In this document: piece by piece, positions 1-40,710 of the stretch | Position numbering within the stretch: the stretch's first letter is position 1 | How the letters are laid out: the number at the start of each line of letters is the position of its first letter | Sequence record: NC_019710.1 | Origin: Enterobacteria phage HK140 | Strand: one strand, 5' to 3' | DNA: 40,710 nt | Program-made: the position numbers and the translations under genes | Notes under the pieces: model-generated | What the model was told of the DNA's origin: nothing | Database searches by the model: none | The model's input: only the letters and a program-made list of their open reading frames with translations

Positions 1-46
1 CCTATCCCCTGTGTGCCTTGAGAGACGCCGACTACTACGTCTCTGT
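1..46. other. Terminal inverted repeat, left copy; probable sequencing-adaptor or assembly artefact
   Basis: nt 1-46 are the exact reverse complement of nt 40665-40710. Contains the palindromic pair GAGACG...CGTCTC. From memory only, the first 20 nt resemble a 454-type library primer. Confidence 0.6.
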
Positions 47-93
47 TTGAATTTAACGCTAACCCGATTTTTTTAGTTTTAAGGTGTTGACAT

Positions 94-579
94 ATGGCAG
101 ATAAACGAATCCGTTCCGACAGTTCGGCGGCAGCGGTTCAGGCCATGAAAAATGCAGCTGTGGACACCATCGATCCGCCGTCCCATGCAGGTTTGGAGAA
201 AAAAGCCGAACCATTCTGGCATGACAATATCAGATCGAAAGCTCTGGACAGCTGGACGCCTGCCGACCTTCTAGCCGCCGTAGAACTTGCTAATAATCAG
301 CTCTATATCACCGTTTTACGCAAGGATTTACGCAAAGAAGAGCGCATACGCGGGGAGGAGCGAGACGAAGGCCTTATAAAAGACCTCCGCAAGCAAATTG
401 TTGAGCTACAACGAACTATCCTGGCTCAGCGCCGCGACCTCCAGATCCACTCCCACGCAACCAACGGCGAAAGTCGCGACCAGAAGAAACGTAATCAGAA
501 CGATCGTGATGCACGGAATACCAAAAACGAGCATCAGGACCAGGACGATAACCTGATCGCCTTTCCCAAGCACGGATAA
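94..579 (+). CDS. Terminase small subunit (candidate)
   Basis: 161-aa ORF immediately upstream of the large terminase at the genome left end; RBS AAGGTG before the ATG; charged C-terminus. Confidence 0.55.
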   Translation: MADKRIRSDSSAAAVQAMKNAAVDTIDPPSHAGLEKKAEPFWHDNIRSKALDSWTPADLLAAVELANNQLYITVLRKDLRKEERIRGEERDEGLIKDLRKQIVELQRTILAQRRDLQIHSHATNGESRDQKKRNQNDRDARNTKNEHQDQDDNLIAFPKHG

Positions 580-585
580 AAGACT

Positions 586-2100
586 ATGACGCGAGGTGAG
601 CGTGTAATAGCGTTCATTGAGCGCTTTTGCATCGTGCCAGAAGGCAAGCTTATCGGCCAACCTATGCGGTTGGACCCCTTTCAGAAAGATTTCATCCTGG
701 CGGTTTACGACAATCCAGCCGGAACGGATATGGCGATCCTCTCCATCGCCCGAAAAAATGGTAAGACTGGCCTGATTGCCGGAATTCTGCTGGCTCACCT
801 GGTGGGGCCTGAAGCGGTGCAGAACACGCAGATTGTCAGCGGTGCACTCAGCCGGGAACAGGCGGCCATCGTTTTTAACCTCGCGGTGAAGATGGTTAAC
901 CTGAACCCCAAGCTGCAGGAGATTGTGCACATTACGCCCAGCGGCAAAAAGCTGATCGGCCTGCCGTGTAACGTCGAATACAAGGCTTTATCCGCAGAAG
1001 GTAAGACGACGCACGGCCTTTCCCCCATTCTGGCCATTCTCGATGAAACAGGGCAGGTTAGGGGCCCGCAGGATGATTTTATCGATGCAATAACTACGGC
1101 GCAGGGGGCTCATGAAAACCCGCTGCTAATCGTTATCAGTACGCAGGCAGCAAACGATGCTGACCTGCTTAGCATCTGGATTGATGATGCGGTCAAATCG
1201 AAAGATCCGCACATCGTGTGCCACGTTTATGAAGCGCCAAAAGACGCTGATATCAGTAAACGCGAGTCCTGGCTGGCTGCGAACCCGGCACTGGGAACAT
1301 TCAGGTCAGAAAAAGACATGGCGCGCCAGGCTGAGAAAGCTGGCCGAATGCCAAGCTTCGAAAACACCTTCCGAAACCTCAACCTCAATCAGCGCGTGTC
1401 TACCGTATCGCCGTTTATCTCCCGCAGCGTGTGGGAGCTTTGCGGAGAGATGCCGATTAACACCCCGAGGAAGTGGTACGCGGGGCTGGATCTGTCAGCC
1501 AGGAACGACTTAACGGCGCTGGTTATCGCTGGTGAAGCAGATGATGGTGTCTGGGATGTTTTCCCCTTCTTCTGGACACCGCAAAAGACTCTTGAAGAGC
1601 GAACCAAAACGGACCGAGCACCATATGACGTTTGGGTGAGGGAGGGGCTGCTGCGCACCACGCCAGGAGCTTCGGTGGATTACTCATTCGTCGTTGCGGA
1701 TATCGCTGAAATTATCGGTGATTTCGACCTTACCTCGATGGCTTTTGACCGCTGGCGCATTGACCAGTTCAGGAAGGATGCCGATGCCATTGGGCTGAGC
1801 CTCCCGCTGGTCGAGTTCGGCCAGGGCTTTAAGGATATGGGGCCAGCTGTAGACACGCTGGAGTCTCTGATGCTTAACGGGCGCGTGAGGCATGGCATGC
1901 ACCCCGTATTAACGATGTGTGCTGTGAATGCGGTGGTGGTGAAAGATGCTGCTGGCAACCGCAAGCTCGATAAATCCAAAGCAACGGGCCGTATTGATGG
2001 CATGGTCGCAATGACAATGTCCGTTGGTGCTGCTAATGGGGAAGTTACCGAACAGGGTGGTGACTTCGACGATTTCATTTTCCGACCGCTGAGCATGTGA
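586..2100 (+). CDS. terL: Terminase large subunit
   Basis: 504 aa; N-terminal ATPase-like region (KNGKTG Walker A-like motif, ILDETG); position between small terminase and portal. Confidence 0.85.
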   Translation: MTRGERVIAFIERFCIVPEGKLIGQPMRLDPFQKDFILAVYDNPAGTDMAILSIARKNGKTGLIAGILLAHLVGPEAVQNTQIVSGALSREQAAIVFNLAVKMVNLNPKLQEIVHITPSGKKLIGLPCNVEYKALSAEGKTTHGLSPILAILDETGQVRGPQDDFIDAITTAQGAHENPLLIVISTQAANDADLLSIWIDDAVKSKDPHIVCHVYEAPKDADISKRESWLAANPALGTFRSEKDMARQAEKAGRMPSFENTFRNLNLNQRVSTVSPFISRSVWELCGEMPINTPRKWYAGLDLSARNDLTALVIAGEADDGVWDVFPFFWTPQKTLEERTKTDRAPYDVWVREGLLRTTPGASVDYSFVVADIAEIIGDFDLTSMAFDRWRIDQFRKDADAIGLSLPLVEFGQGFKDMGPAVDTLESLMLNGRVRHGMHPVLTMCAVNAVVVKDAAGNRKLDKSKATGRIDGMVAMTMSVGAANGEVTEQGGDFDDFIFRPLSM

Positions 2101-3374
2101 TGGAAGAACCTAAATACACGATTGACCTGCGAACCAATAACGGCTGGTGGGCAAGGCTGAAGTCCTGGTTTGTCGGCGGGCGTTTAGTCACCCCAAATCA
2201 GGGCTCACAGACGGGGCCTGTTTCGGCCCACGGATACCTGGGCGATTCATCCATTAACGATGAACGGATACTGCAAATTTCGACTGTGTGGCGCTGCGTG
2301 AGCCTGATTTCAACGCTCACGGCATGCTTACCGCTTGATGTCTTCGAAACAGACCAGAATGACAACCGTAAAAAAGTGGATTTGAGCAATCCACTGGCGC
2401 GACTGCTGCGCTACTCACCGAATCAGTACATGACCGCCCAAGAATTCAGGGAGGCCATGACGATGCAGCTCTGTTTCTACGGTAACGCATATGCACTTGT
2501 GGACCGCAACAGCGCAGGTGACGTGATCAGCCTACTCCCGCTTCAGTCTGCCAATATGGATGTGAAACTCGTCGGAAAAAAAGTGGTTTATCGCTATCAA
2601 CGCGACAGCGAATACGCCGACTTTTCGCAGAAAGAGATTTTTCACCTTAAAGGCTTCGGATTCACCGGGCTTGTAGGCCTGTCACCCATTGCTTTTGCCT
2701 GTAAATCGGCAGGTGTGGCAGTTGCGATGGAGGACCAGCAGCGAGATTTCTTTGCCAACGGCGCCAAGTCTCCGCAAATCCTCTCAACTGGCGAAAAAGT
2801 GCTAACTGAACAGCAGCGCTCCCAGGTCGAAGAGAACTTCAAAGAGATCGCCGGCGGCCCGGTAAAAAAACGCCTCTGGATTCTGGAAGCGGGTTTTTCT
2901 ACATCGGCAATTGGCGTAACTCCGCAGGATGCCGAAATGATGGCGTCCCGAAAATTTCAGGTAAGTGAACTGGCGCGATTCTTTGGCGTACCGCCTCACC
3001 TTGTCGGCGACGTCGAGAAATCAACGAGCTGGGGATCGGGCATCGAGCAGCAGAATCTCGGCTTCCTGCAGTACACCCTGCAGCCCTATATCTCCAGGTG
3101 GGAAAACAGCATTCAGCGGTGGCTTATTCCTGCTAAGGATGTTGGCCGCATTCATGCTGAGCACAACCTCGACGGCCTGCTGAGGGGAGATTCGGCATCC
3201 CGCGCTGCCTTTATGAAGGCAATGGGAGAGTCAGGGCTACGCACCATCAACGAGATGCGACGAACGGACAACCTCCCGCCATTGCCGGGTGGCGATGTGG
3301 CAATGCGCCAGTCGCAATACGTGCCGATCACCGATTTAGGAACCAACAAAGAGCCCCGTAATAACGGGGCTTAA
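2100..3374 (+). CDS. Portal protein (HK97 family)
   Basis: 425 aa following terL; ATG overlaps the terL stop (GTGATGG); typical portal size and position. Confidence 0.8.
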   Translation: MEEPKYTIDLRTNNGWWARLKSWFVGGRLVTPNQGSQTGPVSAHGYLGDSSINDERILQISTVWRCVSLISTLTACLPLDVFETDQNDNRKKVDLSNPLARLLRYSPNQYMTAQEFREAMTMQLCFYGNAYALVDRNSAGDVISLLPLQSANMDVKLVGKKVVYRYQRDSEYADFSQKEIFHLKGFGFTGLVGLSPIAFACKSAGVAVAMEDQQRDFFANGAKSPQILSTGEKVLTEQQRSQVEENFKEIAGGPVKKRLWILEAGFSTSAIGVTPQDAEMMASRKFQVSELARFFGVPPHLVGDVEKSTSWGSGIEQQNLGFLQYTLQPYISRWENSIQRWLIPAKDVGRIHAEHNLDGLLRGDSASRAAFMKAMGESGLRTINEMRRTDNLPPLPGGDVAMRQSQYVPITDLGTNKEPRNNGA

Positions 3375-3379
3375 TTTTT

Positions 3380-4069
3380 ATGGGGGCCGTAATGCCTGAA
3401 ATCGTAAAAACGCTGTCCTTCGACGAGACAGAAATCAAATTCACCGGTGACGGTAAACAGGGGATTTTTGAAGGCTACGCCTCTGTTTTTAATAACACCG
3501 ATTCCGATGGCGACATCATTCTGCCCGGGGCGTTTAAAAACGCGCTGGCGAACCAGACCCGAAAAGTGGCGATGTTTTTTAACCACAGGACGTGGGAACT
3601 GCCGGTTGGCAAATGGGACAGCCTGGCTGAGGACGAAAAAGGCCTGTATGTGCGCGGTCAACTTACCCCAGGACACAGCGGCGCCGCTGACCTGAAAGCG
3701 GCAATGCAGCACGGTACGGTTGAAGGTATGTCGGTTGGCTTTTCCGTTTCGAAAGACGATTACACCATCATTCCAACAGGCCGCATTTTTAAGAATATCC
3801 AGGCTCTGCGCGAAATCAGCGTCTGCACTTTCCCCGCCAACGAACAGGCTGGCATCGCAGCCATGAAAAGTGTCGATGGTATTGAAACGATTCGTGATGT
3901 GGAGAACTGGCTGAGGGATTCAGTCGGCCTCACCAAATCACAGGCAGTTGGGCTAATTGCCCGGTTTAAGTCAGCGATTCGGAGCGAGTCCGAGGGCGAC
4001 GGAAACGAAGCACAAATAAACGCTCTGCTTCAGAGCATCAAATCTTTCCCTTCTAACTTAGGTAAATAA
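3380..4069 (+). CDS. Prohead maturation protease (HK97 type)
   Basis: 229 aa between portal and major capsid protein, the conserved HK97 gene order. Confidence 0.75.
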   Translation: MGAVMPEIVKTLSFDETEIKFTGDGKQGIFEGYASVFNNTDSDGDIILPGAFKNALANQTRKVAMFFNHRTWELPVGKWDSLAEDEKGLYVRGQLTPGHSGAADLKAAMQHGTVEGMSVGFSVSKDDYTIIPTGRIFKNIQALREISVCTFPANEQAGIAAMKSVDGIETIRDVENWLRDSVGLTKSQAVGLIARFKSAIRSESEGDGNEAQINALLQSIKSFPSNLGK

Positions 4070-4071
4070 TT

Positions 4072-5229
4072 ATGTCTGAACTCGCTCTCATTCAAAAAGC
4101 TATCGAAGAATCCCAGCAGAAAATGACCCAGCTTTTCGATGCGCAGAAAGCAGAAATCGAAAGCACAGGCCAGGTTTCCAAACAGTTGCAGTCCGACCTG
4201 ATGAAAGTACAGGAAGAGCTGACCAAATCCGGCACTCGCCTCTTCGATCTGGAACAGAAACTGGCATCCGGCGCTGAGAATCCTGGTGAGAAGAAATCCT
4301 TCTCTGAACGGGCTGCTGAAGAGCTTATTAAGTCATGGGACGGTAAACAGGGCACCTTTGGCGCTAAAACGTTTAACAAGTCACTAGGCAGTGACGCTGA
4401 TTCGGCTGGCTCACTGATCCAGCCTATGCAGATCCCAGGCATCATCATGCCAGGCCTGCGCCGTCTTACCATTCGTGATCTGCTGGCTCAGGGCCGCACT
4501 TCCAGTAACGCTCTGGAATATGTGCGTGAAGAGGTGTTTACCAATAACGCCGACGTGGTGGCAGAGAAAGCACTGAAGCCAGAATCGGATATCACCTTCA
4601 GCAAACAAACCGCGAACGTGAAGACCATCGCGCACTGGGTGCAGGCATCACGTCAGGTGATGGATGATGCGCCAATGCTTCAGTCCTACATTAACAACCG
4701 CCTCATGTACGGCCTGGCACTGAAGGAAGAGGGCCAGCTGCTGAACGGCGACGGTACCGGGGATAACCTGGAAGGGCTGAACAAAGTGGCAACCGCCTAT
4801 GACACCTCGCTGAATGCCACCGGCGACACCCGCGCTGACATTATCGCTCACGCTATTTATCAGGTGACCGAGTCTGAGTTCAGCGCTTCCGGTATCGTCC
4901 TGAACCCGCGCGACTGGCACAACATCGCGTTGCTGAAAGACAATGAAGGCCGCTATATCTTCGGTGGTCCTCAGGCATTCACCAGTAACATCATGTGGGG
5001 CTTGCCAGTGGTTCCGACTAAGGCGCAGGCCGCCGGCACCTTTACCGTAGGCGGTTTCGATATGGCCTCACAGGTCTGGGATCGCATGGATGCCACCGTG
5101 GAAGTTAGCCGTGAAGACCGCGATAACTTCGTGAAAAACATGCTGACCATCCTGTGCGAAGAGCGTCTGGCGCTGGCGCATTATCGCCCGACAGCAATCA
5201 TCAAGGGCACCTTCTCTTCTGGCTCATGA
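4072..5229 (+). CDS. Major capsid protein (HK97 fold)
   Basis: 385 aa directly after the protease; size and position match HK97-family capsid proteins. Confidence 0.85.
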   Translation: MSELALIQKAIEESQQKMTQLFDAQKAEIESTGQVSKQLQSDLMKVQEELTKSGTRLFDLEQKLASGAENPGEKKSFSERAAEELIKSWDGKQGTFGAKTFNKSLGSDADSAGSLIQPMQIPGIIMPGLRRLTIRDLLAQGRTSSNALEYVREEVFTNNADVVAEKALKPESDITFSKQTANVKTIAHWVQASRQVMDDAPMLQSYINNRLMYGLALKEEGQLLNGDGTGDNLEGLNKVATAYDTSLNATGDTRADIIAHAIYQVTESEFSASGIVLNPRDWHNIALLKDNEGRYIFGGPQAFTSNIMWGLPVVPTKAQAAGTFTVGGFDMASQVWDRMDATVEVSREDRDNFVKNMLTILCEERLALAHYRPTAIIKGTFSSGS

Positions 5230-5262
5230 TGGAGGGGGCGGGGAAACCCGCCCTTTTAACGT

Positions 5263-5589
5263 ATGGCGATAGATGTTCTGGATGTAATTTCCCTCAGTCT
5301 GTTTAAGCAGCAGATTGAGTTTGAGGAAGACGACAGGGACGAGCTGATCACGCTGTACGCCCAGGCCGCTTTTGACTACTGCATGCGCTGGTGCGATGAA
5401 CCAGCATGGAAGGTTGCGGCTGATATTCCTGCCGCCGTTAAGGGCGCCGTTCTGCTTGTCTTTGCTGACATGTTTGAACACCGGACGGCACAAAGCGAAG
5501 TGCAGCTTTATGAGAATGCAGCCGCCGAACGCATGATGTTCATTCATCGCAACTGGCGCGGTAAAGCCGAATCAGAGGAGGGCTCCTGA
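5263..5589 (+). CDS. Head-tail connector (gp6-like)
   Basis: 108 aa, first gene after the capsid gene; typical small connector protein position. Confidence 0.55.
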   Translation: MAIDVLDVISLSLFKQQIEFEEDDRDELITLYAQAAFDYCMRWCDEPAWKVAADIPAAVKGAVLLVFADMFEHRTAQSEVQLYENAAAERMMFIHRNWRGKAESEEGS

Positions 5590-5825
5590 TGGAACCAGGA
5601 CGATTCAGGCACCGGGTAAAAATTCTCACCTTCACGACTTCGCGCGATCCATCTGGTCAGCCGGTTGAATCGTGGACAGGTGGCAACCCGGTCCCGGCTG
5701 AGGTAAAGAGGATCAGCGGCAGAGAGCAGCTTTCAGGCGGCGCGGAAACGGCGCAGGCAACGATTCGCGTCTGGATGCGCGCAACGGAGCGAGTGGATAA
5801 AAAAGTGGGCAAAAATAGCTTATGA
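5589..5825 (+). CDS. Short head-tail adaptor-like protein
   Basis: 78 aa; N-terminus GRFRHRVKIL resembles GKLRHRITLQ of the head-closure protein at 6021; start overlaps the upstream stop. Confidence 0.4.
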   Translation: MEPGRFRHRVKILTFTTSRDPSGQPVESWTGGNPVPAEVKRISGREQLSGGAETAQATIRVWMRATERVDKKVGKNSL

Positions 5826-6019
5826 ACGAGCAACTGGTAAACGAACTGATAGCAGTGATACGGGAACAAATCACAGCGCAGAGGGAGCAGACGGAAGCGA
5901 TAAGCCGTCTGGCTGAATCAAATATGGCGCTTTGCGATGTCATTATCCAGTCGCTGGCTGGTGAACTAGATGAAACTGCAGAGCAACAAACCTATCTGAG
6001 CGGTAAACCCAGGGGGTAA
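5822..6019 (+). CDS. Hypothetical small protein
   Basis: 65-aa ORF with start overlapping the upstream stop, within the head-tail joining cluster. Confidence 0.3.
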   Translation: MNEQLVNELIAVIREQITAQREQTEAISRLAESNMALCDVIIQSLAGELDETAEQQTYLSGKPRG

Positions 6020-6020
6020 C

Positions 6021-6353
6021 ATGCAGGCCGGGAAATTGCGCCACAGGATTACTCTGCAGGAGCCAGTAAAAGTGCAGAACCCGACAACGGGAGCCGTAAT
6101 TAATACCTGGCGAGATGTTGCGACTGTCCGGGCCGAAGTTTCACCATTGTCAGCGCGTGAATTTATTGCTGCGCAGGCTTCTCAGGGTGAAATAACCACC
6201 CGTATTGTTATTCGCTACCGTGCCGGAGTTACCAGAAAACATCGCATCTTGTTTCGTGGTGCTGTGTATAACATCCATGGTGTTCTGCCCGATCCAAAAA
6301 GCGGACGTGAATACCTGACGCTTCCCTGTTCTGAGGGTGTTAATGATGGCTGA
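6021..6353 (+). CDS. Head closure / head-tail adaptor protein
   Basis: 110 aa with the RHR-ITLQ N-terminal motif typical of phage head-tail joining proteins. Confidence 0.55.
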   Translation: MQAGKLRHRITLQEPVKVQNPTTGAVINTWRDVATVRAEVSPLSAREFIAAQASQGEITTRIVIRYRAGVTRKHRILFRGAVYNIHGVLPDPKSGREYLTLPCSEGVNDG

Positions 6354-6885
6354 TAGTGTTGAGGTAAGTCTTACCGGGCTTGAATCACTTCTTGGGAAAA
6401 TGGAGGCCGTATCAGAAGTCACCCGTAATAAAGCCGGTCGGTTTGCATTGCGTAAGGCGGCAAACATTATAAGGGATCGGGCCAGAAGCAACGCGTCACG
6501 AGTTGATGATCCTCTGACTAAAGAAGCAATCCACAAAAATATCGTCGCCAGCTTCAGCAGCAAGCAATTCCGCAGGACAGGTGATCTGGCATTCCGTGTC
6601 GGGGTAATGGGCGGTGCCAGGCAGTATGCAAATACAAAGGCAAACGTCAGAAAAGGCAGAGCGGGTAAAACATACAAAACCTCAGGAGATAAAGGCAATC
6701 CAGGAGGAGATACCTGGTACTGGCGTTTTCTTGAGTTTGGTACTGAGCACACATCAGCGCGGCCTATCCTCCGACCTGCAATGAACGGCGTAGATAATGA
6801 CGTGATTAATGTTTTTTCTACGGAAATGGGAAAGGCTATTGATCGCGCTATCAGGCTGGCCATGAAGAAAGGAACCACTGCATGA
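6343..6885 (+). CDS. HK97 gp10-like tail component
   Basis: 180 aa; position between head closure and tail completion genes; RBS GAGGG before the ATG at 6343. Confidence 0.5.
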   Translation: MMADSVEVSLTGLESLLGKMEAVSEVTRNKAGRFALRKAANIIRDRARSNASRVDDPLTKEAIHKNIVASFSSKQFRRTGDLAFRVGVMGGARQYANTKANVRKGRAGKTYKTSGDKGNPGGDTWYWRFLEFGTEHTSARPILRPAMNGVDNDVINVFSTEMGKAIDRAIRLAMKKGTTA

Positions 6886-7247
6886 TTGCCCCTATTTTTT
6901 CTGTTTGCGCGTCGAGTCCTGAAGTCACTGACTTACTCGGAAGCAATCCGGTAAGAATTTATCCTTTCGGAATTCAGGACGACAACGTGGTCTATCCCTA
7001 TGTGGTCTGGCAGAACATCACCGGTTCTCCAGAGAACTACATTGCCCAGCGCCCTGACGCAGACTTTTTCACGCTGCAGGTGGATGCATATGCCGACACC
7101 GTGGATGAAGTGATTGCCGTGGCTACTGCGCTGCGGGATGCCATTGAGCCGCACGCGCATATCACGCGCTGGGGCGGACAGGAAAGAGACCCAGAAACAA
7201 AGCGCTATCGCTACTCATTCGATGTTGACTGGATAGTCACTCGATAA
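6882..7247 (+). CDS. Tail completion / tail terminator-like protein
   Basis: 121 aa immediately upstream of the major tail protein; overlapping start and stop. Confidence 0.5.
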   Translation: MIAPIFSVCASSPEVTDLLGSNPVRIYPFGIQDDNVVYPYVVWQNITGSPENYIAQRPDADFFTLQVDAYADTVDEVIAVATALRDAIEPHAHITRWGGQERDPETKRYRYSFDVDWIVTR

Positions 7248-7270
7248 ACGTATTATTCAACCACCGGCCT

Positions 7271-7295
7271 TGAGCCGGTTTTTTTATGACCGGAG
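7271..7295 (+). terminator. Intrinsic terminator
   Basis: Hairpin CCGGC-cttga-GCCGG followed by TTTTTTT. Confidence 0.65.
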
Positions 7296-7301
7296 ATAAC
7301 A

Positions 7302-7802
7302 ATGTCTGTATTGACGCAAGGTACGCAGCTCTTTGTGCTCGTAAAAGGCAAGGTGAGCGAAGTTGAATGTATCACTGCATTTTCACCCGGCAGCAATCCG
7401 GCTGACCAGATTGAAGACACCTGTCTTTCTGAACGCTTTGATCGCAGCTATAAGCGTGGTCTTCGAACGCCTGGCACAGCATCACTGACGCTTAACGCTG
7501 ATCCTAAAAATACCAGCCACATCATGCTCTACAACCTGTCCATTTCGGACGACGAAGAGGATCAGGACCTGACCTTCGCGATTGGATGGTCAGACGGAAC
7601 CGCATCGCCAACTGCGGCTGAAAATGGTGCATCCGGTGCAGTCGATGGCCTGGTGCTACCTGATAGCCGCACATGGTTCGTATTCAAAGGCTATGTGTCC
7701 GACTTCCCATTTGATTTTTCAGCAAACACGGTTGTTTCTACTTCTGCATCTATCCAGCGCTCCGGCTCTGCTGTATGGGTGCCAAAAGTCGTGACCCCAT
7801 AA
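7302..7802 (+). CDS. Major tail (tube) protein
   Basis: 166 aa, directly upstream of the G/GT chaperone pair, as in lambda V. Confidence 0.7.
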   Translation: MSVLTQGTQLFVLVKGKVSEVECITAFSPGSNPADQIEDTCLSERFDRSYKRGLRTPGTASLTLNADPKNTSHIMLYNLSISDDEEDQDLTFAIGWSDGTASPTAAENGASGAVDGLVLPDSRTWFVFKGYVSDFPFDFSANTVVSTSASIQRSGSAVWVPKVVTP

Positions 7803-7840
7803 AATCAGGGCGGCAACGCCCTTATTAATCAGGATTAATA

Positions 7841-8326
7841 ATGAAATTAACACTTGATGCACTCAAGGAGTCCGGCGCGTTTACCGGTCGCCCGGTTGAG
7901 AAAGAAATCACCTGGACGCAAGGCGATAAAAAAATCACCGCGACCGTGTATGTTCGCCCGATGGGTTATCACACAGCAACGTCCGATGTGCTGGCTTTTG
8001 GTGGTAAGGTCGATGGTGTGGCAGGGCGTATCGCCGCATCCATCTGCGATGAACATGGTAAACCCATCTTCACCCCGGCTGACATTACTGGTGAGGCAGA
8101 TCCTGAACGTGGTGCACTGGATGGCGGCCTGACGGTAGCACTGCTTCTGGCCATTCAGGAAGTTAACGATCTGGGAAAGACTTCGAGCTCAGCGCCGAAG
8201 ACGAATTCTGGTGCGAGCTCGTCCTCAACGGAATCGGAGGCAGAACAATCGCCGAAGCGCGGGAAGTCCTCTCATTCAAAGAGTCCCAACTCTGGGCAAA
8301 GTACCGGGAACGATACGGGAGTCTGA
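7841..8326 (+). CDS. G: Tail assembly chaperone G
   Basis: 161 aa between tail tube and tape measure; contains the slippery heptamer G GGA AAG at 8173-8179. Confidence 0.8.
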   Translation: MKLTLDALKESGAFTGRPVEKEITWTQGDKKITATVYVRPMGYHTATSDVLAFGGKVDGVAGRIAASICDEHGKPIFTPADITGEADPERGALDGGLTVALLLAIQEVNDLGKTSSSAPKTNSGASSSSTESEAEQSPKRGKSSHSKSPNSGQSTGNDTGV

Positions 8327-8502
8327 ACCCTATGTTGCGGGTTGAGTGGGGTGCCGGGCTGGTGAGCAGCATGATAGCCAACGTTAACAGAGACCCCAAG
8401 CGCCCACCATTCAACCCGACCGATTTCACACTTCACTTTACCAAAGTCAAAGCTGCTGATGGACCAATCTCGTTAGAGGAAGCCAGAGCCAGCTGGACAT
8501 AA
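7841..8502 (+). CDS. T: Tail assembly chaperone GT, made by a programmed -1 frameshift at 8173-8179
   Basis: The -1 frame downstream of GGGAAAG is open to TAA at 8500-8502 and encodes DFELSAEDEFWCELVLNGIGG...ARASWT, a lambda T-like sequence. Confidence 0.75.
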
Positions 8503-8521
8503 TGCCGCCAACGGAGAGTTT

Positions 8522-10942
8522 ATGGCTTCCAAATCACTGGGCACGCTGACGATCGACCTGATTGCCAAAGTGGGCGGTTTTGTCTCAGGCCTCTCGCAGG
8601 CTGAGCGAGCTTCACAAAAATGGCGTAAGCAGGTAAAGGAGGATGCCGCTGCCGCTGCAGCTGCCATGACCGGATTCGCAACAGCAGTCGGGGCTGCAGC
8701 CATCGGAGCCGGAGTGGCGGGGTATAACCTGCTCAAAACCACTTCACGTCAGATTACCGAATCAGACCGCTGGGCAAAGTCACTTAACATGTCCACGCAG
8801 TCCCTGTTAGCCTGGCAATATGCTGCAGAAAAAGCAGGTGTTTCCGGCGATCAGATGGCCGATATCTTTAAAGATGTCGGAGACAAAATCGGTGATGCCG
8901 TTCTTAATAAATCTGGTGAGGCGGTCGGTGCGCTGGACGCTCTGGGTTTGTCGGCTAAGAAACTGGCCGGAGAATCTCCCGACAAGCAACTCCTGGCTAT
9001 CAGCGACGCACTGGAGAAAGTTAAGTCCAACGCCGAGAAGACTACCATCCTGGAGAGTCTGGGTAATGACCTGTCAAAGATGCTGCCGCTCCTGGACAAT
9101 GGCAGTGAAAAGCTGCGTCAGTATATGGATGCCGCGAAGAAGTTTGGTGTGGCGCCCGATGACGCAGATATTGAAAAGCTGGTCAGAGTCAACGCCCTGT
9201 TTGAGGATATGGAGACGCAGGTCAACGGCGTCAAAATTGAACTTGCTGCAGGGCTCGCCAGCGTAGATTTGAGTGGGCTCCAGAAGTCTATTGGAGATAT
9301 GGGGGATGTATTTAAAGACCCGGCTGTTATTCAGGGTCTGACTGATCTGGTTGGTGGGGTAGTGGACCTTGCCACCTGGCTGGTAAGGGTAGGAGCCGAG
9401 GCCGGAAAGCTGATAGACCAGTACAAAGGTGGGAGTTCGGTCGGCCTGAATGCCTCCATTCCAGAAATTGAACGGCGCATCAAGAACCTGAATGCAGATC
9501 TCGATGATAAAGGCATACTGGCGAGTTTCAACAGAATAGGTATGGACGTATCCGGTAAGGAGGCCGAAAGGGCTGAGCTCCAGAGGCGACTGGCCTTTTT
9601 GAGAAACTCCCAATCTACTCTACCGAAAATAAAACTGCCCGAGCCAGTCAAAACAAACTATACCCTTGGCGCCGGGGAAACAAACGGTAAGCCGCAAAAA
9701 AATACCTCTGGTCAGAAACTGGATTCAGCGTTTAAAAGCGCTGAGCGCAGTTACATGCGTCAGATTGAGCTGATCGATACCACCGGCAAAAAAACTGCTG
9801 TTGTGACCGAGCAGCAAAAACTGCAGTTCGATATAGCTGACGGCAAGTTGCAGGGGCTTAACGAAACCCAGAAGAAACGACTTGCGTCTCTGGCTCAGGA
9901 AGTTGATCGCCTTAATGCCGTCAAAAAAGCTAATGAAGAAAACGCGAAGGTAGCGGCGTTCGTGGCAAATCTGCAGGAGCAGAACGAGAATGCACGTGCA
10001 GATTTGGGCGTGGATATTCAGGGGGCCGGACTCGGTGACAAGCAGCGTGAAAGGCTGAGGGAAAGGCTGAGTATAGAGCGCAGTTATCTCGATCAGCAGC
10101 GCGATCTGCAAAAGCAGTATCAGTCAGGAGATATCAGCCAGACAGTTTATGACCGCGAAACCCAGGCATTAAAGGATGCACAAGCTGAGAGGCTGGGCAT
10201 CCAGGAGGATTATTACAGTCAAATTGATGCGCTGCAGTCTGACTGGGTGACTGGCGCCAGAGACGGTCTCGCTGACTGGGTAGATGATTCAACTAACTAT
10301 GCGACGCTGGCGGCGGACGCTATGAAAAGCGCGCTTTCCGGTATCAGCAGCAATATCGTCGACATGCTCAACGGCAATAAAGCGAGCTGGAAAGACTGGG
10401 GTGTCAGTGTTCTGAAAATCATCGAACAGGTGATGGTTAACATGATGATCGCCAATGCAGCCAGCTCGATAGGCTCATTGTTCGGTGGTGCCGCATCGTC
10501 TTCCGCCAGCAGCGGTACTGCGATTCAGTCCTACGGGGCGAGCCTGCAATTCAACGCCAAAGGCGGCGTTTACTCTTCTGCCGATCTCAGTCAGTACAGT
10601 AACTCTGTCGTCAGCTCTCCAACACTGTTTGCCTTTGCCAAAGGGGCCGGATTGATGGGGGAGGCTGGGCCGGAGGCTATTATGCCACTGACCCGCGCCG
10701 CTGACGGATCGCTGGGCGTGCGTGCTATGGGAATCTCAGGCTTAACACCGGGTGGTAGTAGTGCTCCTCAGGTCAGTATTCAGATTGATGGCAATGGGAA
10801 TACCCAGACTCAGGCTAGCGGTGGATATGAGCAATTCGGGCGGGAGGTAGGTAGTTTTGTTGATCGGCGATACCGCGAGTTGATAGGCCGTGACCTTTCA
10901 CCCGGTGGCGCGGTCTGGAATCTGGCAAAAGGAGGGCGGTGA
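8522..10942 (+). CDS. H: Tail tape measure protein
   Basis: 806 aa, coiled-coil rich, downstream of G/GT. Confidence 0.9.
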   Translation: MASKSLGTLTIDLIAKVGGFVSGLSQAERASQKWRKQVKEDAAAAAAAMTGFATAVGAAAIGAGVAGYNLLKTTSRQITESDRWAKSLNMSTQSLLAWQYAAEKAGVSGDQMADIFKDVGDKIGDAVLNKSGEAVGALDALGLSAKKLAGESPDKQLLAISDALEKVKSNAEKTTILESLGNDLSKMLPLLDNGSEKLRQYMDAAKKFGVAPDDADIEKLVRVNALFEDMETQVNGVKIELAAGLASVDLSGLQKSIGDMGDVFKDPAVIQGLTDLVGGVVDLATWLVRVGAEAGKLIDQYKGGSSVGLNASIPEIERRIKNLNADLDDKGILASFNRIGMDVSGKEAERAELQRRLAFLRNSQSTLPKIKLPEPVKTNYTLGAGETNGKPQKNTSGQKLDSAFKSAERSYMRQIELIDTTGKKTAVVTEQQKLQFDIADGKLQGLNETQKKRLASLAQEVDRLNAVKKANEENAKVAAFVANLQEQNENARADLGVDIQGAGLGDKQRERLRERLSIERSYLDQQRDLQKQYQSGDISQTVYDRETQALKDAQAERLGIQEDYYSQIDALQSDWVTGARDGLADWVDDSTNYATLAADAMKSALSGISSNIVDMLNGNKASWKDWGVSVLKIIEQVMVNMMIANAASSIGSLFGGAASSSASSGTAIQSYGASLQFNAKGGVYSSADLSQYSNSVVSSPTLFAFAKGAGLMGEAGPEAIMPLTRAADGSLGVRAMGISGLTPGGSSAPQVSIQIDGNGNTQTQASGGYEQFGREVGSFVDRRYRELIGRDLSPGGAVWNLAKGGR

Positions 10943-11280
10943 TGGCTATAGAAACATTCAGCTGGTGTCCGCGCCCGAACGCGGAGCAGGAAGTGACATT
11001 CCGACGGCGCACCGCGCAGTTCGGTGACGGATATCAGCAGGTTTCCGGCGACGGGATTAATCCCCGCTCGCAGAAATGGACTCTCCAGTTTACCGGTACC
11101 GAAACGTATATCGGGGCGATTAAAGACTTTCTCGATCGCCATGCGGGCGTGACGGCGTTTCAGTGGCGCCCGCCGCTTGAGCCTCTCGGGCTTTACCGCT
11201 GCGACACCTACACACCAACGCCACTTGGTGCCGGGTTATTTAATCTTTCTGCAACTTTTGAACAGGCCTACAAACCATGA
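10939..11280 (+). CDS. M: Minor tail protein M
   Basis: 113 aa at the lambda M position; overlapping stop and start. Confidence 0.8.
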   Translation: MMAIETFSWCPRPNAEQEVTFRRRTAQFGDGYQQVSGDGINPRSQKWTLQFTGTETYIGAIKDFLDRHAGVTAFQWRPPLEPLGLYRCDTYTPTPLGAGLFNLSATFEQAYKP

Positions 11281-12032
11281 GTCTTAACGCAGATTTTCAG
11301 AAGCTCGAACCTGGCGATGTGGTCAGGCTTTTCGAAGTGGATGGCACGGCATTTGGTACAGGTGATGTGCTGCGATTTCACAGCTACAGTCTTGCGCACT
11401 CTGAAGCCGAAATTATCGCTGCTGGCGGTGATGAAAATAAACTGCCAGCAAAATCTATCTGGTGGCAGGGTGAGGAGTATAAAGCGTGGCCATGCCAGAT
11501 TGAGGGGATCGAAGCTTCAACCTCGGGAAGTAGTGCCCAGCCAAAACTTTCGGTTGCTAACCTCGACAGTTCGATCACCGCGCTTTGCCTGGCTTACGAC
11601 GATATGCTGCAGGCGAAGGTGACGATACATGACACCCTTGGTAAGTATCTCGATGCGAGAAACTTCACCGGAGGCAATCCGACAGCCGATCCGACCCAGG
11701 AGAAGCTGAAGGTTTTCTACATCGATGCAAAGAGCAGTGAAAACAATGAAGTTGTTGAGTTCACACTATCCAGCCCTATGGATCTGCAGGGGCTGATGAT
11801 ACCTACCCGCCAGCTTCATTCTCTGTGCACATGGTGCATCCGGAACAAGTACCGAACCGGCGACGGCTGCGACTATGCAGGTACGCGCTATTTCGACAAA
11901 AACAACAACCAGGTAAGCGATCCGTCACTGGATGAATGCAACGGAACGCTGACGGCCTGCAAACTTCGGTTCGGTGAAAACAACGAACTCTCGTTTGGTG
12001 GGTTCCCGGGTACGTCGCTGATCAGGAGTTGA
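11277..12032 (+). CDS. L: Minor tail protein L
   Basis: 251 aa with a Cys cluster (CTWCIRNKYRTGDGCDYAG...C) typical of lambda L. Confidence 0.85.
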   Translation: MSLNADFQKLEPGDVVRLFEVDGTAFGTGDVLRFHSYSLAHSEAEIIAAGGDENKLPAKSIWWQGEEYKAWPCQIEGIEASTSGSSAQPKLSVANLDSSITALCLAYDDMLQAKVTIHDTLGKYLDARNFTGGNPTADPTQEKLKVFYIDAKSSENNEVVEFTLSSPMDLQGLMIPTRQLHSLCTWCIRNKYRTGDGCDYAGTRYFDKNNNQVSDPSLDECNGTLTACKLRFGENNELSFGGFPGTSLIRS

Positions 12033-12033
12033 T

Positions 12034-12744
12034 ATGCGTCAGAAAACCATCGATGCGATTATGGCGCATGCTGCAGCTGAATATCCTCGTGAGTGTTGCG
12101 GCGTGGTGGCGCAAAAGAGCCGGGTAGAGAAATATTTTCCATGTAGTAACCTCGCTACCGAGCCGACAGAACATTTTCACCTGTCGCCAGAAGACTATGC
12201 AGCTGCTGAGGACTGGGGTACGGTGATCGCCATCGTTCACAGTCACCCTGACGCCACTACGCAGCCGAGCGAACTGGATAAAGCGCAATGCGACGCAACG
12301 CTTTTACCCTGGCATATTGTGAGCTGGCCGGAGGGGGATTTACGCACCATCCAGCCGCGCGGAGAACTGCCACTGCTGGAGCGTCCGTTTGTGCTTGGAC
12401 ACTTCGACTGCTGGGGGCTGGTAATGAGCTATTTCCGGCAAACGCATGGTATCGAGCTCCACGATTACCGGGTGGATTATCCCTGGTGGGAAAACGCCTA
12501 TCCGGACAATTTTTATCAGGATTGCTGGTATGAATGCGGATTCAGGGAGTTTGACGGCCCGCCTCAGGAAGGGGACCTCGTCATCATGCAGGTGCAGGCC
12601 GATAAGTGGAATCATGCCGGGATTTTACTGGAGGGTAACATGCTGCTGCACCACCTGTACGGACATCTGAGCCAGCGCGTGCCGTATGGTGGCTACTGGC
12701 AGGAAAGGACGATGAAGATTCTACGTTACAAATCTCTGTGCTAA
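12034..12744 (+). CDS. K: Tail assembly protein K (JAB/MPN plus NlpC/P60 type)
   Basis: 236 aa; HSHP motif (IVHSHPD) and a Cys/His region; lambda K position. Confidence 0.85.
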   Translation: MRQKTIDAIMAHAAAEYPRECCGVVAQKSRVEKYFPCSNLATEPTEHFHLSPEDYAAAEDWGTVIAIVHSHPDATTQPSELDKAQCDATLLPWHIVSWPEGDLRTIQPRGELPLLERPFVLGHFDCWGLVMSYFRQTHGIELHDYRVDYPWWENAYPDNFYQDCWYECGFREFDGPPQEGDLVIMQVQADKWNHAGILLEGNMLLHHLYGHLSQRVPYGGYWQERTMKILRYKSLC

Positions 12745-12773
12745 CCTTTTGCAAAACCAAAGGGGATAGGGAT

Positions 12774-13115
12774 ATGAAAAAAACATTATTGACACTTTCT
12801 TTGATAATCATGGCTGGTTGTTCGAGTATGCAGGATCTCCGGAAGGAACCAGCGTCAAATACTTTTCAATCGAAGAAACAAATTGACGCAGTAGCTGAAT
12901 GCATACTCTCTGGCTGGCAAGAAGAAAGCCAAAAATATGGAAGCGTTTTTATTCAGCCTTATGACGGTGGTAAAACTGTATTTACACAATCTCAACTTGA
13001 GATGGTTGATTTAATATCGGACGGCGGAATTACCAAGATTGAATTCCGTCATCAAGGTGGGCTATTTGCTTATCGAATAAACAGCCGGATTAAAGTAATA
13101 GAACGCTGTATCTAA
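12774..13115 (+). CDS. Lipoprotein moron between K and I
   Basis: 113 aa starting MKKTLLTLSLIIMAGCSS (signal peptide plus lipobox Cys); RBS AGGGGATAGGG; its own terminator follows at 13125-13148. Confidence 0.6.
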   Translation: MKKTLLTLSLIIMAGCSSMQDLRKEPASNTFQSKKQIDAVAECILSGWQEESQKYGSVFIQPYDGGKTVFTQSQLEMVDLISDGGITKIEFRHQGGLFAYRINSRIKVIERCI

Positions 13116-13124
13116 CCAAGACTT

Positions 13125-13148
13125 AACCCGCTTCGGCGGGTTTTTTTA
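13125..13148 (+). terminator. Intrinsic terminator
   Basis: Hairpin CCCGC-ttcg-GCGGG followed by TTTTTTT. Confidence 0.75.
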
Positions 13149-13158
13149 TGGTGAGAAT

Positions 13159-13767
13159 ATGAAAGAAGTAATGACAACAATTCAGCTCGGCGGAGTGTTA
13201 GGAAAGACATTCGGTAGAACCCATCAACGACTGATAGCGCGAACTGGTGAAGCTGCTATTGCTTTAAGTAAAACATTGCCCGGTTTCGAAAGTTTCATGA
13301 TCAGCAGTAAACGTCGCGGATTAACTTTCGCGGTGTTCAAAGGGAAAAGAAATATTGCCGCAGATGAGATGGGTTTTCCCTCTGAAGGCGATGTAGTAAG
13401 GATTATGCCTGTAATTATCGGTAGTAAACGCGCTGGTCTTTTGCAGACAATCCTGGGGGCCGTGCTTATTACTGCTGCTGTATTGACTGGCCCTGGCGGT
13501 ATTGGCGCTGCTTTCGCTGCTGGTGGATTGACGGGGTTTGCTGCTGCCACTGGCGCCTCGTTGGTCCTCGGTGGGGTTATTCAGCTTCTTTCACCGCAGC
13601 CATCAGGCATAGCCAGTAAACAAAGCGCAGATAACCGTGCATCGTATGCGTTTGGCGGGGTAACCAACACTGCAGCGCAAGGCTACCCGGTGCCTCTGCT
13701 TTATGGTAAGCGTCGAATCGGCGGAGCGATTATTTCTGCCGGAATTTATGTCGAAGATCAGCAGTAG
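13159..13767 (+). CDS. I: Tail assembly protein I
   Basis: 202 aa with a Gly/Ala-rich C-terminal half; position between K and J. Confidence 0.8.
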   Translation: MKEVMTTIQLGGVLGKTFGRTHQRLIARTGEAAIALSKTLPGFESFMISSKRRGLTFAVFKGKRNIAADEMGFPSEGDVVRIMPVIIGSKRAGLLQTILGAVLITAAVLTGPGGIGAAFAAGGLTGFAAATGASLVLGGVIQLLSPQPSGIASKQSADNRASYAFGGVTNTAAQGYPVPLLYGKRRIGGAIISAGIYVEDQQ

Positions 13768-13786
13768 ATAACTAACCTTTTTTCTG

Positions 13787-13809
13787 GCCACCTTCGGGTG
13801 GCTTTTTTA
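13787..13809 (+). terminator. Intrinsic terminator
   Basis: Hairpin GCCACC-ttcg-GGTGGC followed by TTTTTT. Confidence 0.7.
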
Positions 13810-13819
13810 TGGGCGCAAT

Positions 13820-16800
13820 ATGGCTACAGATAAAGTGTTAAAAGGCCGCAAGGGCGGCAGCTCAAGTTCCCGAACTCCTACCGAACAGCCTGATGATCTG
13901 CAATCTGTAGCGAAGGCAAAAATCCTCGTTGCGCTTGGGGAAGGTGAGTTTGCAGGGCAGCTCACCGGCAAAGATATCTACCTGGACGGAACAGCGCTGG
14001 AGAATGCTGACGGCTCCCAAAACTTCAGCGGGGTAACGTGGGAGTTTCGCGCGGGAACTCAGGCGCAAAAATATATTCAGGGTATTCCCGGTACCGAAAA
14101 CGAGATCAGCGTAGGAACTGAGGTATCAAGTGCCACAGCCTGGACGCGCACGTTTACCAATACGCAGCTTTCAGCAGTTCGCCTGCGTCTTAAATGGCCC
14201 TCGCTTTTCAAACAGGAAGACGACGGCGATCTGGTGGGTTACTCGGTCAATTATGCGATTGACCTACAGACGGACGGCGGCACATGGCAGACGGTACTCA
14301 ATACCAGCGTGACCGGTAAAACGACCTCAGGTTATGAGCGCAGCCACCGTATCGATTTACCGCAGGCTGGCAGCACCTGGACAATACGTCTGCGTAAGAT
14401 TACCTCTGACGCCAACAGCGCGAAGATCGGCGACACGATGATGCTGCAGAGCTTCACCGAGGTGATTGACGCCAAACTGCGCTACCCGAACACCGCGCTG
14501 CTCTACGTCGAATTCGACTCAAGCCAGTTCAACGGCTCTATTCCTCAAATTTCATGCGAACCGCGCGGCCGCGTTATCCGCGTTCCAGATACCTACGACC
14601 CTGAAACCCGCACTTATAGCGGTACATGGACCGGTGCGTTTAAGTGGGCATGGACGGATAACCCTGCGTGGATTTTTTACGACCTGGTTGTTTCTGACCG
14701 GTTCGGCCTTGGGCACCGTTTGACCGCTGCGAATATTGATAAATGGACGCTTTATCAGGTTGCTCAGTATTGTGATCAGATGGTACCAGACGGCAAAGGG
14801 GGCAATGGTACAGAACCACGTTATACCTGCAACGTGTACATTCAGGACCGGAACGACGCCTACACAGTCCTGCGTGATTTTGCCGCTATCTTCCGTGGCA
14901 TGACCTACTGGGGCGGGGATCAGATTGTGGCCCTGGCTGACATGCCGCGCGATGTTGATTACAGCTATACGCGCGCTAACGTTGTTGGCGGTCGCTTCAC
15001 CTATTCGAGCAGCACCACGAAAAGCCGCTACACCACAGCGCTGGTTTCATGGTCAGACCCGGGTAACGCTTATGCCGACGCGATGGAGCCGGTATTTGAG
15101 CAGGCGCTGGTGGCGCGGTACGGCTTCAATCAGCTGGAAATGACAGCCATCGGCTGCACCAGGCAGTCAGAGGCGAACCGAAAGGGGCGCTGGGGTATTC
15201 TCACCAATAACAAGGATCGCGTTGTTTCGTTTGATGTCGGGCTGGACGGAAACATTCCGCAGCCGGGCTACATCATCGCCGTGGCAGACGAGCTGCTTTC
15301 CGGAAAGGTTATGGGCGGCCGCATCAGCGCCGTTAACGGTCGCGTTATCAAACTTGACCGCGTAGCTGATGCAGCACCAGGTGATCGCCTTATTCTCAAC
15401 CTTCCCTCCGGAGCGTCGCAGAGCAGGACCATTCAGGCCGTGAACGGGGAATCAGTCACAGTCACCACGGCATACAGTGAGACGCCACAGGCCGAAGCTG
15501 TTTGGGTGGTTGAATCTGACGAGCTTTACGCGCAGCAGTATCGTGTTGTCAGCGTTTCCGATAACAATGATGGCACTTTCTCGATTACCGGCGCATGGCA
15601 CGACCCGGATAAATATGCCTGTATCGATACCGGAGCCATCATTGACCAACGGCCGGTGAGCGTGATCCCGCCGGGCAACCAGTCGCCGCCTGCGAATATC
15701 GTGATCAGCTCGTTTTCCGTGGTTCAGCAAAATATCAGCGTCGAAACAATGCGCGTGAGCTGGGACCAGGCGCAGAACGCTATCGCCTATGAAGCGCAAT
15801 GGCGCCGCAACGACGGGAACTGGGTTAACGTGCCGCGCACCTCCACCACGTCATTCGACGTCCCGGGGATTTATGCCGGGCGCTACCTGGTGCGGGTGCG
15901 CGCAATCAATGCCGCAGAAATTTCATCCGGATGGGGCTATTCAGAAGAGAAAACGCTGACGGGTAAAGTGGGCAATCCACCGAAGCCGGTTGGCTTTATC
16001 GCCTCTGAAAACGTGGTGTTCGGTATCGAGCTGAACTGGGGATTCCCGGCGAATACCGACGACACGCTGAAGACGGAAATTCAGTACAGCCTGACCGGGA
16101 GCGAAGATGATGCCATTCTTCTGAGCGATGTTCCCTATCCGCAGCGCAAGTATCAGCAGATGGGCCTGAAGGCGGGGCAAATTTTCTGGTACCGGGCGCA
16201 GCTGGTGGACAGGACAGGCAATGAGTCGGGTTATACCGACTGGGTACGTGGACAGGCCAGTATCGATGTGTCGGATATCACCGATGTTATCCTGGAGGAC
16301 ATTAAAGAATCGGACACGTTCAAGGAACTGATCGAAAGCGCAGTAGACAGCAACGAAAAAATTGCTGGTATGGCTGACGATATCAGACAGAACGCTGACG
16401 ATCTGGAGCAACAGGCGCTGGCCATCAAGGAAAACGCCGATGGGCTCGCCCAGGCCGAGGTGAAGATTGACGAAATCTCTGTCTCGATGGATGGCATGAC
16501 GGGAGGCGTTAAAAACTCCTCTATCGCGGTTATTCAGAACAGCCTCGCGCAGGTCACCAGCCGTCGATCCCAGACAGCCACCAACGCCGGGAACAGCGCC
16601 AGCATCGACCGTATCGATACCACCATTGCAGATACCAGCCAGGCGGTTGCCCGTGCGCTGGTTACGCTTGATGCTTCTGCCGGTGGTAATGTCTCAAACG
16701 CGACCGATCTCACCGAAACCCTTGCTGATTTCACGCAGGCCTCGGCCACGAAAATCAACTCCCTGACGGTTACGGTAAACGGCCAGACAGCGGCTATTAA

Positions 16801-17275
16801 CCAGACCGCGCAGGCGGTGGCTGATGTGAACGGTAACCTCAGCGCGATGTACAACATCAAGGTTGGTGTCTCCAGCAACGGGCAGTATTACGCCGCGGGG
16901 ATGGGTATCGGCGTGGAGAATACGCCATCCGGCATGCAGTCACAGGTAATCTTCCTGGCAGACCGTTTCGCCGTGACTACTATGGTCGGCGGGACTGTAA
17001 CACTGCCGTTCGTTATCCAGAATGGCCAGGCCATTATCAGGGATACAGTCATTGGCGACGGGACCATAAGCAATGCAAAAATTGGCAATTACATCCAGTC
17101 GAACAATTATGTTGCCGGCTCTGTTGGCTGGAAACTGGATAAGTCCGGGACGTTTGAGAACTACGGTTCGACAGCTGGGGAGGGAGCCATGAAGCAGACC
17201 AACCAGACAATCAGCGTCAAGGATGACAACAACGTTCTGAGAGTGCAGTTTGGCCGATTAACGGGGGTGTTCTGA
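13820..17275 (+). CDS. J: Host specificity protein J (central tail fibre)
   Basis: 1151 aa, the largest ORF, following I. Confidence 0.9.
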   Translation: MATDKVLKGRKGGSSSSRTPTEQPDDLQSVAKAKILVALGEGEFAGQLTGKDIYLDGTALENADGSQNFSGVTWEFRAGTQAQKYIQGIPGTENEISVGTEVSSATAWTRTFTNTQLSAVRLRLKWPSLFKQEDDGDLVGYSVNYAIDLQTDGGTWQTVLNTSVTGKTTSGYERSHRIDLPQAGSTWTIRLRKITSDANSAKIGDTMMLQSFTEVIDAKLRYPNTALLYVEFDSSQFNGSIPQISCEPRGRVIRVPDTYDPETRTYSGTWTGAFKWAWTDNPAWIFYDLVVSDRFGLGHRLTAANIDKWTLYQVAQYCDQMVPDGKGGNGTEPRYTCNVYIQDRNDAYTVLRDFAAIFRGMTYWGGDQIVALADMPRDVDYSYTRANVVGGRFTYSSSTTKSRYTTALVSWSDPGNAYADAMEPVFEQALVARYGFNQLEMTAIGCTRQSEANRKGRWGILTNNKDRVVSFDVGLDGNIPQPGYIIAVADELLSGKVMGGRISAVNGRVIKLDRVADAAPGDRLILNLPSGASQSRTIQAVNGESVTVTTAYSETPQAEAVWVVESDELYAQQYRVVSVSDNNDGTFSITGAWHDPDKYACIDTGAIIDQRPVSVIPPGNQSPPANIVISSFSVVQQNISVETMRVSWDQAQNAIAYEAQWRRNDGNWVNVPRTSTTSFDVPGIYAGRYLVRVRAINAAEISSGWGYSEEKTLTGKVGNPPKPVGFIASENVVFGIELNWGFPANTDDTLKTEIQYSLTGSEDDAILLSDVPYPQRKYQQMGLKAGQIFWYRAQLVDRTGNESGYTDWVRGQASIDVSDITDVILEDIKESDTFKELIESAVDSNEKIAGMADDIRQNADDLEQQALAIKENADGLAQAEVKIDEISVSMDGMTGGVKNSSIAVIQNSLAQVTSRRSQTATNAGNSASIDRIDTTIADTSQAVARALVTLDASAGGNVSNATDLTETLADFTQASATKINSLTVTVNGQTAAINQTAQAVADVNGNLSAMYNIKVGVSSNGQYYAAGMGIGVENTPSGMQSQVIFLADRFAVTTMVGGTVTLPFVIQNGQAIIRDTVIGDGTISNAKIGNYIQSNNYVAGSVGWKLDKSGTFENYGSTAGEGAMKQTNQTISVKDDNNVLRVQFGRLTGVF

Positions 17276-17276
17276 T

Positions 17277-17579
17277 ATGGCTTATGGAATACAGACCTGG
17301 GATGCTTCAGGAAAACCCAACAACTATGGCATCAAACCCGTTTCCGTCGTTGGACGTATACAACTTGCCGCCGGACAAAACTCCGGCAGCTGGTCTTTCA
17401 CTGTACCCTCAGGAATGAAGGTCGGTTTTGCGCTCTCACTTGATGAAGGAGGTAACAGCGTAGGGAGGAGCATTGTCGCGTCAGGGAACACAATAACCGT
17501 AACCGCAGCCTCTTCTGTGGGCCTGGGTAATTACCCGGCCTCTAAATGTGAGGTGGTCGTTTTCATGGAGAAAGCATAA
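17277..17579 (+). CDS. Hypothetical tail-associated protein with WDASGK motif
   Basis: 100 aa; start 2 nt after the J stop; shares the motif WDASGK with the next ORF. Confidence 0.4.
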   Translation: MAYGIQTWDASGKPNNYGIKPVSVVGRIQLAAGQNSGSWSFTVPSGMKVGFALSLDEGGNSVGRSIVASGNTITVTAASSVGLGNYPASKCEVVVFMEKA

Positions 17580-18253
17580 TGGCCGAATTTGGCGCGATGA
17601 TATTAATGGATAACGGGAATCCCTTTGTAACGCCACAATCAACGCCTTTCTGTCTTTACGGGAAGTATACCTTCAATTCATCCGCGAATGGCAGTTCTCA
17701 GCAGGTTGCTCAAAATATCGCTTTAAACGCTGATTACCCAGTGATGGTTTTTATCAAGACCACCAATACAGCACAGCCCACTCCGGTTATGTCTTACAGG
17801 AACGGCGGTAATGTGTATGTTGCTGGTGTTAATCCCTACAACCAAAGTTTCACTTTAACGTCGTACGTTTTTGCCATATTCCCGCAGATATTACCGAAAT
17901 GGGGTTTGGCAATATGGGATGCGAGCGGAAAGCTTGTGTTAACTAATGAGTCCCGTGTGCTATCAGACCTGCAGACGGTTGGCACGCCTGGTGCAAACGG
18001 CGGGATAAATATTGACCAGACGCTGAGCGGGTCATGGGCCGTTGCACCTGCTCAGTTGGGTCAGACCATCATTGTGAATAATTCAACCCAGCCTCCGACT
18101 ATCTACACGATAAATGCTTATTCTTCATGCAGGTTTGACGGGGCCAATACGAGGATAAACGCAGGGGGGACCTCCACTGGGGCAGGTTCACCTGGAGGGG
18201 GAACGAATACTGGCATTTCATTAACCGCCATAAATACAGCGGCCTATGATTGA
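17579..18253 (+). CDS. Hypothetical tail-associated protein with WDASGK motif
   Basis: 224 aa; start overlaps the upstream stop; Gly-rich C-terminus. Confidence 0.4.
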   Translation: MAEFGAMILMDNGNPFVTPQSTPFCLYGKYTFNSSANGSSQQVAQNIALNADYPVMVFIKTTNTAQPTPVMSYRNGGNVYVAGVNPYNQSFTLTSYVFAIFPQILPKWGLAIWDASGKLVLTNESRVLSDLQTVGTPGANGGINIDQTLSGSWAVAPAQLGQTIIVNNSTQPPTIYTINAYSSCRFDGANTRINAGGTSTGAGSPGGGTNTGISLTAINTAAYD

Positions 18254-18364
18254 TTGATCGTTTTTAGCGATCAATAACATAATATTGATCTATCCAATCA
18301 ATTATACCCACCAGAATTGTATTGGTATCGTCTAAGATACTGAATTCCTCTGGATACTATCAAA

Positions 18365-18598
18365 ATGAGAAAACTGATTATCTGCATGGCAGGCGCTGTC
18401 ATGCTTACAGGATGCGCTGGCGTAATTGAGAAACAGGAACCAGTTTGCAGCGGCACTGCAATCGTTGGCGGTCAGGAAACTACGGTTCAGATTTACGGTG
18501 TGCGTAAACAAAACAACCAGACGCAGTACCGGGCTGGATATCCTTTCAGCTGGCGCTGGGTAAGTGCGAATACATTTACCGAAACAACCTGCAAATAA
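18365..18598 (+). CDS. Small lipoprotein, candidate Cor-like superinfection exclusion protein
   Basis: 77 aa starting MRKLIICMAGAVMLTGC (lipobox); sits downstream of the J region where cor is found in phi80/N15-type phages; terminator follows. Confidence 0.5.
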   Translation: MRKLIICMAGAVMLTGCAGVIEKQEPVCSGTAIVGGQETTVQIYGVRKQNNQTQYRAGYPFSWRWVSANTFTETTCK

Positions 18599-18619
18599 CC
18601 CACTACGCTTAAACATAAA

Positions 18620-18643
18620 CCTCGCTCCGGCGGGGTTTTTTTA
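18620..18643 (+). terminator. Intrinsic terminator
   Basis: Hairpin CCTCGC-tccg-GCGGGG (one G-U pair) followed by TTTTTTT. Confidence 0.7.
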
Positions 18644-18658
18644 TTGCCTGGAGAAAAT

Positions 18659-20032
18659 ATGCTTTATAACACCGGCACCATCGCCATTAATGGAAATACC
18701 GCCACCGGGAAGGGTACAAACTGGACGGCACCGGCCAGCCAGGTTCGCGCTGGCCAGACAATTATCGTGATGTCTAACCCGGTGCAACTGTTCCAGATTT
18801 CATCCGTGAACAGCGCCACGTCAATGACGGTTACGCCTGCCGCTTCCCCGGCGCTGAGCGGCCAGAAATACGCCATTCTGGTGTCAGACATTATCTCCGT
18901 GGACGGACTGGCCCAGGCAATGTCGCAGCTCATCAAAGAGTATGACGAGAACATTGGCGCGTGGGAGACGTTCGCCACTACCTCAGCAAACCAGACCATC
19001 ACCGTTACCATCAACGGGACCACCGTAACCATCCCTGGCATCGGTAAACTGGCACAGAAAGGGAGCAACGGTGCGGTTACTGTCGCAGACGGCGGAACCG
19101 GGGCAACAACGGCAGAAGGGAGTCGCACAAACCTCGGTTTAGGAGACAGCGCCACAAGGAACGTCGGAACGGCTGCCGGAACTGTGGCGGCCGGGGATGA
19201 TTCGCGATTCGAAAAGATTGCCAAATTAGGAAGTGCAGCAACAAAAGATACTGGTGAGGGTGAAGGAAATGTGCTGATAACGGGGTCATTTGGTGTGGGT
19301 TCTAAAATTTTACCAGTCATCAGCGATATTTGGGATAAAAGCCAAGGCTCGCGCTTCTGCAACGTTACCCCTGCGACATTGGGAGGTCCTGGTATTTACG
19401 GCTCAGGCATCCGGCTGTCTGATCGAAACATCGGAAGTGGAGCAACCTATGCCGCACAGCAATCCTTTTTTGCTCTGATTTTTAGCGGCAAAGTCATTCA
19501 ATTTATGGGGATGACTGATGGCGTCGACACCGGGTGGATGAAGATTTACCACACAGGGAACACGACCAGGGCATCTGATGGCACGCTGAAGGCCGCCTCC
19601 CCGATTGTACGGTTGTTTGGGAATGGCAAATGCCAGCTTAACGACGAATCAGAGGGGTGCACTGTAACCCGCTTGGCTACGGGAAAATATCTGGTTGAAG
19701 GGTGTGAGGGGCTTAACTCTGATGCCGCCTGGGGCGGTATTGATGGCGGTTTCGACATCCCAACCGACCGCAACAAACAACCGCTCATCTGGCTGGACTA
19801 CGAAGTAAACGCTGATGGTTCTGTGCTGATTCAAACCTACCACCGCACACATCCTTCGGCACCTGCTTATGCCAGAAATGAACGTGACGGGATCAATGAC
19901 GGAGAGCCTATTGATATCCCGTCAGATCAGTTCGTCAGCGTTCGAGTAGAAATGCCTGCTAACAGCATCTGGAATCAGAAACAGAAAGCAATAGAAGAAG
20001 CTGCGAAAAGCGCGTCCGAAGAGGTTCAATAA
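18659..20032 (+). CDS. Side tail fibre protein
   Basis: 458 aa from the ATG at 18659 (RBS GGAG); Gly/Thr/Ala-rich with motif DGGTGATTAEGSRTNLGLGDSATRNVG. Confidence 0.75.
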   Translation: MLYNTGTIAINGNTATGKGTNWTAPASQVRAGQTIIVMSNPVQLFQISSVNSATSMTVTPAASPALSGQKYAILVSDIISVDGLAQAMSQLIKEYDENIGAWETFATTSANQTITVTINGTTVTIPGIGKLAQKGSNGAVTVADGGTGATTAEGSRTNLGLGDSATRNVGTAAGTVAAGDDSRFEKIAKLGSAATKDTGEGEGNVLITGSFGVGSKILPVISDIWDKSQGSRFCNVTPATLGGPGIYGSGIRLSDRNIGSGATYAAQQSFFALIFSGKVIQFMGMTDGVDTGWMKIYHTGNTTRASDGTLKAASPIVRLFGNGKCQLNDESEGCTVTRLATGKYLVEGCEGLNSDAAWGGIDGGFDIPTDRNKQPLIWLDYEVNADGSVLIQTYHRTHPSAPAYARNERDGINDGEPIDIPSDQFVSVRVEMPANSIWNQKQKAIEEAAKSASEEVQ

Positions 20033-20042
20033 AATAATTGTG

Positions 20043-20074
20043 ACGGCAGTAAAGCGACTCTTTTACTGCCGTCA
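20043..20074. terminator. Bidirectional terminator between convergent tail fibre and dinI genes
   Basis: 12-bp inverted repeat GACGGCAGTAAA / TTTACTGCCGTC with A/T-rich flanks. Confidence 0.6.
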
Positions 20075-20078
20075 AATA

Positions 20079-20345
20079 TCACACTCCATTCTGGAGAACG
20101 GTCGGGAACTCAGAAACCAGCCACATATCGGACTCTTCAAACATTTCCTCCAGCATGCGGTTCAGTTTTTCCCGATCACTTTTGCTGGCATCGCTATTTA
20201 AACCGTTCGCCTGCATTGGCTTCACCTTCACTTCGGCATCGGGGAAAATCTGGTGCACCCGCTTCTTCAACTCGGCCAGTATGATCTCTCTGGCCCCTTT
20301 GAGCCCCTCAACATTACGCTTGTCATAAACTAGTTCAACGAACAT
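20079..20345 (-). CDS. dinI: DinI-like damage-inducible protein
   Basis: Aligns with E. coli DinI along its length (IFPDAEVKV, DREKLNRMLEEMFEESDMWLVSE); alternative ATG at 20351. Confidence 0.8.
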   Translation of the reverse strand: MFVELVYDKRNVEGLKGAREIILAELKKRVHQIFPDAEVKVKPMQANGLNSDASKSDREKLNRMLEEMFEESDMWLVSEFPTVLQNGV

Positions 20346-20387
20346 AACCATCCCTCTCGCTTACTTGATCTCTGCAAATAAAAATAC

Positions 20388-20407
20388 TACTGTATTCATA
20401 TACAGTC
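20388..20407. promoter_or_regulatory. LexA (SOS) box TACTGTATTCATATACAGTC
   Basis: Perfect CTGT-N8-ACAG in the divergent intergenic region between dinI (-) and the impC-like/umuD' operon (+). Confidence 0.8.
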
Positions 20408-20430
20408 AATGTGTCATGAGGGCTATACTT

Positions 20431-20670
20431 ATGCCTCGTAAATCAGATATTCATGCAGCTTTTTTAGCCTCTATAGAACAGAATCAAAAGGGTTACCTTT
20501 GTCTCAATACAAATAAATTCATCAATAAGTTGCGCGAGAAGAGCTGGCATTTCAGCCAGGCGGATGCAAATACATGGATCGAGCGATACCAGCCGGACTT
20601 CGCCGATAAGACGACAAACGGCAGCCAGAACCGGTACTGGATCCTGCGTAACATGGGGAGGGTTTTCTAA
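20431..20670 (+). CDS. Small protein upstream of umuD', positionally ImpC-like
   Basis: 79 aa from the ATG at 20431 (RBS GAGGG); stop overlaps the umuD' start (TAATG). Confidence 0.4.
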   Translation: MPRKSDIHAAFLASIEQNQKGYLCLNTNKFINKLREKSWHFSQADANTWIERYQPDFADKTTNGSQNRYWILRNMGRVF

Positions 20671-21059
20671 TGGGCTTTCCTTCGCCGGCTACGGATTACG
20701 TTGAACAGCGTATATCGCTTGACGAGCGCATCATCACCAGGCCAGCGGCTACGTACTTTATGCGGGCCGGTGCAACGCATTACCGAGAAGGTATCCTCAA
20801 TGGTGCTTTGCTGGTTGTCGACGCGTCAATGTCTCCATGTGATGGTTCATTGCTGGTTTGCACAGATAGCGGTGAGTTTAGGATTAAGCGGTATCGCACA
20901 CACCCGCGGCCACACCTGGAAAACCTTGAGAACGGTAAACGGGAGAGTTTGCTAGATAAGGATGAGGTATCCGACACTTCGCGTCCGGTATTTGGGGTGA
21001 TCACGTATATCATCAACGACGCGCGGTCTGGTGAGTTTGATGACTACCCGCTGAAGTGA
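20670..21059 (+). CDS. UmuD'-like protein (S24 family), natively lacking the N-terminal cleavage segment
   Basis: 129 aa starting MGFPSPATDYVEQRI, matching UmuD from Gly25 (GFPSPAADYVEQRI); the position of the UmuD Ser nucleophile aligns to Thr/His. Confidence 0.8.
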   Translation: MGFPSPATDYVEQRISLDERIITRPAATYFMRAGATHYREGILNGALLVVDASMSPCDGSLLVCTDSGEFRIKRYRTHPRPHLENLENGKRESLLDKDEVSDTSRPVFGVITYIINDARSGEFDDYPLK

Positions 21060-21065
21060 AAATAG

Positions 21066-21092
21066 TGTTGTGTACCAAATTGCGTACCAAAC
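21066..21092. repeat. attP arm-type repeats, P arm (2 copies of GTACCAAA)
   Basis: TGTGTACCAAA ttgc GTACCAAA seen directly. Confidence 0.5.
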
Positions 21093-21317
21093 TAAAATCA
21101 CAAATCATGAAACCCTTGTTCATGGCGGTTCTCAGGGGTATTGCGCGTAATCGTGAAAGAGGAAGGTAGGTTGTTTATCTGTGTCTGTCATTGTCTAGCA
21201 TTGTCCACTGTAGTTAATTAACTGCCTGTTATAACTCGAAAAACAACCATTTTTTCACCTGAGTATGTCTACGAACGTCAAATATAGTTGTTTACTGTGC
21301 GCTGTTGTCCATGTGAT

Positions 21318-21365
21318 ATTGTGTACCAGATGTGTACCAAACCATTATTTCTGAGCGTACCAAAT
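21318..21365. repeat. attP arm-type repeats, P' arm (3 copies of GTACCA(A/G)A)
   Basis: TGTGTACCAGA, TGTGTACCAAA and GCGTACCAAA directly upstream of int. Confidence 0.5.
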
Positions 21366-21372
21366 ATTATTT

Positions 21373-22551
21373 ATGGCTATAAGCGACACAAAACTGCGTA
21401 CTATTTATGGTAAACCATATTCGGGCCCACAAGAAGTGGCTGATGCCGATGGCCTCAGCGTACGAATTTCACCGAAGGGGGTCATTCAGTTCCAGTACCG
21501 TTATCGCTGGCATGGCAAGCCTAATCGACTTGGGCTTGGTCGATACCCATCCCTGTCTTTGAAGGATGCCAGACAGATCACTGCTGACTTGCGAAATCTC
21601 TATTTCTCAGGAACGGATCCACGCACCTATTTTGAAGAGAAGGTGGAGAACTCCATGACGGTCGCCCAGTGTCTCGACTACTGGTTCGACAACTACGTCT
21701 CTACAACTCTCAGAGAAAAGACCCAGGCACTTTACCGATCAACGGTTATGAAGCGCATGCATGACGCCTTTCCTAATCGTCCGGCATCTTCTATCACGGT
21801 TAAGCAATGGGTTGACCTGCTTACCGAAGAAGAAAGAGATAATCCACGCCGAGCAAGGCAGGTGCTAAGTCAACTAAGATCAGCAATAAGTTGGTGCATG
21901 CGGCGTCAGTTGATAGATAGTTGCGCAATTATGAGCATCCAACCAAGGGACTTCGGCTCCCGCGCTGAGGTAGGGGATCGGGTACTGTCGTATCACGAAC
22001 TGGCTAAGATTTGGCTTGCTATTGAAAGAAGCCGTGCGTCTACGTCAAATAAGCTACTTCATCAGATGCTTATGCTGTGGGGGGCGAGGCTCTCAGAGCT
22101 TAGGCTGGCAAAAAAGACAGAATTTGACCTGCTGGAAAACGTATGGACCGTACCGAAAGAGCATAGCAAGATGGGTAATGTTATCCGCCGTCCAATCTTC
22201 GAACAAATTAAGCCTTTCCTCGAAAAGGCCATGACAACGTACAATGATGTTCTTTTCCCTGGAGAAGACATAAACAAACCGATCAGCATCGCTGCAGCCA
22301 ACCGATTCGTAAATAGAATAAGGGGAGGGATGGATCTAGGTTACTGGCGAACACACGATTTCAGAAGAACGCTTGTTACACGTCTGTCCGAGATGAATGT
22401 CGAGCCTCATGTTACTGAGCGAATGCTCGGTCATGAACTTGGCGGGATAATGTCCGTGTACAATAAACACGACTGGATAGAGGCTCAGCGCAAAGCGTAT
22501 GAGCTTCACGCTGATAAATTGTTCTGGCACATCAGGAGCATTTCTGATTAA
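21373..22551 (+). CDS. int: Tyrosine integrase (P4-like, with N-terminal arm-binding domain)
   Basis: 392 aa; C-terminal catalytic region with HDFRRT and a terminal Tyr-containing segment (SVYNKHD). Confidence 0.9.
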   Translation: MAISDTKLRTIYGKPYSGPQEVADADGLSVRISPKGVIQFQYRYRWHGKPNRLGLGRYPSLSLKDARQITADLRNLYFSGTDPRTYFEEKVENSMTVAQCLDYWFDNYVSTTLREKTQALYRSTVMKRMHDAFPNRPASSITVKQWVDLLTEEERDNPRRARQVLSQLRSAISWCMRRQLIDSCAIMSIQPRDFGSRAEVGDRVLSYHELAKIWLAIERSRASTSNKLLHQMLMLWGARLSELRLAKKTEFDLLENVWTVPKEHSKMGNVIRRPIFEQIKPFLEKAMTTYNDVLFPGEDINKPISIAAANRFVNRIRGGMDLGYWRTHDFRRTLVTRLSEMNVEPHVTERMLGHELGGIMSVYNKHDWIEAQRKAYELHADKLFWHIRSISD

Positions 22552-22723
22552 CGCCACCGTTAAGAATCCACCCTTCAACAGCTTCACGAAGGTATGATTT
22601 GGGGTGGGTTCTGACTGGCTTCGGAAATCCGTGCCGTTTGGTATAGTTCCAGATTGTCTGACGTGATGAAACACCGAGCTTGTTCATCACTTCTTTCTCA
22701 GGAATCAGGCTGGTATCGGTCAT
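22532..22723 (-). CDS. xis: AlpA-family excisionase / transcriptional regulator
   Basis: 63 aa, helix-turn-helix pattern LGVSSRQTIWNY...FPKPV...WI; RBS GGAG; 3' end overlaps the int 3' end by 20 nt. Confidence 0.75.
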   Translation of the reverse strand: MTDTSLIPEKEVMNKLGVSSRQTIWNYTKRHGFPKPVRTHPKSYLREAVEGWILNGGVNQKCS

Positions 22724-22736
22724 CTTAATTCTCCAG

Positions 22737-22762
22737 GCAAAAAGAAACCGCCATCAGGCGGC
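22737..22762 (-). terminator. Intrinsic terminator on the minus strand, upstream of xis
   Basis: Minus-strand hairpin GCCGCC-tgat-GGCGGT followed by TTCTTTTT. Confidence 0.6.
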
Positions 22763-22921
22763 TTGGTGTTCTTTCAGTTCTTCAATTCGAATATTGGTTA
22801 CGTCTGCATGTGCTATCTGCGCCCATATCATCCAGTGGTCATAGCAGTCGTTGATGTTCTCCGCTTCGATAACTCTGTTGAATGGCTCTCCATTCCATTC
22901 ACCTGTGACTCGGAAGTGCAT
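22754..22921 (-). CDS. Hypothetical small protein (55 aa, below the ORF-track cutoff)
   Basis: Translated by hand as MHFRVTGEWNGEPFNRVIEAENINDCYDHWMIWAQIAHADVTNIRIEELKEHQAA; RBS GGAGATGATAA before the ATG; stop lies in the terminator loop. Confidence 0.4.
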   Translation of the reverse strand: MHFRVTGEWNGEPFNRVIEAENINDCYDHWMIWAQIAHADVTNIRIEELKEHQAA

Positions 22922-23021
22922 TTATCATCTCCATAAAACAAAACTCGCCGTAGCGAGTTCAGATAAAAGAAATCCCCGAGAGTGCGAGGATTGTTATTCA
23001 CCTTTAACGGCAAGTTGCAGG

Positions 23022-23861
23022 TTAGCCACGGTTTACCTCCTGCGGCGGTTCTGGTAGTGGCATCCAGTGTGTGACATTGCTAATCAGACCATATTCATTA
23101 GTTTGAGGATGGTTGCCGTTATCGTCTCCGTATTTAAGACTCTCCATAAAGCCATAATGCCTATCACCATTAACGCTCACAAAGCCGTAATAAGCAGGTA
23201 TAACGCCGATCTCACACGTAACCAGCAAAGGAAAACTAGTTCTCCAATTTAGCTCGCCGATTACAGGCATCTGCTCACTACAGCTTATCCAACCATCTGG
23301 AATCACCGGAGAGTTGCCACCCTGAACAGTAGGCATATCCGGACCTTTGCGAATCGCCCTGGCAAGATCGATTTGGTCGTCGTACAACCAGTCACCTGTT
23401 TGCGGATGATTGGCTTCTGCCAATTGTGCAGCCCACTCCAGGCCGTCTTTGTGTCCTTGCAGATAGTCCAGCGGTAACTCATCACTATTACTTACAGGTT
23501 CGGCCTGAAGCATGGAGGCGCGATAGGCGTTCCAGCCGACAGCTTTTCCGTGTTCAAACGCGCTGTCAAAGTCATCATCAATTTCCATCGCAGCGGGCAC
23601 AGATACCGGCGCTGGCGGGGCGGTGTAAAGCGGCGTTACTTCTCGCAGCGGGTCGGCATAAGCATTGCCACTATCGAAGCTGACGTTGTTTTTTGCCCCG
23701 CCTCCTGACAGCAACCACGCCACCGGCTCCGCTTCGAGCGATGCCAACGCTATACGCGCCATCTCTTTGACAACGTCACAGTTTTTATTTCCTTCGCAAT
23801 CATCCATCAAAAGCCAATCGTCATTGATTATTTCTTTAATCTTATCCCGTGAAAGTTCCAT
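23022..23861 (-). CDS. DUF551-domain protein
   Basis: 279 aa; C-terminal WISCSEQMP...VTHWMPLPEPP matches the DUF551 signature as I recall it. Confidence 0.55.
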   Translation of the reverse strand: MELSRDKIKEIINDDWLLMDDCEGNKNCDVVKEMARIALASLEAEPVAWLLSGGGAKNNVSFDSGNAYADPLREVTPLYTAPPAPVSVPAAMEIDDDFDSAFEHGKAVGWNAYRASMLQAEPVSNSDELPLDYLQGHKDGLEWAAQLAEANHPQTGDWLYDDQIDLARAIRKGPDMPTVQGGNSPVIPDGWISCSEQMPVIGELNWRTSFPLLVTCEIGVIPAYYGFVSVNGDRHYGFMESLKYGDDNGNHPQTNEYGLISNVTHWMPLPEPPQEVNRG

Positions 23862-24061
23862 TAATTCACCGCCTTAGCTTTACGCTCTGCTTCACTAAAA
23901 TCCCAGTCAACACGATGCGATATTTCAATTGCCGCCCTAACGGAATGCTCAATCATGATGTCGAGCTTTTGAAGTGTCATGGCCATATTTGGATTTCGAG
24001 CCAATATTTCTGCGCGAAGAATTTGCCAGTCATTGCATGTTTCAAGTAATGAATTAGCCAT
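23861..24061 (-). CDS. Hypothetical protein
   Basis: 66 aa from the internal ATG at 24061 of the listed ORF; the listed N-terminal extension overlaps the neighbouring gene. Confidence 0.35.
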   Translation of the reverse strand: MANSLLETCNDWQILRAEILARNPNMAMTLQKLDIMIEHSVRAAIEISHRVDWDFSEAERKAKAVN

Positions 24062-24368
24062 TATCTTTACCCCGCGCTCCATATGCAGATAAGCACTCTT
24101 CAAATCCAGCCTGATTATCCGTTTGACCAAAACTGAAGCCATGCTGAAGACCATGACGAAATGCGCTATCTTGCAATTTATCTGCGCTATCGAGCTTCGC
24201 TTCCAGTTCAGCGATTCGCTTCTCTGCGGCTTCCAGCGATGCCAGTGCAATACGCAGGGCAGCCAGGATATTCCCCTGGTAATCATCAAGCCCGAAAGGA
24301 AGCTCATCACGAACGCTTTCATAATCGTTGATAGCCTGCTGAAGCCATTCTCTTGTGATAGTGCTCAT
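24054..24368 (-). CDS. Hypothetical protein sharing a coiled-coil segment with the Ea22-like gene
   Basis: 104 aa; contains LEAAEKRIAELEAKL, repeated in the upstream gene. Confidence 0.4.
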   Translation of the reverse strand: MSTITREWLQQAINDYESVRDELPFGLDDYQGNILAALRIALASLEAAEKRIAELEAKLDSADKLQDSAFRHGLQHGFSFGQTDNQAGFEECLSAYGARGKDNG

Positions 24369-25099
24369 GATGCCTCTCCTTTACATGCTTCGGTGACGTT
24401 TATTCCAGCGTTGTGCAGTGCCTCAAGAACCTGATGCTGCCTGTAAACCATTTCAGTGTGGTAAGGCTCGTCAAAATCGACGCGATGCAACATGCTATAG
24501 CATTGCGGAAGCACAACCTCCCGCAACTCCAGCTCAGCAATGCGCTTCTCTGCGGCTTCCAGCTTCTCGCGCATATCGTCAACGTACTCGACCAGAGATC
24601 CGCCAGCAGGAATTTCGCACTCCTCGACCAGTTGGAAGTAGATATCAGCTGCGGCCCGTGTGTTGCTATGCCTAGCGTCGCCCATCTCACCTTCACGAAG
24701 AGCATCGCGTTCGGCGGTAAGATTGGCTATTTTGCTGTCTTTGCCTTCCAGCTCAACGCGCAGCTTCCCTACCGTTAGCGCAATTTCCTCGTTCTCCTGG
24801 TCACGGCGTTTTATGTATTGCTGGTTTCTTTCCCGTTCATCCAGCAGTGCCAGCACAGTAGCCGGATTGGATGCGGCGATGAATTCAGCATTGGCCTGCT
24901 GTTCCATTTGGAAATCTTCATCGAAACCGCTTTCTGGATGCGCGCCTTCAATTCTGCAAATGGGAATATATCCAGCAGCCTCGCGATGAATTAGCGCATC
25001 ATCACCATCAAATCGGCCATCTCCATATTCGAGCGACCACTCGCCACACGTTGCTTTTTCTGCCTTAGCACGCAGTGCCTGATAATCAATCTGGCTCAC
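24365..25099 (-). CDS. Ea22-like family protein
   Basis: 244 aa; N-terminus [22 protein letters not shown] and central coiled coil resemble ead/Ea22-like early proteins (from memory). Confidence 0.5.
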   Translation of the reverse strand: MSQIDYQALRAKAEKATCGEWSLEYGDGRFDGDDALIHREAAGYIPICRIEGAHPESGFDEDFQMEQQANAEFIAASNPATVLALLDERERNQQYIKRRDQENEEIALTVGKLRVELEGKDSKIANLTAERDALREGEMGDARHSNTRAAADIYFQLVEECEIPAGGSLVEYVDDMREKLEAAEKRIAELELREVVLPQCYSMLHRVDFDEPYHTEMVYRQHQVLEALHNAGINVTEACKGEAS

Positions 25100-25578
25100 T
25101 GGCTGCCTCCTTTGCGAAGCTGGTCGGCGAACAAACGTACACCAGACGCTTCACTGCGTAGAAACCTAACGGCATAATCAAAACCACCTCGTTCTGCGTC
25201 GTCTGCTCCGTTGTCGAGGTTATCTGCGTACATCTCTACCCCCTGCGCCCGCACTTCAGCCAGGAAGGCGTCGGTTGCTGTGGTGTTAAGTGAAAAGTCC
25301 TGTCGGCCTGATTTCAGATACGCAATGGCGATCTTTGTTGCTGCGCATTCGACAGCGAATTTCTCTTTTTCAGCATCCAGCGCCGCGCACTTGGCCTCAA
25401 GGTTATCAATCGTGATTCCAGCAGAACGACACTCCCGCAACGCCGTTTCTAGTTTTGATTCAAGTTCACCGAACTTACGCACCAGATATTCAGCGTTTGT
25501 TTCGTTAACCTTTAAATCTCGGGGGATGCATTTACCTTTCAGAAAACCATCCATCTCAATTAGTGACATTTGTTTCAT
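25096..25578 (-). CDS. Hypothetical protein
   Basis: About 160 aa, coiled-coil rich; start at MKQMSL chosen because it overlaps the upstream stop (ATGA); alternative start at 25596. Confidence 0.4.
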
Positions 25579-25739
25579 TTCTTCCCACTCCGCCACATTG
25601 CATTCAGATATTTGTTGTCATTAACAGAGCCGAAACTATTTCTCTTAAGCAATTCCTCTCTCGATGGCATTGGCTTTACGCGTTGGCGAATAATCATTTC
25701 TGCCGGAAGAATGCCGGGATTGTATGCAAGTCCTCTCAT
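25575..25739 (-). CDS. Hypothetical small protein (54 aa)
   Basis: Hand translation [54 protein letters not shown]; ATGA overlaps with both neighbours. Confidence 0.3.
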
Positions 25740-26017
25740 GATTTACTCTCCACGAACTGGTCAATAGCCATGCTAAGTGATACACCTAAAGTCTCGATAT
25801 GCTGCTGAATATCCTGTAGCGTCTGCGCCTGAGATAACAGGATTTCACGGTTGCATAACTCTTTGACCAGATGCTCAAACTTGCTGTAATAACCGATACG
25901 ACTTAGTGTTTCTTTCCCTGCATTCTCGCCTTCTTTGATAATTCCTCTTTCGCTAAGAATCAGGTCGTGTTTGGTTCCGGTAATAACGTATTTTCCGAGG
26001 TCGATGTTTAGCTTCAT
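25736..26017 (-). CDS. Hypothetical protein
   Basis: 93-aa ORF in the leftward early operon. Confidence 0.4.
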
Positions 26018-26033
26018 TGTTAATTACTCCATG

Positions 26034-26348
26034 TTAATTTATTTGTATGCCTGCTCTTTCTTCATCGAGTTTTTTTAGCTTGTATCGCATAGCTCTTACT
26101 GAATAAATTGAGCGGCAGGTTGCAATTGCTATTTCTTCTGCGGAGAACTTACCGAAAAGTGATACTTCGGCTCTTGTCCAGCGTCTTCCACGAAGTCGGC
26201 TAACAATGTCAGCGCCAATCCTTGTTGCTTTTGCCATTACTGCTTTTTCAGTCCTTTCCAGTTTTTCAGCGATAACTTCAACTGGCATTGTCGCCGCTAC
26301 TTCGCGCAAGAAATCGACTTCCCATTTCTCCCATGGAGTCTTTTTCAT
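26034..26348 (-). CDS. Hypothetical protein with two helix-turn-helix-like repeats
   Basis: 104 aa; two segments with a W...E...L...IA..L.R pattern. Confidence 0.4.
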   Translation of the reverse strand: MKKTPWEKWEVDFLREVAATMPVEVIAEKLERTEKAVMAKATRIGADIVSRLRGRRWTRAEVSLFGKFSAEEIAIATCRSIYSVRAMRYKLKKLDEERAGIQIN

Positions 26349-26359
26349 AGTCGATACCG

Positions 26360-26848
26360 TTATTTGATAAGAAGTGAAGGTTTCCCAACTTTGAGTTGAG
26401 CGCCGGGGATATTTATTCCTGCTTTTAGTTGGTGTTTGATTGCCAGTTTGTCGGCTTTAATTGTCGTTTCAAACTCAACGTATTCAGGAGGAAGGGCGCT
26501 TGAGTCGATGATTTCTACAATTTCTGACGGTTTGCGGATTGTTACCTGGTGAATACCTGCTCTAATCTTTTTCTTGCCAACCATTTCAAGCGATGAGGCT
26601 ATATATGCCATAATGCTGTCAATCTTATTTTGAATTACTGCTGCTCGTTCATTCAGTGACTTTGCCTCTTCCTTGAGGCGTTCAGCATAACCAGATTCAT
26701 TTTTAATAATGGCGAGAAGTTGTTCTATTTTATCGGTAAATTCTCCTTCCATGCCTTCTATTGTGTCAGCAATCATCTCTGGCTCTAAATCTGAATCCAT
26801 CAATTTTGCGTATTCATTGGCTATTTCATATAGTTTGCTCACTGGCAA
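26360..26848 (-). CDS. Gp157-family protein
   Basis: 162 aa adjacent to recT; resemblance to the siphovirus Gp157 family by sequence character and position (from memory). Confidence 0.55.
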   Translation of the reverse strand: MPVSKLYEIANEYAKLMDSDLEPEMIADTIEGMEGEFTDKIEQLLAIIKNESGYAERLKEEAKSLNERAAVIQNKIDSIMAYIASSLEMVGKKKIRAGIHQVTIRKPSEIVEIIDSSALPPEYVEFETTIKADKLAIKHQLKAGINIPGAQLKVGKPSLLIK

Positions 26849-27737
26849 CCTCCAGTTTCGCTTTGCATTCTATGTAAATGGCTTGTACGTTCTGCTGCAA
26901 TTTCATTCCAGCTGTCAGGCGATATGCTTCTGCAAAATATCGCTTCAAATCATCCATGTTTTCTGCCTGAGCCATTTCATCGCAAAGAAGTTGTGCTTTA
27001 TCCATTATTTCCTGCTGGCGTTTCCGTTCATCTTCGCGGATATCTTCCTCTGATTTGTGCGGCATAACTGGTTCAGTCCATACACCTTCTTCTTCGTTTA
27101 GTACGTGAATAGCACTATCAAGACGTGATGCCTTAGGCCAATACTTGCTTGCACGCTTTACGACCGTCTTTCGCGCCATCTCATTCCAGTGATTTACCCA
27201 TGGTCCTTTATCGCTGAATGCTGCCTTGCTTGTTTTCCTTACAGCCTCAATTTCAGCCAGACTCATCTCTTCCGTTAGATAATCACCTGCTGGCGTCTTA
27301 ACTGTGCAGTAAACGCCAACGATATCACCACGATCACCGAAGGCGTTGTATTTATGGGTTGGTGCTTTATCAAGCCCGTTTGACTCATAGGTATCGTTAG
27401 CATGAACAAGTTTTGCCTGACCCCATGAGATAACACCAGACTCCATTGCAATATGGAGCAATCCCATATAGCTGATATCAAGGCAAACCATGCCGTCGCG
27501 AGGAACCAGATAAGCCAGTTTGCTGGCAGGGTTTAAGGTGATGCCGATCGCAGCAACATTGATGATAGCGTTCTGTGCGCTGGTTGGATTTGCCAGTGCC
27601 GTTTTAGCCAGGTAATCGTTTTTCTGGAAATACTGAATTGCAAACTGGCTTTCCTTAGCCCATGTCACCGTCTGTTCAGTCAATGCTCCACAGAATAACT
27701 GCTCCTGCTGTTTAACGAATTCAACGATATTGCTCAT
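26826..27737 (-). CDS. recT: RecT-family single-strand annealing recombinase
   Basis: 303 aa with typical RecT/Bet-like sequence character; no adjacent exonuclease gene recognised. Confidence 0.8.
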   Translation of the reverse strand: MSNIVEFVKQQEQLFCGALTEQTVTWAKESQFAIQYFQKNDYLAKTALANPTSAQNAIINVAAIGITLNPASKLAYLVPRDGMVCLDISYMGLLHIAMESGVISWGQAKLVHANDTYESNGLDKAPTHKYNAFGDRGDIVGVYCTVKTPAGDYLTEEMSLAEIEAVRKTSKAAFSDKGPWVNHWNEMARKTVVKRASKYWPKASRLDSAIHVLNEEEGVWTEPVMPHKSEEDIREDERKRQQEIMDKAQLLCDEMAQAENMDDLKRYFAEAYRLTAGMKLQQNVQAIYIECKAKLEVASEQTI

Positions 27738-28045
27738 GCTGCTTCTCCATAAATGTGTCTGCGTTTGAATATTGCGAAGGCATATTCAGCCTTAACTCTT
27801 TCGGTTATTGCATCCCAGAACCATTCAGCGGCTTTTTCCTGATAGTTACAATCATCATCTTCCAGCCAGTCGATAGCGTCCTTAGTGTGTTCATCTGGTT
27901 TATATGAGCGAAGCATTTCGCTTATTGGGTCGCAACGTTTGCAGAGGCGATCAACTTCACTGTTGATTCGTTCGTAATCTTCATCAGTAAAACTTGCGAT
28001 TATTTGCGATATTTCACGCTTATCATTCAGAGTCAGAATCATCAT
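27734..28045 (-). CDS. Hypothetical protein
   Basis: 103-aa ORF; ATGA overlap with recT. Confidence 0.4.
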   Translation of the reverse strand: MMILTLNDKREISQIIASFTDEDYERINSEVDRLCKRCDPISEMLRSYKPDEHTKDAIDWLEDDDCNYQEKAAEWFWDAITERVKAEYAFAIFKRRHIYGEAA

Positions 28046-28126
28046 CTTTCTCCTGTTCTTTGTGCTGATTGAGCATTTTGTTCATCTGACGAATGAATTC
28101 TTCGTCTGACCAGTTATCTGTAAAAC

Positions 28127-28297
28127 TCATGGGCGGCCTTGTTGTTTCAAAATATCCCAAAGCTTTTCGAGCAAACTTTTCATTCTTGGTTGTTTAAAGT
28201 CTGCTCCGGTTAAAATGTTTTTTCGTGAATGCTGTACCGATAAAATCGGGTTGAAAGGGCGAACCGATGCCGCCCCTGCAATAGCGAACTGTTGCAT
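28127..28297 (-). CDS. cIII: CIII-like protein (candidate FtsH inhibitor)
   Basis: 56 aa from the internal ATG at 28297 (RBS AGGAG): MQQFAIAGAAS...KSLLEKLWDILKQQG resembles lambda CIII (MQYAIAGWPVAG...ESLLERITRKLRDGWKRLIDILNQPG). Confidence 0.55.
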   Translation of the reverse strand: MQQFAIAGAASVRPFNPILSVQHSRKNILTGADFKQPRMKSLLEKLWDILKQQGRP

Positions 28298-28523
28298 AGG
28301 ATGCTCCTTCTGTTTGATTACATAACGAAAACGCCTCGAGTGAAGCGTTATTGGTATGCATATAAAAAAGCCCTCACACTGGAGGGCAAAGAAGATTTCC
28401 AATAATCAGAACAAGTCGGCTCCTGTTTAGTTACGAGCGACATTGCTCCGTGTATTCACTCGTTGGAATGAATACACAGTGCAGTGTTTATTCTGTTATT
28501 TATGCCAAAAATAAAGGCCACTA

Positions 28524-28724
28524 TCAGGCAGCTTTGTTGTTCTGTTTACCAAGTTCTCTGGCAATCATTGCCGTCGCTCGTATTGCCCATTTATCGACAT
28601 ATTTCCCATCTTCCATTACAGGAAACATTTCTTCAGGCTTAACCATGCATTCCGATTGCAGCTTGCATCCATTGCATCGCTTGAATTGTCCACACCATTG
28701 ATTTTTATCAATAGTCGTAGTCAT
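28524..28724 (-). CDS. Hypothetical Cys-rich small protein
   Basis: 66 aa with four Cys (C-x5-C-x2-C-x5-C); RBS AGGA before the ATG; start overlaps a 27-aa acidic upstream ORF. Confidence 0.4.
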   Translation of the reverse strand: MTTTIDKNQWCGQFKRCNGCKLQSECMVKPEEMFPVMEDGKYVDKWAIRATAMIARELGKQNNKAA

Positions 28725-28937
28725 AAGGATAGTCCTGGTATTGTTCCATCACATCCTGGGGATGCTCTTCGAACTCTTCAAATTCTTCTTCCATATATCA
28801 CCTTAAATAGTGGATTGCGGTAGTAAAGATTGTGCCTGTCTTTTAACCACATCAGGCTCGGTGGTTCTCGTGTACCCCTACAGCGAGAAATCGGATAAAC
28901 TCTATTCACCCCTACAGAGAGCAAAAGAGAAACGCCG

Positions 28938-29519
28938 ATGAACAACTCATGGTGGCAGGAACTAATGCATTTTTTCCTGCAAGGAATGACACTTAAACAG
29001 TTGATTCATATGCTAATCATCCTGATCATATTGATTATTGTTATGCCGGTAAGCGTAAAAGAATGGATAAACCTGCATAATCCAGAAATCCTTCCTCATT
29101 ACTGGATGTATTACATCCTGTTGTTTTGCGTTAGCTATGTGCTTAACGGCGTTGTTAATTCCGCTTATCACGCTGTGACTGAAAGAATTGAGGTATTCGC
29201 TGCTCAGAAGCGCAAATCTAAAGAAGAAAAATATGTGCAAGATTTGTTTGATTCGTTAACTCTTGGAGAAAGAGCGTATTTGGCATTCGCTGTAGCCGCG
29301 AATAACCAGCTAAAGACAGAAAAGGGAAGCCCTGAAGCAATCTCATTGCTCGAAAAAGGGCTTCTTATTCGGATACCTTCTGCTACTGGATATCCTGAAA
29401 TCGACCGTTTTGTTATCCCGGAACGCTATAGAAATGAGTGCTACATTAGGTTTGCTGGGAAGAAAGACAGTCTTATGGATGAACTTATCGCTCAGGATAA
29501 GCATGGCAAAAACAAGTAA
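28938..29519 (+). CDS. Membrane protein, candidate SieB-like superinfection exclusion protein
   Basis: 193 aa; two N-terminal hydrophobic helices (LIHMLIILIILIIVMPVSV, YWMYYILLFCVSYVLNGVV) and a charged C-terminal domain; opposite strand to the surrounding early operon. Confidence 0.45.
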   Translation: MNNSWWQELMHFFLQGMTLKQLIHMLIILIILIIVMPVSVKEWINLHNPEILPHYWMYYILLFCVSYVLNGVVNSAYHAVTERIEVFAAQKRKSKEEKYVQDLFDSLTLGERAYLAFAVAANNQLKTEKGSPEAISLLEKGLLIRIPSATGYPEIDRFVIPERYRNECYIRFAGKKDSLMDELIAQDKHGKNK

Positions 29520-29534
29520 TTAGCAAATGATTTA

Positions 29535-29807
29535 TCATCTCGCCGTCAGTTGTTTTGATTTCCTGTAGCCTGCCGCGTAAATGGCTACGTTTGGCAGGCA
29601 AACACTTCCACTGCATTCATCAACTTTCTTGCAGCGAAGACTTCCGAGTGATGCTGCTTTGTCTGCTCTGACGCAACCAGAGAGCTTTAGCGCAATTTTT
29701 CGCGCCAGTCGCTGCTCTTGCATCGCCTGTTCACGTTGAGCCTGTCTGCGTGCTCTGCGGCGATTTCTGGCGTTATCGTCAGCCAGATATGTAATGACTA
29801 CTGTCAT
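29535..29807 (-). CDS. N: N-like antitermination protein
   Basis: 90 aa from the ATG at 29807 (RBS GGAGG); N-terminal arginine-rich motif DNARNRRRARRQAQREQ; first gene downstream of nutL. Confidence 0.6.
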   Translation of the reverse strand: MTVVITYLADDNARNRRRARRQAQREQAMQEQRLARKIALKLSGCVRADKAASLGSLRCKKVDECSGSVCLPNVAIYAAGYRKSKQLTAR

Positions 29808-30118
29808 GTTGACCTCCGATGAAACAACTTTGGAATTGATAGTGATTGCAAAGTGGTTTCTGGCCCCTCGAATTGAGGGGCAGAAAGAGCATCTCGCCAC
29901 CTAATAGGTCGATGCTCGGATCGAGAGATTTAATTAACCTCGGTTTTGAAGTTATGCATTCACATAAATCCTCCTGTTGCATGTGCAGCATTGGCTGTGT
30001 TTGGCGGCTGCATTTCGCCTATGGAATTGACTTTGGCGGTGACGCGCCGGGTGCTTATCTTCCGGTTGCCGTCGTGCAGCTGCACTTCACGTCACCCCAA
30101 AGCCAACTACTCTTTGGT

Positions 30119-30159
30119 TCCCGCATTTCGGCGGGACAATCCCATCAATGTTAAAGAGC
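30119..30159 (-). promoter_or_regulatory. nutL (boxA-like GGCTCTTTAA plus boxB hairpin)
   Basis: Minus-strand boxB TCCCGCCGAAATGCGGGA is identical to the nutR boxB; boxA-like element lies 14 nt upstream. Confidence 0.6.
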
Positions 30160-30206
30160 CTGCCAATCTGTTCCGTTTGGCTACCAGCGTCCTGCTGATG
30201 GTTAAA

Positions 30207-30292
30207 GAATACTGTAGGTATTTTATTTTGTAAATACTCAAGGTATTTATTTTGGTGAAATAATGATAAGCAAATGAATACAAAGGATATTT
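30207..30292. promoter_or_regulatory. OL operators (three 17-bp sites) and presumed pL
   Basis: GAATACtgtagGTATTT (30207-30223), AAATACtcaagGTATTT (30232-30248), GAATACaaaggATATTT (30276-30292). Confidence 0.6.
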
Positions 30293-30377
30293 ATTTTTTC
30301 GGCGTCTGCTTGTTCAGTGCTTTTTATGCGGGATATGTGAAGTGGATCCCGATAGCTATTGCTGCCGGGATTATGGG

Positions 30378-30746
30378 TTAGTCAGCGAAGGTTAAGACGA
30401 GAATTACCTTAATGATGTCTGCTACAACAGACACGGCCATAGATAAACCAAAGACGATCCAAGCCATAGAGATGTCTTCACTACCATCGTATAGAGTTCC
30501 GTAATCACTGGTATAAGGCGTAAATGTCGCGCCTTGATACAATAGGTATAAGCTTGATCCATAGAGGATAAATGCAGATATCCCTTGTATTGCTATGATC
30601 ACCAGAATCATGAAACGAGCTGATCTATGCGCCCAAGCCTGGCTTATTTTTTCTGATAGAGATTTCGCAAGAAAAGCATGCGCTAAGCCGTAAATTGTCG
30701 AGATTGCCAACATCCCAAAAAAGCTTGCTATAGCGGTTCCAACCAT
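30378..30746 (-). CDS. Small three-helix membrane protein co-transcribed with cI (lambda rexAB position)
   Basis: 122 aa from the ATG at 30746 (RBS AAGGGG), or 129 aa from the TTG at 30767 overlapping the cI stop; three hydrophobic segments; lies between cI and OL. Confidence 0.6.
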   Translation of the reverse strand: MVGTAIASFFGMLAISTIYGLAHAFLAKSLSEKISQAWAHRSARFMILVIIAIQGISAFILYGSSLYLLYQGATFTPYTSDYGTLYDGSEDISMAWIVFGLSMAVSVVADIIKVILVLTFAD

Positions 30747-30763
30747 AAGCGCCCCTTGCGTGA

Positions 30764-31480
30764 TCAAACCAGCCTTAGTTTTGTCTCAATTGCAACGCCT
30801 ATAATCTTGCAGTTTCCATTGATTGGCACGAGAGGCCATGCAGGATTAAGTCCCTTGAGGTATTTATTTCCGCCGTCGATTATCAGCTTCTTGAATGTTG
30901 CTTCGTTAGAGTCAGAAAGTTTTGCTATGACCAAGCTGCCGTTGACCGCCTCCCTTCCGGTATCGAAAAGAACGAATGTTCCCTCTGGAATGCTTAACCC
31001 AACCGGTGCCGTCATTGAATCACCTTCCACTTTAAGCCAGAACGCATTACCTTGAATATGCGCGTCAGACTCAAGCCAAACATCTATGTCTTTAATGGTG
31101 TATGGTTCGCATGCTTCACACCACGAGCCAGCCTGGATACTGCTTAACACCGGATACCTCTTTCCTGCTCTGTATTCCCCTGCATACCTTACGTTGGCAT
31201 CGCTCTTAAGGCTTTCTGCCTGTTCTGCAACCTTGGCAGCAATTGACTGGCTAAAATCAGCAATTGAGACTTGCAACAACCGTGCAAAACCAGATGCAAC
31301 CTCAACGTTTAGCGCGTTTCTGCCATTAAGATAATGCCCTACCGCTCCTTGGGTGATACCCAGTTCATCAGCGATTGAGTATTGGGTTATTCCCAATTCT
31401 TTCTTTTTTGACTCATACAAAGCCTTAAGCCGCTTAGCGTCTTCGAGCTGTTCTGTCGTCAGTGATTTTTTATTTTCCAT
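30764..31480 (-). CDS. cI: CI repressor (HTH plus S24 autopeptidase)
   Basis: 238 aa; N-terminal HTH (QYSIADELGITQGAVGHYLNG), C-terminal GDSM serine motif and downstream Lys; divergent from cro across OR. Confidence 0.9.
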   Translation of the reverse strand: MENKKSLTTEQLEDAKRLKALYESKKKELGITQYSIADELGITQGAVGHYLNGRNALNVEVASGFARLLQVSIADFSQSIAAKVAEQAESLKSDANVRYAGEYRAGKRYPVLSSIQAGSWCEACEPYTIKDIDVWLESDAHIQGNAFWLKVEGDSMTAPVGLSIPEGTFVLFDTGREAVNGSLVIAKLSDSNEATFKKLIIDGGNKYLKGLNPAWPLVPINGNCKIIGVAIETKLRLV

Positions 31481-31490
31481 AGCTTAATTC

Positions 31491-31556
31491 TAATAGCTAA
31501 GGTACTTAAACTAAAAATACCCTGAGTATTGATTGATTTGAATACCTGTAGTATTC
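31491..31556. promoter_or_regulatory. OR operators (three sites) with pRM and pR
   Basis: TAATAGctaagGTACTT (31491-31507, weak), AAATACcctgaGTATTG (31515-31531), GAATACctgtaGTATTC (31540-31556, perfect palindrome); spacing 24-25 bp. Confidence 0.65.
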
Positions 31557-31586
31557 TTTGTTCATGGTTAATAACGGAGAGTGCAT

Positions 31587-31781
31587 ATGATTCGAATGAC
31601 ACTTGCCGATTACGCCAAAATCCATGGACAGGCTAAAGCAGCCAGTGACTTTGGTGTAATCCAGTGCGCTATCAGCAAGGCCATTCTGGCAGGCCGTAAC
31701 ATCATGGTTACGGTAAAGCCTGATGGCAGTGTGATTGGAGAGGAAGTTCGTCCTTTCCCAAGCAACAAGAAAAACAAATAG
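31587..31781 (+). CDS. cro: Cro repressor
   Basis: 64 aa aligning with lambda Cro (ITLKDYA...GVYQSAINKAIHAGR...EEVKPFPSNKK) but with a different recognition helix ([12 protein letters not shown]). Confidence 0.9.
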
Positions 31782-31787
31782 TAACAC

Positions 31788-31831
31788 CGCTCTTTAACAG
31801 TCATGGTCATCACTCCCGCCGAAATGCGGGA
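31788..31831 (+). promoter_or_regulatory. nutR (boxA CGCTCTTTA plus boxB hairpin)
   Basis: boxA at 31788-31796; boxB TCCCGC-cgaaat-GCGGGA at 31814-31831. Confidence 0.7.
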
Positions 31832-31889
31832 ATACAACGCGCATAATTTGATGCGCATAACTTCTTATTTGTTAAGGAAATACTTACAT

Positions 31890-32168
31890 ATGCAACTTAC
31901 AAGTACTCGCAAGAAAGCGAATGCAATTACAAGCAACATCCTGAATCGAATTGCTGTACGTGGTCAGCGAAAGGTTGCCGACGCGTTAGGGATTAATGAA
32001 TCGCAAATTTCGCGATGGAAAGACAGCTTTATCCCAAAGATGGCCATGCTTCTGGCTGTGCTGGAGTGGGGTGTTGAAGACGAGGAATTAGCAAAGCTAG
32101 CAAAGAAAGTAGCCATGGTGCTGACAAAAGAAAAGCCTCAAGACTGCTGCAACAGTTTTGAGGCCTGA
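31890..32168 (+). CDS. cII: CII transcriptional activator
   Basis: 92 aa from the ATG at 31890 (RBS AAGGA); QISRWK...IPKMAMLLAVLEWGVEDEE matches lambda CII (SQISRWKRDWIPKFSMLLAVLEWGV). Confidence 0.85.
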   Translation: MQLTSTRKKANAITSNILNRIAVRGQRKVADALGINESQISRWKDSFIPKMAMLLAVLEWGVEDEELAKLAKKVAMVLTKEKPQDCCNSFEA

Positions 32169-32202
32169 TGTAGAAAGACTGGATCAATCCACAGGAGTCA
32201 TT

Positions 32203-33102
32203 ATGACAAATACAGCAAAAATACTCAACTTCTGCAGAGGTAACTTTGCCAAACAGGAGCGTAATGTGGCAGATCTCGATGATGGTTACGCCAGACTATC
32301 AAATATGCTGCTTGAGGCTTATTCAGGCGCAGATCTGACCAAGCGACAGTTTAAAGTGCTGCTTGCCATTCTGCGTAAAACCTATGGGTGGAATAAACCA
32401 ATGGACAGAATCACCGATTCTCAACTTAGCGAGATTACAAAGTTACCCGTCAAACGGTGCAATGAAGCCAAGTTAGAACTCGTCAGAATGAATATTATCA
32501 AGCAGCAAGGCGGCATGTTTGGACCAAATAAAAACATCTCAGAATGGTGTATCCCTCAAAACGAGGGAAAATCCCCTAAAACGAGGGATAAAACATCCCT
32601 CAAATTGGGGGATTGCTATCCCTCAAAACAGGGGGACACAAAAGACACTAATACAAAAGAAAAAAGAAAAGATTATTCGTCAGAGAATTCTGGCGAATCC
32701 TCTGACCAGCCAGAAAACGATCTTTCTGTGGTTAAACCGGATGCTGCAATTCAGAGCGGCAGCAAGTGGGGAACAGCAGAAGACCTGACCGCCGCAGAGT
32801 GGATGTTTGACATGGTGAAGACTATCGCACCATCAGCCAGAAAACCGAATTTTGCTGGGTGGGCTAACGATATCCGCCTGATGCGTGAACGTGACGGACG
32901 TAACCATCGCGACATGTGTGTACTGTTCCGCTGGGCATGCCAGGACAACTTCTGGTCCGGTAACGTTCTTAGCCCGGCCAAACTCCGCGACAAGTGGACC
33001 CAGCTCGAAATCAACCGTAACAAGCAACAGGCAGTCGTGACAGCCAGCAAACCAAAACTCGACCTGACAAACACAGACTGGATTTACGGGGTGGATCTAT
33101 GA
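32203..33102 (+). CDS. O: Replication initiator O
   Basis: 299 aa from the ATG at 32203; appears near-identical to lambda O from memory (MTNTAKILNF...); contains the ori iterons. Confidence 0.9.
   Translation: MTNTAKILNFCRGNFAKQERNVADLDDGYARLSNMLLEAYSGADLTKRQFKVLLAILRKTYGWNKPMDRITDSQLSEITKLPVKRCNEAKLELVRMNIIKQQGGMFGPNKNISEWCIPQNEGKSPKTRDKTSLKLGDCYPSKQGDTKDTNTKEKRKDYSSENSGESSDQPENDLSVVKPDAAIQSGSKWGTAEDLTAAEWMFDMVKTIAPSARKPNFAGWANDIRLMRERDGRNHRDMCVLFRWACQDNFWSGNVLSPAKLRDKWTQLEINRNKQQAVVTASKPKLDLTNTDWIYGVDL
32552..32636. repeat. ori iterons (four copies of the TCCCTCAAAACGAGGGA-type repeat) with adjacent A/T-rich region
   Basis: Four related ~18-bp repeats at 32552, 32572, 32597 and 32619, followed by an A/T-rich stretch at 32641-32675, inside the O gene. 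Confidence 0.8.
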
Positions 33103-33800
33103 AAAACATCGCCGCACAGATGGTTAACTTTGACCGTGAGCAGATGCGTCGGATCGCCAACAACATGCCGGAACAGTACGACGAAAAGCCGCAGGTACAG
33201 CAGGTAGCGCAGATCATCAACGGTGTGTTCAGCCAGTTACTGGCAACTTTCCCGGCGAGCCTGGCTAACCGTGACCAGAACGAACTGAACGAAATCCGCC
33301 GCCAGTGGGTTCTGGCTTTCCGGGAAAACGGGATCACCACAATGGAACAGGTTAACGCAGGAATGCGCGTAGCCCGTCGGCAGAATCGACCATTTCTGCC
33401 ATCACCCGGGCAGTTTGTTGCATGGTGCCGGGAAGAAGCATCCGTTATCGCCGGACTGCCAAACGTCAGCGAGCTGGTTGATATGGTTTACGAGTATTGC
33501 CGGAAGCGAGGCCTGTATCCGGATGCGGAGTCTTATCCGTGGAAATCAAACGCGCACTACTGGCTGGTTACCAACCTGTATCAGAACATGCGGGCCAATG
33601 CGCTTACTGATGCGGAATTACGCCGTAAGGCCGCAGATGAGCTTGTCCATATGACTGCGAGAATTAACCGTGGTGAGGCGATCCCTGAACCAGTAAAACA
33701 ACTTCCTGTCATGGGCGGTAGACCTCTAAATCGTGCACAGGCTCTGGCGAAGATCGCAGAAATCAAAGCTAAGTTCGGACTGAAAGGAGCAAGTGTATGA
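33099..33800 (+). CDS. P: Replication protein P (helicase loader)
   Basis: 233 aa; ATGA overlap with O; matches lambda P from memory. Confidence 0.9.
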   Translation: MKNIAAQMVNFDREQMRRIANNMPEQYDEKPQVQQVAQIINGVFSQLLATFPASLANRDQNELNEIRRQWVLAFRENGITTMEQVNAGMRVARRQNRPFLPSPGQFVAWCREEASVIAGLPNVSELVDMVYEYCRKRGLYPDAESYPWKSNAHYWLVTNLYQNMRANALTDAELRRKAADELVHMTARINRGEAIPEPVKQLPVMGGRPLNRAQALAKIAEIKAKFGLKGASV

Positions 33801-34087
33801 CGGGCAAAGAGGCAATTATTCATTACCTGGGGACGCATAATAGCTTCTGTGCGCCGGACGTTGCCGCGCTAACAGGCGCAACAGTAACCAGCATAAATCA
33901 GGCCGCGGCTAAAATGGCACGGGCAGGTCTTCTGGTTATCGAAGGTAAGGTCTGGCGAACGGTGTATTACCGGTTTGCTACCAGGGAAGAACGGGAAGGA
34001 AAGATGAGCACGAACCTGGTTTTTAAGGAGTGTCGCCAGAGTGCCGCGATGAAACGGGTATTGGCGGTATATGGAGTTAAAAGATGA
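33797..34087 (+). CDS. ren: Ren protein
   Basis: 96 aa; ATGA overlap with P; matches lambda Ren from memory. Confidence 0.8.
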   Translation: MTGKEAIIHYLGTHNSFCAPDVAALTGATVTSINQAAAKMARAGLLVIEGKVWRTVYYRFATREEREGKMSTNLVFKECRQSAAMKRVLAVYGVKR

Positions 34088-34160
34088 CCATCTACATTAC
34101 TGAGCTAATAACAGGCCTGCTGGTAATCGCAGGCCTTTTTATTTGGGGGAGAGGGAAGTC

Positions 34161-34601
34161 ATGAAAAAACTAACCTTTGAAATTCGATCTCCAGCACATC
34201 AGCAAAACGCTATTCACGCAGTACGGCAAATCCTTCCAGACCCAACCAAACCAATCGTAGTAACCATTCAGGAACGCAACCGCAGCTTAGACCAGAACCG
34301 AAAGCTTTGGGCTTGCCTTGGTGACGTCTCTCGTCAGGTTGAATGGCATGGTCGCTGGCTGGATGCAGAAAGCTGGAAGTGTGTGTTTACCGCAGCATTA
34401 AAGCAGCAGGATGTTGTTCCTAACCTTGCCGGGAATGGCTTTGTGGTAATAGGCCAGTCAACCAGCAGGATGTGTGTAAGCGAATTTGCGGAGCTATTAG
34501 AGCTTATACAGGCATTCGGTACAGAGCGTGGCGTTAAGTGGTCAGACGAAGCGCGACTGGCTCTGGAGTGGAAAGCGCGATGGGGAGATCGGGCTGCATG
34601 A
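34161..34601 (+). CDS. ninB: NinB (Orf-family recombination mediator)
   Basis: 146 aa from the ATG at 34161 (MKKLTFEIRSPAHQQNAIHA...), lambda NinB-like. Confidence 0.85.
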   Translation: MKKLTFEIRSPAHQQNAIHAVRQILPDPTKPIVVTIQERNRSLDQNRKLWACLGDVSRQVEWHGRWLDAESWKCVFTAALKQQDVVPNLAGNGFVVIGQSTSRMCVSEFAELLELIQAFGTERGVKWSDEARLALEWKARWGDRAA

Positions 34602-35125
34602 CTATCAAATCAAATACGCCAGCGCACGACAAGGACTGCTGGCAAACGCCGCTTTGGCTTTTTGATGCACTGGATATTGAGTTTGGATTCTGGCTGGATT
34701 CGGCAGCGAGCGACAAAAATGCTCTGTGTGCTCACTGGCTAACTGAGGCCGACGACGCGCTCAATTCTGAGTGGGTAAGCCACGGTGCAATCTGGAATAA
34801 CCCACCGTACAGCAATATCAGGCCGTGGGTGGAAAAAGCCGCTGAGCAGTGCATACAACAGCGACAGACGGTAGTGATGCTTGTGCCAGAGGATATGTCA
34901 GTCGGATGGTTCAGCAAGGCTCTGGAGAGTGTTGACGAAGTTCGTATTATCACTGATGGACGGATTAATTTTATCGAACCATCGACAGGGCTGGAGAAGA
35001 AGGGAAACAGCAAAGGTTCCATGCTGCTGATTTGGCGACCGTTCATCAGTCCTCGACGGATGTTTACTACCGTATCCAAAGCGGCATTGATGGCGATCGG
35101 GCAGGGCGTCAGGAGGGCGGCATGA
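34598..35125 (+). CDS. DNA N6-adenine methyltransferase (phage Dam type)
   Basis: 175 aa from the ATG at 34598 (ATGA overlap with ninB); NPPYS motif (the DPPY-type catalytic motif). Confidence 0.8.
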
Positions 35126-35304
35126 GGCGACAGCGACGAAGTTTCACCGACATCATCTGCGAAAACTGCAAATACCTTCCAACGAAACGCTCCAGAAATA
35201 AACGCAAGCCAATCCCGAAAGAATCTGACGTAAAAACCTTCAACTACACGGCTCACCTGTGGGATATCCGGTGGCTTAGAGAACGTGCGAGGAAAACAAG
35301 GTGA
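35122..35304 (+). CDS. ninE: NinE
   Basis: 60 aa ([20 protein letters not shown]...) from the internal ATG at 35122; ATGA overlap with the methyltransferase stop. Confidence 0.7.
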
Positions 35305-35471
35305 TTGACCCAAATCGAAGTTACGAACAACAAAGCGTCGAGCGGGCTTTAACGTGCGCTAACTGCGGTCAGAAGCTGCATGTGCTGGAAGTTCACGTGT
35401 GTGAGCACTGCTGCGCAGAACTGATGAGCGATCCGAATAGCTCAATGTACGAGGAAGAAGACGATGAATGA
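35301..35471 (+). CDS. ninF: NinF
   Basis: 56 aa from a GTG start ([38 protein letters not shown]...); below the ORF-track cutoff, translated by hand. Confidence 0.6.
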
Positions 35472-36186
35472 GTTAATAAATGGCAATGCCATCAAAATGA
35501 CAAGCATTGAAATCGCTGAGTTGGTGGGTAAGCGTCATGACAATGTGAAACGTACCATCGAAACGCTGGCTAAAAATGGTGTTATCCGGCTTCCTCAAAT
35601 TGAGGTTTCCGAAAGAATCAATAACTTAGGGTTCAATGTTCAGTACGAGCATTACGTCTTCGAAGGCGAACAAGGTAAGCGAGATAGTATTGTTGTTGTT
35701 GCCCAGTTGTCGCCAGAGTTCACCGCTCGCCTTGTTGACCGCTGGCGAGATCTTGAAGAAGCTGCGGTTAATATCCCCAAAACGCTACCGGAAGCGTTGC
35801 GCCTTGCTGCTGATCTTGCTGAGCAGAAAATGCAACTGGAAAACCAGCTTGCAATTGCCGCACCTAAAGTTGAGTTTGCCGATCGCGTTGGCGAGGCCAG
35901 CGGAATTTTGATTGGAAACTTTGCAAAGGTTGTCGGTATTGGTCCAAACAAACTGTTTGCGTGGATGCGCGATCACAAAATCCTTATTGCTTCAGGTTCC
36001 CGGCGCAATGTGCCAATGCAGGAATATATGGATCGCGGCTATTTCACAGTGAAAGAAACAGCGGTCAACACAAATCACGGAATACAGATATCGTTCACCA
36101 CAAAAATCACCGGGCGTGGTCAACAGTGGCTGACCAGAAAGCTGCTCGATAATGGAATGCTGAAAGTAACAGGGGAGGCTGCTTAA
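35464..36186 (+). CDS. Phage antirepressor (Rha-like N-terminus, KilA-C/ANT-like C-terminus)
   Basis: 240 aa; the N- and C-terminal regions resemble Rha and KilAC antirepressor domains by sequence character (from memory). Confidence 0.7.
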   Translation: MNELINGNAIKMTSIEIAELVGKRHDNVKRTIETLAKNGVIRLPQIEVSERINNLGFNVQYEHYVFEGEQGKRDSIVVVAQLSPEFTARLVDRWRDLEEAAVNIPKTLPEALRLAADLAEQKMQLENQLAIAAPKVEFADRVGEASGILIGNFAKVVGIGPNKLFAWMRDHKILIASGSRRNVPMQEYMDRGYFTVKETAVNTNHGIQISFTTKITGRGQQWLTRKLLDNGMLKVTGEAA

Positions 36187-36476
36187 TGGCTAATCTACGC
36201 AAAGAAGCACGCGGCAGAGAATGCCAGGTACGTATTTACGGCGTATGCAATGGTAATCCTGAAACTACAGTTCTGGCACATTACCGGATGGCTGGAATTT
36301 GCGGAACGGGAATGAAGCCTGACGACCTGATCGGCGCATGGGCTTGTAGCGCGTGTCACGATGAAATCGACCGACGCACCCATAATCTCGACAACAAAGA
36401 CGCCAAACTTTACCACCTCGAAGGCGTGATCAGGACGCAGGCGATACTGCTGAAGGAGGGGAAGATTAAGCCATGA
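36186..36476 (+). CDS. DUF1364 (YbcO-like) protein
   Basis: 96 aa; MANLRKEARGRECQVRIYGVCNGNPETTVLAHYR with Cys/His cluster, YbcO-like from memory. Confidence 0.6.
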   Translation: MANLRKEARGRECQVRIYGVCNGNPETTVLAHYRMAGICGTGMKPDDLIGAWACSACHDEIDRRTHNLDNKDAKLYHLEGVIRTQAILLKEGKIKP

Positions 36477-36835
36477 ACGAATATCAGTTTGTGCTTCCAT
36501 ACCCGCCGTCGGTGAACACCTACTGGCGAAGACGGGGAAGCCAATACTACATCAGCGCTAAAGGCCAGAAATACCGAAAAGATGTACAGCAAATAATCCG
36601 CCAACTCAAGTTAGACATTTTCACCAAATCACGACTCCGCATCAAAGTCATCGCAGACGTTCCAGACTCCCGCCGCCGCGACCTCGACAACATCCTGAAA
36701 GGTTTACTCGACTCCCTTATCCACGCCGGATTTGCGGAAGACGACGAGCAATTCGATGACATTCGTGTAATTCGTGGTGTGAAAGTACCAGGCGGAAGGC
36801 TTGGAATAAAAATCACCGAACTGGAGAACGCATGA
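36473..36835 (+). CDS. rusA: RusA Holliday junction resolvase
   Basis: 120 aa; LPYPPSVNTYWRRRG, DVPDSRRRDLDNILKGLLDSL and GGRLGIKITE align with E. coli RusA. Confidence 0.85.
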   Translation: MNEYQFVLPYPPSVNTYWRRRGSQYYISAKGQKYRKDVQQIIRQLKLDIFTKSRLRIKVIADVPDSRRRDLDNILKGLLDSLIHAGFAEDDEQFDDIRVIRGVKVPGGRLGIKITELENA

Positions 36836-37020
36836 ACGCCACAATTCAAACGATACCAGAGCTTCTTATCCAGACACGAGGCAATCAGACCGAAGTGGCG
36901 AGGATGCTTTCCTGCGCAAGAGGAACAGTGCTCAAGTACAACCGAGACAGCAAAGGCGAGCGTCACGTAATAGTTAACGGCGTCCTGATGGTCAAACAGG
37001 GCAAGAGGGGAAGACCATGA
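36832..37020 (+). CDS. ninH: NinH
   Basis: 62 aa; GNQTEVARMLSCARGTVLKY matches the lambda NinH HTH region. Confidence 0.7.
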   Translation: MNATIQTIPELLIQTRGNQTEVARMLSCARGTVLKYNRDSKGERHVIVNGVLMVKQGKRGRP

Positions 37021-37640
37021 GACTCGAAAGCGTAGCTAAATTTCATTCGCCAAAAAGCCCGATGATGAGCGACTCACCACGGGCTACGGCTTCTGACTCT
37101 CTTTCCGGTACTGATGTGATGGCTGCTATGGGGATGGCGCAATCACAAGCCGGATTCGGAATGGCTGCATTCTGTGGCAAGCACGAACTCAGCCAGAACG
37201 ACAAACAAAAGGCTATCAACTATCTGATGCAATTTGCACACAAGGTATCGGGGAAATACCGTGGTGTGGCAAAGCTCGAAGGAAATACTAAGGCAAAGGT
37301 ACTGCAAGTGCTCGCAACATTCGCTTATGCGGATTATTGCCGTAGTGCCGCGACGCCGGGCGCAAGATGCAGAGATTGTCACGGTACTGGCCGGGCCGTT
37401 GATATTGCCAAAACAGAACGGTGGGGGAGAGTTGTCGAGAAAGAGTGCGGAAGATGCAAAGGCGTCGGCTATTCAAGGATGCCAGCAAGCGCAACATATC
37501 GCGCTGTGACGATGCTAATCCCAAACCTTACTCAACCCACCTGGTCACGCACTGTTAAGCCGCTGTATGACGCTCTGGTGGTTCAATGCCACAAGGAAGA
37601 GTCAATCGCAGACAACATTTTGAACGCGGTCACACGTTAG
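37017..37640 (+). CDS. Q: Late antiterminator Q
   Basis: 207 aa; appears near-identical to lambda Q from memory; Zn-finger CRDCHGTG...CGRCKG. Confidence 0.9.
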   Translation: MRLESVAKFHSPKSPMMSDSPRATASDSLSGTDVMAAMGMAQSQAGFGMAAFCGKHELSQNDKQKAINYLMQFAHKVSGKYRGVAKLEGNTKAKVLQVLATFAYADYCRSAATPGARCRDCHGTGRAVDIAKTERWGRVVEKECGRCKGVGYSRMPASATYRAVTMLIPNLTQPTWSRTVKPLYDALVVQCHKEESIADNILNAVTR

Positions 37641-37682
37641 CAGCATGATTGCCACGGATGGCAACATATTAACGGCATAATA

Positions 37683-37711
37683 TTGACTTTTTGAATAAAA
37701 TTGGGTAAATT
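37683..37711 (+). promoter_or_regulatory. Late promoter pR' (-35 TTGACT, 17-bp spacer, -10 TAAATT) with overlapping qut region
   Basis: Matches the lambda pR' sequence as recalled: TTGACTttttgaataaaattgggTAAATT. Confidence 0.7.
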
Positions 37712-37746
37712 TGACTCAACGATGGATAAATGCACTCGTTAAATAA

Positions 37747-37782
37747 AGCCCTGAGTTAATATCTCGGGGCTTTTTGCGTTTT
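37747..37782 (+). terminator. Intrinsic terminator about 30-65 nt downstream of the pR' start (tR'-like)
   Basis: Hairpin AGCCCTGAG-ttaatat-CTCGGGGCT followed by TTTTTGCGTTTT. Confidence 0.7.
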
Positions 37783-38073
37783 AAGCACGGCCTTTCTGAA
37801 AGCACATCAAACCAAATACCAGACAGACAAAAATAATCACCTTATCCGCTGTGGCTACGGTGCGGTGTGCTTTGCATAAAAGAAAACCAGCGCAATGGCT
37901 GGCTTCGTGAAAGCGGGTGGCATGAGGTTGCCCTAACAACCTCCTGCCGTTTTGCCCGTGCATATCGGTCACGAACAAATCTGATTACTAAACACAGTAG
38001 CCTGGATTTGTTCTATCAGTAATCGACCTTATTCCTAATTAAATAGAGCAAATCCCCTTATTGGGGGTAAGAC

Positions 38074-38397
38074 ATGAAGATGCCAGAAAAAAATGACCTG
38101 TTAGCCGCCATTCTCGCGGCAAAGGAACAAGGCATCGGGGCAATCCTTGCGTTTGCAATGGCGTACCTTCGCGGCAGATATAATGGCGGTGCGTTTACAA
38201 AAACAGTAATCGACGCAACGATGTGCGCCATTATCGCCTGGTTCATTCGTGACCTTCTCGACTTCGCCGGACTAAGTAGCAATCTCGCTTATATAACGAG
38301 CGTGTTCATCGGCTACATCGGTACTGACTCGATTGGTTCGCTTATCAAACGCTTCGCTGCTAAAAAAGCCGGAGTAGAAGATGGTGGAAATCAATAA
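38074..38397 (+). CDS. S: Holin S (dual-start motif MKM)
   Basis: 107 aa matching lambda S ([40 protein letters not shown]...). Confidence 0.9.
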
Positions 38398-38857
38398 TCA
38401 ACGTAAGGCGTTCCTCGATATGCTGGCGTGGTCAGAGGGAACAGATAACGGACGTCAGAAAACCAGAAATCATGGTTATGACGTCATTGTAGGAGGAGAG
38501 CTATTCACTGATTACTCCGATCACCCTCGCAAACTTGTCACGCTAAACCCAAAACTCAAATCAACAGCAGCCGGACGCTACCAGCTTCTTTCCCGTTGGT
38601 GGGATGCCTACCGCAAGCAGCTTGGGCTGAAAGACTTCTCTCCGAAAAGCCAGGACGCTGTTGCACTACAGCAGATTAAAGAGCGTGGCGCTTTACCGAT
38701 GATTGATCGCGGTGATATTCGTCAGGCTATCGACCGTTGCAGCAATATCTGGGCTTCACTGCCGGGCGCTGGTTATGGTCAGTTCGAGCATAAGGCTGAC
38801 AACCTGATTGCAAAATTCAAAGAAGCAGGCGGAACGGTCAGAGAGATTGAGGTATGA
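38381..38857 (+). CDS. R: Endolysin R (lytic transglycosylase)
   Basis: 158 aa matching lambda R ([39 protein letters not shown]...). Confidence 0.9.
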
Positions 38858-39291
38858 GCAGAGTAACCGCGATTATCTCCGCTCTGGTTATCTGCATCAT
38901 CGTTTGCCTGTCATGGGCTGTTAATCATTACCGTGATAACGCCATTACCTACAAAGCCCAGCGCGATAAAGCCACGTACATCATCGCTGACATGCAGAAG
39001 CGTCAACGTGATGTAGCAGAACTCGACGCCAGATACACAAAGGAGCTTGCTGATGCTAACGCGACTATCGAAAGTCTCCGTGCTGATGTTTCTGCTGGGC
39101 GTAAGCGCCTGCAAGTCGCCGCCACCTGTGCAAAGTCAACGACCGGAGCCAGCAGCATGGGCGATGGAGAAAGCCCAAGACTTACAGCAGATGCTGAACT
39201 CAATTATTACCGTCTCAGAAGTGGAATCGACAGGATAACCGCGCAGGTTAACTACCTGCAGGAATACATCAGGACGCAATGCCTGAAATGA
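38854..39291 (+). CDS. Rz: Spanin Rz (inner-membrane subunit)
   Basis: 145 aa; N-terminal 40 residues match lambda Rz, C-terminal half divergent. Confidence 0.85.
39053..39238 (+). CDS. Rz1: Spanin Rz1 (outer-membrane lipoprotein), embedded in Rz in the +1 frame
   Basis: 61 aa from the ATG at 39053 (RBS AAGGAG); lipobox LLGVSAC followed by the Pro-rich stretch [13 protein letters not shown]. Confidence 0.75.
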
Positions 39292-39327
39292 TCGGGCGAT
39301 GAAAACCAAAAAAAACAGGAGCAATAC

Positions 39328-39603
39328 ATGACTAAGCTTTATCACCGCATCTCAACTTTTCTCTCTGGTTGCTGGGCGTTTATCACGTCTATTTCGTTCG
39401 CCATCTTTAGTTTCGGCAGCACAGCGTGCTCGCTTAGTCGGGGTCTGTGGCGTGCTATTTCAGCACTAGCGCCGAAATTTTTACCTGAAAAGGCTGTTTG
39501 GCGAATTGTAGAGCGAATGTGTAGTGAGAGCGTTCGCGAGAAGATTAACGTATTTGGACGTCATCCTCGAAATACAGGCGCATTGTGCAGTCCGTTACTG
39601 TAG
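39328..39603 (+). CDS. Hypothetical membrane protein downstream of the lysis cassette
   Basis: 91 aa; strong RBS AGGAG 7 nt before the ATG; hydrophobic N-terminal half. Confidence 0.35.
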   Translation: MTKLYHRISTFLSGCWAFITSISFAIFSFGSTACSLSRGLWRAISALAPKFLPEKAVWRIVERMCSESVREKINVFGRHPRNTGALCSPLL

Positions 39604-39994
39604 TCATTACAAAGCCCATCTACGGGTGGGCTTGATAATGAAACCGGAATTTATTCTTGGCAACCAGTTACGGCAGTACCACGAAACAACCCAAGCCAGA
39701 AAGTGTGGAAATAACACTGGCAGCCACTGAAAGATAAACCTCCTGCCTTATGGCAAAAAAGATTCTTTGTGGTGGCGGACTGATGGAAAGACATCGGTTA
39801 TTGCAGAGACCATTCAATGAGTGGTCTCGACAATGGCTTATACCCTACACGGGATAACTTAACTGATATCCCTTTTAACGGATAAACGGAGCCAACAATG
39901 GCAGAGATTATTCCCATGACTGAAGAACAGAAATTCCAGTTAGAGATTTACAAACTGGTCATGAACCAGAACGCCGCCGTGCATGGAGACTGGC

Positions 39995-40336
39995 ATGAAC
40001 AAAGAGCTCCGCGTATATGGCAGCCGATGGGATAAGGCCCGTCTGCGTTTTCTCCAGCAGCACCCACTGTGTGTGATGTGCGAGCAGCAGGGGCGCATAA
40101 CACCAGCAACGGTGGTCGACCATATCGTGCCCCACAAACTGAAAGATGCGCTTAAGTCAGGTAACCCTCTGGCCATATCGAAAGCACAGCTCCTGTTCTG
40201 GAGTAAAGAGAACTGGCAGCCACTGTGCAAAGCGCATCATGACTCAACGAAACAGAGAATGGAGAAGAGCGGCGCGGTAATAGGTTGTGATGCCAACGGC
40301 TACCCGCTCGATCCTGCGTCTCACTGGAGCACGTAA
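39995..40336 (+). CDS. HNH endonuclease (terminase-associated type)
   Basis: 113 aa from the ATG at 39995 (RBS GGAGA); Cys pairs CVMC...C and CKAHHD with VDHIVPH, an HNH fold; located just before the genome right end. Confidence 0.8.
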   Translation: MNKELRVYGSRWDKARLRFLQQHPLCVMCEQQGRITPATVVDHIVPHKLKDALKSGNPLAISKAQLLFWSKENWQPLCKAHHDSTKQRMEKSGAVIGCDANGYPLDPASHWST

Positions 40337-40539
40337 TGAAAGACCTCATCATTGAATACCGAGACGGTAAGTTTGTTCAGCTGGCGATTGATGGCGTGGA
40401 GATGAAGCGCGTAACGTCTATCCAGTTCTCCCACACCGTAGGCGAGGACGTACCGACATTGACCGTCTCAGGACATGTGTGGTCCGAGTATGGGAAAGGC
40501 GATCACAAACTCGAACAGGTAGACAAACATTCGGCATAG
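40336..40539 (+). CDS. Hypothetical protein
   Basis: 67 aa; ATG overlaps the HNH stop. Confidence 0.35.
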   Translation: MKDLIIEYRDGKFVQLAIDGVEMKRVTSIQFSHTVGEDVPTLTVSGHVWSEYGKGDHKLEQVDKHSA

Positions 40540-40664
40540 CGCGGCGGCGGCAAGTCGATTATCTATCATGTGAAATCATTTCAAATGCAACGATATCAAA
40601 TGAGAATGAATCGCATTCATGGCAGGGGGGGGGGATCAAATCTTCAAAACCTTTTCCCTAAATG

Positions 40665-40710
40665 ACAGAGACGTAGTAGTCGGCGTCTCTCAAGGCACAC
40701 AGGGGATAGG
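40665..40710. other. Terminal inverted repeat, right copy; probable sequencing-adaptor or assembly artefact
   Basis: Exact reverse complement of nt 1-46. Confidence 0.6.

Follow-up and report, generated by a model that had tools for sequence, protein, structure and literature searches.

Putative nut sites, a long leader hairpin and an optional 204-nt cassette upstream of the N gene of Enterobacteria phage HK140

The leader of an N mRNA sets the amount of antiterminator in the first minutes of infection by a lambdoid phage. In Enterobacteria phage HK140, this leader raises the question of which of its hairpins serve antitermination and what the others are for. The original prediction had recognized an identical boxB at nutL and nutR. 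It had also pointed to a second strong hairpin in the leader, which might be a processing site or an additional N-utilisation-like element. We analyzed a stretch of 40,710 nucleotides from HK140 (NC_019710.1), which is referred to as the window. Coordinates are those of the window. All leader features are on the minus strand (-) and the nutR features on the plus strand (+).

The nut sites and the N gene

The 18-base boxB, TCCCGCCGAAATGCGGGA, is found at 30119-30136 (-) and 31814-31831 (+). Both positions had been predicted correctly, and no third match turns up in the 40.7-kb window when as many as three mismatches are tolerated (0.03 matches are expected from shuffles). Upon RNA folding, boxB forms a hairpin (UCCCGC-CGAAAU-GCGGGA) with a 6-bp stem and a GAAA that is flanked by C and U. 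The CGAAAU loop may be viewed as a GAAA tetraloop that sits on a mismatch of C and U. It was rightly said to be unlike that of lambda, where the nutL boxB is GCCCU-GAAGA-AGGGC. The boxA-like element that had been noticed before each boxB is the 11-mer GCTCTTTAACA, with two copies in the window (30149-30159 (-) and 31789-31799 (+)). The spacer between boxA and boxB is 12 nt at nutL and 14 nt at nutR. The complete nutL boxA is GGCTCTTTAACA (30149-30160), which is identical to that of HK620 nutL. The nutR boxA is CGCTCTTTAACA (31788-31799), which directly follows the cro stop codon and corresponds to the nutR annotation of HK620, as does the nutR boxB. Both units (30119-30160 and 31788-31831) fit the boxA consensus CGCUCUU(U)A upstream of a short 6-bp hairpin.

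The positions of the two units are lambda-like: one is just downstream of pL, the other follows cro in the pR transcript, and each is on the transcribed strand. This is based on a gene map made from ORFs and Pfam, on a promoter scan and on the HK620 annotation. The pL-like promoter (30206-30234; -35 TTTACA, -10 TATTCT) was found by the promoter scan and by comparison with pL and OL1-3 of HK620. It overlaps the OL operator repeats, three operator-like direct repeats AATAC...GTAT (repeat family D1). With the promoter at 30234-30206 and the start of N at 29807, the leader has the length of ca. 390 nt that had been assigned to it.

The N antiterminator gene (29535-29807) codes for 90 amino acids with the arginine-rich motif NARNRRRARRQAQREQ and is assigned by Pfam PF25694, phrog_271 and the HK620 annotation. 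The match to PF25694 (N_peptide) scores 57.7 bits (cut-off 27.9), and the arginine-rich motif NARNRRRARRQAQ covers residues 12-24. The Shine-Dalgarno sequence of N (GGAGG, 29813-29817) is 5 nt before the AUG and is kept in short and long leaders. N is carried at 96-100% identity by 80 IMG/VR loci. Among 77 loci picked by their N gene, boxB is unchanged, including its loop, in 76. The claim that boxB defines an N-specificity class is borne out by the 72 classifiable loci (67 HK620-type, 4 P22-type and 1 H-19B-like), where the boxB class agrees with the class of the N arginine-rich motif in every case. The N-like call also agrees with the N_peptide match of the downstream protein, the lambda-like positions and the identity to the HK620 nut features. 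Judged by sequence, the boxA-boxB units are very probably the nut sites of an N-type antiterminator.

These sites are already known, because the same sequences were annotated as putative nutL and nutR in the 2001 GenBank record of HK620 (AF335538), where their label is only "putative N-utilization". The region is about 97% identical between HK620 and HK140. The two phages share the N arginine-rich motif, the pL/OL layout and the gene order cI-cro-cII. Their nutL is identical base for base (boxA, spacer and boxB), while at nutR boxA and boxB are the same but two spacer positions differ. The nut sites thus confirm an HK620-class N system and are nothing new in themselves. A binding or antitermination study of the HK620-type boxB class was not found in the literature; apparently, this class (GAAA loop with C and U flanks) has so far had no biochemical study. 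The architecture of boxA and boxB is shared with the P22 (gene 24), phi21 and H-19B classes, and boxB changes with the arginine-rich motif. The boxB loop is GACAA in P22 and GAAAA in the H-19B-like locus, so that the CGAAAU of HK140 belongs to neither class; presumably, it is also unlike the boxB loop of phi21. The C-terminal part of HK140 N resembles other N proteins, and the HK620 record notes a likeness to N from H-19B and phi21.

The long leader hairpin

A long hairpin (30028-30105) is located between nutL and the ribosome site of N. Its basal helix (UGGCUUUGGGGUGACGUG...CGCGUCACC-G-CCAAAGUCA) has 18 pairs and one bulge. Over 15 variants, 94.8% of the cells in this helix are paired, and compensatory changes affect 8 of the 18 pairs. 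When the partner strand was slid by 1-3 columns as a control, only 33-47% were paired. The lambda N leader, which was folded here, has the stem base GGCUUUGGGGUGUGUG...CACACACCACCAAAGCU in common with HK140, at the corresponding leader position. We take this lambda hairpin to be the RNase III site that controls N translation, and it is reportedly sensitive to RNase III. As the base of the HK140 hairpin matches that of the lambda hairpin, the former is a probable processing site. This comparison makes it likely that the 18-bp helix is the counterpart of the lambda RNase III hairpin. In PMC9032294, lambda N mRNA is described as positively regulated by RNase III (citing Kameyama et al. 1991).

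Lambda has the same order of elements (nutL, long hairpin, N ribosome site), the same transcript start (AUCAGCAGGACGC) and, at the foot of the long stem, the same sequence (GGCUUUGGGG...CCAAAG). Inside, the long hairpin is unlike that of HK140, and in lambda it leads directly to the ribosome site, without a cassette. The proposal of a processing site in the leader can thus be retained for the helix at 30028-30105, which it fits better, while the second hairpin, for which it was made, is the weaker candidate.

An optional cassette between the long hairpin and N

Compared with HK620, HK140 has 204 additional nt that separate the leader hairpin from the ribosome site of N. These form an optional cassette (29823-30026), which is also absent from mEpX2 (alignment A1; leader-length classes) and which sits exactly between the long hairpin and the ribosome-binding site of N. 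It is found in 9 of the 77 loci having an HK140-type N. The cassette is dispensable, since most phages with the same N do without it. It is present in CUS-3, in IMG/VR contigs and metagenome contigs, and in 156 of 5,426 complete E. coli genomes (~3%). It also occurs in the N leaders of phages with a P22-type or an H-19B-like N, whose boxBs differ, and its contexts are Escherichia and Cronobacter-related. Two scans of one-genome-per-species contigs revealed no further cassette lineages, and none was added by a metagenome scan.

The cassette is bounded by a direct repeat (family D9), with an upstream copy TCAATTCCATAG (30019-30030) and a downstream copy TCAATTCCAAAG (29828-29839), which are identical at 11 of 12 positions. 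P22-class cassettes are bounded by a perfect repeat of 14 nt, and the short form of this class, in Cronobacter phage ENT47670, corresponds exactly to the collapsed repeat. Two other optional inserts at the N leader also start with a Shine-Dalgarno sequence and a (mini-)ORF. Elsewhere, the same leader site carries genuine small ORFs, which code for 39 aa in locus L013 and 66 aa in locus L116. In a search of 28500-33000 against Rfam 15, no family was found even up to an E-value of 10; the matches are chance-level, to unrelated eukaryotic and leader families, far below the gathering scores.

CUS-3 (CP000711) has the same nutL and long hairpin as HK140 and an N with the same arginine-rich motif, but differs in its immunity region (cI/cro) and in the N C-terminus. 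Its homologous cassette, 74% identical to that of HK140, comprises H0, the start-stop, the stop cluster, H1, H2 and H3 (described below), directly upstream of N. The leader is annotated only as "bsq5; boundary sequence". The cassette is unannotated or mis-annotated in public records and has been undescribed until now.

Elements and fold of the cassette

Hairpin H0 (29984-30012) was found in the consensus fold as UGCAGC, a variable C/A-rich loop and GCUGCA. Because its 6 pairs never vary, it provides no covariation evidence either way. It is followed by a Shine-Dalgarno sequence with a start-stop mini-ORF, AGGAGGAUUU-AUG-UGA (29960-29975). The exact 18-mer is present in all 62 cassette loci that were retrieved with an independent pattern. 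In the HK140 lineage, an in-frame 9-codon ORF (29930-29959) follows the start-stop; CUS-3 lacks it and has a different H1 interior. The predicted accessibility of the start-stop ribosome site varies between folding contexts and is not consistently high. In L005-type recombinants, the 18-mer coincides with a recombination breakpoint, so that its conservation could come from recent exchange rather than selection. The invariance of H0 and of the start-stop says nothing about structure. Further downstream is the stop cluster, the invariant UUAAUUAAAU (29928-29937; invariant columns in alignment A2) with stop codons in two frames; the CUS-3-type counterpart, UUAAUUAAAUAG, has stops in all three.

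Three hairpins follow. H1 (29887-29917; GAGCAUC...GAUGCUC) folds in seven of seven variants; in lineage L136, it reads GAACAUC/GAUGUUC, which is a compensatory change. H2 (29863-29881; GCCCCUC-AAUUC-GAGGGGC) is the middle one and is discussed below. H3 (29821-29860; GAAAC-C-ACUUUG...CAAAGU-U-GUUUC) was assigned by folding and covariation, and P22-class cassettes have an unrelated hairpin at its position.

The architecture of H1, H2 and H3 was found in each of the seven folded variants, with z-scores of -3.0 to -5.1 against shuffles. Among 31 variants of the cassette, 5 pairs have changed on both sides, and 99.4% of the cells are paired, compared with 35-52% when the partner was slid. Substitutions and a paired insertion have left the three stems paired, whereas the divergence of loops and linkers has reached ~26%. 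As this covariation comes from just about 4-5 lineages, few independent events are behind it. The cassette shows signs of a conserved RNA structure.

Several ways in which this structure might act were considered and dropped. When the cassette is folded alone, CUC-UCGAU pairs with the Shine-Dalgarno sequence of N, but this sequestration is lost when the start of the N coding region is included. CUS-3-type cassettes form the sequestering helix only weakly and P22-class cassettes not at all, and short and long leaders alike give a predicted accessibility of 0.40 for the Shine-Dalgarno sequence of N. A long-range pairing between the nutL spacer and the H3 loop is confined to the HK140 lineage and is unconserved. 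With a C/G ratio of 1.0-1.65, the cassette is only mildly C-rich and not a strong Rho-loading region, which supports a role in Rho loading weakly at best.

The second hairpin and its boxA-like motif

The second hairpin of the original prediction is H2. It is indeed present at 29863-29881, is the sole such site in the window, and is preceded on the minus strand by the boxA-like TGCTCTTTC (29883-29891). Read as a third, additional nut site, TGCTCTTT together with H2 would load N or Nus factors again before the N gene. A boxA-like 7-9-mer directly 5' of a stable hairpin suggests this, most cassette lineages retain the motif as TGCTCTT, and the mEp021 phage group offers a precedent with its three nut sites (PMC11893012). 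We nevertheless consider such a role very improbable. The loop of a true boxB is invariant, whereas that of H2 has six forms of 4-5 nt (AAUUC, AGUUC, AUGUC, UUAU, UAUAU and UAAUU). With seven stem/loop forms in total, it is the stem that is kept, via a G-C to U-A change and an added G-C pair; in CUS-3, H2 is UCCCCGUC-UAAUU-GGCGGGGA. The GCCCCUC/GAGGGGC stem is unchanged across N classes, accompanying HK620-type, P22-type and H-19B-like N, although their boxBs are different, and the element is missing from most phages with this N. The motif is only about 1-2 nt from H2, compared to 12-14 nt in the real nut sites. It is also not single-stranded: its 5' part, TGCTC, lies in the 3' strand of H1 and is paired there, with one compensatory change, and in the CUS-3 type its 3' part pairs in the lower stem of H2. 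The motif varies (TGCTCTTCC in CUS-3, TGTTCTTTC in L136), and one lineage has TGTTCTT. By itself it is weak evidence, because the 7-mer GCTCTTT is common, with 12 copies in the window against 6.5 expected. No partner copy of H2 was found in the rightward operon within the window, with 2 mismatches allowed. That H2 itself is the processing site of the N leader, as an RNase III cut site or an RNase E barrier, is a somewhat less remote but still quite improbable reading. Its stem is stable and GC-rich, the counterpart leader of lambda is known to be processed, and the lower stem of the CUS-3 type (UUCC/GGAA) lengthens H2 to about 12 bp. RNase III substrates normally have about two helical turns, and the 7-8 uninterrupted base pairs of H2 are well below this. 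It is the upstream 18-bp stem that matches the lambda helix by sequence and position, and most phages with an N of this class have no H2. Most probably, H2 is a structural stem in an optional cassette and not a nut site or boxB.

An intrinsic terminator at H2 was also dismissed: downstream of the stem come CAGAAACC on the sense and AGAAAGAG on the antisense strand, neither strand has a U-tract, and the terminator scan is empty there.

What the cassette may be

The cassette might be functionless mosaic debris, the decayed 5' end of a small gene that once lay between nutL and N, retained only for being harmless and shuffled at short boundary repeats through recombination. It is optional, it lies between direct repeats, and collapsing such a repeat yields exactly the short form of the P22 class. 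A Shine-Dalgarno sequence and an ATG that are followed immediately by a stop codon resemble a truncated gene start, and the small ORFs in L013 and L116 are at the same site. The sole label that the depositors of CUS-3 gave to the region is "boundary sequence". We consider this unlikely in view of stems that stay paired while loops and linkers diverge, of folding energies that, in all tested lineages, are lower than those of shuffles by 3-5 standard deviations, of the 18-mer and UUAAUUAAAU being invariant across lineages, and of the persistence of the cassette with three classes of N, in Escherichia as well as in Cronobacter-related contexts. It is extremely unlikely that the cassette encodes an independent product, be it a small RNA, an antisense RNA or a protein on either strand. 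This might be suggested by the strong structure of the region, by an antisense hypothetical protein of 129 aa that RefSeq places across the UTI89 leader, and by the mechanically called plus-strand ORFs 29846-30154 and 29946-30233. Such antisense ORFs, however, cross nutL and the long palindromic stem, and scans for promoters and terminators found nothing of either kind in or beside the cassette on either strand. The length differences between the variants do not fit triplets (the A-run is 7 or 8 long, the H2 loop has 4 or 5 nt, and there are gaps of 2 nt and 1 nt), and coding on either strand is rejected for this reason. No conserved peptide was found between the cassette lineages, and Rfam provides no family match. 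The anti-sRNAs of EHEC phages are located elsewhere, at the pR' moron site (PMC4104026). This is also why an AgvB-like GcvB sponge, which the HK140-type H0 loop CAAACACA had suggested, was discarded; this loop is unconserved in the CUS-3 type and without an Rfam match. The Pas sRNAs are located near structural or Q genes rather than near N (bioRxiv 2026.05.13.724894).

Proposed working of the leader

We rather favor an explanation in which the pL transcript would start near 30199 and would carry four elements upstream of or including N, in the order nutL, long hairpin, cassette and N site. The boxBs of nutL and nutR would recruit the phage's own N via its arginine-rich motif, together with host Nus factors. 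As in the mechanism of lambda, to which homology and position point, N and the Nus factors would make RNA polymerase resistant to termination. The long hairpin with its 18-bp basal helix would be the probable processing site. The 204-nt cassette would follow, with H0, the strong Shine-Dalgarno sequence with its AUG-UGA, the stop cluster, H1, H2, H3 and the 12-nt bounding repeat. The ribosome-binding site of N and the N gene would come last.

Since the cassette is found with three N/boxB specificities, it must act via host machinery (ribosome, RNases, Rho) and not via N. A ribosome at the start-stop and the compact three-hairpin fold might keep Rho and RNase E away from the lengthened untranslated leader. 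In addition, by moving nutL and the ribosome site of N further apart, the cassette might alter the coupling of N translation to nutL and to RNase III processing. That the cassette lets the host machinery control how N mRNA is translated, how stable it is or how far it is exposed to Rho is, however, only a tentative assignment. An analogy to the start-stop may be seen in STAB-SD of Bacillus cryIIIA, which we take to be a 5' mRNA stabilizer with a strong Shine-Dalgarno sequence but without a real coding sequence. The organism and the set of RNases differ.

It is tempting to speculate, although we consider this unlikely, that the cassette acts on the master early regulator N as a self-contained riboregulator which can be exchanged horizontally. 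A ribosome at the invariant AUG-UGA and the three-hairpin domain would then set the output of N from pL transcripts that are not antiterminated, either through a block to Rho or RNase E, or because N translation would no longer be coupled to control by nutL and RNase III. Such a cassette would plug into N leaders of unrelated boxB specificity.

Significance

The N leader is a modular scaffold, with nutL and the base of a lambda-like hairpin conserved from lambda to P22-like phages, and with optional cassettes inserted precisely after this hairpin and before the ribosome site of N. If the cassette is without effect on N, it would be a clean example of mosaic "boundary" recombination. If it tunes N expression, it would provide a simple, testable handle on the dynamics of prophage induction. 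The riboregulator reading, if true, would mean that the lysis-lysogeny circuit of P22-like and lambda-like prophages has a further layer of control, hitherto unrecognized and swappable.

The nut sites and the immunity region

The region from 29.5 to 32.2 kb of the window is a lambdoid immunity region and is about 97% identical (megablast) to HK620, HK630, mEpX2 and several Stx phages. The N gene (29535-29807, minus strand; 90 aa) is assigned by Pfam PF25694 (N_peptide, 57.7 bits, cut-off 27.9 bits) and phrog_271, and is convergent with a homologue of the superinfection-exclusion protein SieB (28938-29519, plus strand; PF14163, phrog_1301). The region further contains cI (30764-31480, with HTH_3 and Peptidase_S24 domains), cro (31587-31781) and cII (31890-32168). 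A membrane ORF of 129 aa (phrog_6534, hkaS-like) is just downstream of cI (30378-30767, minus strand). A promoter scan found a pL-like promoter (30234-30206), from which the leader before N has a length of about 390 nt, in agreement with the original prediction.

The boxB 18-mer TCCCGCCGAAATGCGGGA is found at nutL (30119-30136, minus strand) and nutR (31814-31831, plus strand), these being the only matches in the window when up to three mismatches are allowed (0.03 expected). Each has a boxA upstream; GCTCTTTAACA occurs exactly twice in the window, 12 nt upstream of the nutL hairpin and 14 nt upstream of the nutR hairpin. The GenBank record of HK620 (AF335538) has features for pL, OL1-3, nutL, N, nutR and tR1. 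Because its annotated nutL (GGCTCTTTAACATTGATGGGATTGTCCCGCCGAAATGCGGGA) is identical in the window, and its annotated nutR has the same boxA and boxB, the nut sites are, judged by sequence, a re-discovery of what was already known. A hairpin (GCGCAT-AATTTG-ATGCGC, 31839-31856, plus strand) follows nutR directly and lies a short way ahead of the cII ribosome site, close to tR1 as placed by the HK620 record.

Among IMG/VR loci chosen by their N protein only, 76 of 77 have the identical 18-mer as nutL boxB. The hairpin after boxA switches with the arginine-rich motif of N in all 72 classifiable loci, being UCCCGCCGAAAUGCGGGA for HK620-type N, GCGCUGACAAAGCGC for P22-type N and CGGCUGAAAAGCCG for H-19B-like N. 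In prophages of the CUS-3 type, a different cro is followed by the same nutR module; thus, it is N, rather than the repressor, that the nut sites accompany. The loop (CGAAAU) differs from that of lambda, as had been claimed (GAAGA at lambda nutL), and also from that of P22 (GACAA). It is either a hexaloop or, putatively, a GAAA tetraloop on a C-U mismatch. A literature search retrieved no biochemical study of the CGAAAU boxB class.

An optional cassette in the N leader

The second hairpin (H2; GCCCCTC-aattc-GAGGGGC, 29863-29881, minus strand) is present, and TGCTCTTTC precedes it on the transcribed strand. Together with the coordinates and copies of boxB, the original observation is thus confirmed in all details. 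H2 is part of an optional leader cassette that has hitherto not been described. When aligned to the HK620 and mEpX2 leaders, the window has a clean 204-nt insertion (29823-30026), flanked by ...CGCCAAAGTCAA and TCATCGGAGGTCAACATG. Distances from boxB to the ATG were compared for 80 IMG/VR loci with the same N (3 unresolved). The distance is 107 nt in 56 loci (HK620 type), 311 nt in five (window type), 313-314 nt in two, 400 nt in one and 561 nt in one; 12 loci together have other lengths (112, 194, 331, 358, 427 and 444 nt).

From such comparisons, the N leader is seen to be modular: nutL is followed optionally by an insert of about 250 nt, then by a long hairpin whose interior comes in alternative versions, by a slot for the 204-nt cassette or, in its stead, a hydrophobic ORF of 39 aa, and lastly by the N ribosome site. 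The first insert, between boxB and the long hairpin, was observed in three IMG/VR loci (L017, L031 and L016) and starts with a Shine-Dalgarno sequence and a mini-ORF (AGGAGGUGCCGUA-AUG-GUG-CAC-UAA); in L016, it occurs together with the cassette (the distance of 561 nt). The 39-aa ORF (MLDIITNPILGGLVTTFAIGFGFTIWSEVDDWMWERKNK) replaces the cassette upstream of the same N in L013, L084 and L032, and has its own ribosome site. One further locus, L116, has a 66-aa ORF between cassette and N.

The cassette was detected in 156 of 5,426 complete E. coli genomes, in 64 IMG/VR contigs and in about 20 metagenome contigs, and was not found in one-genome-per-species contigs. In prophage CUS-3 (74% identity), it is annotated only as "bsq5; boundary sequence". 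It is also part of the N leader in four loci that have P22-type N and P22 boxB, and in one locus with H-19B-like N (L136). The L136 leader has boxB CGGCUGAAAAGCCG, while the boxA GCTCTTTAA was not found within 700 nt upstream of the cassette. An additional hairpin ahead of this boxB (GAAUCUACAACGAUUC) is reminiscent of the H-19B nutR, described as having two hairpins (PMC3526286).

Direct repeats, TCAATTCCA(T/A)AG, bound the cassette (30019-30030 and 29828-29839 in the window); those of the P22 class are perfect copies of a 14-mer (CAAAGCCATTTCAC). The exact collapsed form, with a single repeat copy and without the cassette, exists in Cronobacter phage ENT47670. At its 5' end (CGAAAUGCAGCCGCCAAA, 30000-30017), the cassette shares 14 of 18 bases with the 3' half of boxB and the CCAAA that follows (30113-30130). 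This stretch, which may be a vestige of a duplication, does not form a stem and lacks conservation in the CUS-3 type.

Public annotations mis-handle the N leader. In UTI89 (L004 2325-2714), an antisense "hypothetical protein" of 129 aa in RefSeq spans it, and in ENT47670 (L183 261-908), N is annotated as 215 aa with a start upstream of nutL. A mechanical GTG ORF of 121 aa in the window (29535-29900) would extend N over the second hairpin.

Probably conserved structures in the cassette

In 5' to 3' order, the cassette contains H0 (UGCAGC, a variable loop and GCUGCA), a Shine-Dalgarno sequence with a start-stop (AGGAGGAUUU-AUG-UGA), the invariant UUAAUUAAAU that creates stops in two or three frames, H1 (GAGCAUC...GAUGCUC), H2 and, as third hairpin of a three-hairpin domain, H3. 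An 18-mer covering the Shine-Dalgarno sequence and start-stop is present in 62 of 62 cassettes, which were retrieved by an unrelated pattern in H0; no peptide conservation beyond AUG-UGA was seen among the variants compared.

The H1/H2/H3 arrangement is the same in all seven variants folded singly (z-scores -3.0 to -5.1). The H2 stem GCCCCUC/GAGGGGC carries the loops AAUUC, AGUUC, AUGUC, UUAU or UAUAU. In a second stem type, UCCCCGUC-UAAUU-GGCGGGGA, one G-C pair is replaced by U-A, one G-C pair is added and one U-A pair has become U-G. H1 varies between GAGCAUC/GAUGCUC and GAACAUC/GAUGUUC. In a comparison of 31 distinct sequences, 99.4% of the stem cells are paired (35-52% with the partner slid); in five pairs, both sides have changed. 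This suggests conserved stems with moderate covariation support, as only four or five lineages exist.

The nutL spacer CAUUGAUGGGAUUG (30137-30150, minus strand) and the H3 loop CAAUCACUAUCAAU (29833-29846, minus strand) are nearly complementary and pair in the minimum-energy fold of the full leader. This is probably fortuitous, because the complementarity is absent in CUS-3-type cassettes.

Candidate roles of H2 and of the long hairpin

The original interpretation holds for the nut sites and the N-like call, but not for H2 as an additional N-utilisation element. The H2 loop is variable, in contrast to the fixed boxB loop; the same hairpin accompanies three N specificities and is missing from most phages with this N. 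It is unique in the window, with no partner copy in the rightward operon. Its "boxA-like" motif contains TGCTC, which is the 3' strand of H1, and adjoins the H2 stem, whereas the real boxA is 12-14 nt upstream of boxB. This motif is TGTTCTT in one lineage, and its 7-mer GCTCTTT occurs 12 times in the window. H2 is not a terminator, since a U-tract is missing on both strands, and it cannot be coding, since lineages differ by non-triplet indels. No Rfam family matches it.

H2 had also been proposed as a processing site, for which there is a likelier candidate. In lambda, RNase III is taken to cleave within the leader hairpin that separates nutL from the N ribosome site. In the window, a long hairpin follows directly after boxB (30028-30105, minus strand), with the basal helix UGGCUUUGGGGUGACGUG / CGCGUCACC-G-CCAAAGUCA. 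Among 15 variants taken from the collected loci, 94.8% of this 18-bp helix is paired (slid controls 33-47%). Compensatory changes affect eight of its pairs; examples are GGUGACGUG, GAUUGGAUG, GGUGUGGUG and GAUGCGGUG, all of which have a matching partner. We folded the lambda leader ourselves (NC_001416, 35582 to 35340). It shares the transcript start AUCAGCAGGACGC with the window, and the base of its leader hairpin, GGCUUUGGGGUGUGUG...CACACACCACCAAAGCU, has the same sequence at the same place. Because of this homology, processing probably takes place in the 18-bp helix rather than in the 7-bp H2. Sequence is conserved between the window phage, P22-class prophages and lambda at the start of the pL transcript (first 13 nt) and in the long-hairpin base; for the hairpin interior, six or more unrelated versions exist. 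RNase III regulates lambda N mRNA positively, according to a statement in PMC9032294 that cites Kameyama et al. 1991.

The cassette works with any N class and must therefore act through host machinery. Its place in the leader is exactly after the putative RNase III-type hairpin and before the N ribosome site. A strong Shine-Dalgarno sequence, the start-stop and the multi-frame stop cluster stand ahead of the compact three-hairpin domain, and other optional leader inserts, too, open with a Shine-Dalgarno sequence followed by a (mini-)ORF. For these reasons we favour, tentatively, a role in cis, in which the cassette would affect translation of N mRNA, its stability or its shielding from Rho. 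The main rival, that the cassette is tolerated mosaic debris of a lost small gene, is rather improbable. A helix sequestering the N Shine-Dalgarno sequence is seen in isolated cassette folds; it is not conserved between lineages and vanishes once the N coding start is included. Predicted accessibility of the N Shine-Dalgarno sequence is 0.40 in short and in long leaders, that of the mini-ORF ribosome site is inconsistent, and C-richness of the cassette is only mild. For the N initiation region (29791-29820, minus strand), pairing with the first codons is predicted (AUCG/CGAU, and the AUG inside AUGAC-AGUA-GUCAU), identically in short and long leaders.

While the nut sites were known, the new part is the optional cassette of the N leader, along with a separate, likely processing helix, a structure other than H2.

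Follow-up and report, generated by a model that had tools for sequence, protein, structure and literature searches.

The immunity region of Enterobacteria phage HK140 is, on the evidence of its sequence, the region that controls lysis and lysogeny in a lambda-like phage, with six predicted repressor-binding sites. Its immunity type is already known: it belongs to the type of coliphage HK620 and is real but ordinary. We estimate a probability of about 0.9 that the region is best explained as a cI-cro immunity module of the HK620 type, operating as a lambda-style bistable switch. BLAST searches found DNA identities of 98.6-99% over 1.8 kb to HK620, mEpX2, HK630, HF4s, phi296/phi367 and Stx2c phages. 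The analysis covered the whole stretch of 40,710 nucleotides in record NC_019710.1, referred to below as the window. The features of the region are collected in Table 1.

Table 1. Predicted genes, promoters, operators and antitermination sites of the HK140 immunity region, in window positions.
Feature	Positions	Strand	Sequence or product	Basis
nutL	30119-30159	-	boxA GCTCTTTAAC, then boxB hairpin TCCCGCCGAAATGCGGGA	Sequence; boxB folds; HK620 annotates nutL
pL	30206-30234	-	-35 TTTACA (30234-30229), 17-nt spacer, -10 TATTCT (30211-30206)	Promoter scan; HK620 annotation
OL1	30207-30223		GAATACTGTAGGTATTT	Exact pattern match; identical and annotated as OL1 in HK620; kept in 7 relatives
OL2	30232-30248		AAATACTCAAGGTATTT	Exact pattern match; annotated as OL2 in HK620
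OL3 (proposed)	30276-30292		GAATACAAAGGATATTT	One core mismatch; weight-matrix rank 6; 44 bp from OL2
hkaS-like gene	30378-30746	-	Membrane protein, 122 aa	ORF list; hkaS in HK620; phrog_6534 (unknown function)
cI	30764-31480	-	Repressor, 238 aa	Pfam HTH_3 (N-terminal) and Peptidase_S24 (C-terminal autopeptidase)
Putative pRM	31480-31515	-	-35 TTTAGT (31515-31510), 17-nt spacer, -10 TAGAAT (31492-31487)	Sequence
OR3	31491-31507		TAATAGCTAAGGTACTT	Two core mismatches, starts with T; matrix rank 8; HK620 OR3; conserved in relatives
OR2	31515-31531		AAATACCCTGAGTATTG	Perfect 15-bp core, final G instead of T/C; HK620 OR2
pR	31529-31558	+	-35 TTGATT (31529-31534), 18-nt spacer, -10 TATTCT (31553-31558)	HK620 annotation; sequence
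OR1	31540-31556		GAATACCTGTAGTATTC	Exact pattern match; perfect palindrome; HK620 OR1
cro	31587-31781	+	Cro, 64 aa	Pfam Cro PF09048, E 3.6e-26; lambda-Cro family
nutR	31788-31831	+	boxA CGCTCTTTAAC, boxB TCCCGCCGAAATGCGGGA	Sequence and fold; HK620 annotates nutR
cII	31890-32168	+	CII, 92 aa	Pfam Phage_CII, E 2.4e-44

Genes of the control region

The layout is of the lambda type: cI and cro are divergent, with three sites between their start codons (31480 and 31587, respectively) and three at pL. The Peptidase_S24 domain of CI is matched in Pfam with an E-value of 1.3e-23, and the best solved match of the protein is 3bdn, the lambda repressor. In an alignment with lambda CI, the Ala-Gly cleavage site (A117-G118) and the catalytic residues S155 and K197 are invariant. 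Cro scores 91 bits against a PF09048 cut-off of 32.7, and among solved structures it matches those of lambda Cro best. The gene for the hkaS-like protein, which has no Pfam match, lies downstream of cI, where lambda has rexAB. The boxB sequence (TCCCGCCGAAATGCGGGA) is the same in nutL and nutR. An Rfam scan of positions 28000-34000 at E-values up to 0.1 returned no matches.

Operator sites and their conservation

The sequence-only reading had described operator-like sites in two groups of three, at OL and at OR, and these six are far beyond chance expectation. The strict pattern RAATAC-N5-GTATTY has three exact matches in 40.7 kb (OL1, OL2 and OR1), where shuffled sequences give an expectation of 0.01. 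Its core, AATAC-N5-GTATT, occurs six times with at most one mismatch, against 0.66 expected, and five of these matches fall in OL or OR. At two mismatches the enrichment within the window is mild (25 matches against 14 expected). A weight matrix was built from the four perfect sites, and the ranks in Table 1 are among all 40,694 window positions. The weakest of the OR sites is OR3, which overlaps the -10 hexamer of the putative pRM and occupies the same position as lambda OR3. One site had been described as a perfect palindrome; this is OR1 (GAATACCTGTAGTATTC), whose sequence is identical in Hafnia phage Pocitis76. The lambda-like spacing of 24-25 bp stands for OR, where start-to-start distances are 24 and 25 bp, but not for OL, where they are 25 and then 44 bp. 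Overall, the sequence supports reading these sites as the operators, at OL and OR, of a CI/Cro switch of the lambda type.

The relatives compared were Pocitis76 and prophages of Yersinia, Pectobacterium, Serratia, Pantoea and two Tatumella species, with Cro proteins 74-87% identical to that of HK140. In these sequences, the best matches to the weight matrix are almost entirely three OL and three OR sites, and operator arms are conserved while spacers vary. Positions 2 and 4 never vary across 96 half-sites; A2 is present in 96/96, A5 in 95/96 and C6 in 71/96. Both recognition helices, IQCAISKAI in Cro and QGAVGHY in CI, are likewise invariant. The relatives share with HK140 their recognition helices, half-site consensus, three-plus-three layout and leaderless-type cI start. 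Their OL-to-OR distances range from 1.4 to 2.9 kb, and the C-terminal domain of CI is more lambda-like in Pocitis76 than in HK140. A Pseudomonas relative with a Cro protein 42% identical to that of HK140 lacks the motif and is therefore uninformative about the sites.

The recognition helix of Cro can be read against an evolutionary code (Hall, Lefevre and Cordes 2005), as summarised in PMC6649833, that pairs Gln at H1 with A2, Ala at H3 with A5 and Lys at H6 with C6. The HK140 helix, I-Q-C-A-I-S-K from H0 to H6, retains the Gln, Ala and Lys, and the half-site retains A2, A5 and C6, in agreement with the code. The cross-genus set illustrates cleanly, in natural sequences, how CI, Cro and operators have diverged jointly from the lambda type. 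Of the base pairs, 2, 5 and 6 are kept together with the residues that contact them, while 1, 3 and 4 change together with neighbouring helix residues, a pattern that could be useful for work on protein-DNA recognition.

The third OL site

We lean towards the view that the functional OL3 of the HK620 type is misplaced in the reference annotation, and that the true site lies 44-45 bp from OL2, within the feature named 'tIMM' in GenBank, where the site at 30276-30292 falls. The HK620 record annotates OL differently, with OL3 about 22 bp from OL2 (approximately 30253-30269), an interval that would resemble the 20 bp between OL2 and OL3 of lambda. Under that annotation, the palindrome at 30276-30292 would be the stem of the tIMM terminator, which fits both its location, since a terminator would be expected downstream of the cI-hkaS operon, and the adjacent T/A run. 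We consider this arrangement unlikely. On the weight matrix, the sequence annotated as OL3, TGGTGAAATAATGATAA, has a negative score, and the stretch is not conserved in the relatives with 44-45 bp spacing. In contrast, the site at 30276-30292 ranks sixth of the window positions, and its arms are kept, with variable spacers, in the Serratia, Pantoea and two Tatumella prophages, all with the 44-45 bp spacing. The third site lies 28-29 bp from OL2 in three other relatives.

The hairpin of the supposed terminator is also weak. Folded on the cI-sense strand (30267-30297), it reaches -0.6 kcal/mol, a value equalled or bettered by 147 of 200 shuffles. A wider fold of positions 30250-30385 gave only a non-terminator hairpin just after hkaS. 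An OL3 at about 22 bp was rejected on both motif match and conservation. Operator and terminator roles of 30276-30292 are not strictly exclusive.

Should the displaced OL3 prove correct, the two classes of OL2-OL3 spacing could mean a cooperative or looping geometry unlike that of lambda OL, and the operator could also influence the 3' end of the cI operon. Cooperativity at OL may differ from that of lambda, since OL3 is 44 bp from OL2. A correction of OL3 is suggested for the HK620 reference record.

Promoters and the start of the cI transcript

The -10 hexamer of pL lies inside OL1 and its -35 hexamer overlaps OL2. Both pR and pRM are weaker matches to the promoter consensus than pL. A consensus scan for promoters and terminators also picked out a terminator-like site, which lies within cI and on the wrong strand.

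The start codon of cI has its A at 31480, and the first position of OR3 is 31491, which confirms the previously reported distance of 11 bp between the ATG and the nearest operator. The same 11-nt offset is found in lambda (37940 against 37951). In the putative pRM, six nucleotides separate the -10 hexamer from this A, the likely +1. In lambda, HK620, Fostie and seven further relatives, as in the window, a TAnAAT hexamer stands 6 nt (7 in Serratia) ahead of the ATG. No Shine-Dalgarno sequence precedes the cI ATG in the window, while cro has GGAG. A leaderless pRM transcript for cI is plausible on these features, and the earlier proposal of such a transcript holds at the level of sequence, given the conserved geometry and the lack of a Shine-Dalgarno sequence.

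Alternatively, the cI mRNA could carry a leader, whether from a pRM further upstream or through expression from pRE only, the short distance between the ATG and OR3 then being incidental. The hexamer TTTAGT is a poor -35 match, and the consensus scan, which found only pL among the promoters and placed pR below threshold, did not call pRM. We nevertheless judge a leadered message improbable: the -10-like hexamer keeps its distance from the ATG across relatives while flanking bases vary, the Shine-Dalgarno sequence seen before cro is absent before cI, and lambda, with like geometry, makes a leaderless cI mRNA. As for activation of the putative pRM, the centre of OR2 lies at -43 from the putative start, against -42 in lambda, so the activation geometry is not guaranteed.

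Proposed switch mechanism

We infer the mechanism of the switch, including binding order, activation and transcription start, by homology to lambda. CI dimers would bind the 17-bp sites through the half-site R-A-A-T-A-C-Y. At OR1 and OR2 they would occlude pR, whose -10 hexamer TATTCT is formed from the arm of OR1 and whose -35 hexamer overlaps OR2, and at OL1 and OL2 they would occlude pL. CI at OR2, centred near -43, would probably activate pRM. The cI mRNA made from this promoter would most likely begin at the A of the ATG or immediately beside it and hence be leaderless. Cro, with its predicted lambda fold, would occupy the same sites and turn cI off from OR3, which overlaps the pRM -10 hexamer TAGAAT. 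Induction would proceed through RecA-stimulated self-cleavage of CI at the Ala-Gly site. A literature search for binding, footprinting, transcription-start or cross-immunity experiments on HK620-type CI or Cro gave none, and the roles of the operators and promoters consequently rest on sequence and homology.

Immunity type and distribution

Coliphage HK620 and its immunity type were reportedly published by Clark, Inwood, Cloutier and Dhillon in J Mol Biol in 2001. The GenBank record of the phage (AF335538) annotates OL1, OL2, OR1-3, pL, pR, nutL and nutR at positions equivalent to those in HK140, and five of the six sites are already labelled as operators there. The 2001 paper is also cited in PMC2629481. 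At the protein level, residues 1-99 of CI are 100% identical to those of mEpX2 and phi296 and 99% identical to those of HK620 (tblastn). The next best matches after the HK620 group are Fostie (68%) and then lambda (about 50%), and outside the group no phage record exceeded 80% identity over these residues. Cro is 100% identical over its 64 residues to the proteins of HK620, HZ41 and HK630.

These results bear on the claim of the sequence-only reading that the region represents a distinct, uncatalogued immunity specificity. Such a claim could draw on the operator consensus, which is unlike that of lambda, on the absence of 434, 21, P22, HK022 and phi80 from the close DNA matches, and on the identity of at most 80% over CI residues 1-99 in every phage outside the HK620 group. 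It does not survive the comparison with HK620. The sharing of CI residues 1-99 (99-100%) and of Cro (100%) with HK620, mEpX2 and HK630, together with operators annotated in AF335538 and published in 2001, makes a previously uncatalogued specificity very unlikely, and the sites prove to be those of a catalogued immunity type. A new immunity type was rejected following BLAST searches against phages and E. coli genomes. HK140 does not belong to the classical types 434, 21, P22, HK022 or phi80 either, as judged by the DNA of the region and by CI residues 1-99. The remaining possibility, that the sites are functionless palindromes arising by chance in AT-rich intergenic DNA, has a negligible probability, since the mild enrichment at two mismatches (25 against 14) is outweighed by the three exact matches against 0.01 expected and six near matches against 0.66 in shuffles and by a three-plus-three arrangement retained with fixed phasing in other genera, and it was excluded on both grounds.

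The HK620-type immunity region is also found in mEpX2, HK630, HF4s, HZ41, vB_EcoP_phi296/phi367 and some Stx2c phages. By BLAST, 80% or more of the region is matched by only 14 phage records, with 434, 21, P22, HK022 and phi80 not among them, and 146 of 5426 complete E. coli genomes (about 3%) contain that much of it. The module is carried by several Stx-converting phages as well as by this fraction of genomes. Assignment to the HK620 group predicts which lysogens exclude HK140 and which prophages can coexist with it. Beyond annotation, the significance of the assignment is small.

Comparison with HK620 and lambda

The closest known system is that of HK620, which shares with HK140 the gene order N, nutL, OL/pL, hkaS, cI, OR, cro, nutR, cII and a DNA identity of 98.6-99% from nutL through cII. 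The sequences of OL1, OL3 (the site at 30276), OR1, OR2 and OR3 are identical in the two phages, while the spacer of OL2 differs by one base. A 1-bp deletion lies between OL2 and OL3, which are 44 bp apart in HK140 and 45 bp apart in HK620. Our assignment of OL3 differs from the HK620 GenBank annotation. The genomes around the modules also differ: that of HK620 is P22-like, whereas HK140 is a siphovirus resembling HK022 and mEpX2, and its P protein (233 aa) is of lambda size.

Compared with lambda, for which operators were taken from NC_001416, the HK140 proteins are 43% (CI, full length), 63% (Cro) and 55% (CII) identical, and the DNA-binding domain of CI is about 50% identical. Both phages have 17-bp sites with a central base pair, the same ATG-to-OR3 offset of 11 nt, and a CI with the S24 cleavage site and catalytic residues in common. 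The OR spacings are 24/25 bp in HK140 and 23/24 bp in lambda, and the pRM -10 regions read TAGAAT-TAAGCT-ATG and TAGATT-TAACGT-ATG, respectively. At OL the differences are larger, with 44 bp between OL2 and OL3 in HK140 and 20 bp in lambda. One small membrane-protein gene stands in place of lambda rexA and rexB, and as a result OL1 and OR1 are 1.33 kb apart, compared with about 2.4 kb in lambda.

The specificity differs from that of lambda, as had been proposed. The half-site is RAATACY in HK140 and TATCACC in lambda, with positions 2, 5 and 6 shared and positions 1, 3 and 4 different, and the CI recognition helices are QGAVGHYLN and QSGVGALFN. The Cro recognition helix is also unlike that of lambda, as first reported, with three differences in ten residues from QSAINKAIHA. 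HK140 thus falls outside the imm-lambda specificity, which is of the TATCACCGC half-site type. The accompanying idea that this specificity was grafted onto a lambda-like architecture is not borne out, as CI, Cro and CII, along with the -10 region of pRM and the positions of the operators, can all be aligned with their lambda counterparts. Since CI, Cro, CII and the OR DNA are diverged lambda homologues, the specificity appears to have diverged together with the proteins. By these alignments, the module is a homologue of imm-lambda whose parts have co-diverged, rather than a foreign specificity on a lambda chassis.

Identity of the immunity region

The region at 30119-31556 is the already known immunity region of coliphage HK620 (imm-HK620). 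A megablast search with 30100-31900 returned full-length matches at 98.6-99% identity in HK620, HK630, mEpX2, HZ41, HF4s, vB_EcoP_phi296/phi367, vB_EcoP-611R6, and two Stx2c phages. Among 5426 complete E. coli genomes, 146 carry 80% or more of the region, at up to 100% identity. CI residues 1-99 share 99-100% identity with the HK620 group, and Cro matches it at 100%; after that group, the closest phage matches are to proteins of phage Fostie (CI, 68%), Hafnia phage Pocitis76 (Cro, 86%), and lambda (CI, 50%; Cro, 63%). The HK620 record (AF335538; Clark et al., J Mol Biol 2001) carries annotations for nutL, pL, OL1, OL2, OL3, the terminator tIMM, hkaS, cI, OR3, OR2, OR1, pR, cro, nutR, pRE, and cII. 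By alignment, its OL1, OL2, OR3, OR2, and OR1 correspond exactly to the sites proposed by the sequence-only reading, whose suggestion of a new immunity type is therefore superseded by a catalogued one. In E. coli O111:H8 strain 2009C-3675 (NZ_CP077531 1956110-1959224), an IS1203 insertion splits the region, which matches in two pieces across 3.1 kb.

Apart from the immunity region, the window is similar to an entire lambdoid siphovirus genome of the HK022/mEpX2 type, with structural genes about 97% identical to those of mEpX2 and HK022. In HK140, HK620-type immunity is accompanied by O and P proteins of 314 and 233 aa, respectively, whereas HK620 and mEpX2 encode a DnaB-like helicase. HK140 joins the mosaic phages that carry imm-HK620; mosaicism of this kind is typical.

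Genetic organization

Features of the HK140 immunity region
Feature	Coordinates	Strand	Remarks
nutL	30119-30159	minus	boxA GCTCTTTAAC and boxB hairpin
OL/pL region	30206-30292		AT-rich
OL1	30207-30223
OL2	30232-30248
Candidate OL3	30276-30292
hkaS-like gene	30378-30746	minus	122-aa predicted membrane protein; extendable to TTG at 30767
cI	30764-31480	minus	238 aa; HTH_3 and Peptidase_S24 domains
OR region	between cI and cro		intergenic, 106 bp
OR3	31491-31507
OR2	31515-31531
OR1	31540-31556
cro	31587-31781		Pfam family Cro, E 3.6e-26
nutR	31788-31831
cII	31890-32168

Immediately left of nutL is an N gene of the phage 21/H-19B type; its product matches Pfam N_peptide, and HK620 N is annotated as resembling N of H-19B and phage 21. 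The 18-nt boxB hairpin TCCCGCCGAAATGCGGGA, with a 6-bp stem and 6-nt loop, is identical in nutL (30119-30136) and nutR (31814-31831). Directly downstream of cI, where lambda carries rexA and rexB, is the hkaS-like gene. Its protein matches phrog_6534 (function unknown), found no match in a Pfam search, and may provide a prophage-expressed exclusion or defence function. A 193-aa gene at 28938-29519 (plus strand), oriented opposite to the pL operon and in the position equivalent to HK620 hkaP, matches phrog_1301 (“superinfection exclusion; inhibits SieB”, E 8e-124).

Operator sites and their conservation

The operator set itself is strongly supported. In 40.7 kb there are three occurrences of the strict motif RAATAC-N5-GTATTY (OL1, OL2, and OR1), where shuffles predict 0.01; the 15-bp core AATAC-N5-GTATT, with at most one mismatch, has six matches where 0.66 would be expected, five of them in OL or OR. 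When the four sites with a perfect core were used to build a weight matrix and the whole window was scored with it, these four ranked highest, with candidate OL3 sixth and OR3 eighth. The consensus originally given holds exactly for three of the six sites and less strictly for the remainder. Likewise, the lambda-like spacing of 24-25 bp applies to OR (24 and 25 bp) and OL1-OL2 (25 bp), but not to the third OL site, 44 bp further on.

A scan with one genome per species recovered Cro proteins from Yersinia, Pectobacterium, Serratia, Pantoea, and two Tatumella species that are 74-87% identical to HK140 Cro, and the phage collection added Pocitis76. In the 5-6 kb loci of these relatives, nearly all of the top weight-matrix matches fall into two sets of three, one upstream of N and the other between cI and cro, spaced by 23-24 and 25 bp in OR and by 24-25 bp in OL1-OL2. 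Operator arms are kept, while the central five bases and inter-site DNA vary, a pattern that, at the sequence level, real protein-binding sites would be expected to show. Among 96 half-sites, A2 and T4 are each present in 96, A5 in 95, A3 in 87, and C6 in 71, with a pyrimidine at position 7 in 94. All these lineages have the same Cro helix (IQCAISKAI) and the same CI helix (QGAVGHY). At the locus of a Pseudomonas relative (Cro 42% identical), the operator motif is absent. The Pocitis76 locus (L004) has a tRNA-Gly annotated at 895-974, between N and nutL/OL, an unusual place in a lambdoid early-left operon.

Two placements of OL3 were compared within 30253-30297 (AF335538 7888-7931). The GenBank OL3 of HK620, 22 bp from OL2 (about 30253-30269, TGGTGAAATAATGATAA), contains no operator motif, has a weight-matrix score below zero, and lacks conservation in those relatives whose third site, like that of HK620, lies 44-45 bp from OL2. 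The alternative in our table falls within the annotated tIMM, whose hairpin on the cI-sense strand is negligible (-0.6 kcal/mol; 147 of 200 shuffles fold equally well or better). This alternative is kept as the third site, 44-45 bp from OL2, in HK620 and the Serratia, Pantoea, and both Tatumella prophages; in Pocitis76, Yersinia, and Pectobacterium the third site lies at 28-29 bp. OL2-OL3 spacing in relatives thus forms two classes. Judged by motif and conservation, 30276-30292 is the better candidate, which would be a minor correction to the HK620 reference record.

Predicted regulation

On the minus strand, cI is preceded by TAGAAT, TAAGCT, and then ATG. A TAnAAT-type hexamer 6 nt (7 in Serratia) before ATG is common to lambda, HK620, Fostie, Pocitis76, and the six prophages; it begins with the final two bases of OR3, and the intervening bases vary. 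The window has no Shine-Dalgarno sequence before the cI ATG; cro, by contrast, has GGAG upstream. The earlier suggestion of a leaderless cI mRNA from pRM is hence likely to be right. OR3 is offset from the cI ATG by 11 nt, as it is in lambda (37940 vs 37951). A candidate -35 (TTTAGT), 17 nt upstream of the -10 hexamer, abuts OR2 and would place the OR2 centre at about -43, compared to -42 in lambda.

By homology, CI on OR1/OR2 would occlude pR (TTGATT-18-TATTCT) and on OL1/OL2 pL (TTTACA-17-TATTCT); an operator arm forms the -10 of both promoters. CI at OR2 probably activates pRM, and OR3-bound Cro or excess CI would block its -10. The prophage would be induced when RecA stimulates CI to cleave itself at Ala117-Gly118, with Ser155 and Lys197 as catalytic residues. 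With 1.33 kb between OL and OR, looping as in lambda may be possible.

Relationship to lambda

In the lambda repressor-operator complex, Gln44 contacts base pair 2, Ser45 base pair 4, and Asn55 base pair 6. HK140 CI keeps Gln44 and Asn55 and replaces Ser45 with Gly, and its half-site (R1-A2-A3-T4-A5-C6-Y7) keeps lambda's A2, A5, and C6 and differs at positions 1, 3, and 4; given these contacts, the two retained CI residues fit the retained base pairs 2 and 6, and the replaced residue fits the altered base pair 4. The Cro helix retains lambda's Gln (H1), Ala (H3), and Lys (H6), but has Tyr to Ile at H0, Ser to Cys at H2, and Asn to Ser at H5. In the published Cro “evolutionary code” (PMC6649833), Gln at H1, Ala at H3, and Lys at H6 pair with A2, A5, and C6, respectively. 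As far as sequences can indicate, divergence of operator and protein is coherent, and a specificity distinct from that of lambda is upheld.

Among solved structures, the best matches are lambda repressor (3bdn, 1lmb) for CI and lambda Cro (5cro, 6cro) for Cro. CI is 43% identical to its lambda counterpart over its whole length, Cro 63%, and CII 55%. The OR DNA can be aligned with that of lambda, with OR3 in the same position and a nearly identical pRM -10 region (TAGAAT-TAAGCT-ATG vs TAGATT-TAACGT-ATG). These relationships make the module a diverged homologue of imm-lambda, rather than a distinct specificity grafted onto a lambda-like architecture as first proposed.

Follow-up and report, generated by a model that had tools for sequence, protein, structure and literature searches.

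Here we report that the open reading frame directly behind the cI repressor gene of Enterobacteria phage HK140 is, by sequence identity, hkaS, a long catalogued and uncharacterised gene of the HK620 immunity region. The product is modelled with confidence as a small protein of the inner membrane, built of three helices and with hardly any soluble mass. The reading we favour, to which we give a probability of about 0.33, is that HkaS blocks the entry of other phages at the membrane; that it excludes superinfecting phage in some way, of whatever kind, we rate as an even bet. The defence reading is a candidate by analogy only, the analogy being with the occupants of the same position in other lambdoid phages. 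The window referred to throughout is the entire 40,710 nt HK140 sequence (NC_019710.1).

Genes co-transcribed with a prophage repressor are among the few phage genes that are switched on in every lysogen. The three occupants of this slot studied so far, RexAB, Stk and Hex, have each revealed a mechanism of its own, and that of Rex has escaped explanation for 60 years. HkaS adds a fourth, unrelated occupant, in the form of a single small protein with a confident structural model. Should it prove to exclude phages, it would offer a minimal model of infection being stopped by a membrane protein, as well as a factor to be considered in host-range prediction for phage therapy; should it instead tune induction, it would have a bearing on how stable Stx prophages are. 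It is carried by laboratory phages, the hosts being K-12 for mEpX2 and HK630, and E. coli H for HK620. Still, the slot was already known as variable, and hkaS adds to it another accessory gene that is uncharacterised.

The hkaS gene and its start codon

The original prediction placed an ORF of 122 to 129 aa between cI and OL, beginning at or overlapping the cI stop, and this description holds in each of its parts. The ORF listing contains a minus-strand frame of 129 aa at 30378..30767 that opens with TTG, and this codon (30767-30765) overlaps the TGA stop of cI (30766-30764). The leftward operators and pL lie at ~30206-30291 and the N gene at ~29535-29808, with the 3′ end of hkaS falling ~85 nt short of the operators. 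An in-frame ATG at 30746 on the minus strand yields a 122-aa HkaS, which is the form annotated in both HK620 and mEpX2 and the only one possible at the diverged loci L003 and L007. The same form corresponds end to end to PHROG 6534 (E 7.5e-79; the long form aligns through its residues 8-129 with positions 1-122 of the 122 in the profile). The TTG at 30767 is an alternative start without conservation in other lineages. The gene begins 17-20 nt behind cI in HK140, HK620 and mEpX2 and at loci L003-L007 and L016-L019, and purine-rich boxes resembling a Shine-Dalgarno sequence occupy the 17-20 nt spacers of L003, L007 and L017 as well; this combination of spacing and ribosome-binding site is common to four lineages whose synonymous sites are saturated.

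At the protein level, hkaS of HK620, HK630 and mEpX2 is 96.7-98.3% identical to the HK140 ORF. The gene is named in the record of coliphage HK620 (GenBank AF335538, AAK28867), where its product is given as “unknown”; the HK630 record names the product “HkaS protein”, and that of mEpX2 has a hypothetical protein. Its presence in these three records lowers the novelty of having spotted the ORF. In HK620 the gene has the same position behind cI and the same operators as in HK140, with no substantive difference between the two. The backbones do differ: that of HK620 is P22-like, whereas HK140 carries hkaS in an HK022/mEpX2-like siphophage backbone. Coordinates of hkaS and of the features around it are collected in Table 1.

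Table 1. Features of the cI-hkaS-OL region of HK140, in coordinates of the window.
Feature	Position	Strand	Basis	Remarks
OR/PRM/PR region, cI-cro interval	31481..31586	.		Operators 31516-31530 and 31541-31555
cI repressor, 238 aa	30764..31480	-	HTH_3 and Peptidase_S24 domains	Immunity of HK620 type; leads the presumed PRM/PRE operon
Shine-Dalgarno AAGGGG	30752..30757	-	Read from sequence	5 nt 5′ of the hkaS ATG, within the 17-nt cI-hkaS spacer
hkaS CDS, 122 aa plus stop	30378..30746	-	ORF listing, PHROG 6534 match, annotation of relatives, codon analysis	
TM helix 1, aa 2-27	30666..30743	-	AlphaFold2, hydropathy	Uncharged N-terminus, predicted periplasmic
Basic loop, aa 28-44	30615..30665	-		Short amphipathic helix aa 31-38; predicted cytoplasmic
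TM helix 2, aa 45-70	30537..30614	-	AlphaFold2, alignment	
Acidic Tyr-rich loop, aa 71-92	30471..30536	-		Beta-hairpin in model; predicted periplasmic
TM helix 3 and C-terminus, aa 93-122	30381..30470	-	Alignment, topology analysis	
Stem-loop AUCCCGGCAGCAAUAGCUAUCGGGAU	30346..30371	-		7 nt past the hkaS stop; no U-tract
Operator-like palindrome AATAT-CCTTT-GTATT	30277..30291	-	Conservation across lineages	Near-invariant, diverged in L017; probably the true OL3
OL2; OL1	30232-30248; 30207-30223	-	HK620 annotation mapped, conservation	
pL promoter TTTACA-17-TATTCT	30234..30206	-	HK620 annotation, promoter scan, conservation	

Presumed transcription from the repressor operon

The cI protein of HK140 is 99.2-99.6% identical to those of HK620, HK630 and mEpX2. 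Separated from cI by a 17-nt gap, hkaS is co-oriented with it and has its own Shine-Dalgarno sequence and no room for a promoter; in addition, a promoter scan of the interval from PR/PRM to pL found no sigma-70-like promoter. The gene appears to borrow PRM/PRE. With PRM placed by analogy with lambda and 434 (PMC3564112), we infer from synteny with lambda rexAB and 434 hex that cI and hkaS share a transcript, which starts at PRM in the lysogen and at PRE while lysogeny is being established; in the lysogen, this transcript presumably arises in the OR/PRM/PR region. On that reading HkaS would be present constitutively in the inner membrane of lysogens.

A hairpin follows the hkaS stop codon in all lineages, although its sequence differs between them: the hairpins of L003 (z -3.4) and L007 are unrelated in sequence to that of HK140, and the one in L017 is a variant of it with differing arms. 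The HK140 stem-loop is a candidate for the 3′ end, or for a stabiliser, of the cI-hkaS message. A canonical intrinsic terminator behind hkaS was rejected, as the terminator scan returned none and the hairpin lacks a U-tract. Further downstream, where the leftward operators of HK140 are of the type AATAC-N5-GTATT, the “tIMM” annotation of HK620 maps onto the conserved palindrome that we list as the probable OL3. A match to an operator inside hkaS itself (30577-30591) is not kept in other lineages and was discarded as a chance match.

Predicted structure, topology and conservation

The AlphaFold2 model of HkaS (pLDDT 92.3) is a compact bundle of three long helices spanning residues 2-29, 41-73 and 89-121, which, together with Kyte-Doolittle peaks, bears out the earlier claim of three hydrophobic helices. 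Positive-inside analysis across five lineages predicts that the N-terminus is outside and the C-terminus inside. The loop between the first two helices has a net charge of +3 to +5 in all lineages, and that between the second and third a net charge of -2 to -4.

Conservation is unevenly distributed over the protein. The basic loop, with the motif KIsQaWaHRxAR, is invariant at 53% of its positions, and the acidic loop at 18%, making the latter the least conserved and fastest-evolving region. Within the membrane, the first helix has a conserved face of small residues (G3, A5, S8, G11, S16), and the second has an invariant mid-membrane glutamine (Q54) and, at the outer end, SxYLLY, likewise invariant. 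In the third helix S106, D110 and K113 are invariant, and the last octapeptide of the protein, ILVLTFAD, is fully so. The best conserved surfaces of HkaS are the predicted cytoplasmic loop and this C-terminal octapeptide.

Selection and distribution

Pairwise comparison of three deeply diverged hkaS lineages gave pS of 0.77-0.87 and pN of 0.27-0.33, values at which dS is saturated and dN/dS therefore not computable; between the closer loci L003 and L005, pN was 0 and pS 0.118. The 122 codons are retained intact in lineages down to 53% identity, and frameshifted alleles are rare (P0005, P0007, P0009). We conclude that hkaS is a real gene under purifying selection and not a chance reading frame. 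An arms-race signature was also considered and rejected: relative to the Hafnia-type allele, which is 82% identical, substitutions are distributed evenly, with no excess in the periplasmic loop.

Full-length hkaS occurs in 146 of 5426 complete E. coli genomes (~2.7%), and in this set cI and hkaS share the identical 146 genomes and 147 places, a co-occurrence of 147/147. The family occurs only in the immunity regions of prophages. It travels with the immunity module in P22-like podophages, HK022-like siphophages and Stx phages (including Stx2c), and has stayed with one cI lineage while the neighbouring N, replication and recombination modules were swapped. At 42%, its GC content is below the 50% of the window as a whole and close to the 40% of sieB. 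Like morons, or lysogenic-conversion genes, hkaS is a dispensable slot insert missing from related phages and atypical in base composition. The best explanation is that hkaS is an accessory (“lysogenic conversion”) gene inside the immunity module of HK620-type lambdoid phages.

Searches for relatives

Among Pfam, NCBIfam, PADLOC and PHROGs, the sole match of HkaS was to PHROG 6534, the function of which is unassigned; Pfam and NCBIfam returned no match, and PADLOC-DB v2 no defence-protein family at E<=1. Profile comparison by hhalign gave probabilities of 0.7% against RexB, 0.3% against SieA and 0.1% against Hex, none of which indicates similarity. A PDB sequence search with the family profile found nothing, and fold searches with the model returned generic helical bundles only. 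A word-indexed search of 5.8 billion proteins recovered 12 HkaS clusters, all at least 53% identical, and an exhaustive profile search of 1.84 billion representatives recovered one cluster plus a 44-aa fragment. Judged by these searches, HkaS is an orphan family without relatives outside its own cluster. In the literature we found no paper naming hkaS together with HK620 (“hkaS” alone is a fungal herbarium acronym) and nothing on the gene in work on mEpX2, HK630 or HK620 lysogens.

The cI-OL slot in other phages

As originally predicted, hkaS lies exactly where lambda carries rexA-rexB. In published work, occupants of the slot share the PRM transcript with the repressor and in many cases exclude other phages, examples being RexAB, Stk of 933W and Hex of 434 (PMC3564112). 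The earlier generalisation that slot genes are exclusion functions is upheld by these three cases and needs qualifying for Hex, which also guards the repressor from RecA; exclusion is thus not the sole known function of the slot. Its contents vary widely, comprising rexAB in lambda, hex in 434 and unrelated genes in Erwinia, Cronobacter and Fostie phages, those of Erwinia and Cronobacter encoding unrelated soluble proteins; P22 and Serratia phage OS31 have no gene there. Since the genes found there differ or are absent from phage to phage, we regard it as a slot of the repressor operon for accessory genes, with variable content.

RexB of lambda, which with RexA makes up an abortive-infection pair, occupies the same cI-OL slot on the repressor strand and, like HkaS as predicted, is a small polytopic inner-membrane protein expressed in the lysogen (PMC3564112 and general knowledge). 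The two differ in size and topology, RexB having 144 aa and HkaS 122 aa with three predicted TM helices. The helix count of RexB is four. No RexB hit was obtained for HkaS in Pfam, PHROG or PADLOC, and it is flanked by cI upstream and by OL downstream; neither a second ORF nor rexA is present. The original statement that the protein is not RexB agrees with the hhalign comparison, with the number of helices and with the lack of a RexA partner. The further statement that it replaces the rex system is an analogy of position and not of homology.

The hex gene of 434, a phage whose cI is 52.5% identical to that of HK140, is the nearest precedent that has been studied and sits in the same slot, with a start that overlaps or abuts the cI stop. 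Co-transcribed from PRM, it excludes P22, blocks RecA-mediated cleavage of the repressor and lowers spontaneous induction 30-fold (PMC3564112). The N-terminus of Hex resembles a signal peptide and the protein, which forms no TM bundle, looks secreted, whereas HkaS is predicted to be a TM bundle. P22 SieA serves as the model for the entry block proposed below: it is prophage-expressed, resides in the inner membrane, has three predicted TM domains and is sufficient alone (PMC10883804), and HkaS shares with it both the predicted location and the number of predicted TM segments. However, SieA is larger (162-164 aa) and is transcribed from its own promoter in the immI region beside the ejection-protein genes, whereas hkaS belongs to the cI operon. 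No PHROG SieA hit was obtained at E<1, and the hhalign comparison covered the P22 type among the three types of SieA. Exclusion by SieA has been demonstrated; exclusion by HkaS is a proposal made by analogy.

Class I holins of the lambda S type are about 100-120 aa long, with three TM helices and an N-out/C-in topology. HkaS resembles them in size, in its three TM helices and in its predicted orientation. Unlike holins, it ends in ILVLTFAD rather than in a charged C-terminal tail, its dual start is unconserved and it is presumably expressed with the repressor; no holin hit was found for it in PHROG or Pfam, and HK140 has a lysis cassette elsewhere (38074-39291).

Possible functions of HkaS

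We favour a function in exclusion at genome entry, in which HkaS, acting within the membrane, would constitutively bar superinfecting phage without killing the cell. The step blocked would be that of genome entry at the cytoplasmic membrane, with HkaS contacting either the DNA-conduit proteins of the incoming phage, inside the membrane or on its periplasmic face, or a host inner-membrane protein that those conduit proteins use. P22 SieA, T4 Imm and HK97 gp15 work in this way. Because HkaS is small, stand-alone and sensor-less, a passive block is a simpler fit than a triggered suicide system, and a fast-evolving periplasmic loop is what would be expected of a surface in contact with varied phage proteins. 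Against an entry block, the even spread of differences from the Hafnia-type allele shows no clustering in that loop, and the best conserved parts of the protein suggest that its partner sits in the cytoplasm or the membrane and not in the periplasm. The occurrence of hkaS across podophages, siphophages and Stx phages likewise ties it to no single injection apparatus, and known entry blockers of enterobacterial phages are usually encoded near virion or immI genes.

An abortive-infection effector, forming or gating a pore so as to collapse the membrane potential or bring about premature holin-type lysis when certain phages infect, with death of the cell ahead of any progeny, is unlikely, although several features of the protein would suit it. 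RexB, from the shared slot, is itself proposed to collapse the membrane potential; the invariant polar and charged residues within the helices (Q54, S106, D110, K113), the small-residue face of the first helix, fit for helix packing or oligomerisation, and the holin-like topology are compatible with such a role, and the conserved cytoplasmic loop could serve as sensor or gate. Independence of virion type is also what a post-entry mechanism would display. However, there is no RexA-type sensor, cI being the sole neighbour, no homology to RexB or to Abi components in PADLOC, and no holin-typical charged tail, while the phage has its own lysis cassette. A constitutive pore-former would moreover have to be kept silent, and there is no hint of how.

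Quite unlikely, in our estimate, is that HkaS tunes the establishment or stability of the phage's own lysogeny from the membrane, by protecting cI from RecA or by acting on FtsH/HflKC (and so CII) or on ClpXP, modulation of which has reportedly been described for RexB. The effect of hex on spontaneous induction offers a precedent from the same slot, but Hex is unrelated to HkaS and looks secreted. Persistence with one cI lineage through saturating divergence, while surrounding modules were exchanged, would fit a partner of the repressor; this linkage is nevertheless trivial, because hkaS lies between cI and the OL matched to it, where recombination cannot easily part them, and the nearest cI relatives outside the clade have no hkaS. 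The best conserved parts do face the cytoplasm, the site of cI, RecA and FtsH, yet ~17 residues of cytoplasmic loop and a short tail are all that a soluble partner could meet. A one-protein Rex with a fold family of its own, sensing membrane perturbation at genome entry and aborting infection, or a coupling of membrane state to the cI switch through the invariant cytoplasmic face (KISQAWAHRxAR and ILVLTFAD), would be a new mechanism rather than passive Sie, a prospect that we hold to be similarly doubtful.

A conversion function that benefits the host, such as colicin or microcin immunity, envelope stress, transport or antibiotic tolerance, is decidedly unlikely. Colicin and microcin immunity proteins are small and have three to four TM helices, and HkaS, likewise small, polytopic and almost devoid of soluble domains, recalls such intramembrane proteins; low GC and a position expressed in lysogens are typical of morons, the pay-offs of which are varied. 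Its restriction to prophage immunity regions counts against this, as do the lack of a Pfam hit at E<1 to immunity families for colicins or microcins and of a bacteriocin gene nearby in the loci examined. That hkaS is a non-functional passenger trapped between cI and OL is extremely improbable, for although its position makes loss by recombination hard and the rare frameshifted alleles exist, a simple deletion could remove it, the slot of P22 being empty, and purifying selection, codons intact to 53% identity, a conserved Shine-Dalgarno sequence, unbroken co-occurrence with cI and a confident compact fold all speak for a functional gene.

A separate, hydrophobic ORF of 35 aa lies on the strand opposite hkaS at 30274-30381. 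It was considered as a toxin- or antitoxin-like partner and rejected in that role, as the frame is not kept in L003, L007 or L017.

Evolution and distribution of hkaS

The minus-strand ORF that follows cI in HK140, hkaS, is a real gene that is kept by selection. Comparison of its three deep lineages (the HK140/HK620 type, the Salmonella type of loci L003-L006 and the metagenomic type of locus L007) revealed that synonymous sites are saturated in both hkaS and cI (pS 0.75-0.87), whereas non-synonymous divergence is 0.27-0.33 in hkaS against 0.07-0.08 in cI. The Salmonella-type loci L003 and L005 have 11.8% synonymous and no non-synonymous differences in hkaS. Protein identity to HkaS is 82% for a Hafnia-type allele, 60% for the Salmonella type and 53% for L007; all members are 122 aa long and 43 positions are invariant. 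Among 5426 complete E. coli genomes, the HK620-type cI occurs in 146 genomes at 147 places and hkaS in the same numbers, all full length (∼2.7% of genomes). Even inside E. coli hkaS is clearly more polymorphic than cI: identity reaches 99% or more in 141 of the 146 genomes for cI but in only four for hkaS, the rest lying at 95-99%. From these divergence and co-occurrence data we conclude that hkaS is maintained, evolves at about four times the rate of its repressor and, in this E. coli sample, is never missing from HK620-type immunity. Three rare alleles (P0005, P0007 and P0009, 1-2 members each) have an upstream start and their first ∼30 codons in another frame, which costs them TM1; the cause is either a pseudogenising frameshift or an assembly error.

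At the level of sequence, HkaS is an orphan. Pfam, NCBIfam and PADLOC gave no match, and the sole match in PHROGs was its own family, PHROG 6534, annotated as of unknown function. A search of 5.8 billion proteins returned 12 clusters from E. coli, Hafnia and Salmonella, none of them below 53% identity, while a profile search across all 1.84 billion representatives returned one 50% cluster and one fragment. HkaS shares its slot with lambda RexB and 434 Hex, and its three predicted TM domains with P22 SieA, but resembles none of them in sequence (hhalign probabilities of 0.7%, 0.1% and 0.3%, respectively), and it is not recognisable as a holin; the phage has a separate lysis cassette. The gene entered GenBank with the HK620 genome (AF335538, product “unknown”) and is annotated as hypothetical in every later record, so the ORF is a rediscovery of a known, uncharacterised gene; we found no paper discussing it in the literature searched.

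Genomic context and expression

HK140 is a near-complete lambdoid phage genome whose virion genes are 96-97% identical to those of mEpX2 and HK022, and whose immunity region is 98.5-99% identical to those of HK620, HK630 and mEpX2. The original prediction placed a three-helix membrane protein, not recognised as RexB, between cI and OL, where lambda has rexA-rexB, and the layout, the helices and the absence of RexB similarity all held. Because a full-length sieB is present, the prophage already has one classical exclusion gene besides hkaS.

Features of the HK140 immunity region, with the lysis cassette
Feature	Coordinates	Strand	Remarks
cI	31480-30764	-	First in minus-strand order
hkaS ORF	30767 or 30746 to 30378	-	Directly after cI
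Stem-loop	30371-30346	-	7 nt past hkaS stop; ∼-14 kcal/mol
hkaS-to-OL spacer		-	∼85 nt
Palindrome AATAT-CCTTT-GTATT	30277-30291	-	In block near-invariant across aligned lineages, more diverged in L017
OL operators and pL	∼30291-30206	-	
nutL		-	Between OL/pL and N
N	∼29808-29535	-	
sieB, full-length	28938-29519	+	PF14163, PHROG 1301; GC 40%; just left of N
cro, cII, O, P	from 31587		Rightwards
Lysis cassette	38074-39291		
Operator-like GATAT-CCCTT-GTATT	30577-30591	+	Inside hkaS coding region
Strongly hydrophobic 35-aa ORF MNTKDIYFFGVCLFSAFYAGYVKWIPIAIAAGIMG	30274-30381	+	Convergent to hkaS, overlaps its stop codon

The slot between cI and OL holds rexA-rexB in lambda, a P63C-domain protein in Erwinia phage Midgardsormr38, a 200-aa soluble protein in Erwinia phage vB_EhrS_49, the 134-aa Hex in 434 (cI 52.5% identical), no ORF in Serratia phage OS31 (cI 72% identical) and nothing in P22 (39 bp). 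This variable content, together with the low GC of hkaS (42% against 50% for the genome, and similar to that of sieB), suggests that the cI-OL position is an accessory “moron” slot expressed in the lysogen. The hkaS immunity module occurs in P22-like podophages (HK620, vB_EcoP-611R6), HK022-like siphophages (mEpX2, HK630, HK140) and Stx2c phages, and the N, replication and recombination modules flanking it differ between phages. As hkaS is flanked by cI and by the operators to which cI has to bind, recombination cannot readily split them, and their linkage needs no functional coupling. Cronobacter phage ENT39118 (L014 2321-2683) and coliphage Fostie (L015 2322-2657) have a conserved soluble protein of 111-120 aa after cI, another uncharacterised occupant that is without annotation in ENT39118, followed by a short S24-peptidase-like protein.

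Two starts are available to hkaS in HK140. Initiation at the TTG (30767-30765), which overlaps the cI stop TGA (30766-30764), would yield a 129-aa protein. The ATG at 30746, seven codons downstream and with AAGGGG 5 nt ahead of it, gives the 122-aa form annotated in HK620 and mEpX2, which PHROG 6534 covers end to end. L003 and L007, both diverged, have no in-frame start further upstream, and the 122-aa form is their sole option. The cI-hkaS spacer contains a purine-rich box in every lineage and, at only 17-20 nt, leaves no room for a promoter; a consensus scan likewise found none between PR and pL. This anatomy, together with the demonstrated PRM-cI-hex and PRM-cI-rexAB operons (PMC3564112), argues that hkaS is probably co-transcribed with cI from PRM (and PRE).

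Since PRM and pL run in the same direction, a stop or processing signal is expected after hkaS. Hairpins of unrelated sequence occupy the place of the HK140 stem-loop in L003 (∼5381-5421) and L007 (∼5383-5412), and the further, diverged locus L017 has a variant with different arms. None of the four is followed by a U-tract, which rules out a canonical intrinsic terminator, and conservation of position but not sequence suggests an RNA 3′-end or stability element.

Predicted structure of HkaS

The AlphaFold2 model, built from seven sequences only (pLDDT 92.3, pTM 0.79), comprises helices at residues 2-29, 41-73 and 89-121, a short helix at 31-38 and a beta-hairpin at 74-88, with almost no soluble mass. 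The N-terminus is uncharged and, in every lineage, loop 28-44 is basic (+3 to +5) and loop 71-92 acidic (-2 to -4), which by the positive-inside rule predicts N-terminus out, loop 1 in, loop 2 out and C-terminus in. Conservation is highest on the predicted cytoplasmic side: 53% of the loop motif KISQAWAHRxAR is invariant, and every lineage has the same C-terminal octapeptide, ILVLTFAD. Polar residues within the helices (Q54, S106, D110 and K113) are also invariant, and a small-residue face of TM1 (G3, A5, S8, G11 and S16) is conserved; variability peaks in the acidic, Tyr-rich outer loop (18% invariant). HkaS is probably located in the inner membrane and, whatever its role, the model suggests that it would act in or at the membrane.

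Possible function

Homology gives no clue to function, so the argument is one of anatomy and precedent. Among published proteins encoded in the repressor operon, RexAB excludes T4 rII, Stk of 933W excludes HK97, and Hex excludes P22 and additionally shields the repressor from RecA (PMC3564112); a single inner-membrane protein, P22 SieA (three predicted TM domains), is enough by itself to block DNA injection (PMC10883804). By analogy, the exclusion or defence role originally proposed for hkaS is plausible. The simplest reading of a tiny polytopic protein that would be made constitutively in the lysogen, and without a partner, is a passive blocker of genome entry at the inner-membrane step, to which we give a probability of about one in three. 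A Rex- or holin-like abortive pore would suit the polar residues inside the membrane helices, the conserved cytoplasmic “gate” and the fact that hkaS is not tied to a virion type, but HkaS has no sensor and such a pore must be kept silent, and we consider it unlikely. More doubtful still is a role in lysogeny of the phage itself, either Hex-like or by modulation of a protease; the Hex precedent and the conserved face towards the cytoplasm favour it, but it would have to work through a minute cytoplasmic surface. The signal-peptide-like N-terminus of Hex itself (MIRIAALLSILLTTSANSEC... on translation of 434 hex, L011 2609-3013) sits awkwardly with the cytoplasmic action on RecA-mediated repressor cleavage proposed for it. 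A host-fitness function (bacteriocin immunity, for example) ranks lower again, and a functionless passenger is barely credible, being largely excluded by the selection data.

If HkaS excludes phages, it would be a new, non-homologous case of lysogeny-expressed prophage membrane proteins blocking superinfection. The gene is experimentally tractable, though unlikely to surprise a specialist. Only if HkaS proved to be a Rex-like sensor-effector in a single protein, or a modulator of the cI switch linked to the membrane, would it go beyond this, and we think either improbable.

Annotation of the immunity region

The 35-aa ORF convergent to hkaS is probably spurious, as L003, L007 and L017 have no conserved ORF there; two proteins, called hypothetical or putative, are listed for this stretch in some phage records, and the ORF may be one of them. 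Other lineages do not conserve the operator-like sequence inside hkaS, which probably matches by chance. The palindrome at 30277-30291 is closer to the operator consensus AATAC-N5-GTATT than the OL3 annotated in HK620 (which maps to 30254-30270) and lies inside the element annotated there as the terminator “tIMM”; for this immunity type both annotations, OL3 and tIMM, may have to be revised.

Follow-up and report, generated by a model that had tools for sequence, protein, structure and literature searches.

A dam cassette in the nin region of phage HK140: an orphan adenine methyltransferase with reported GATC specificity

Between ninB and ninE, where lambda has ninC and ninD, Enterobacteria phage HK140 has a gene whose product carries a catalytic motif of N6-adenine methyltransferases. 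What kind of enzyme is this, how does it relate to the Dam methyltransferase of the host, and what could a phage gain by duplicating the GATC methylation that its host already performs? The original prediction, made from the letters of the DNA alone, was of an orphan Dam-type enzyme that might either protect phage DNA or alter host gene regulation. We followed it up in sequence record NC_019710.1, all 40,710 nucleotides of which are referred to below as the window. We are highly confident of the reading as a whole, which is that of a lambdoid dam cassette encoding an orphan GATC-specific N6-adenine methyltransferase, predicted to be expressed as a delayed-early gene and to top up the GATC methylation of phage DNA. 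As a discovery the gene carries little weight, since the same enzyme was reported in 2001 and is named by the NCBI annotation rules. The question of benefit is general to the cassette and is not one of HK140 in particular; how so small an enzyme recognises GATC is likewise a question about the whole family.

The ninB-ninE slot

By its appearance, the window is a whole lambdoid phage of the HK97/HK022 kind. The left arm shares 97% identity with mEpX2 and HK022, and the right arm is mosaic, with relationships to E212, mEpX1/2 and HK620. Lambda-type O, P, ren, ninB, ninE, ninF, ninH and Q are all present, and along the DNA the order is O, P, ren, tR2, ninB, dam, ninE, ninF, ... ninH, Q. Rfam and tRNA scans of the window found nothing.

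The reading frame of dam comprises 175 codons (Table 1); it starts with the ATG at 34598-34600 and stops with the TGA at 35123-35125, exactly where it had been predicted. The stop codon of ninB (34599-34601) overlaps the dam ATG as ATGA, and the dam TGA overlaps the ATG of ninE (35122-35124), again as ATGA. Reading of the sequence places the Shine-Dalgarno-like GGGGAG 10 nucleotides 5' of the dam ATG, within the end of ninB, and a further element, AGGAGG at 35111-35116, ahead of ninE; Pfam identifies the flanking genes as ninB and ninE. The expected overlaps are thus there at both ends, and through them the translation of dam is probably coupled to that of both neighbours. A longer version of the reading frame, starting from GTG 34538, was rejected, as the matches to both family profiles set in at residues 2-4 of the protein that starts at ATG 34598, and it is this ATG that has the Shine-Dalgarno element and the ATGA overlap. 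We also considered the GATC at 34587-34590, between the Shine-Dalgarno element and the dam ATG, as a site of self-regulation and dropped it, because VT2-Sakai and lambda both lack it at this junction.

Table 1. Features of the dam cassette and its surroundings (positions in the window)
Feature	Position	Strand	Evidence
tR2-type intrinsic terminator upstream of ninB	34113..34146	+	Terminator scan: 8-bp stem with 6 GC pairs, T-run; identical to lambda
ninB (orf), recombination mediator, 146 aa	34161..34601	+	PF05772, 3.5e-54; nearly identical to lambda ninB
Shine-Dalgarno-like GGGGAG	34582..34587	+	Sequence reading; same element before ninC in lambda
dam, orphan phage N6-adenine DNA methyltransferase, 175 aa	34598..35125	+	PF05869, TIGR01712, VT2-Sakai identity, PADLOC
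Motif-I-like FWLDSAA, residues 31-37	34688..34708	+	Invariant alignment columns; putative AdoMet-binding acidic loop
Catalytic motif IV NPPYS, residues 68-72	34799..34813	+	Sequence reading; invariant in 31 homologues
ninE, 60 aa	35122..35304	+	PF05322, 1.9e-42; lambda homology resumes here

Against lambda, the region aligns almost without a mismatch across tR2 and ninB as far as the ATGA; the identity then disappears for the length of the dam insert and is back within the first few codons of ninE. Because identity breaks and resumes at these points, dam replaces exactly the lambda genes ninC and ninD, as had been predicted. The two alternatives have the same slot, the same upstream Shine-Dalgarno element, the same ATGA junction with ninB and the same downstream ninE, but ninC plus ninD (1.0 kb) are unrelated in sequence and function to dam (0.53 kb); the lambda record annotates ninC as a phosphoadenosine-phosphosulfate-reductase-like protein. 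The boundary GGGCTGCATGA is common to HK140 and VT2-Sakai despite their different ninB alleles, and the joints are exact at gene boundaries in comparison with both lambda and VT2-Sakai. This pattern is that of the usual module exchange at conserved gene boundaries. The features expected of a lambdoid nin module are all found here, namely a location between P/ren and Q, on the 3' side of tR2, mosaic joints at gene boundaries and the ATGA packing that has been described for nin genes (PMC8022706). We conclude that dam is one interchangeable filler of the ninB-ninE slot and a standard lambdoid cassette. Among sequenced phages it is also the commoner filler, with 242 phage records against 69 that have any match to lambda ninC (17 of them full-length).

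The remaining nin region is mosaic with respect to lambda. In place of lambda ninG (Rap) there are a Rha/KilAC antirepressor-like gene (35464..36186), YbcO (36186..36476) and RusA (36473..36835), and the ninI phosphatase is absent between ninH and Q.

The protein and its relatives

Judged by profile matches, the assignment of the reading frame to the methyltransferases is far beyond chance. The protein matches PF05869, "DNA N-6-adenine-methyltransferase (Dam)", with E = 6.4e-65 (218.4 bits against a cutoff of 28.1), and the match spans residues 4-169 of 175 and model positions 1-167 of 169. With the NCBIfam equivalog TIGR01712, "phage N-6-adenine-methyltransferase", the values are E = 9.7e-80 and 265.9 bits (cutoff 97.05), so that full-length matches above curated cut-offs are found with both profiles. 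The PHROG family phrog_111, "DNA methyltransferase", matches at 8.6e-88, and the orphan-methyltransferase models of PADLOC match at 3.6e-19 and 3.5e-17.

The predicted catalytic motif, NPPYS, is present. We aligned the protein with 30 homologues (31 sequences, down to 59% identity), and N68, P69, P70, Y71 and S72 are invariant throughout. So are F31, L33, D34 and A36 of an upstream segment, FxLDxA (residues 31-36), which we infer to be the AdoMet-binding acidic loop, D34 included. In the N-terminal part of the same alignment a TP dipeptide is conserved, with a near-invariant W and a near-invariant Q ahead of it. The protein therefore has both the (D/N)PPY motif IV and the conserved acidic segment upstream of it that characterise the family, and both align with the phage T1 enzyme discussed below.

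The fold is that of a small single-domain Rossmann-type methyltransferase with no separate target-recognition domain. The matches are moderate only, each confined to some 130 residues of an enzyme that is far larger, and the dam protein is essentially a bare catalytic domain. Searches of the PDB by sequence and by profile detected no solved structure for the protein or for PF05869. The AlphaFold2 model is moderately confident (mean pLDDT 74); its weakest stretch, residues 31-70, lies between the putative AdoMet-binding segment and NPPY, with pLDDT below 65 (block means 47-64).

The term "Dam-type", which the original prediction used, fits the reported specificity of the enzyme (see below) and does not fit its family, which is PF05869 and not PF02086. 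With E. coli Dam, T4 Dam and DpnM, the D12 class covered by PF02086, the likeness consists of the reported N6-methyladenine in GATC, a Rossmann methyltransferase fold and a (D/N)PPY motif. In a Pfam scan, PF02086 gave no match to the dam protein at E <= 0.01, and the protein thus falls outside that family by sequence. An E. coli Dam reference sequence scores 5e-81 on PF02086, and BLASTP of the phage protein against the same reference gives E = 7.5. Nor was there close structural similarity to E. coli Dam, T4 Dam or DpnM, including their DNA-recognition domain inserted between motifs. By sequence comparison, then, the phage protein would be a functional analogue of host Dam and not an orthologue, there being no detectable sequence relation between the two.

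Another known group, MT-A70, comprises the beta-class GATC methyltransferases of some phages and transposons as well as METTL3/14/4. The dam protein has no MT-A70 Pfam match and does not belong there; in Foldseek, METTL4 and METTL3-14 match it weakly (E = 0.014 to 0.3, TM-score at most 0.33). A relative is the methyltransferase of coliphage T1 (YP_003925), which is a member of the same family, PF05869, and is 33% identical over 158 residues (E = 2e-26). Its WxTP, LDxAAS and NPPYS motifs align with those of the dam protein, and it is likewise an orphan. It differs in its length of 237 amino acids, with an N-terminal extension and an insertion, in belonging to a virulent phage and in being encoded outside any nin region. 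The note in the T1 record (YP_003925) also names the Dam of Haemophilus phages HP1/HP2.

The closest counterpart is identical. All 175 residues of the dam protein are shared with orf32 of phage VT2-Sakai (NP_050531), which is M.EcoVT2Dam. This enzyme "is known to target 5'-GATC-3'" in the words of a methylome study (PMC6602927), which cites Radlinska and Bujnicki 2001 (PMID 11720311) for the statement; the enzyme is reported to have been cloned from a Shiga-toxin phage in 2001. Because of the 100% identity, the reported specificity of M.EcoVT2Dam, as relayed in PMC6602927, can be carried over to the HK140 protein, which would then methylate the adenine in GATC. In VT2-Sakai, too, the gene of this reportedly GATC-specific enzyme is an orphan and sits in the same slot between ninB and ninE, with the same junction at its start. 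The two dam genes have only synonymous nucleotide differences, and what sets them apart is the genetic background: HK140 has the lambda allele of ninB in an HK97/HK022-like phage without stx, whereas VT2-Sakai has a different ninB allele. The dam product of the Stx phage Phi24B has been described as 100% identical to those of VT2-Sakai (NP_050531) and Min27, and as 99% identical to that of HK97 (PMC3342100); the HK97 protein, AAF31137, is also reported to be 99% identical to M.EcoVT2Dam.

The gene is widespread. In tblastn searches, 199 phage records encode a protein at least 99% identical in amino acids to that of HK140, and a member of the family is found in 1906 phage records, among them T1-like virulent phages and phages of Klebsiella, Vibrio, Lactococcus and Gordonia. 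A copy with at least 95% nucleotide identity is present in 242 phage records; among complete E. coli genomes, 1566 of 5426 (about 29%) have one. RefSeq labels these copies "phage N-6-adenine-methyltransferase", and NinB and NinE flank them. The HK140 gene is, in short, an ordinary phage gene, already described and very common; it is not new.

The predicted orphan status held up as well. A PADLOC scan of 55 proteins of the window gave no match to a restriction endonuclease model; apart from one marginal, unrelated hit, the only models to match were methyltransferase models, and all of these hit the dam protein. No defence system turned up in the window either. Pfam, run on 20 accessory proteins, found no restriction enzyme among them either; what it found were an integrase, RecT, SieB, the N-type antiterminator, a cI-type repressor, a UmuD-like peptidase, Ead/Ea22, DUF551 and HNH proteins. 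Since no scanned protein of the window matches a restriction endonuclease model, we regard dam as an orphan methyltransferase. It is not part of a Type II restriction-modification system, as the window holds no endonuclease partner and the flanking genes are ninB and ninE.

What the enzyme could do for the phage

The dam gene lies downstream of a tR2 terminator identical to that of lambda, in the rightward operon between P/ren and Q, and an N-type antiterminator gene is present at 29535..29900 on the minus strand (PF25694). The pR transcript would therefore reach dam by N-type antitermination through tR2, making it a delayed-early gene. In Phi24B, dam is expressed in connection with the lytic cycle, and induction alters its expression significantly (PMC3342100). 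The enzyme would act during lytic growth on replicating phage DNA, where the GATC sites of the genome, 129 in number, would be its substrates; with AdoMet as methyl donor it would produce N6-methyladenine in GATC, with no restriction partner involved.

The purpose could be to finish the methylation of GATC sites that is left partial when host Dam becomes limiting during fast phage replication. We find this the most economical role because Dam sites are known to be undermethylated in the virion DNA of lambda and P22, which may reflect replication that is too fast for the host enzyme (PMC8022706). The progeny DNA would then be fully modified and safe from methylation-sensitive nucleases that cut GATC, and the progeny would also be spared the consequences of hemi- or unmethylated GATC. 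A role in protecting phage DNA, one of the two functions originally proposed, is plausible. No knockout phenotype for the dam cassette was found in the searchable literature. In a dam+ host the phage enzyme duplicates the activity of the host, so its benefit may be small or conditional.

The other function originally proposed, alteration of host gene regulation, has a close relative in the idea that the enzyme methylates GATC in control regions of phage or host, and so stabilises lysogeny or times the lytic programme instead of protecting DNA. The authors of the Phi24B study suggested that the phage Dam may supplement host Dam, and read its expression as possibly supporting lysogeny; a study that they cite is described there as having found host Dam essential for stable lysogeny of the Stx phage 933W (PMC3342100). 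Three closely spaced GATC sites, which overlap a promoter-like site ahead of the cor moron of HK140, also speak for such a role. However, the position of dam behind tR2 in a delayed-early operon means that it should be silent in a repressed prophage, and its expression in Phi24B follows the lytic cycle. The host Dam of E. coli, moreover, already methylates about 99.9% of its own GATC sites (PMC6602927, Table 4), and lysogens with the dam gene show no extra methylation motif (PMC6602927). Because a prophage should not transcribe dam and the host has methylated nearly all GATC sites anyway, an effect on host gene regulation is unlikely, and we would give the regulatory idea in its wider form no better than a minor chance.

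It is also conceivable that dam is neutral or near-neutral cargo, a slot filler kept by modular recombination at conserved gene boundaries and of no measurable use in dam+ E. coli. Published work describes the nin genes as nonessential (PMC8022706), the contents of the slot vary between ninC plus ninD in lambda and dam in HK140, the GGGCTGCATGA boundary is kept even next to the different ninB allele of VT2-Sakai, and the activity is redundant with that of host Dam. Against this stand the strong conservation and wide spread of the gene among phage records and E. coli genomes, its occurrence in more phage records than lambda ninC and the distribution of the family over the phages of many hosts, virulent T1-like phages included. 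Conservation and spread of the family argue for selection, and we think neutrality quite improbable. The least probable of the alternatives, to which we give hardly any credence, is that the protein has a relaxed or non-GATC specificity, in the manner of M.EcoGI and M.EcoGII, prophage adenine methyltransferases that are non-specific. It is true that a protein of 175 amino acids with no separate target-recognition domain has no solved structure that would explain how it reads GATC, and that the target comes from a secondary citation; but the identical M.EcoVT2Dam is stated to target GATC in that citing study of STEC methylomes, which lists enzymes of the M.EcoGI/GII type separately from the copies of M.EcoVT2Dam (PMC6602927). 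We therefore keep to topping-up of phage GATC methylation during lytic growth as the preferred reading.

GATC sites and other parts of the genome

The number of GATC sites in the window is below that in dinucleotide-preserving shuffles (168.8 +/- 11.5), and 100 of 100 shuffles had more. The depletion is modest.

Three of the sites (18256, 18269 and 18287), all within 35 bp of one another, lie upstream of cor, a superinfection-exclusion lipoprotein moron at 18365..18598 on the plus strand (phrog_1119, 7e-37). They overlap a promoter-like site at 18254-18283 (TTGATC, an 18-nucleotide spacer and CATAAT) as well as the short palindromes TTGATCG...CGATCAA and ATTGAT...ATCAAT. Control that is sensitive to Dam usually shows itself by GATC sites clustered in a promoter, and this cluster deserves attention in a phage that has its own GATC methylase. 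The segment 18200-18660, which contains cor, has 100% nucleotide identity to mEp213, mEp043 and mEp237.

At the right end of the window, a protein with an HNH motif is encoded at 39983..40336 (PF01844, a weak match at 1.3e-05); it is the only HNH protein. At the left end, the reading frame at 94..579 lies in the position of a small terminase gene. Such a layout is of the HK97 type, where an HNH endonuclease works together with the terminase, and it suggests that the window is a complete cos-to-cos phage genome.

Two tightly packed plus-strand genes occupy 20365-21059, between the tail-fibre gene and the integrase gene. The first encodes 101 amino acids of unknown function (phrog_3893) and the second a UmuD-like S24 peptidase of 129 amino acids (phrog_811, 1.8e-48; PF00717, 1.4e-06), and the pair may be a moron related to SOS mutagenesis. 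On the minus strand, at 30378-30767, a gene for 129 amino acids lies just 3' of the cI-type repressor gene (30764..31480), whose end it overlaps, in the position of lambda rexAB. Its product has no Pfam match and belongs to a PHROG of unknown function only (phrog_6534, 7.5e-79); the gene is a candidate for an exclusion or defence gene expressed from the prophage.

Follow-up and report, generated by a model that had tools for sequence, protein, structure and literature searches.

The stretch of DNA analysed here (the window; 40,710 nucleotides (nt)) is the complete genome of an HK022/mEpX2-like lambdoid siphovirus with HK620-type immunity. Pfam assignments in its nin region, the interval between P and Q, give the gene order ninB, dam, ninE, ninF, roi, ybcO, rusA, ninH and Q, and the part from ninF through roi, ybcO, rusA and ninH to Q is arranged in the same way in HK022, HK542, mEp506 and mEpX2. 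At its start, roi shares 8 nt, including its ATG, with the 3′ end of ninF, and at its end the TAA stop runs into the ybcO ATG; roi is translationally coupled to ninF upstream and to ybcO downstream. A preliminary description of this DNA had placed a 240-residue gene between ninF and a DUF1364 gene in the delayed-early nin operon. The open reading frame (ORF) list and the Pfam searches confirm its coordinates and neighbours (Table 1), and the gene indeed belongs to the N-dependent pR operon, with ninF upstream and Q downstream.

Table 1 Features of the roi locus, related sites elsewhere in the window and the predicted sites of HK022 roi
Feature	Position	Strand	Basis or remark
GC-rich hairpin GCCCCTC-GAATT-GAGGGGC, just upstream of the N coding region	29863–29881	N on minus strand	
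Set of four origin iterons of lambda type within the O gene (ATCCCTCAAAACGAGGGAAA and variants); an A-rich stretch follows	32551–32637		
tR2-like terminator upstream of roi	34113–34136		
ninF, upstream neighbour of roi	35301–35471	+	Pfam NinF, E = 1.7e-12
roi CDS, 240 residues	35464–36186	+	ATG-initiated ORF; ORF list and sequence
Second perfect 13-bp palindrome, ATGGCAATGCCAT	35480–35492 (roi nt 17–29)	.	Sequence
Rha-type winged helix-turn-helix, residues 11–67	35494–35664	+	Pfam; AlphaFold2 model, pLDDT 85–91
Variable mosaic cassette, residues 22–64 (cassette A in the window)	35527–35655	+	Allele alignments
Recognition-helix codons (predicted), H25-D-N27-V-K-R30-T-I-E-T34-L	35536–35577	+	Model secondary structure
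Perfect 13-bp dyad CCTCAA-A-TTGAGG (CCTCAAATTGAGG), codons 44–48, proposed Roi operator	35593–35605 (gene nt 130–142)	.	Sequence
Perfect match to the IHF core consensus AATCAATAACTTA (WATCAANNNNTTR), 10 nt past the dyad	35616–35628	+	Consensus match
Long predicted α-helix joining the two domains, residues 108–145	35785–35898	+	AlphaFold2 model
ANT/KilAC domain, residues 126–228	35839–36147	+	Pfam; nearly invariant among E. coli alleles
ybcO (formerly DUF1364)	36186–36476	+	Pfam YbcO, E = 2.1e-44
rusA	36473–36835	+	Pfam RusA; ybcO and rusA module spans 36186–36835
HK022 roi, predicted dyad CCTGCATTGCAGC	HK022 gene nt 130–142		
HK022 roi, predicted IHF core AATCAATGATTTA	HK022 gene nt 153–165		

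The gene is almost certainly roi, a named delayed-early lambdoid gene that is already known and very common. It is 98% identical in nucleotide sequence to roi of HK620, CUS-3 and HK633, and its product is a full-length orthologue of HK022 Roi, the copy on which experiments have been done (212 of 241 residues identical, 88%; E = 1e-158). The annotations roi or 'DNA-binding protein Roi' are used in HK620, CUS-3, H-19B, Stx2-86, 933W, HK97 and HK022. The roi DNA of the window matches 218 phage records, 1110 of the 5426 complete E. coli genomes contain roi, and the Roi family comprises 7079 clusters at 50% identity. The gene singled out in the preliminary description is thus an ordinary one, roi being among the commonest accessory genes of lambdoid prophages, including those of Stx phages. 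Inside roi there is a weak terminator-like hairpin (35886–35902; CGTTGGCGAGGCCAGCG followed by GAATTTTGAT), and the number of terminator-like hairpins in the roi region is not above chance.

In lambda, ninF is directly followed by ninG, which the window lacks, and the gene had been proposed to replace the lambda ninG segment. This proposal does not hold. Many phages, among them H-19B, 933W, VT2-Sakai and Stx2-86, have roi followed by ninG, and ybcO and rusA occupy the ninG slot in the window; roi is therefore not a ninG substitute. Among 80 loci with the same roi allele, ybcO lies downstream in 70 and ninG in 8. The substitute for the NinG resolvase is the ybcO–rusA pair, and not roi. In Stx and related prophages, the place of ninF directly upstream of roi is taken by a separate ant-like gene (encoding ORF6N and P22_AR_C domains, or a P63C domain), which suggests that the junction between ninF and the resolvase gene is a hot spot for regulator-like insertions.

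Other features of the genome lie outside this junction. A gene for a Dam-type N6-adenine methyltransferase (34538–35125) takes the place of lambda ninC/ninD, and the ninI phosphatase gene is absent from the window. An HNH-motif ORF of 117 residues (39983–40336) is located beside the genome end (cos), as in HK97-like phages, and the window also contains sieB (28938–29519) and a RecT-family gene (26826–27737).

Domain architecture and mosaic alleles of Roi

A domain search of Roi returned two domains above the Pfam cut-offs, Phage_pRha (PF09669) at residues 12–99 (35.2 bits; cut-off, 29.9) and ANT/KilAC (PF03374) at residues 126–228 (113.5 bits; cut-off, 25.3), and the earlier assignment of the gene to a Rha/KilA-C type is thereby borne out. 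Roi also matches PHROG 63, 'anti-repressor Ant' (4e-99). It does not reach the stricter NCBIfam model TIGR02681 (17.9 bits versus 45.95), and Pfam gave no match to the P22-type Ant domains P22_AR_N and P22_AR_C (PF10547 and PF10548). We found no solved structure or complex for the Roi/Rha family. The AlphaFold2 model of Roi contains a strand, a helix (residues 14–21), the recognition helix (residues 25–38) and two wing strands (residues 45–52 and 58–67), and the long helix predicted between the two domains is a possible dimerization element.

Alignment of roi from nine phages revealed a mosaic of four cassettes at residues 22–64, two linker cassettes at residues ~96–130 and a single C-terminal domain, and three further cassettes are found among homologues. 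In the AlphaFold2 model, the variable cassette coincides with the recognition helix (residues 25–38) and the wing (residues 45–67) of the winged helix-turn-helix. In the KilAC half, 109–111 of 111 residues are kept across phages of different immunity.

An intragenic dyad that covaries with the recognition helix

Codons 44–48 of the window gene form a perfect 13-bp dyad (Table 1), which has no other perfect copy in the 40.7-kb window. The dyad lies ~16 nt past the recognition-helix codons, with helix codons and dyad ~50 nt apart, and the mosaic breakpoints fall immediately past it. Other cassettes carry palindromes with the same centre and other arms, such as CCTGCA-T-TGCAGG and CCCCCA-A-TGGGGG, and a Symbiopectobacterium gene that is 62% identical carries GCTCAA-A-TTGAGC. 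The dyad imposes amino-acid changes on the wing, which reads P-Q-I-E, P-A-L-Q or P-P-M-G. A second palindrome, near the start of roi (Table 1), has full symmetry in cassettes A, B and F and 5 of 6 pairs in most other E. coli alleles.

The dyad of the window gene is followed by a perfect match to the IHF core consensus. Perfect IHF matches number two in the window versus 1.85 expected, so that the count alone is not significant; HK022 roi has its IHF core at the same gene offset despite ~55% nucleotide identity around it. Cassettes A, B, C, E and F have the core, as do genes of the phiP27 type, and within the family it is limited to enterobacterial members (15 of 136). Roi of the 933W type and APSE-2 P42 have neither an IHF core nor a good dyad and retain the protein. 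In 933W roi (1501–2223 of its locus), the dyad is degraded to CCTTCAATGCAAA, where the residue-to-base code described below predicts CCTGCANTGCAGG, and the P42 gene of APSE-2 (1168–1914 of its locus) is without a good dyad. Judging from these sequences, this sub-lineage appears to have lost the cis element and kept the protein.

The dyad is a property of the family rather than of the window gene. Of 14 genes compared first, 12 show symmetry in at least 5 of 6 pairs at the same codons; in most of the 14, only 1–2% of the synonymous recodings that keep the peptide fixed are as symmetric. We then used a family sample of 186 loci of Rha-domain genes whose identity to four diverged representatives is 30–80%. 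Among the 143 unique genes, 71% have at least 5 of 6 symmetric pairs exactly where codons 44–48 map, compared with a background of 0.5%, and a perfect 6/6 dyad lies within 12 nt in 58% of them, compared with a background of 1%. Overall, about 90% of 152 diverged genes with a Rha domain have a dyad at the corresponding codons. It is present whatever the C-terminal domain, as in phiP27 L14, KpTDp1 and rha, and thus belongs to the Rha domain.

The symmetry extends beyond the 13-bp core. In the 186-locus sample it reaches ~14 pairs (29 bp), with flanks that are variable yet complementary: flank pairs 9–11 are complementary in 71–81% of genes versus a background of about 25%. This flank symmetry resembles a stem more than a sequence read by a protein, and a simple operator model does not explain it.

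The arms of the dyad covary. Across eight cassettes, 89.6% of cells are paired compared with 70.7% in shuffles (0 of 500), four of the six pairs have changed on both sides, and the covariation score is 0.43 versus 0.03–0.14 when the partner is slid. Furthermore, contingency tables for 136 genes link each of half-site bases 3, 4 and 5 to one residue of the recognition helix. Residue 27 goes with base 3, N with T (34/34), K with C (36/40), D with G (31/31) and S with A (28/28). For residue 30, R or Q is accompanied by C at base 4 (130/130) and V, I or T by G (5/6), and for residue 34, R is accompanied by C at base 5 (106/106) and any other residue by A (30/30). The mapping holds from one context to another: residues (27, 30, 34) correspond to bases 3–5 as (N,R,T) to TCA, (N,R,R) to TCC, (N,V,R) to TGC and (S,R,R) to ACC, and in further contexts as (S,R,N) to ACA, (K,Q,R) to CCC and (D,R,R) to GCC. 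The whole code fits 133 of the 136 genes, whereas none of 10,000 permutations exceeded 55; given the close physical linkage of helix and dyad, it is uncertain how many independent evolutionary events underlie this covariation, and, with the helix codons ~50 nt from the dyad, part of it could be co-inheritance of a few ancient cassettes.

Two further observations bear on how the code is maintained. Base 3 is the synonymous wobble base of Pro44, and it is set by residue 27 (CCT in 33/33, CCC in 40/40, CCG in 9/9 and CCA in 18/18 genes); selection at the protein level is therefore no explanation. In addition, the classes are not clades: when each of 120 distinct sequences was matched to its nearest neighbour, judged by the 55 residues past the dyad, 60 were matched to a different code class. 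Together with the breakpoints right past the dyad, this indicates that helix and dyad move as a module of ~80 nt. The three residues (i, i+3 and i+7) lie on one face of the helix and the three bases are consecutive, an arrangement suggesting that the recognition helix is placed in the major groove.

On balance, we lean slightly towards a general rule, in which Rha-family winged-helix proteins, including Roi, would carry their own operator in the codons at the start of the wing and read it by the three-residue code. The resulting ~80-nt module would be shuffled among phages, force changes in the wing that maintain the DNA symmetry and provide position-independent autoregulation of a gene without a promoter of its own. 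Searches of the accessible literature yielded no description of an intragenic operator with a three-residue code; the 1996 paper on HK022 may have mapped the site of one allele.

A predicted intragenic operator and its alternatives

The overall explanation that we favour, with a probability of roughly 0.6, combines an intragenic Roi operator, IHF, a limit on transcriptional read-through and a KilAC effector. Its central step, the binding of Roi to the intragenic dyad, is quite probable on the covariation described above. The Rha domain, probably as a dimer, would bind CCTCAA-A-TTGAGG inside its own coding sequence, with half-site bases 3, 4 and 5 read by residues 27, 30 and 34, which share a face of the recognition helix. 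IHF would occupy the neighbouring core, bend the adjoining DNA and stabilize the Roi complex. This operator and IHF reading fits a 1996 abstract in which Clerget and Boccard reportedly described the binding of HK022 Roi to a site within its own gene, beside an IHF site, and the stabilization of that binding by IHF. One geometric point speaks against the model: the half-site read-outs are only 6 bp apart, so that in B-DNA they would face opposite sides, an unusual arrangement for helix-turn-helix dimers.

The consequences of binding are more tentative. The complex might act through autoregulation or as a roadblock; given the position of the site, between ninF and Q in the pR transcript, a limit on read-through seems most plausible, and it would restrict the dosage of Roi and perhaps affect the timing of Q. 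Roi would then be a self-contained, position-independent autoregulated module, in which helix and operator are co-inherited during mosaic recombination, and the mechanism would account for helix and site staying within 50 nt of each other. The effector role would fall to the nearly invariant KilAC domain, with a target independent of immunity type, either a host function or DNA, and where IHF is missing, control would be lost and Roi or Rha would become harmful to the phage. We regard the autoregulatory and effector steps as possible rather than probable.

The preliminary description interpreted the gene as an antirepressor. In such a role, Roi would bind CI-type repressors through its KilAC domain and inactivate them in the way that P1 Ant1 inactivates C1, whether these repressors belong to the phage itself or to heteroimmune prophages in the same cell. 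The domains and the operon location given in that description stand; the proposed repressor inactivation and tuning of the lysis–lysogeny decision find no support in the comparisons below. Homology hints weakly at antirepression: PF03374 is named after the P1 antirepressor, PHROG 63 and RefSeq use the label 'anti-repressor', and the C-terminal half of Roi shares 66–69% nucleotide identity with the P1 KilA and Ant1 genes. Moreover, the separate ant gene directly upstream of roi in Stx phages, in the same operon, means that the nin region does host antirepressor-like genes. The label of roi, however, is one of homology alone and is not to be read as function. An antirepressor is expected to be expressible during prophage repression, and the P22 ant, P1 ant and Gifsy antirepressors have their own regulated promoters. 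By contrast, the start of roi overlaps ninF, we found no promoter-like site upstream of it, and the gene lies between a tR2-like terminator and Q, so that Roi would be made only after the phage's own repressor has been lost. An antirepressor would also be expected to have a specificity tied to the immunity type of the phage, and the Roi alleles do not follow this pattern. mEpX2, one of only 14 phage records that share the cI–cro of the window, has the same CI (238 of 239 residues identical) and a different Roi cassette; the roi allele of the window occurs in 35 phage records, of which only 4 share its cI; and the KilAC half hardly varies between phages that differ in immunity. In addition, sequence records annotate Roi as a DNA-binding protein, the dyad and the code point to DNA as the ligand of its variable part, and characterized KilAC proteins have other activities, the reported roles ranging over SOS inhibition, cell-division block, host killing and P1 antirepression. 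We therefore consider an antirepressor function unlikely, above all a cognate one; Roi might still act on heteroimmune prophages in the same cell.

Two other readings concern the dyad itself. It could be a nucleic-acid structure (a hairpin in mRNA or single-stranded DNA, or a cruciform) or the site of another factor, serving for example translation, mRNA stability or recombination at mosaic junctions. The run of symmetry into the variable flanks and the mosaic breakpoints that abut the dyad would suit such a role, as would the folding of the 33-nt stretch of the window at −9.8 kcal/mol (z = −2.9) and of that of cassette G at −19.5 kcal/mol (z = −4.3). However, RNA hairpin stability is not conserved (HK022, −2.9 kcal/mol, z = 0), structure alone leaves unexplained why three residues of one helix face, with codons ~50 nt upstream, predict the identity of bases 3–5, beyond their complementarity, in 133 of 136 genes and in different contexts, and the 1996 work reportedly has Roi binding within its own gene; we hold this reading to be quite unlikely. 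It is very unlikely that the main target of Roi lies elsewhere, for example at the replication origin, with the intragenic site secondary and Roi blocking phage DNA synthesis in IHF-deficient cells. In its favour, the cassette-A dyad and origin iteron 3 (32595–32614) have CCTCAAATTG in common, the phi80 record annotates rha with 'DNA synthesis inhibition in IHF- hosts', and the dyad motif has 7 matches in the window versus 1.7 expected. This excess is nevertheless due to the four origin iterons and to a boxB-like hairpin just upstream of N (Table 1), which is probably the nutL boxB and scores as a match with one mismatch, and the near-copies are mismatched at the code positions. In mEpX2, the iterons are unrelated (TTGTCCAACGG) and the dyad is found only in roi; the dyad type is thus not tied to the origin type, and the sharing of CCTCAAATTG is probably a coincidence. 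Finally, 87 loci, searched with flanks of only 400 nt, yielded no further copy of the cognate dyad, and the sole perfect copy in the genome is the one in roi.

With an intragenic operator as the preferred reading, the interest attaches to this predicted site and the residue-to-base code; the gene itself was known. If the code is true, the operator of each member would be predictable from three residues in a family of thousands that has no structure. The family is also a naturally occurring collection for studying how amino acids recognize bases; in it, the DNA constraint overrides the protein sequence, residue 27 dictating both the wobble base of the proline and the residue at position 47. The proposed arrangement suggests a route to self-regulation for promoter-less accessory genes in mosaic phage operons, and it offers a candidate cis element for the long-known, unexplained phenotype of Rha and Roi on IHF-deficient hosts. 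In Stx phages, the 933W-type allele without dyad and IHF core could bear on the timing of Q and of the toxin.

Comparison with known systems

HK022 Roi and the Roi of the window are of the same length to within one residue, are encoded at the same gene position and have an essentially identical C-terminal 180 residues, and the offset of the IHF core and the codons of the dyad match. They differ at residues 22–62, comprising the recognition helix and the wing, which come from another cassette: the window combines HDNVKRTIETL with CCTCAA-A-TTGAGG, whereas HK022 combines HSNVKVSIDRL with CCTGCA-T-TGCAGC. The two proteins are thus predicted to differ in DNA specificity. HK022 Roi is reported to inhibit lytic growth on IHF-deficient hosts (PMID 8763934; J Bacteriol 178:4077).

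The Rha proteins of phi80 and P22 (orf201), the founders of Pfam Phage_pRha, share the N-terminal fold family with Roi and, like Roi, have been reported to inhibit phage growth in IHF-deficient hosts. Both rha genes carry a dyad ~8–9 codons past the recognition helix, with a half-site that fits the Roi code. In phi80 rha (43739–44293), a perfect GCGCAA-TT-TTGCGC (GCGCAATTTTGCGC) accompanies a helix with D27, R30 and N34, and the half-site GCGCAA is the one that the code predicts; P22 rha (39575–40180) has a degenerate copy of the dyad, followed by a perfect IHF core at the same 10-nt spacing. Unlike roi, the two rha genes belong to late operons, lack KilAC and have a dyad spacing of 2 nt instead of 1 nt.

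With its combination of pRha and KilAC, Roi has the architecture of the AriS-like dual-function regulators, in which pRha is one of three N-terminal variants and the KilAC domain is reported to dampen the SOS response of the host; AriS itself is from a Listeria phage, a Firmicute phage, and has an AntA/AntB N terminus, so that its similarity to Roi is at the family level only (PMC9043618). P1 Ant1/Ant2 and P1 KilA have the KilAC domain in common with Roi (66–69% nucleotide identity) and differ in their N-terminal domains, Bro-N and KilA-N. Moreover, P1 Ant is encoded in an immunity-controlled operon and acts on the C1 repressor, whereas Roi has no link to immunity.

The linkage of a binding site to the gene of its own protein has precedents in ParB/Spo0J, with parS inside spo0J, and in the lambdoid cI–operator–cro cassettes. 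As proposed for roi, the site in these systems is physically linked to the protein gene and co-varies with it between alleles; in roi, unlike in either of them, the predicted site is part of the very codons that specify the DNA-binding domain.
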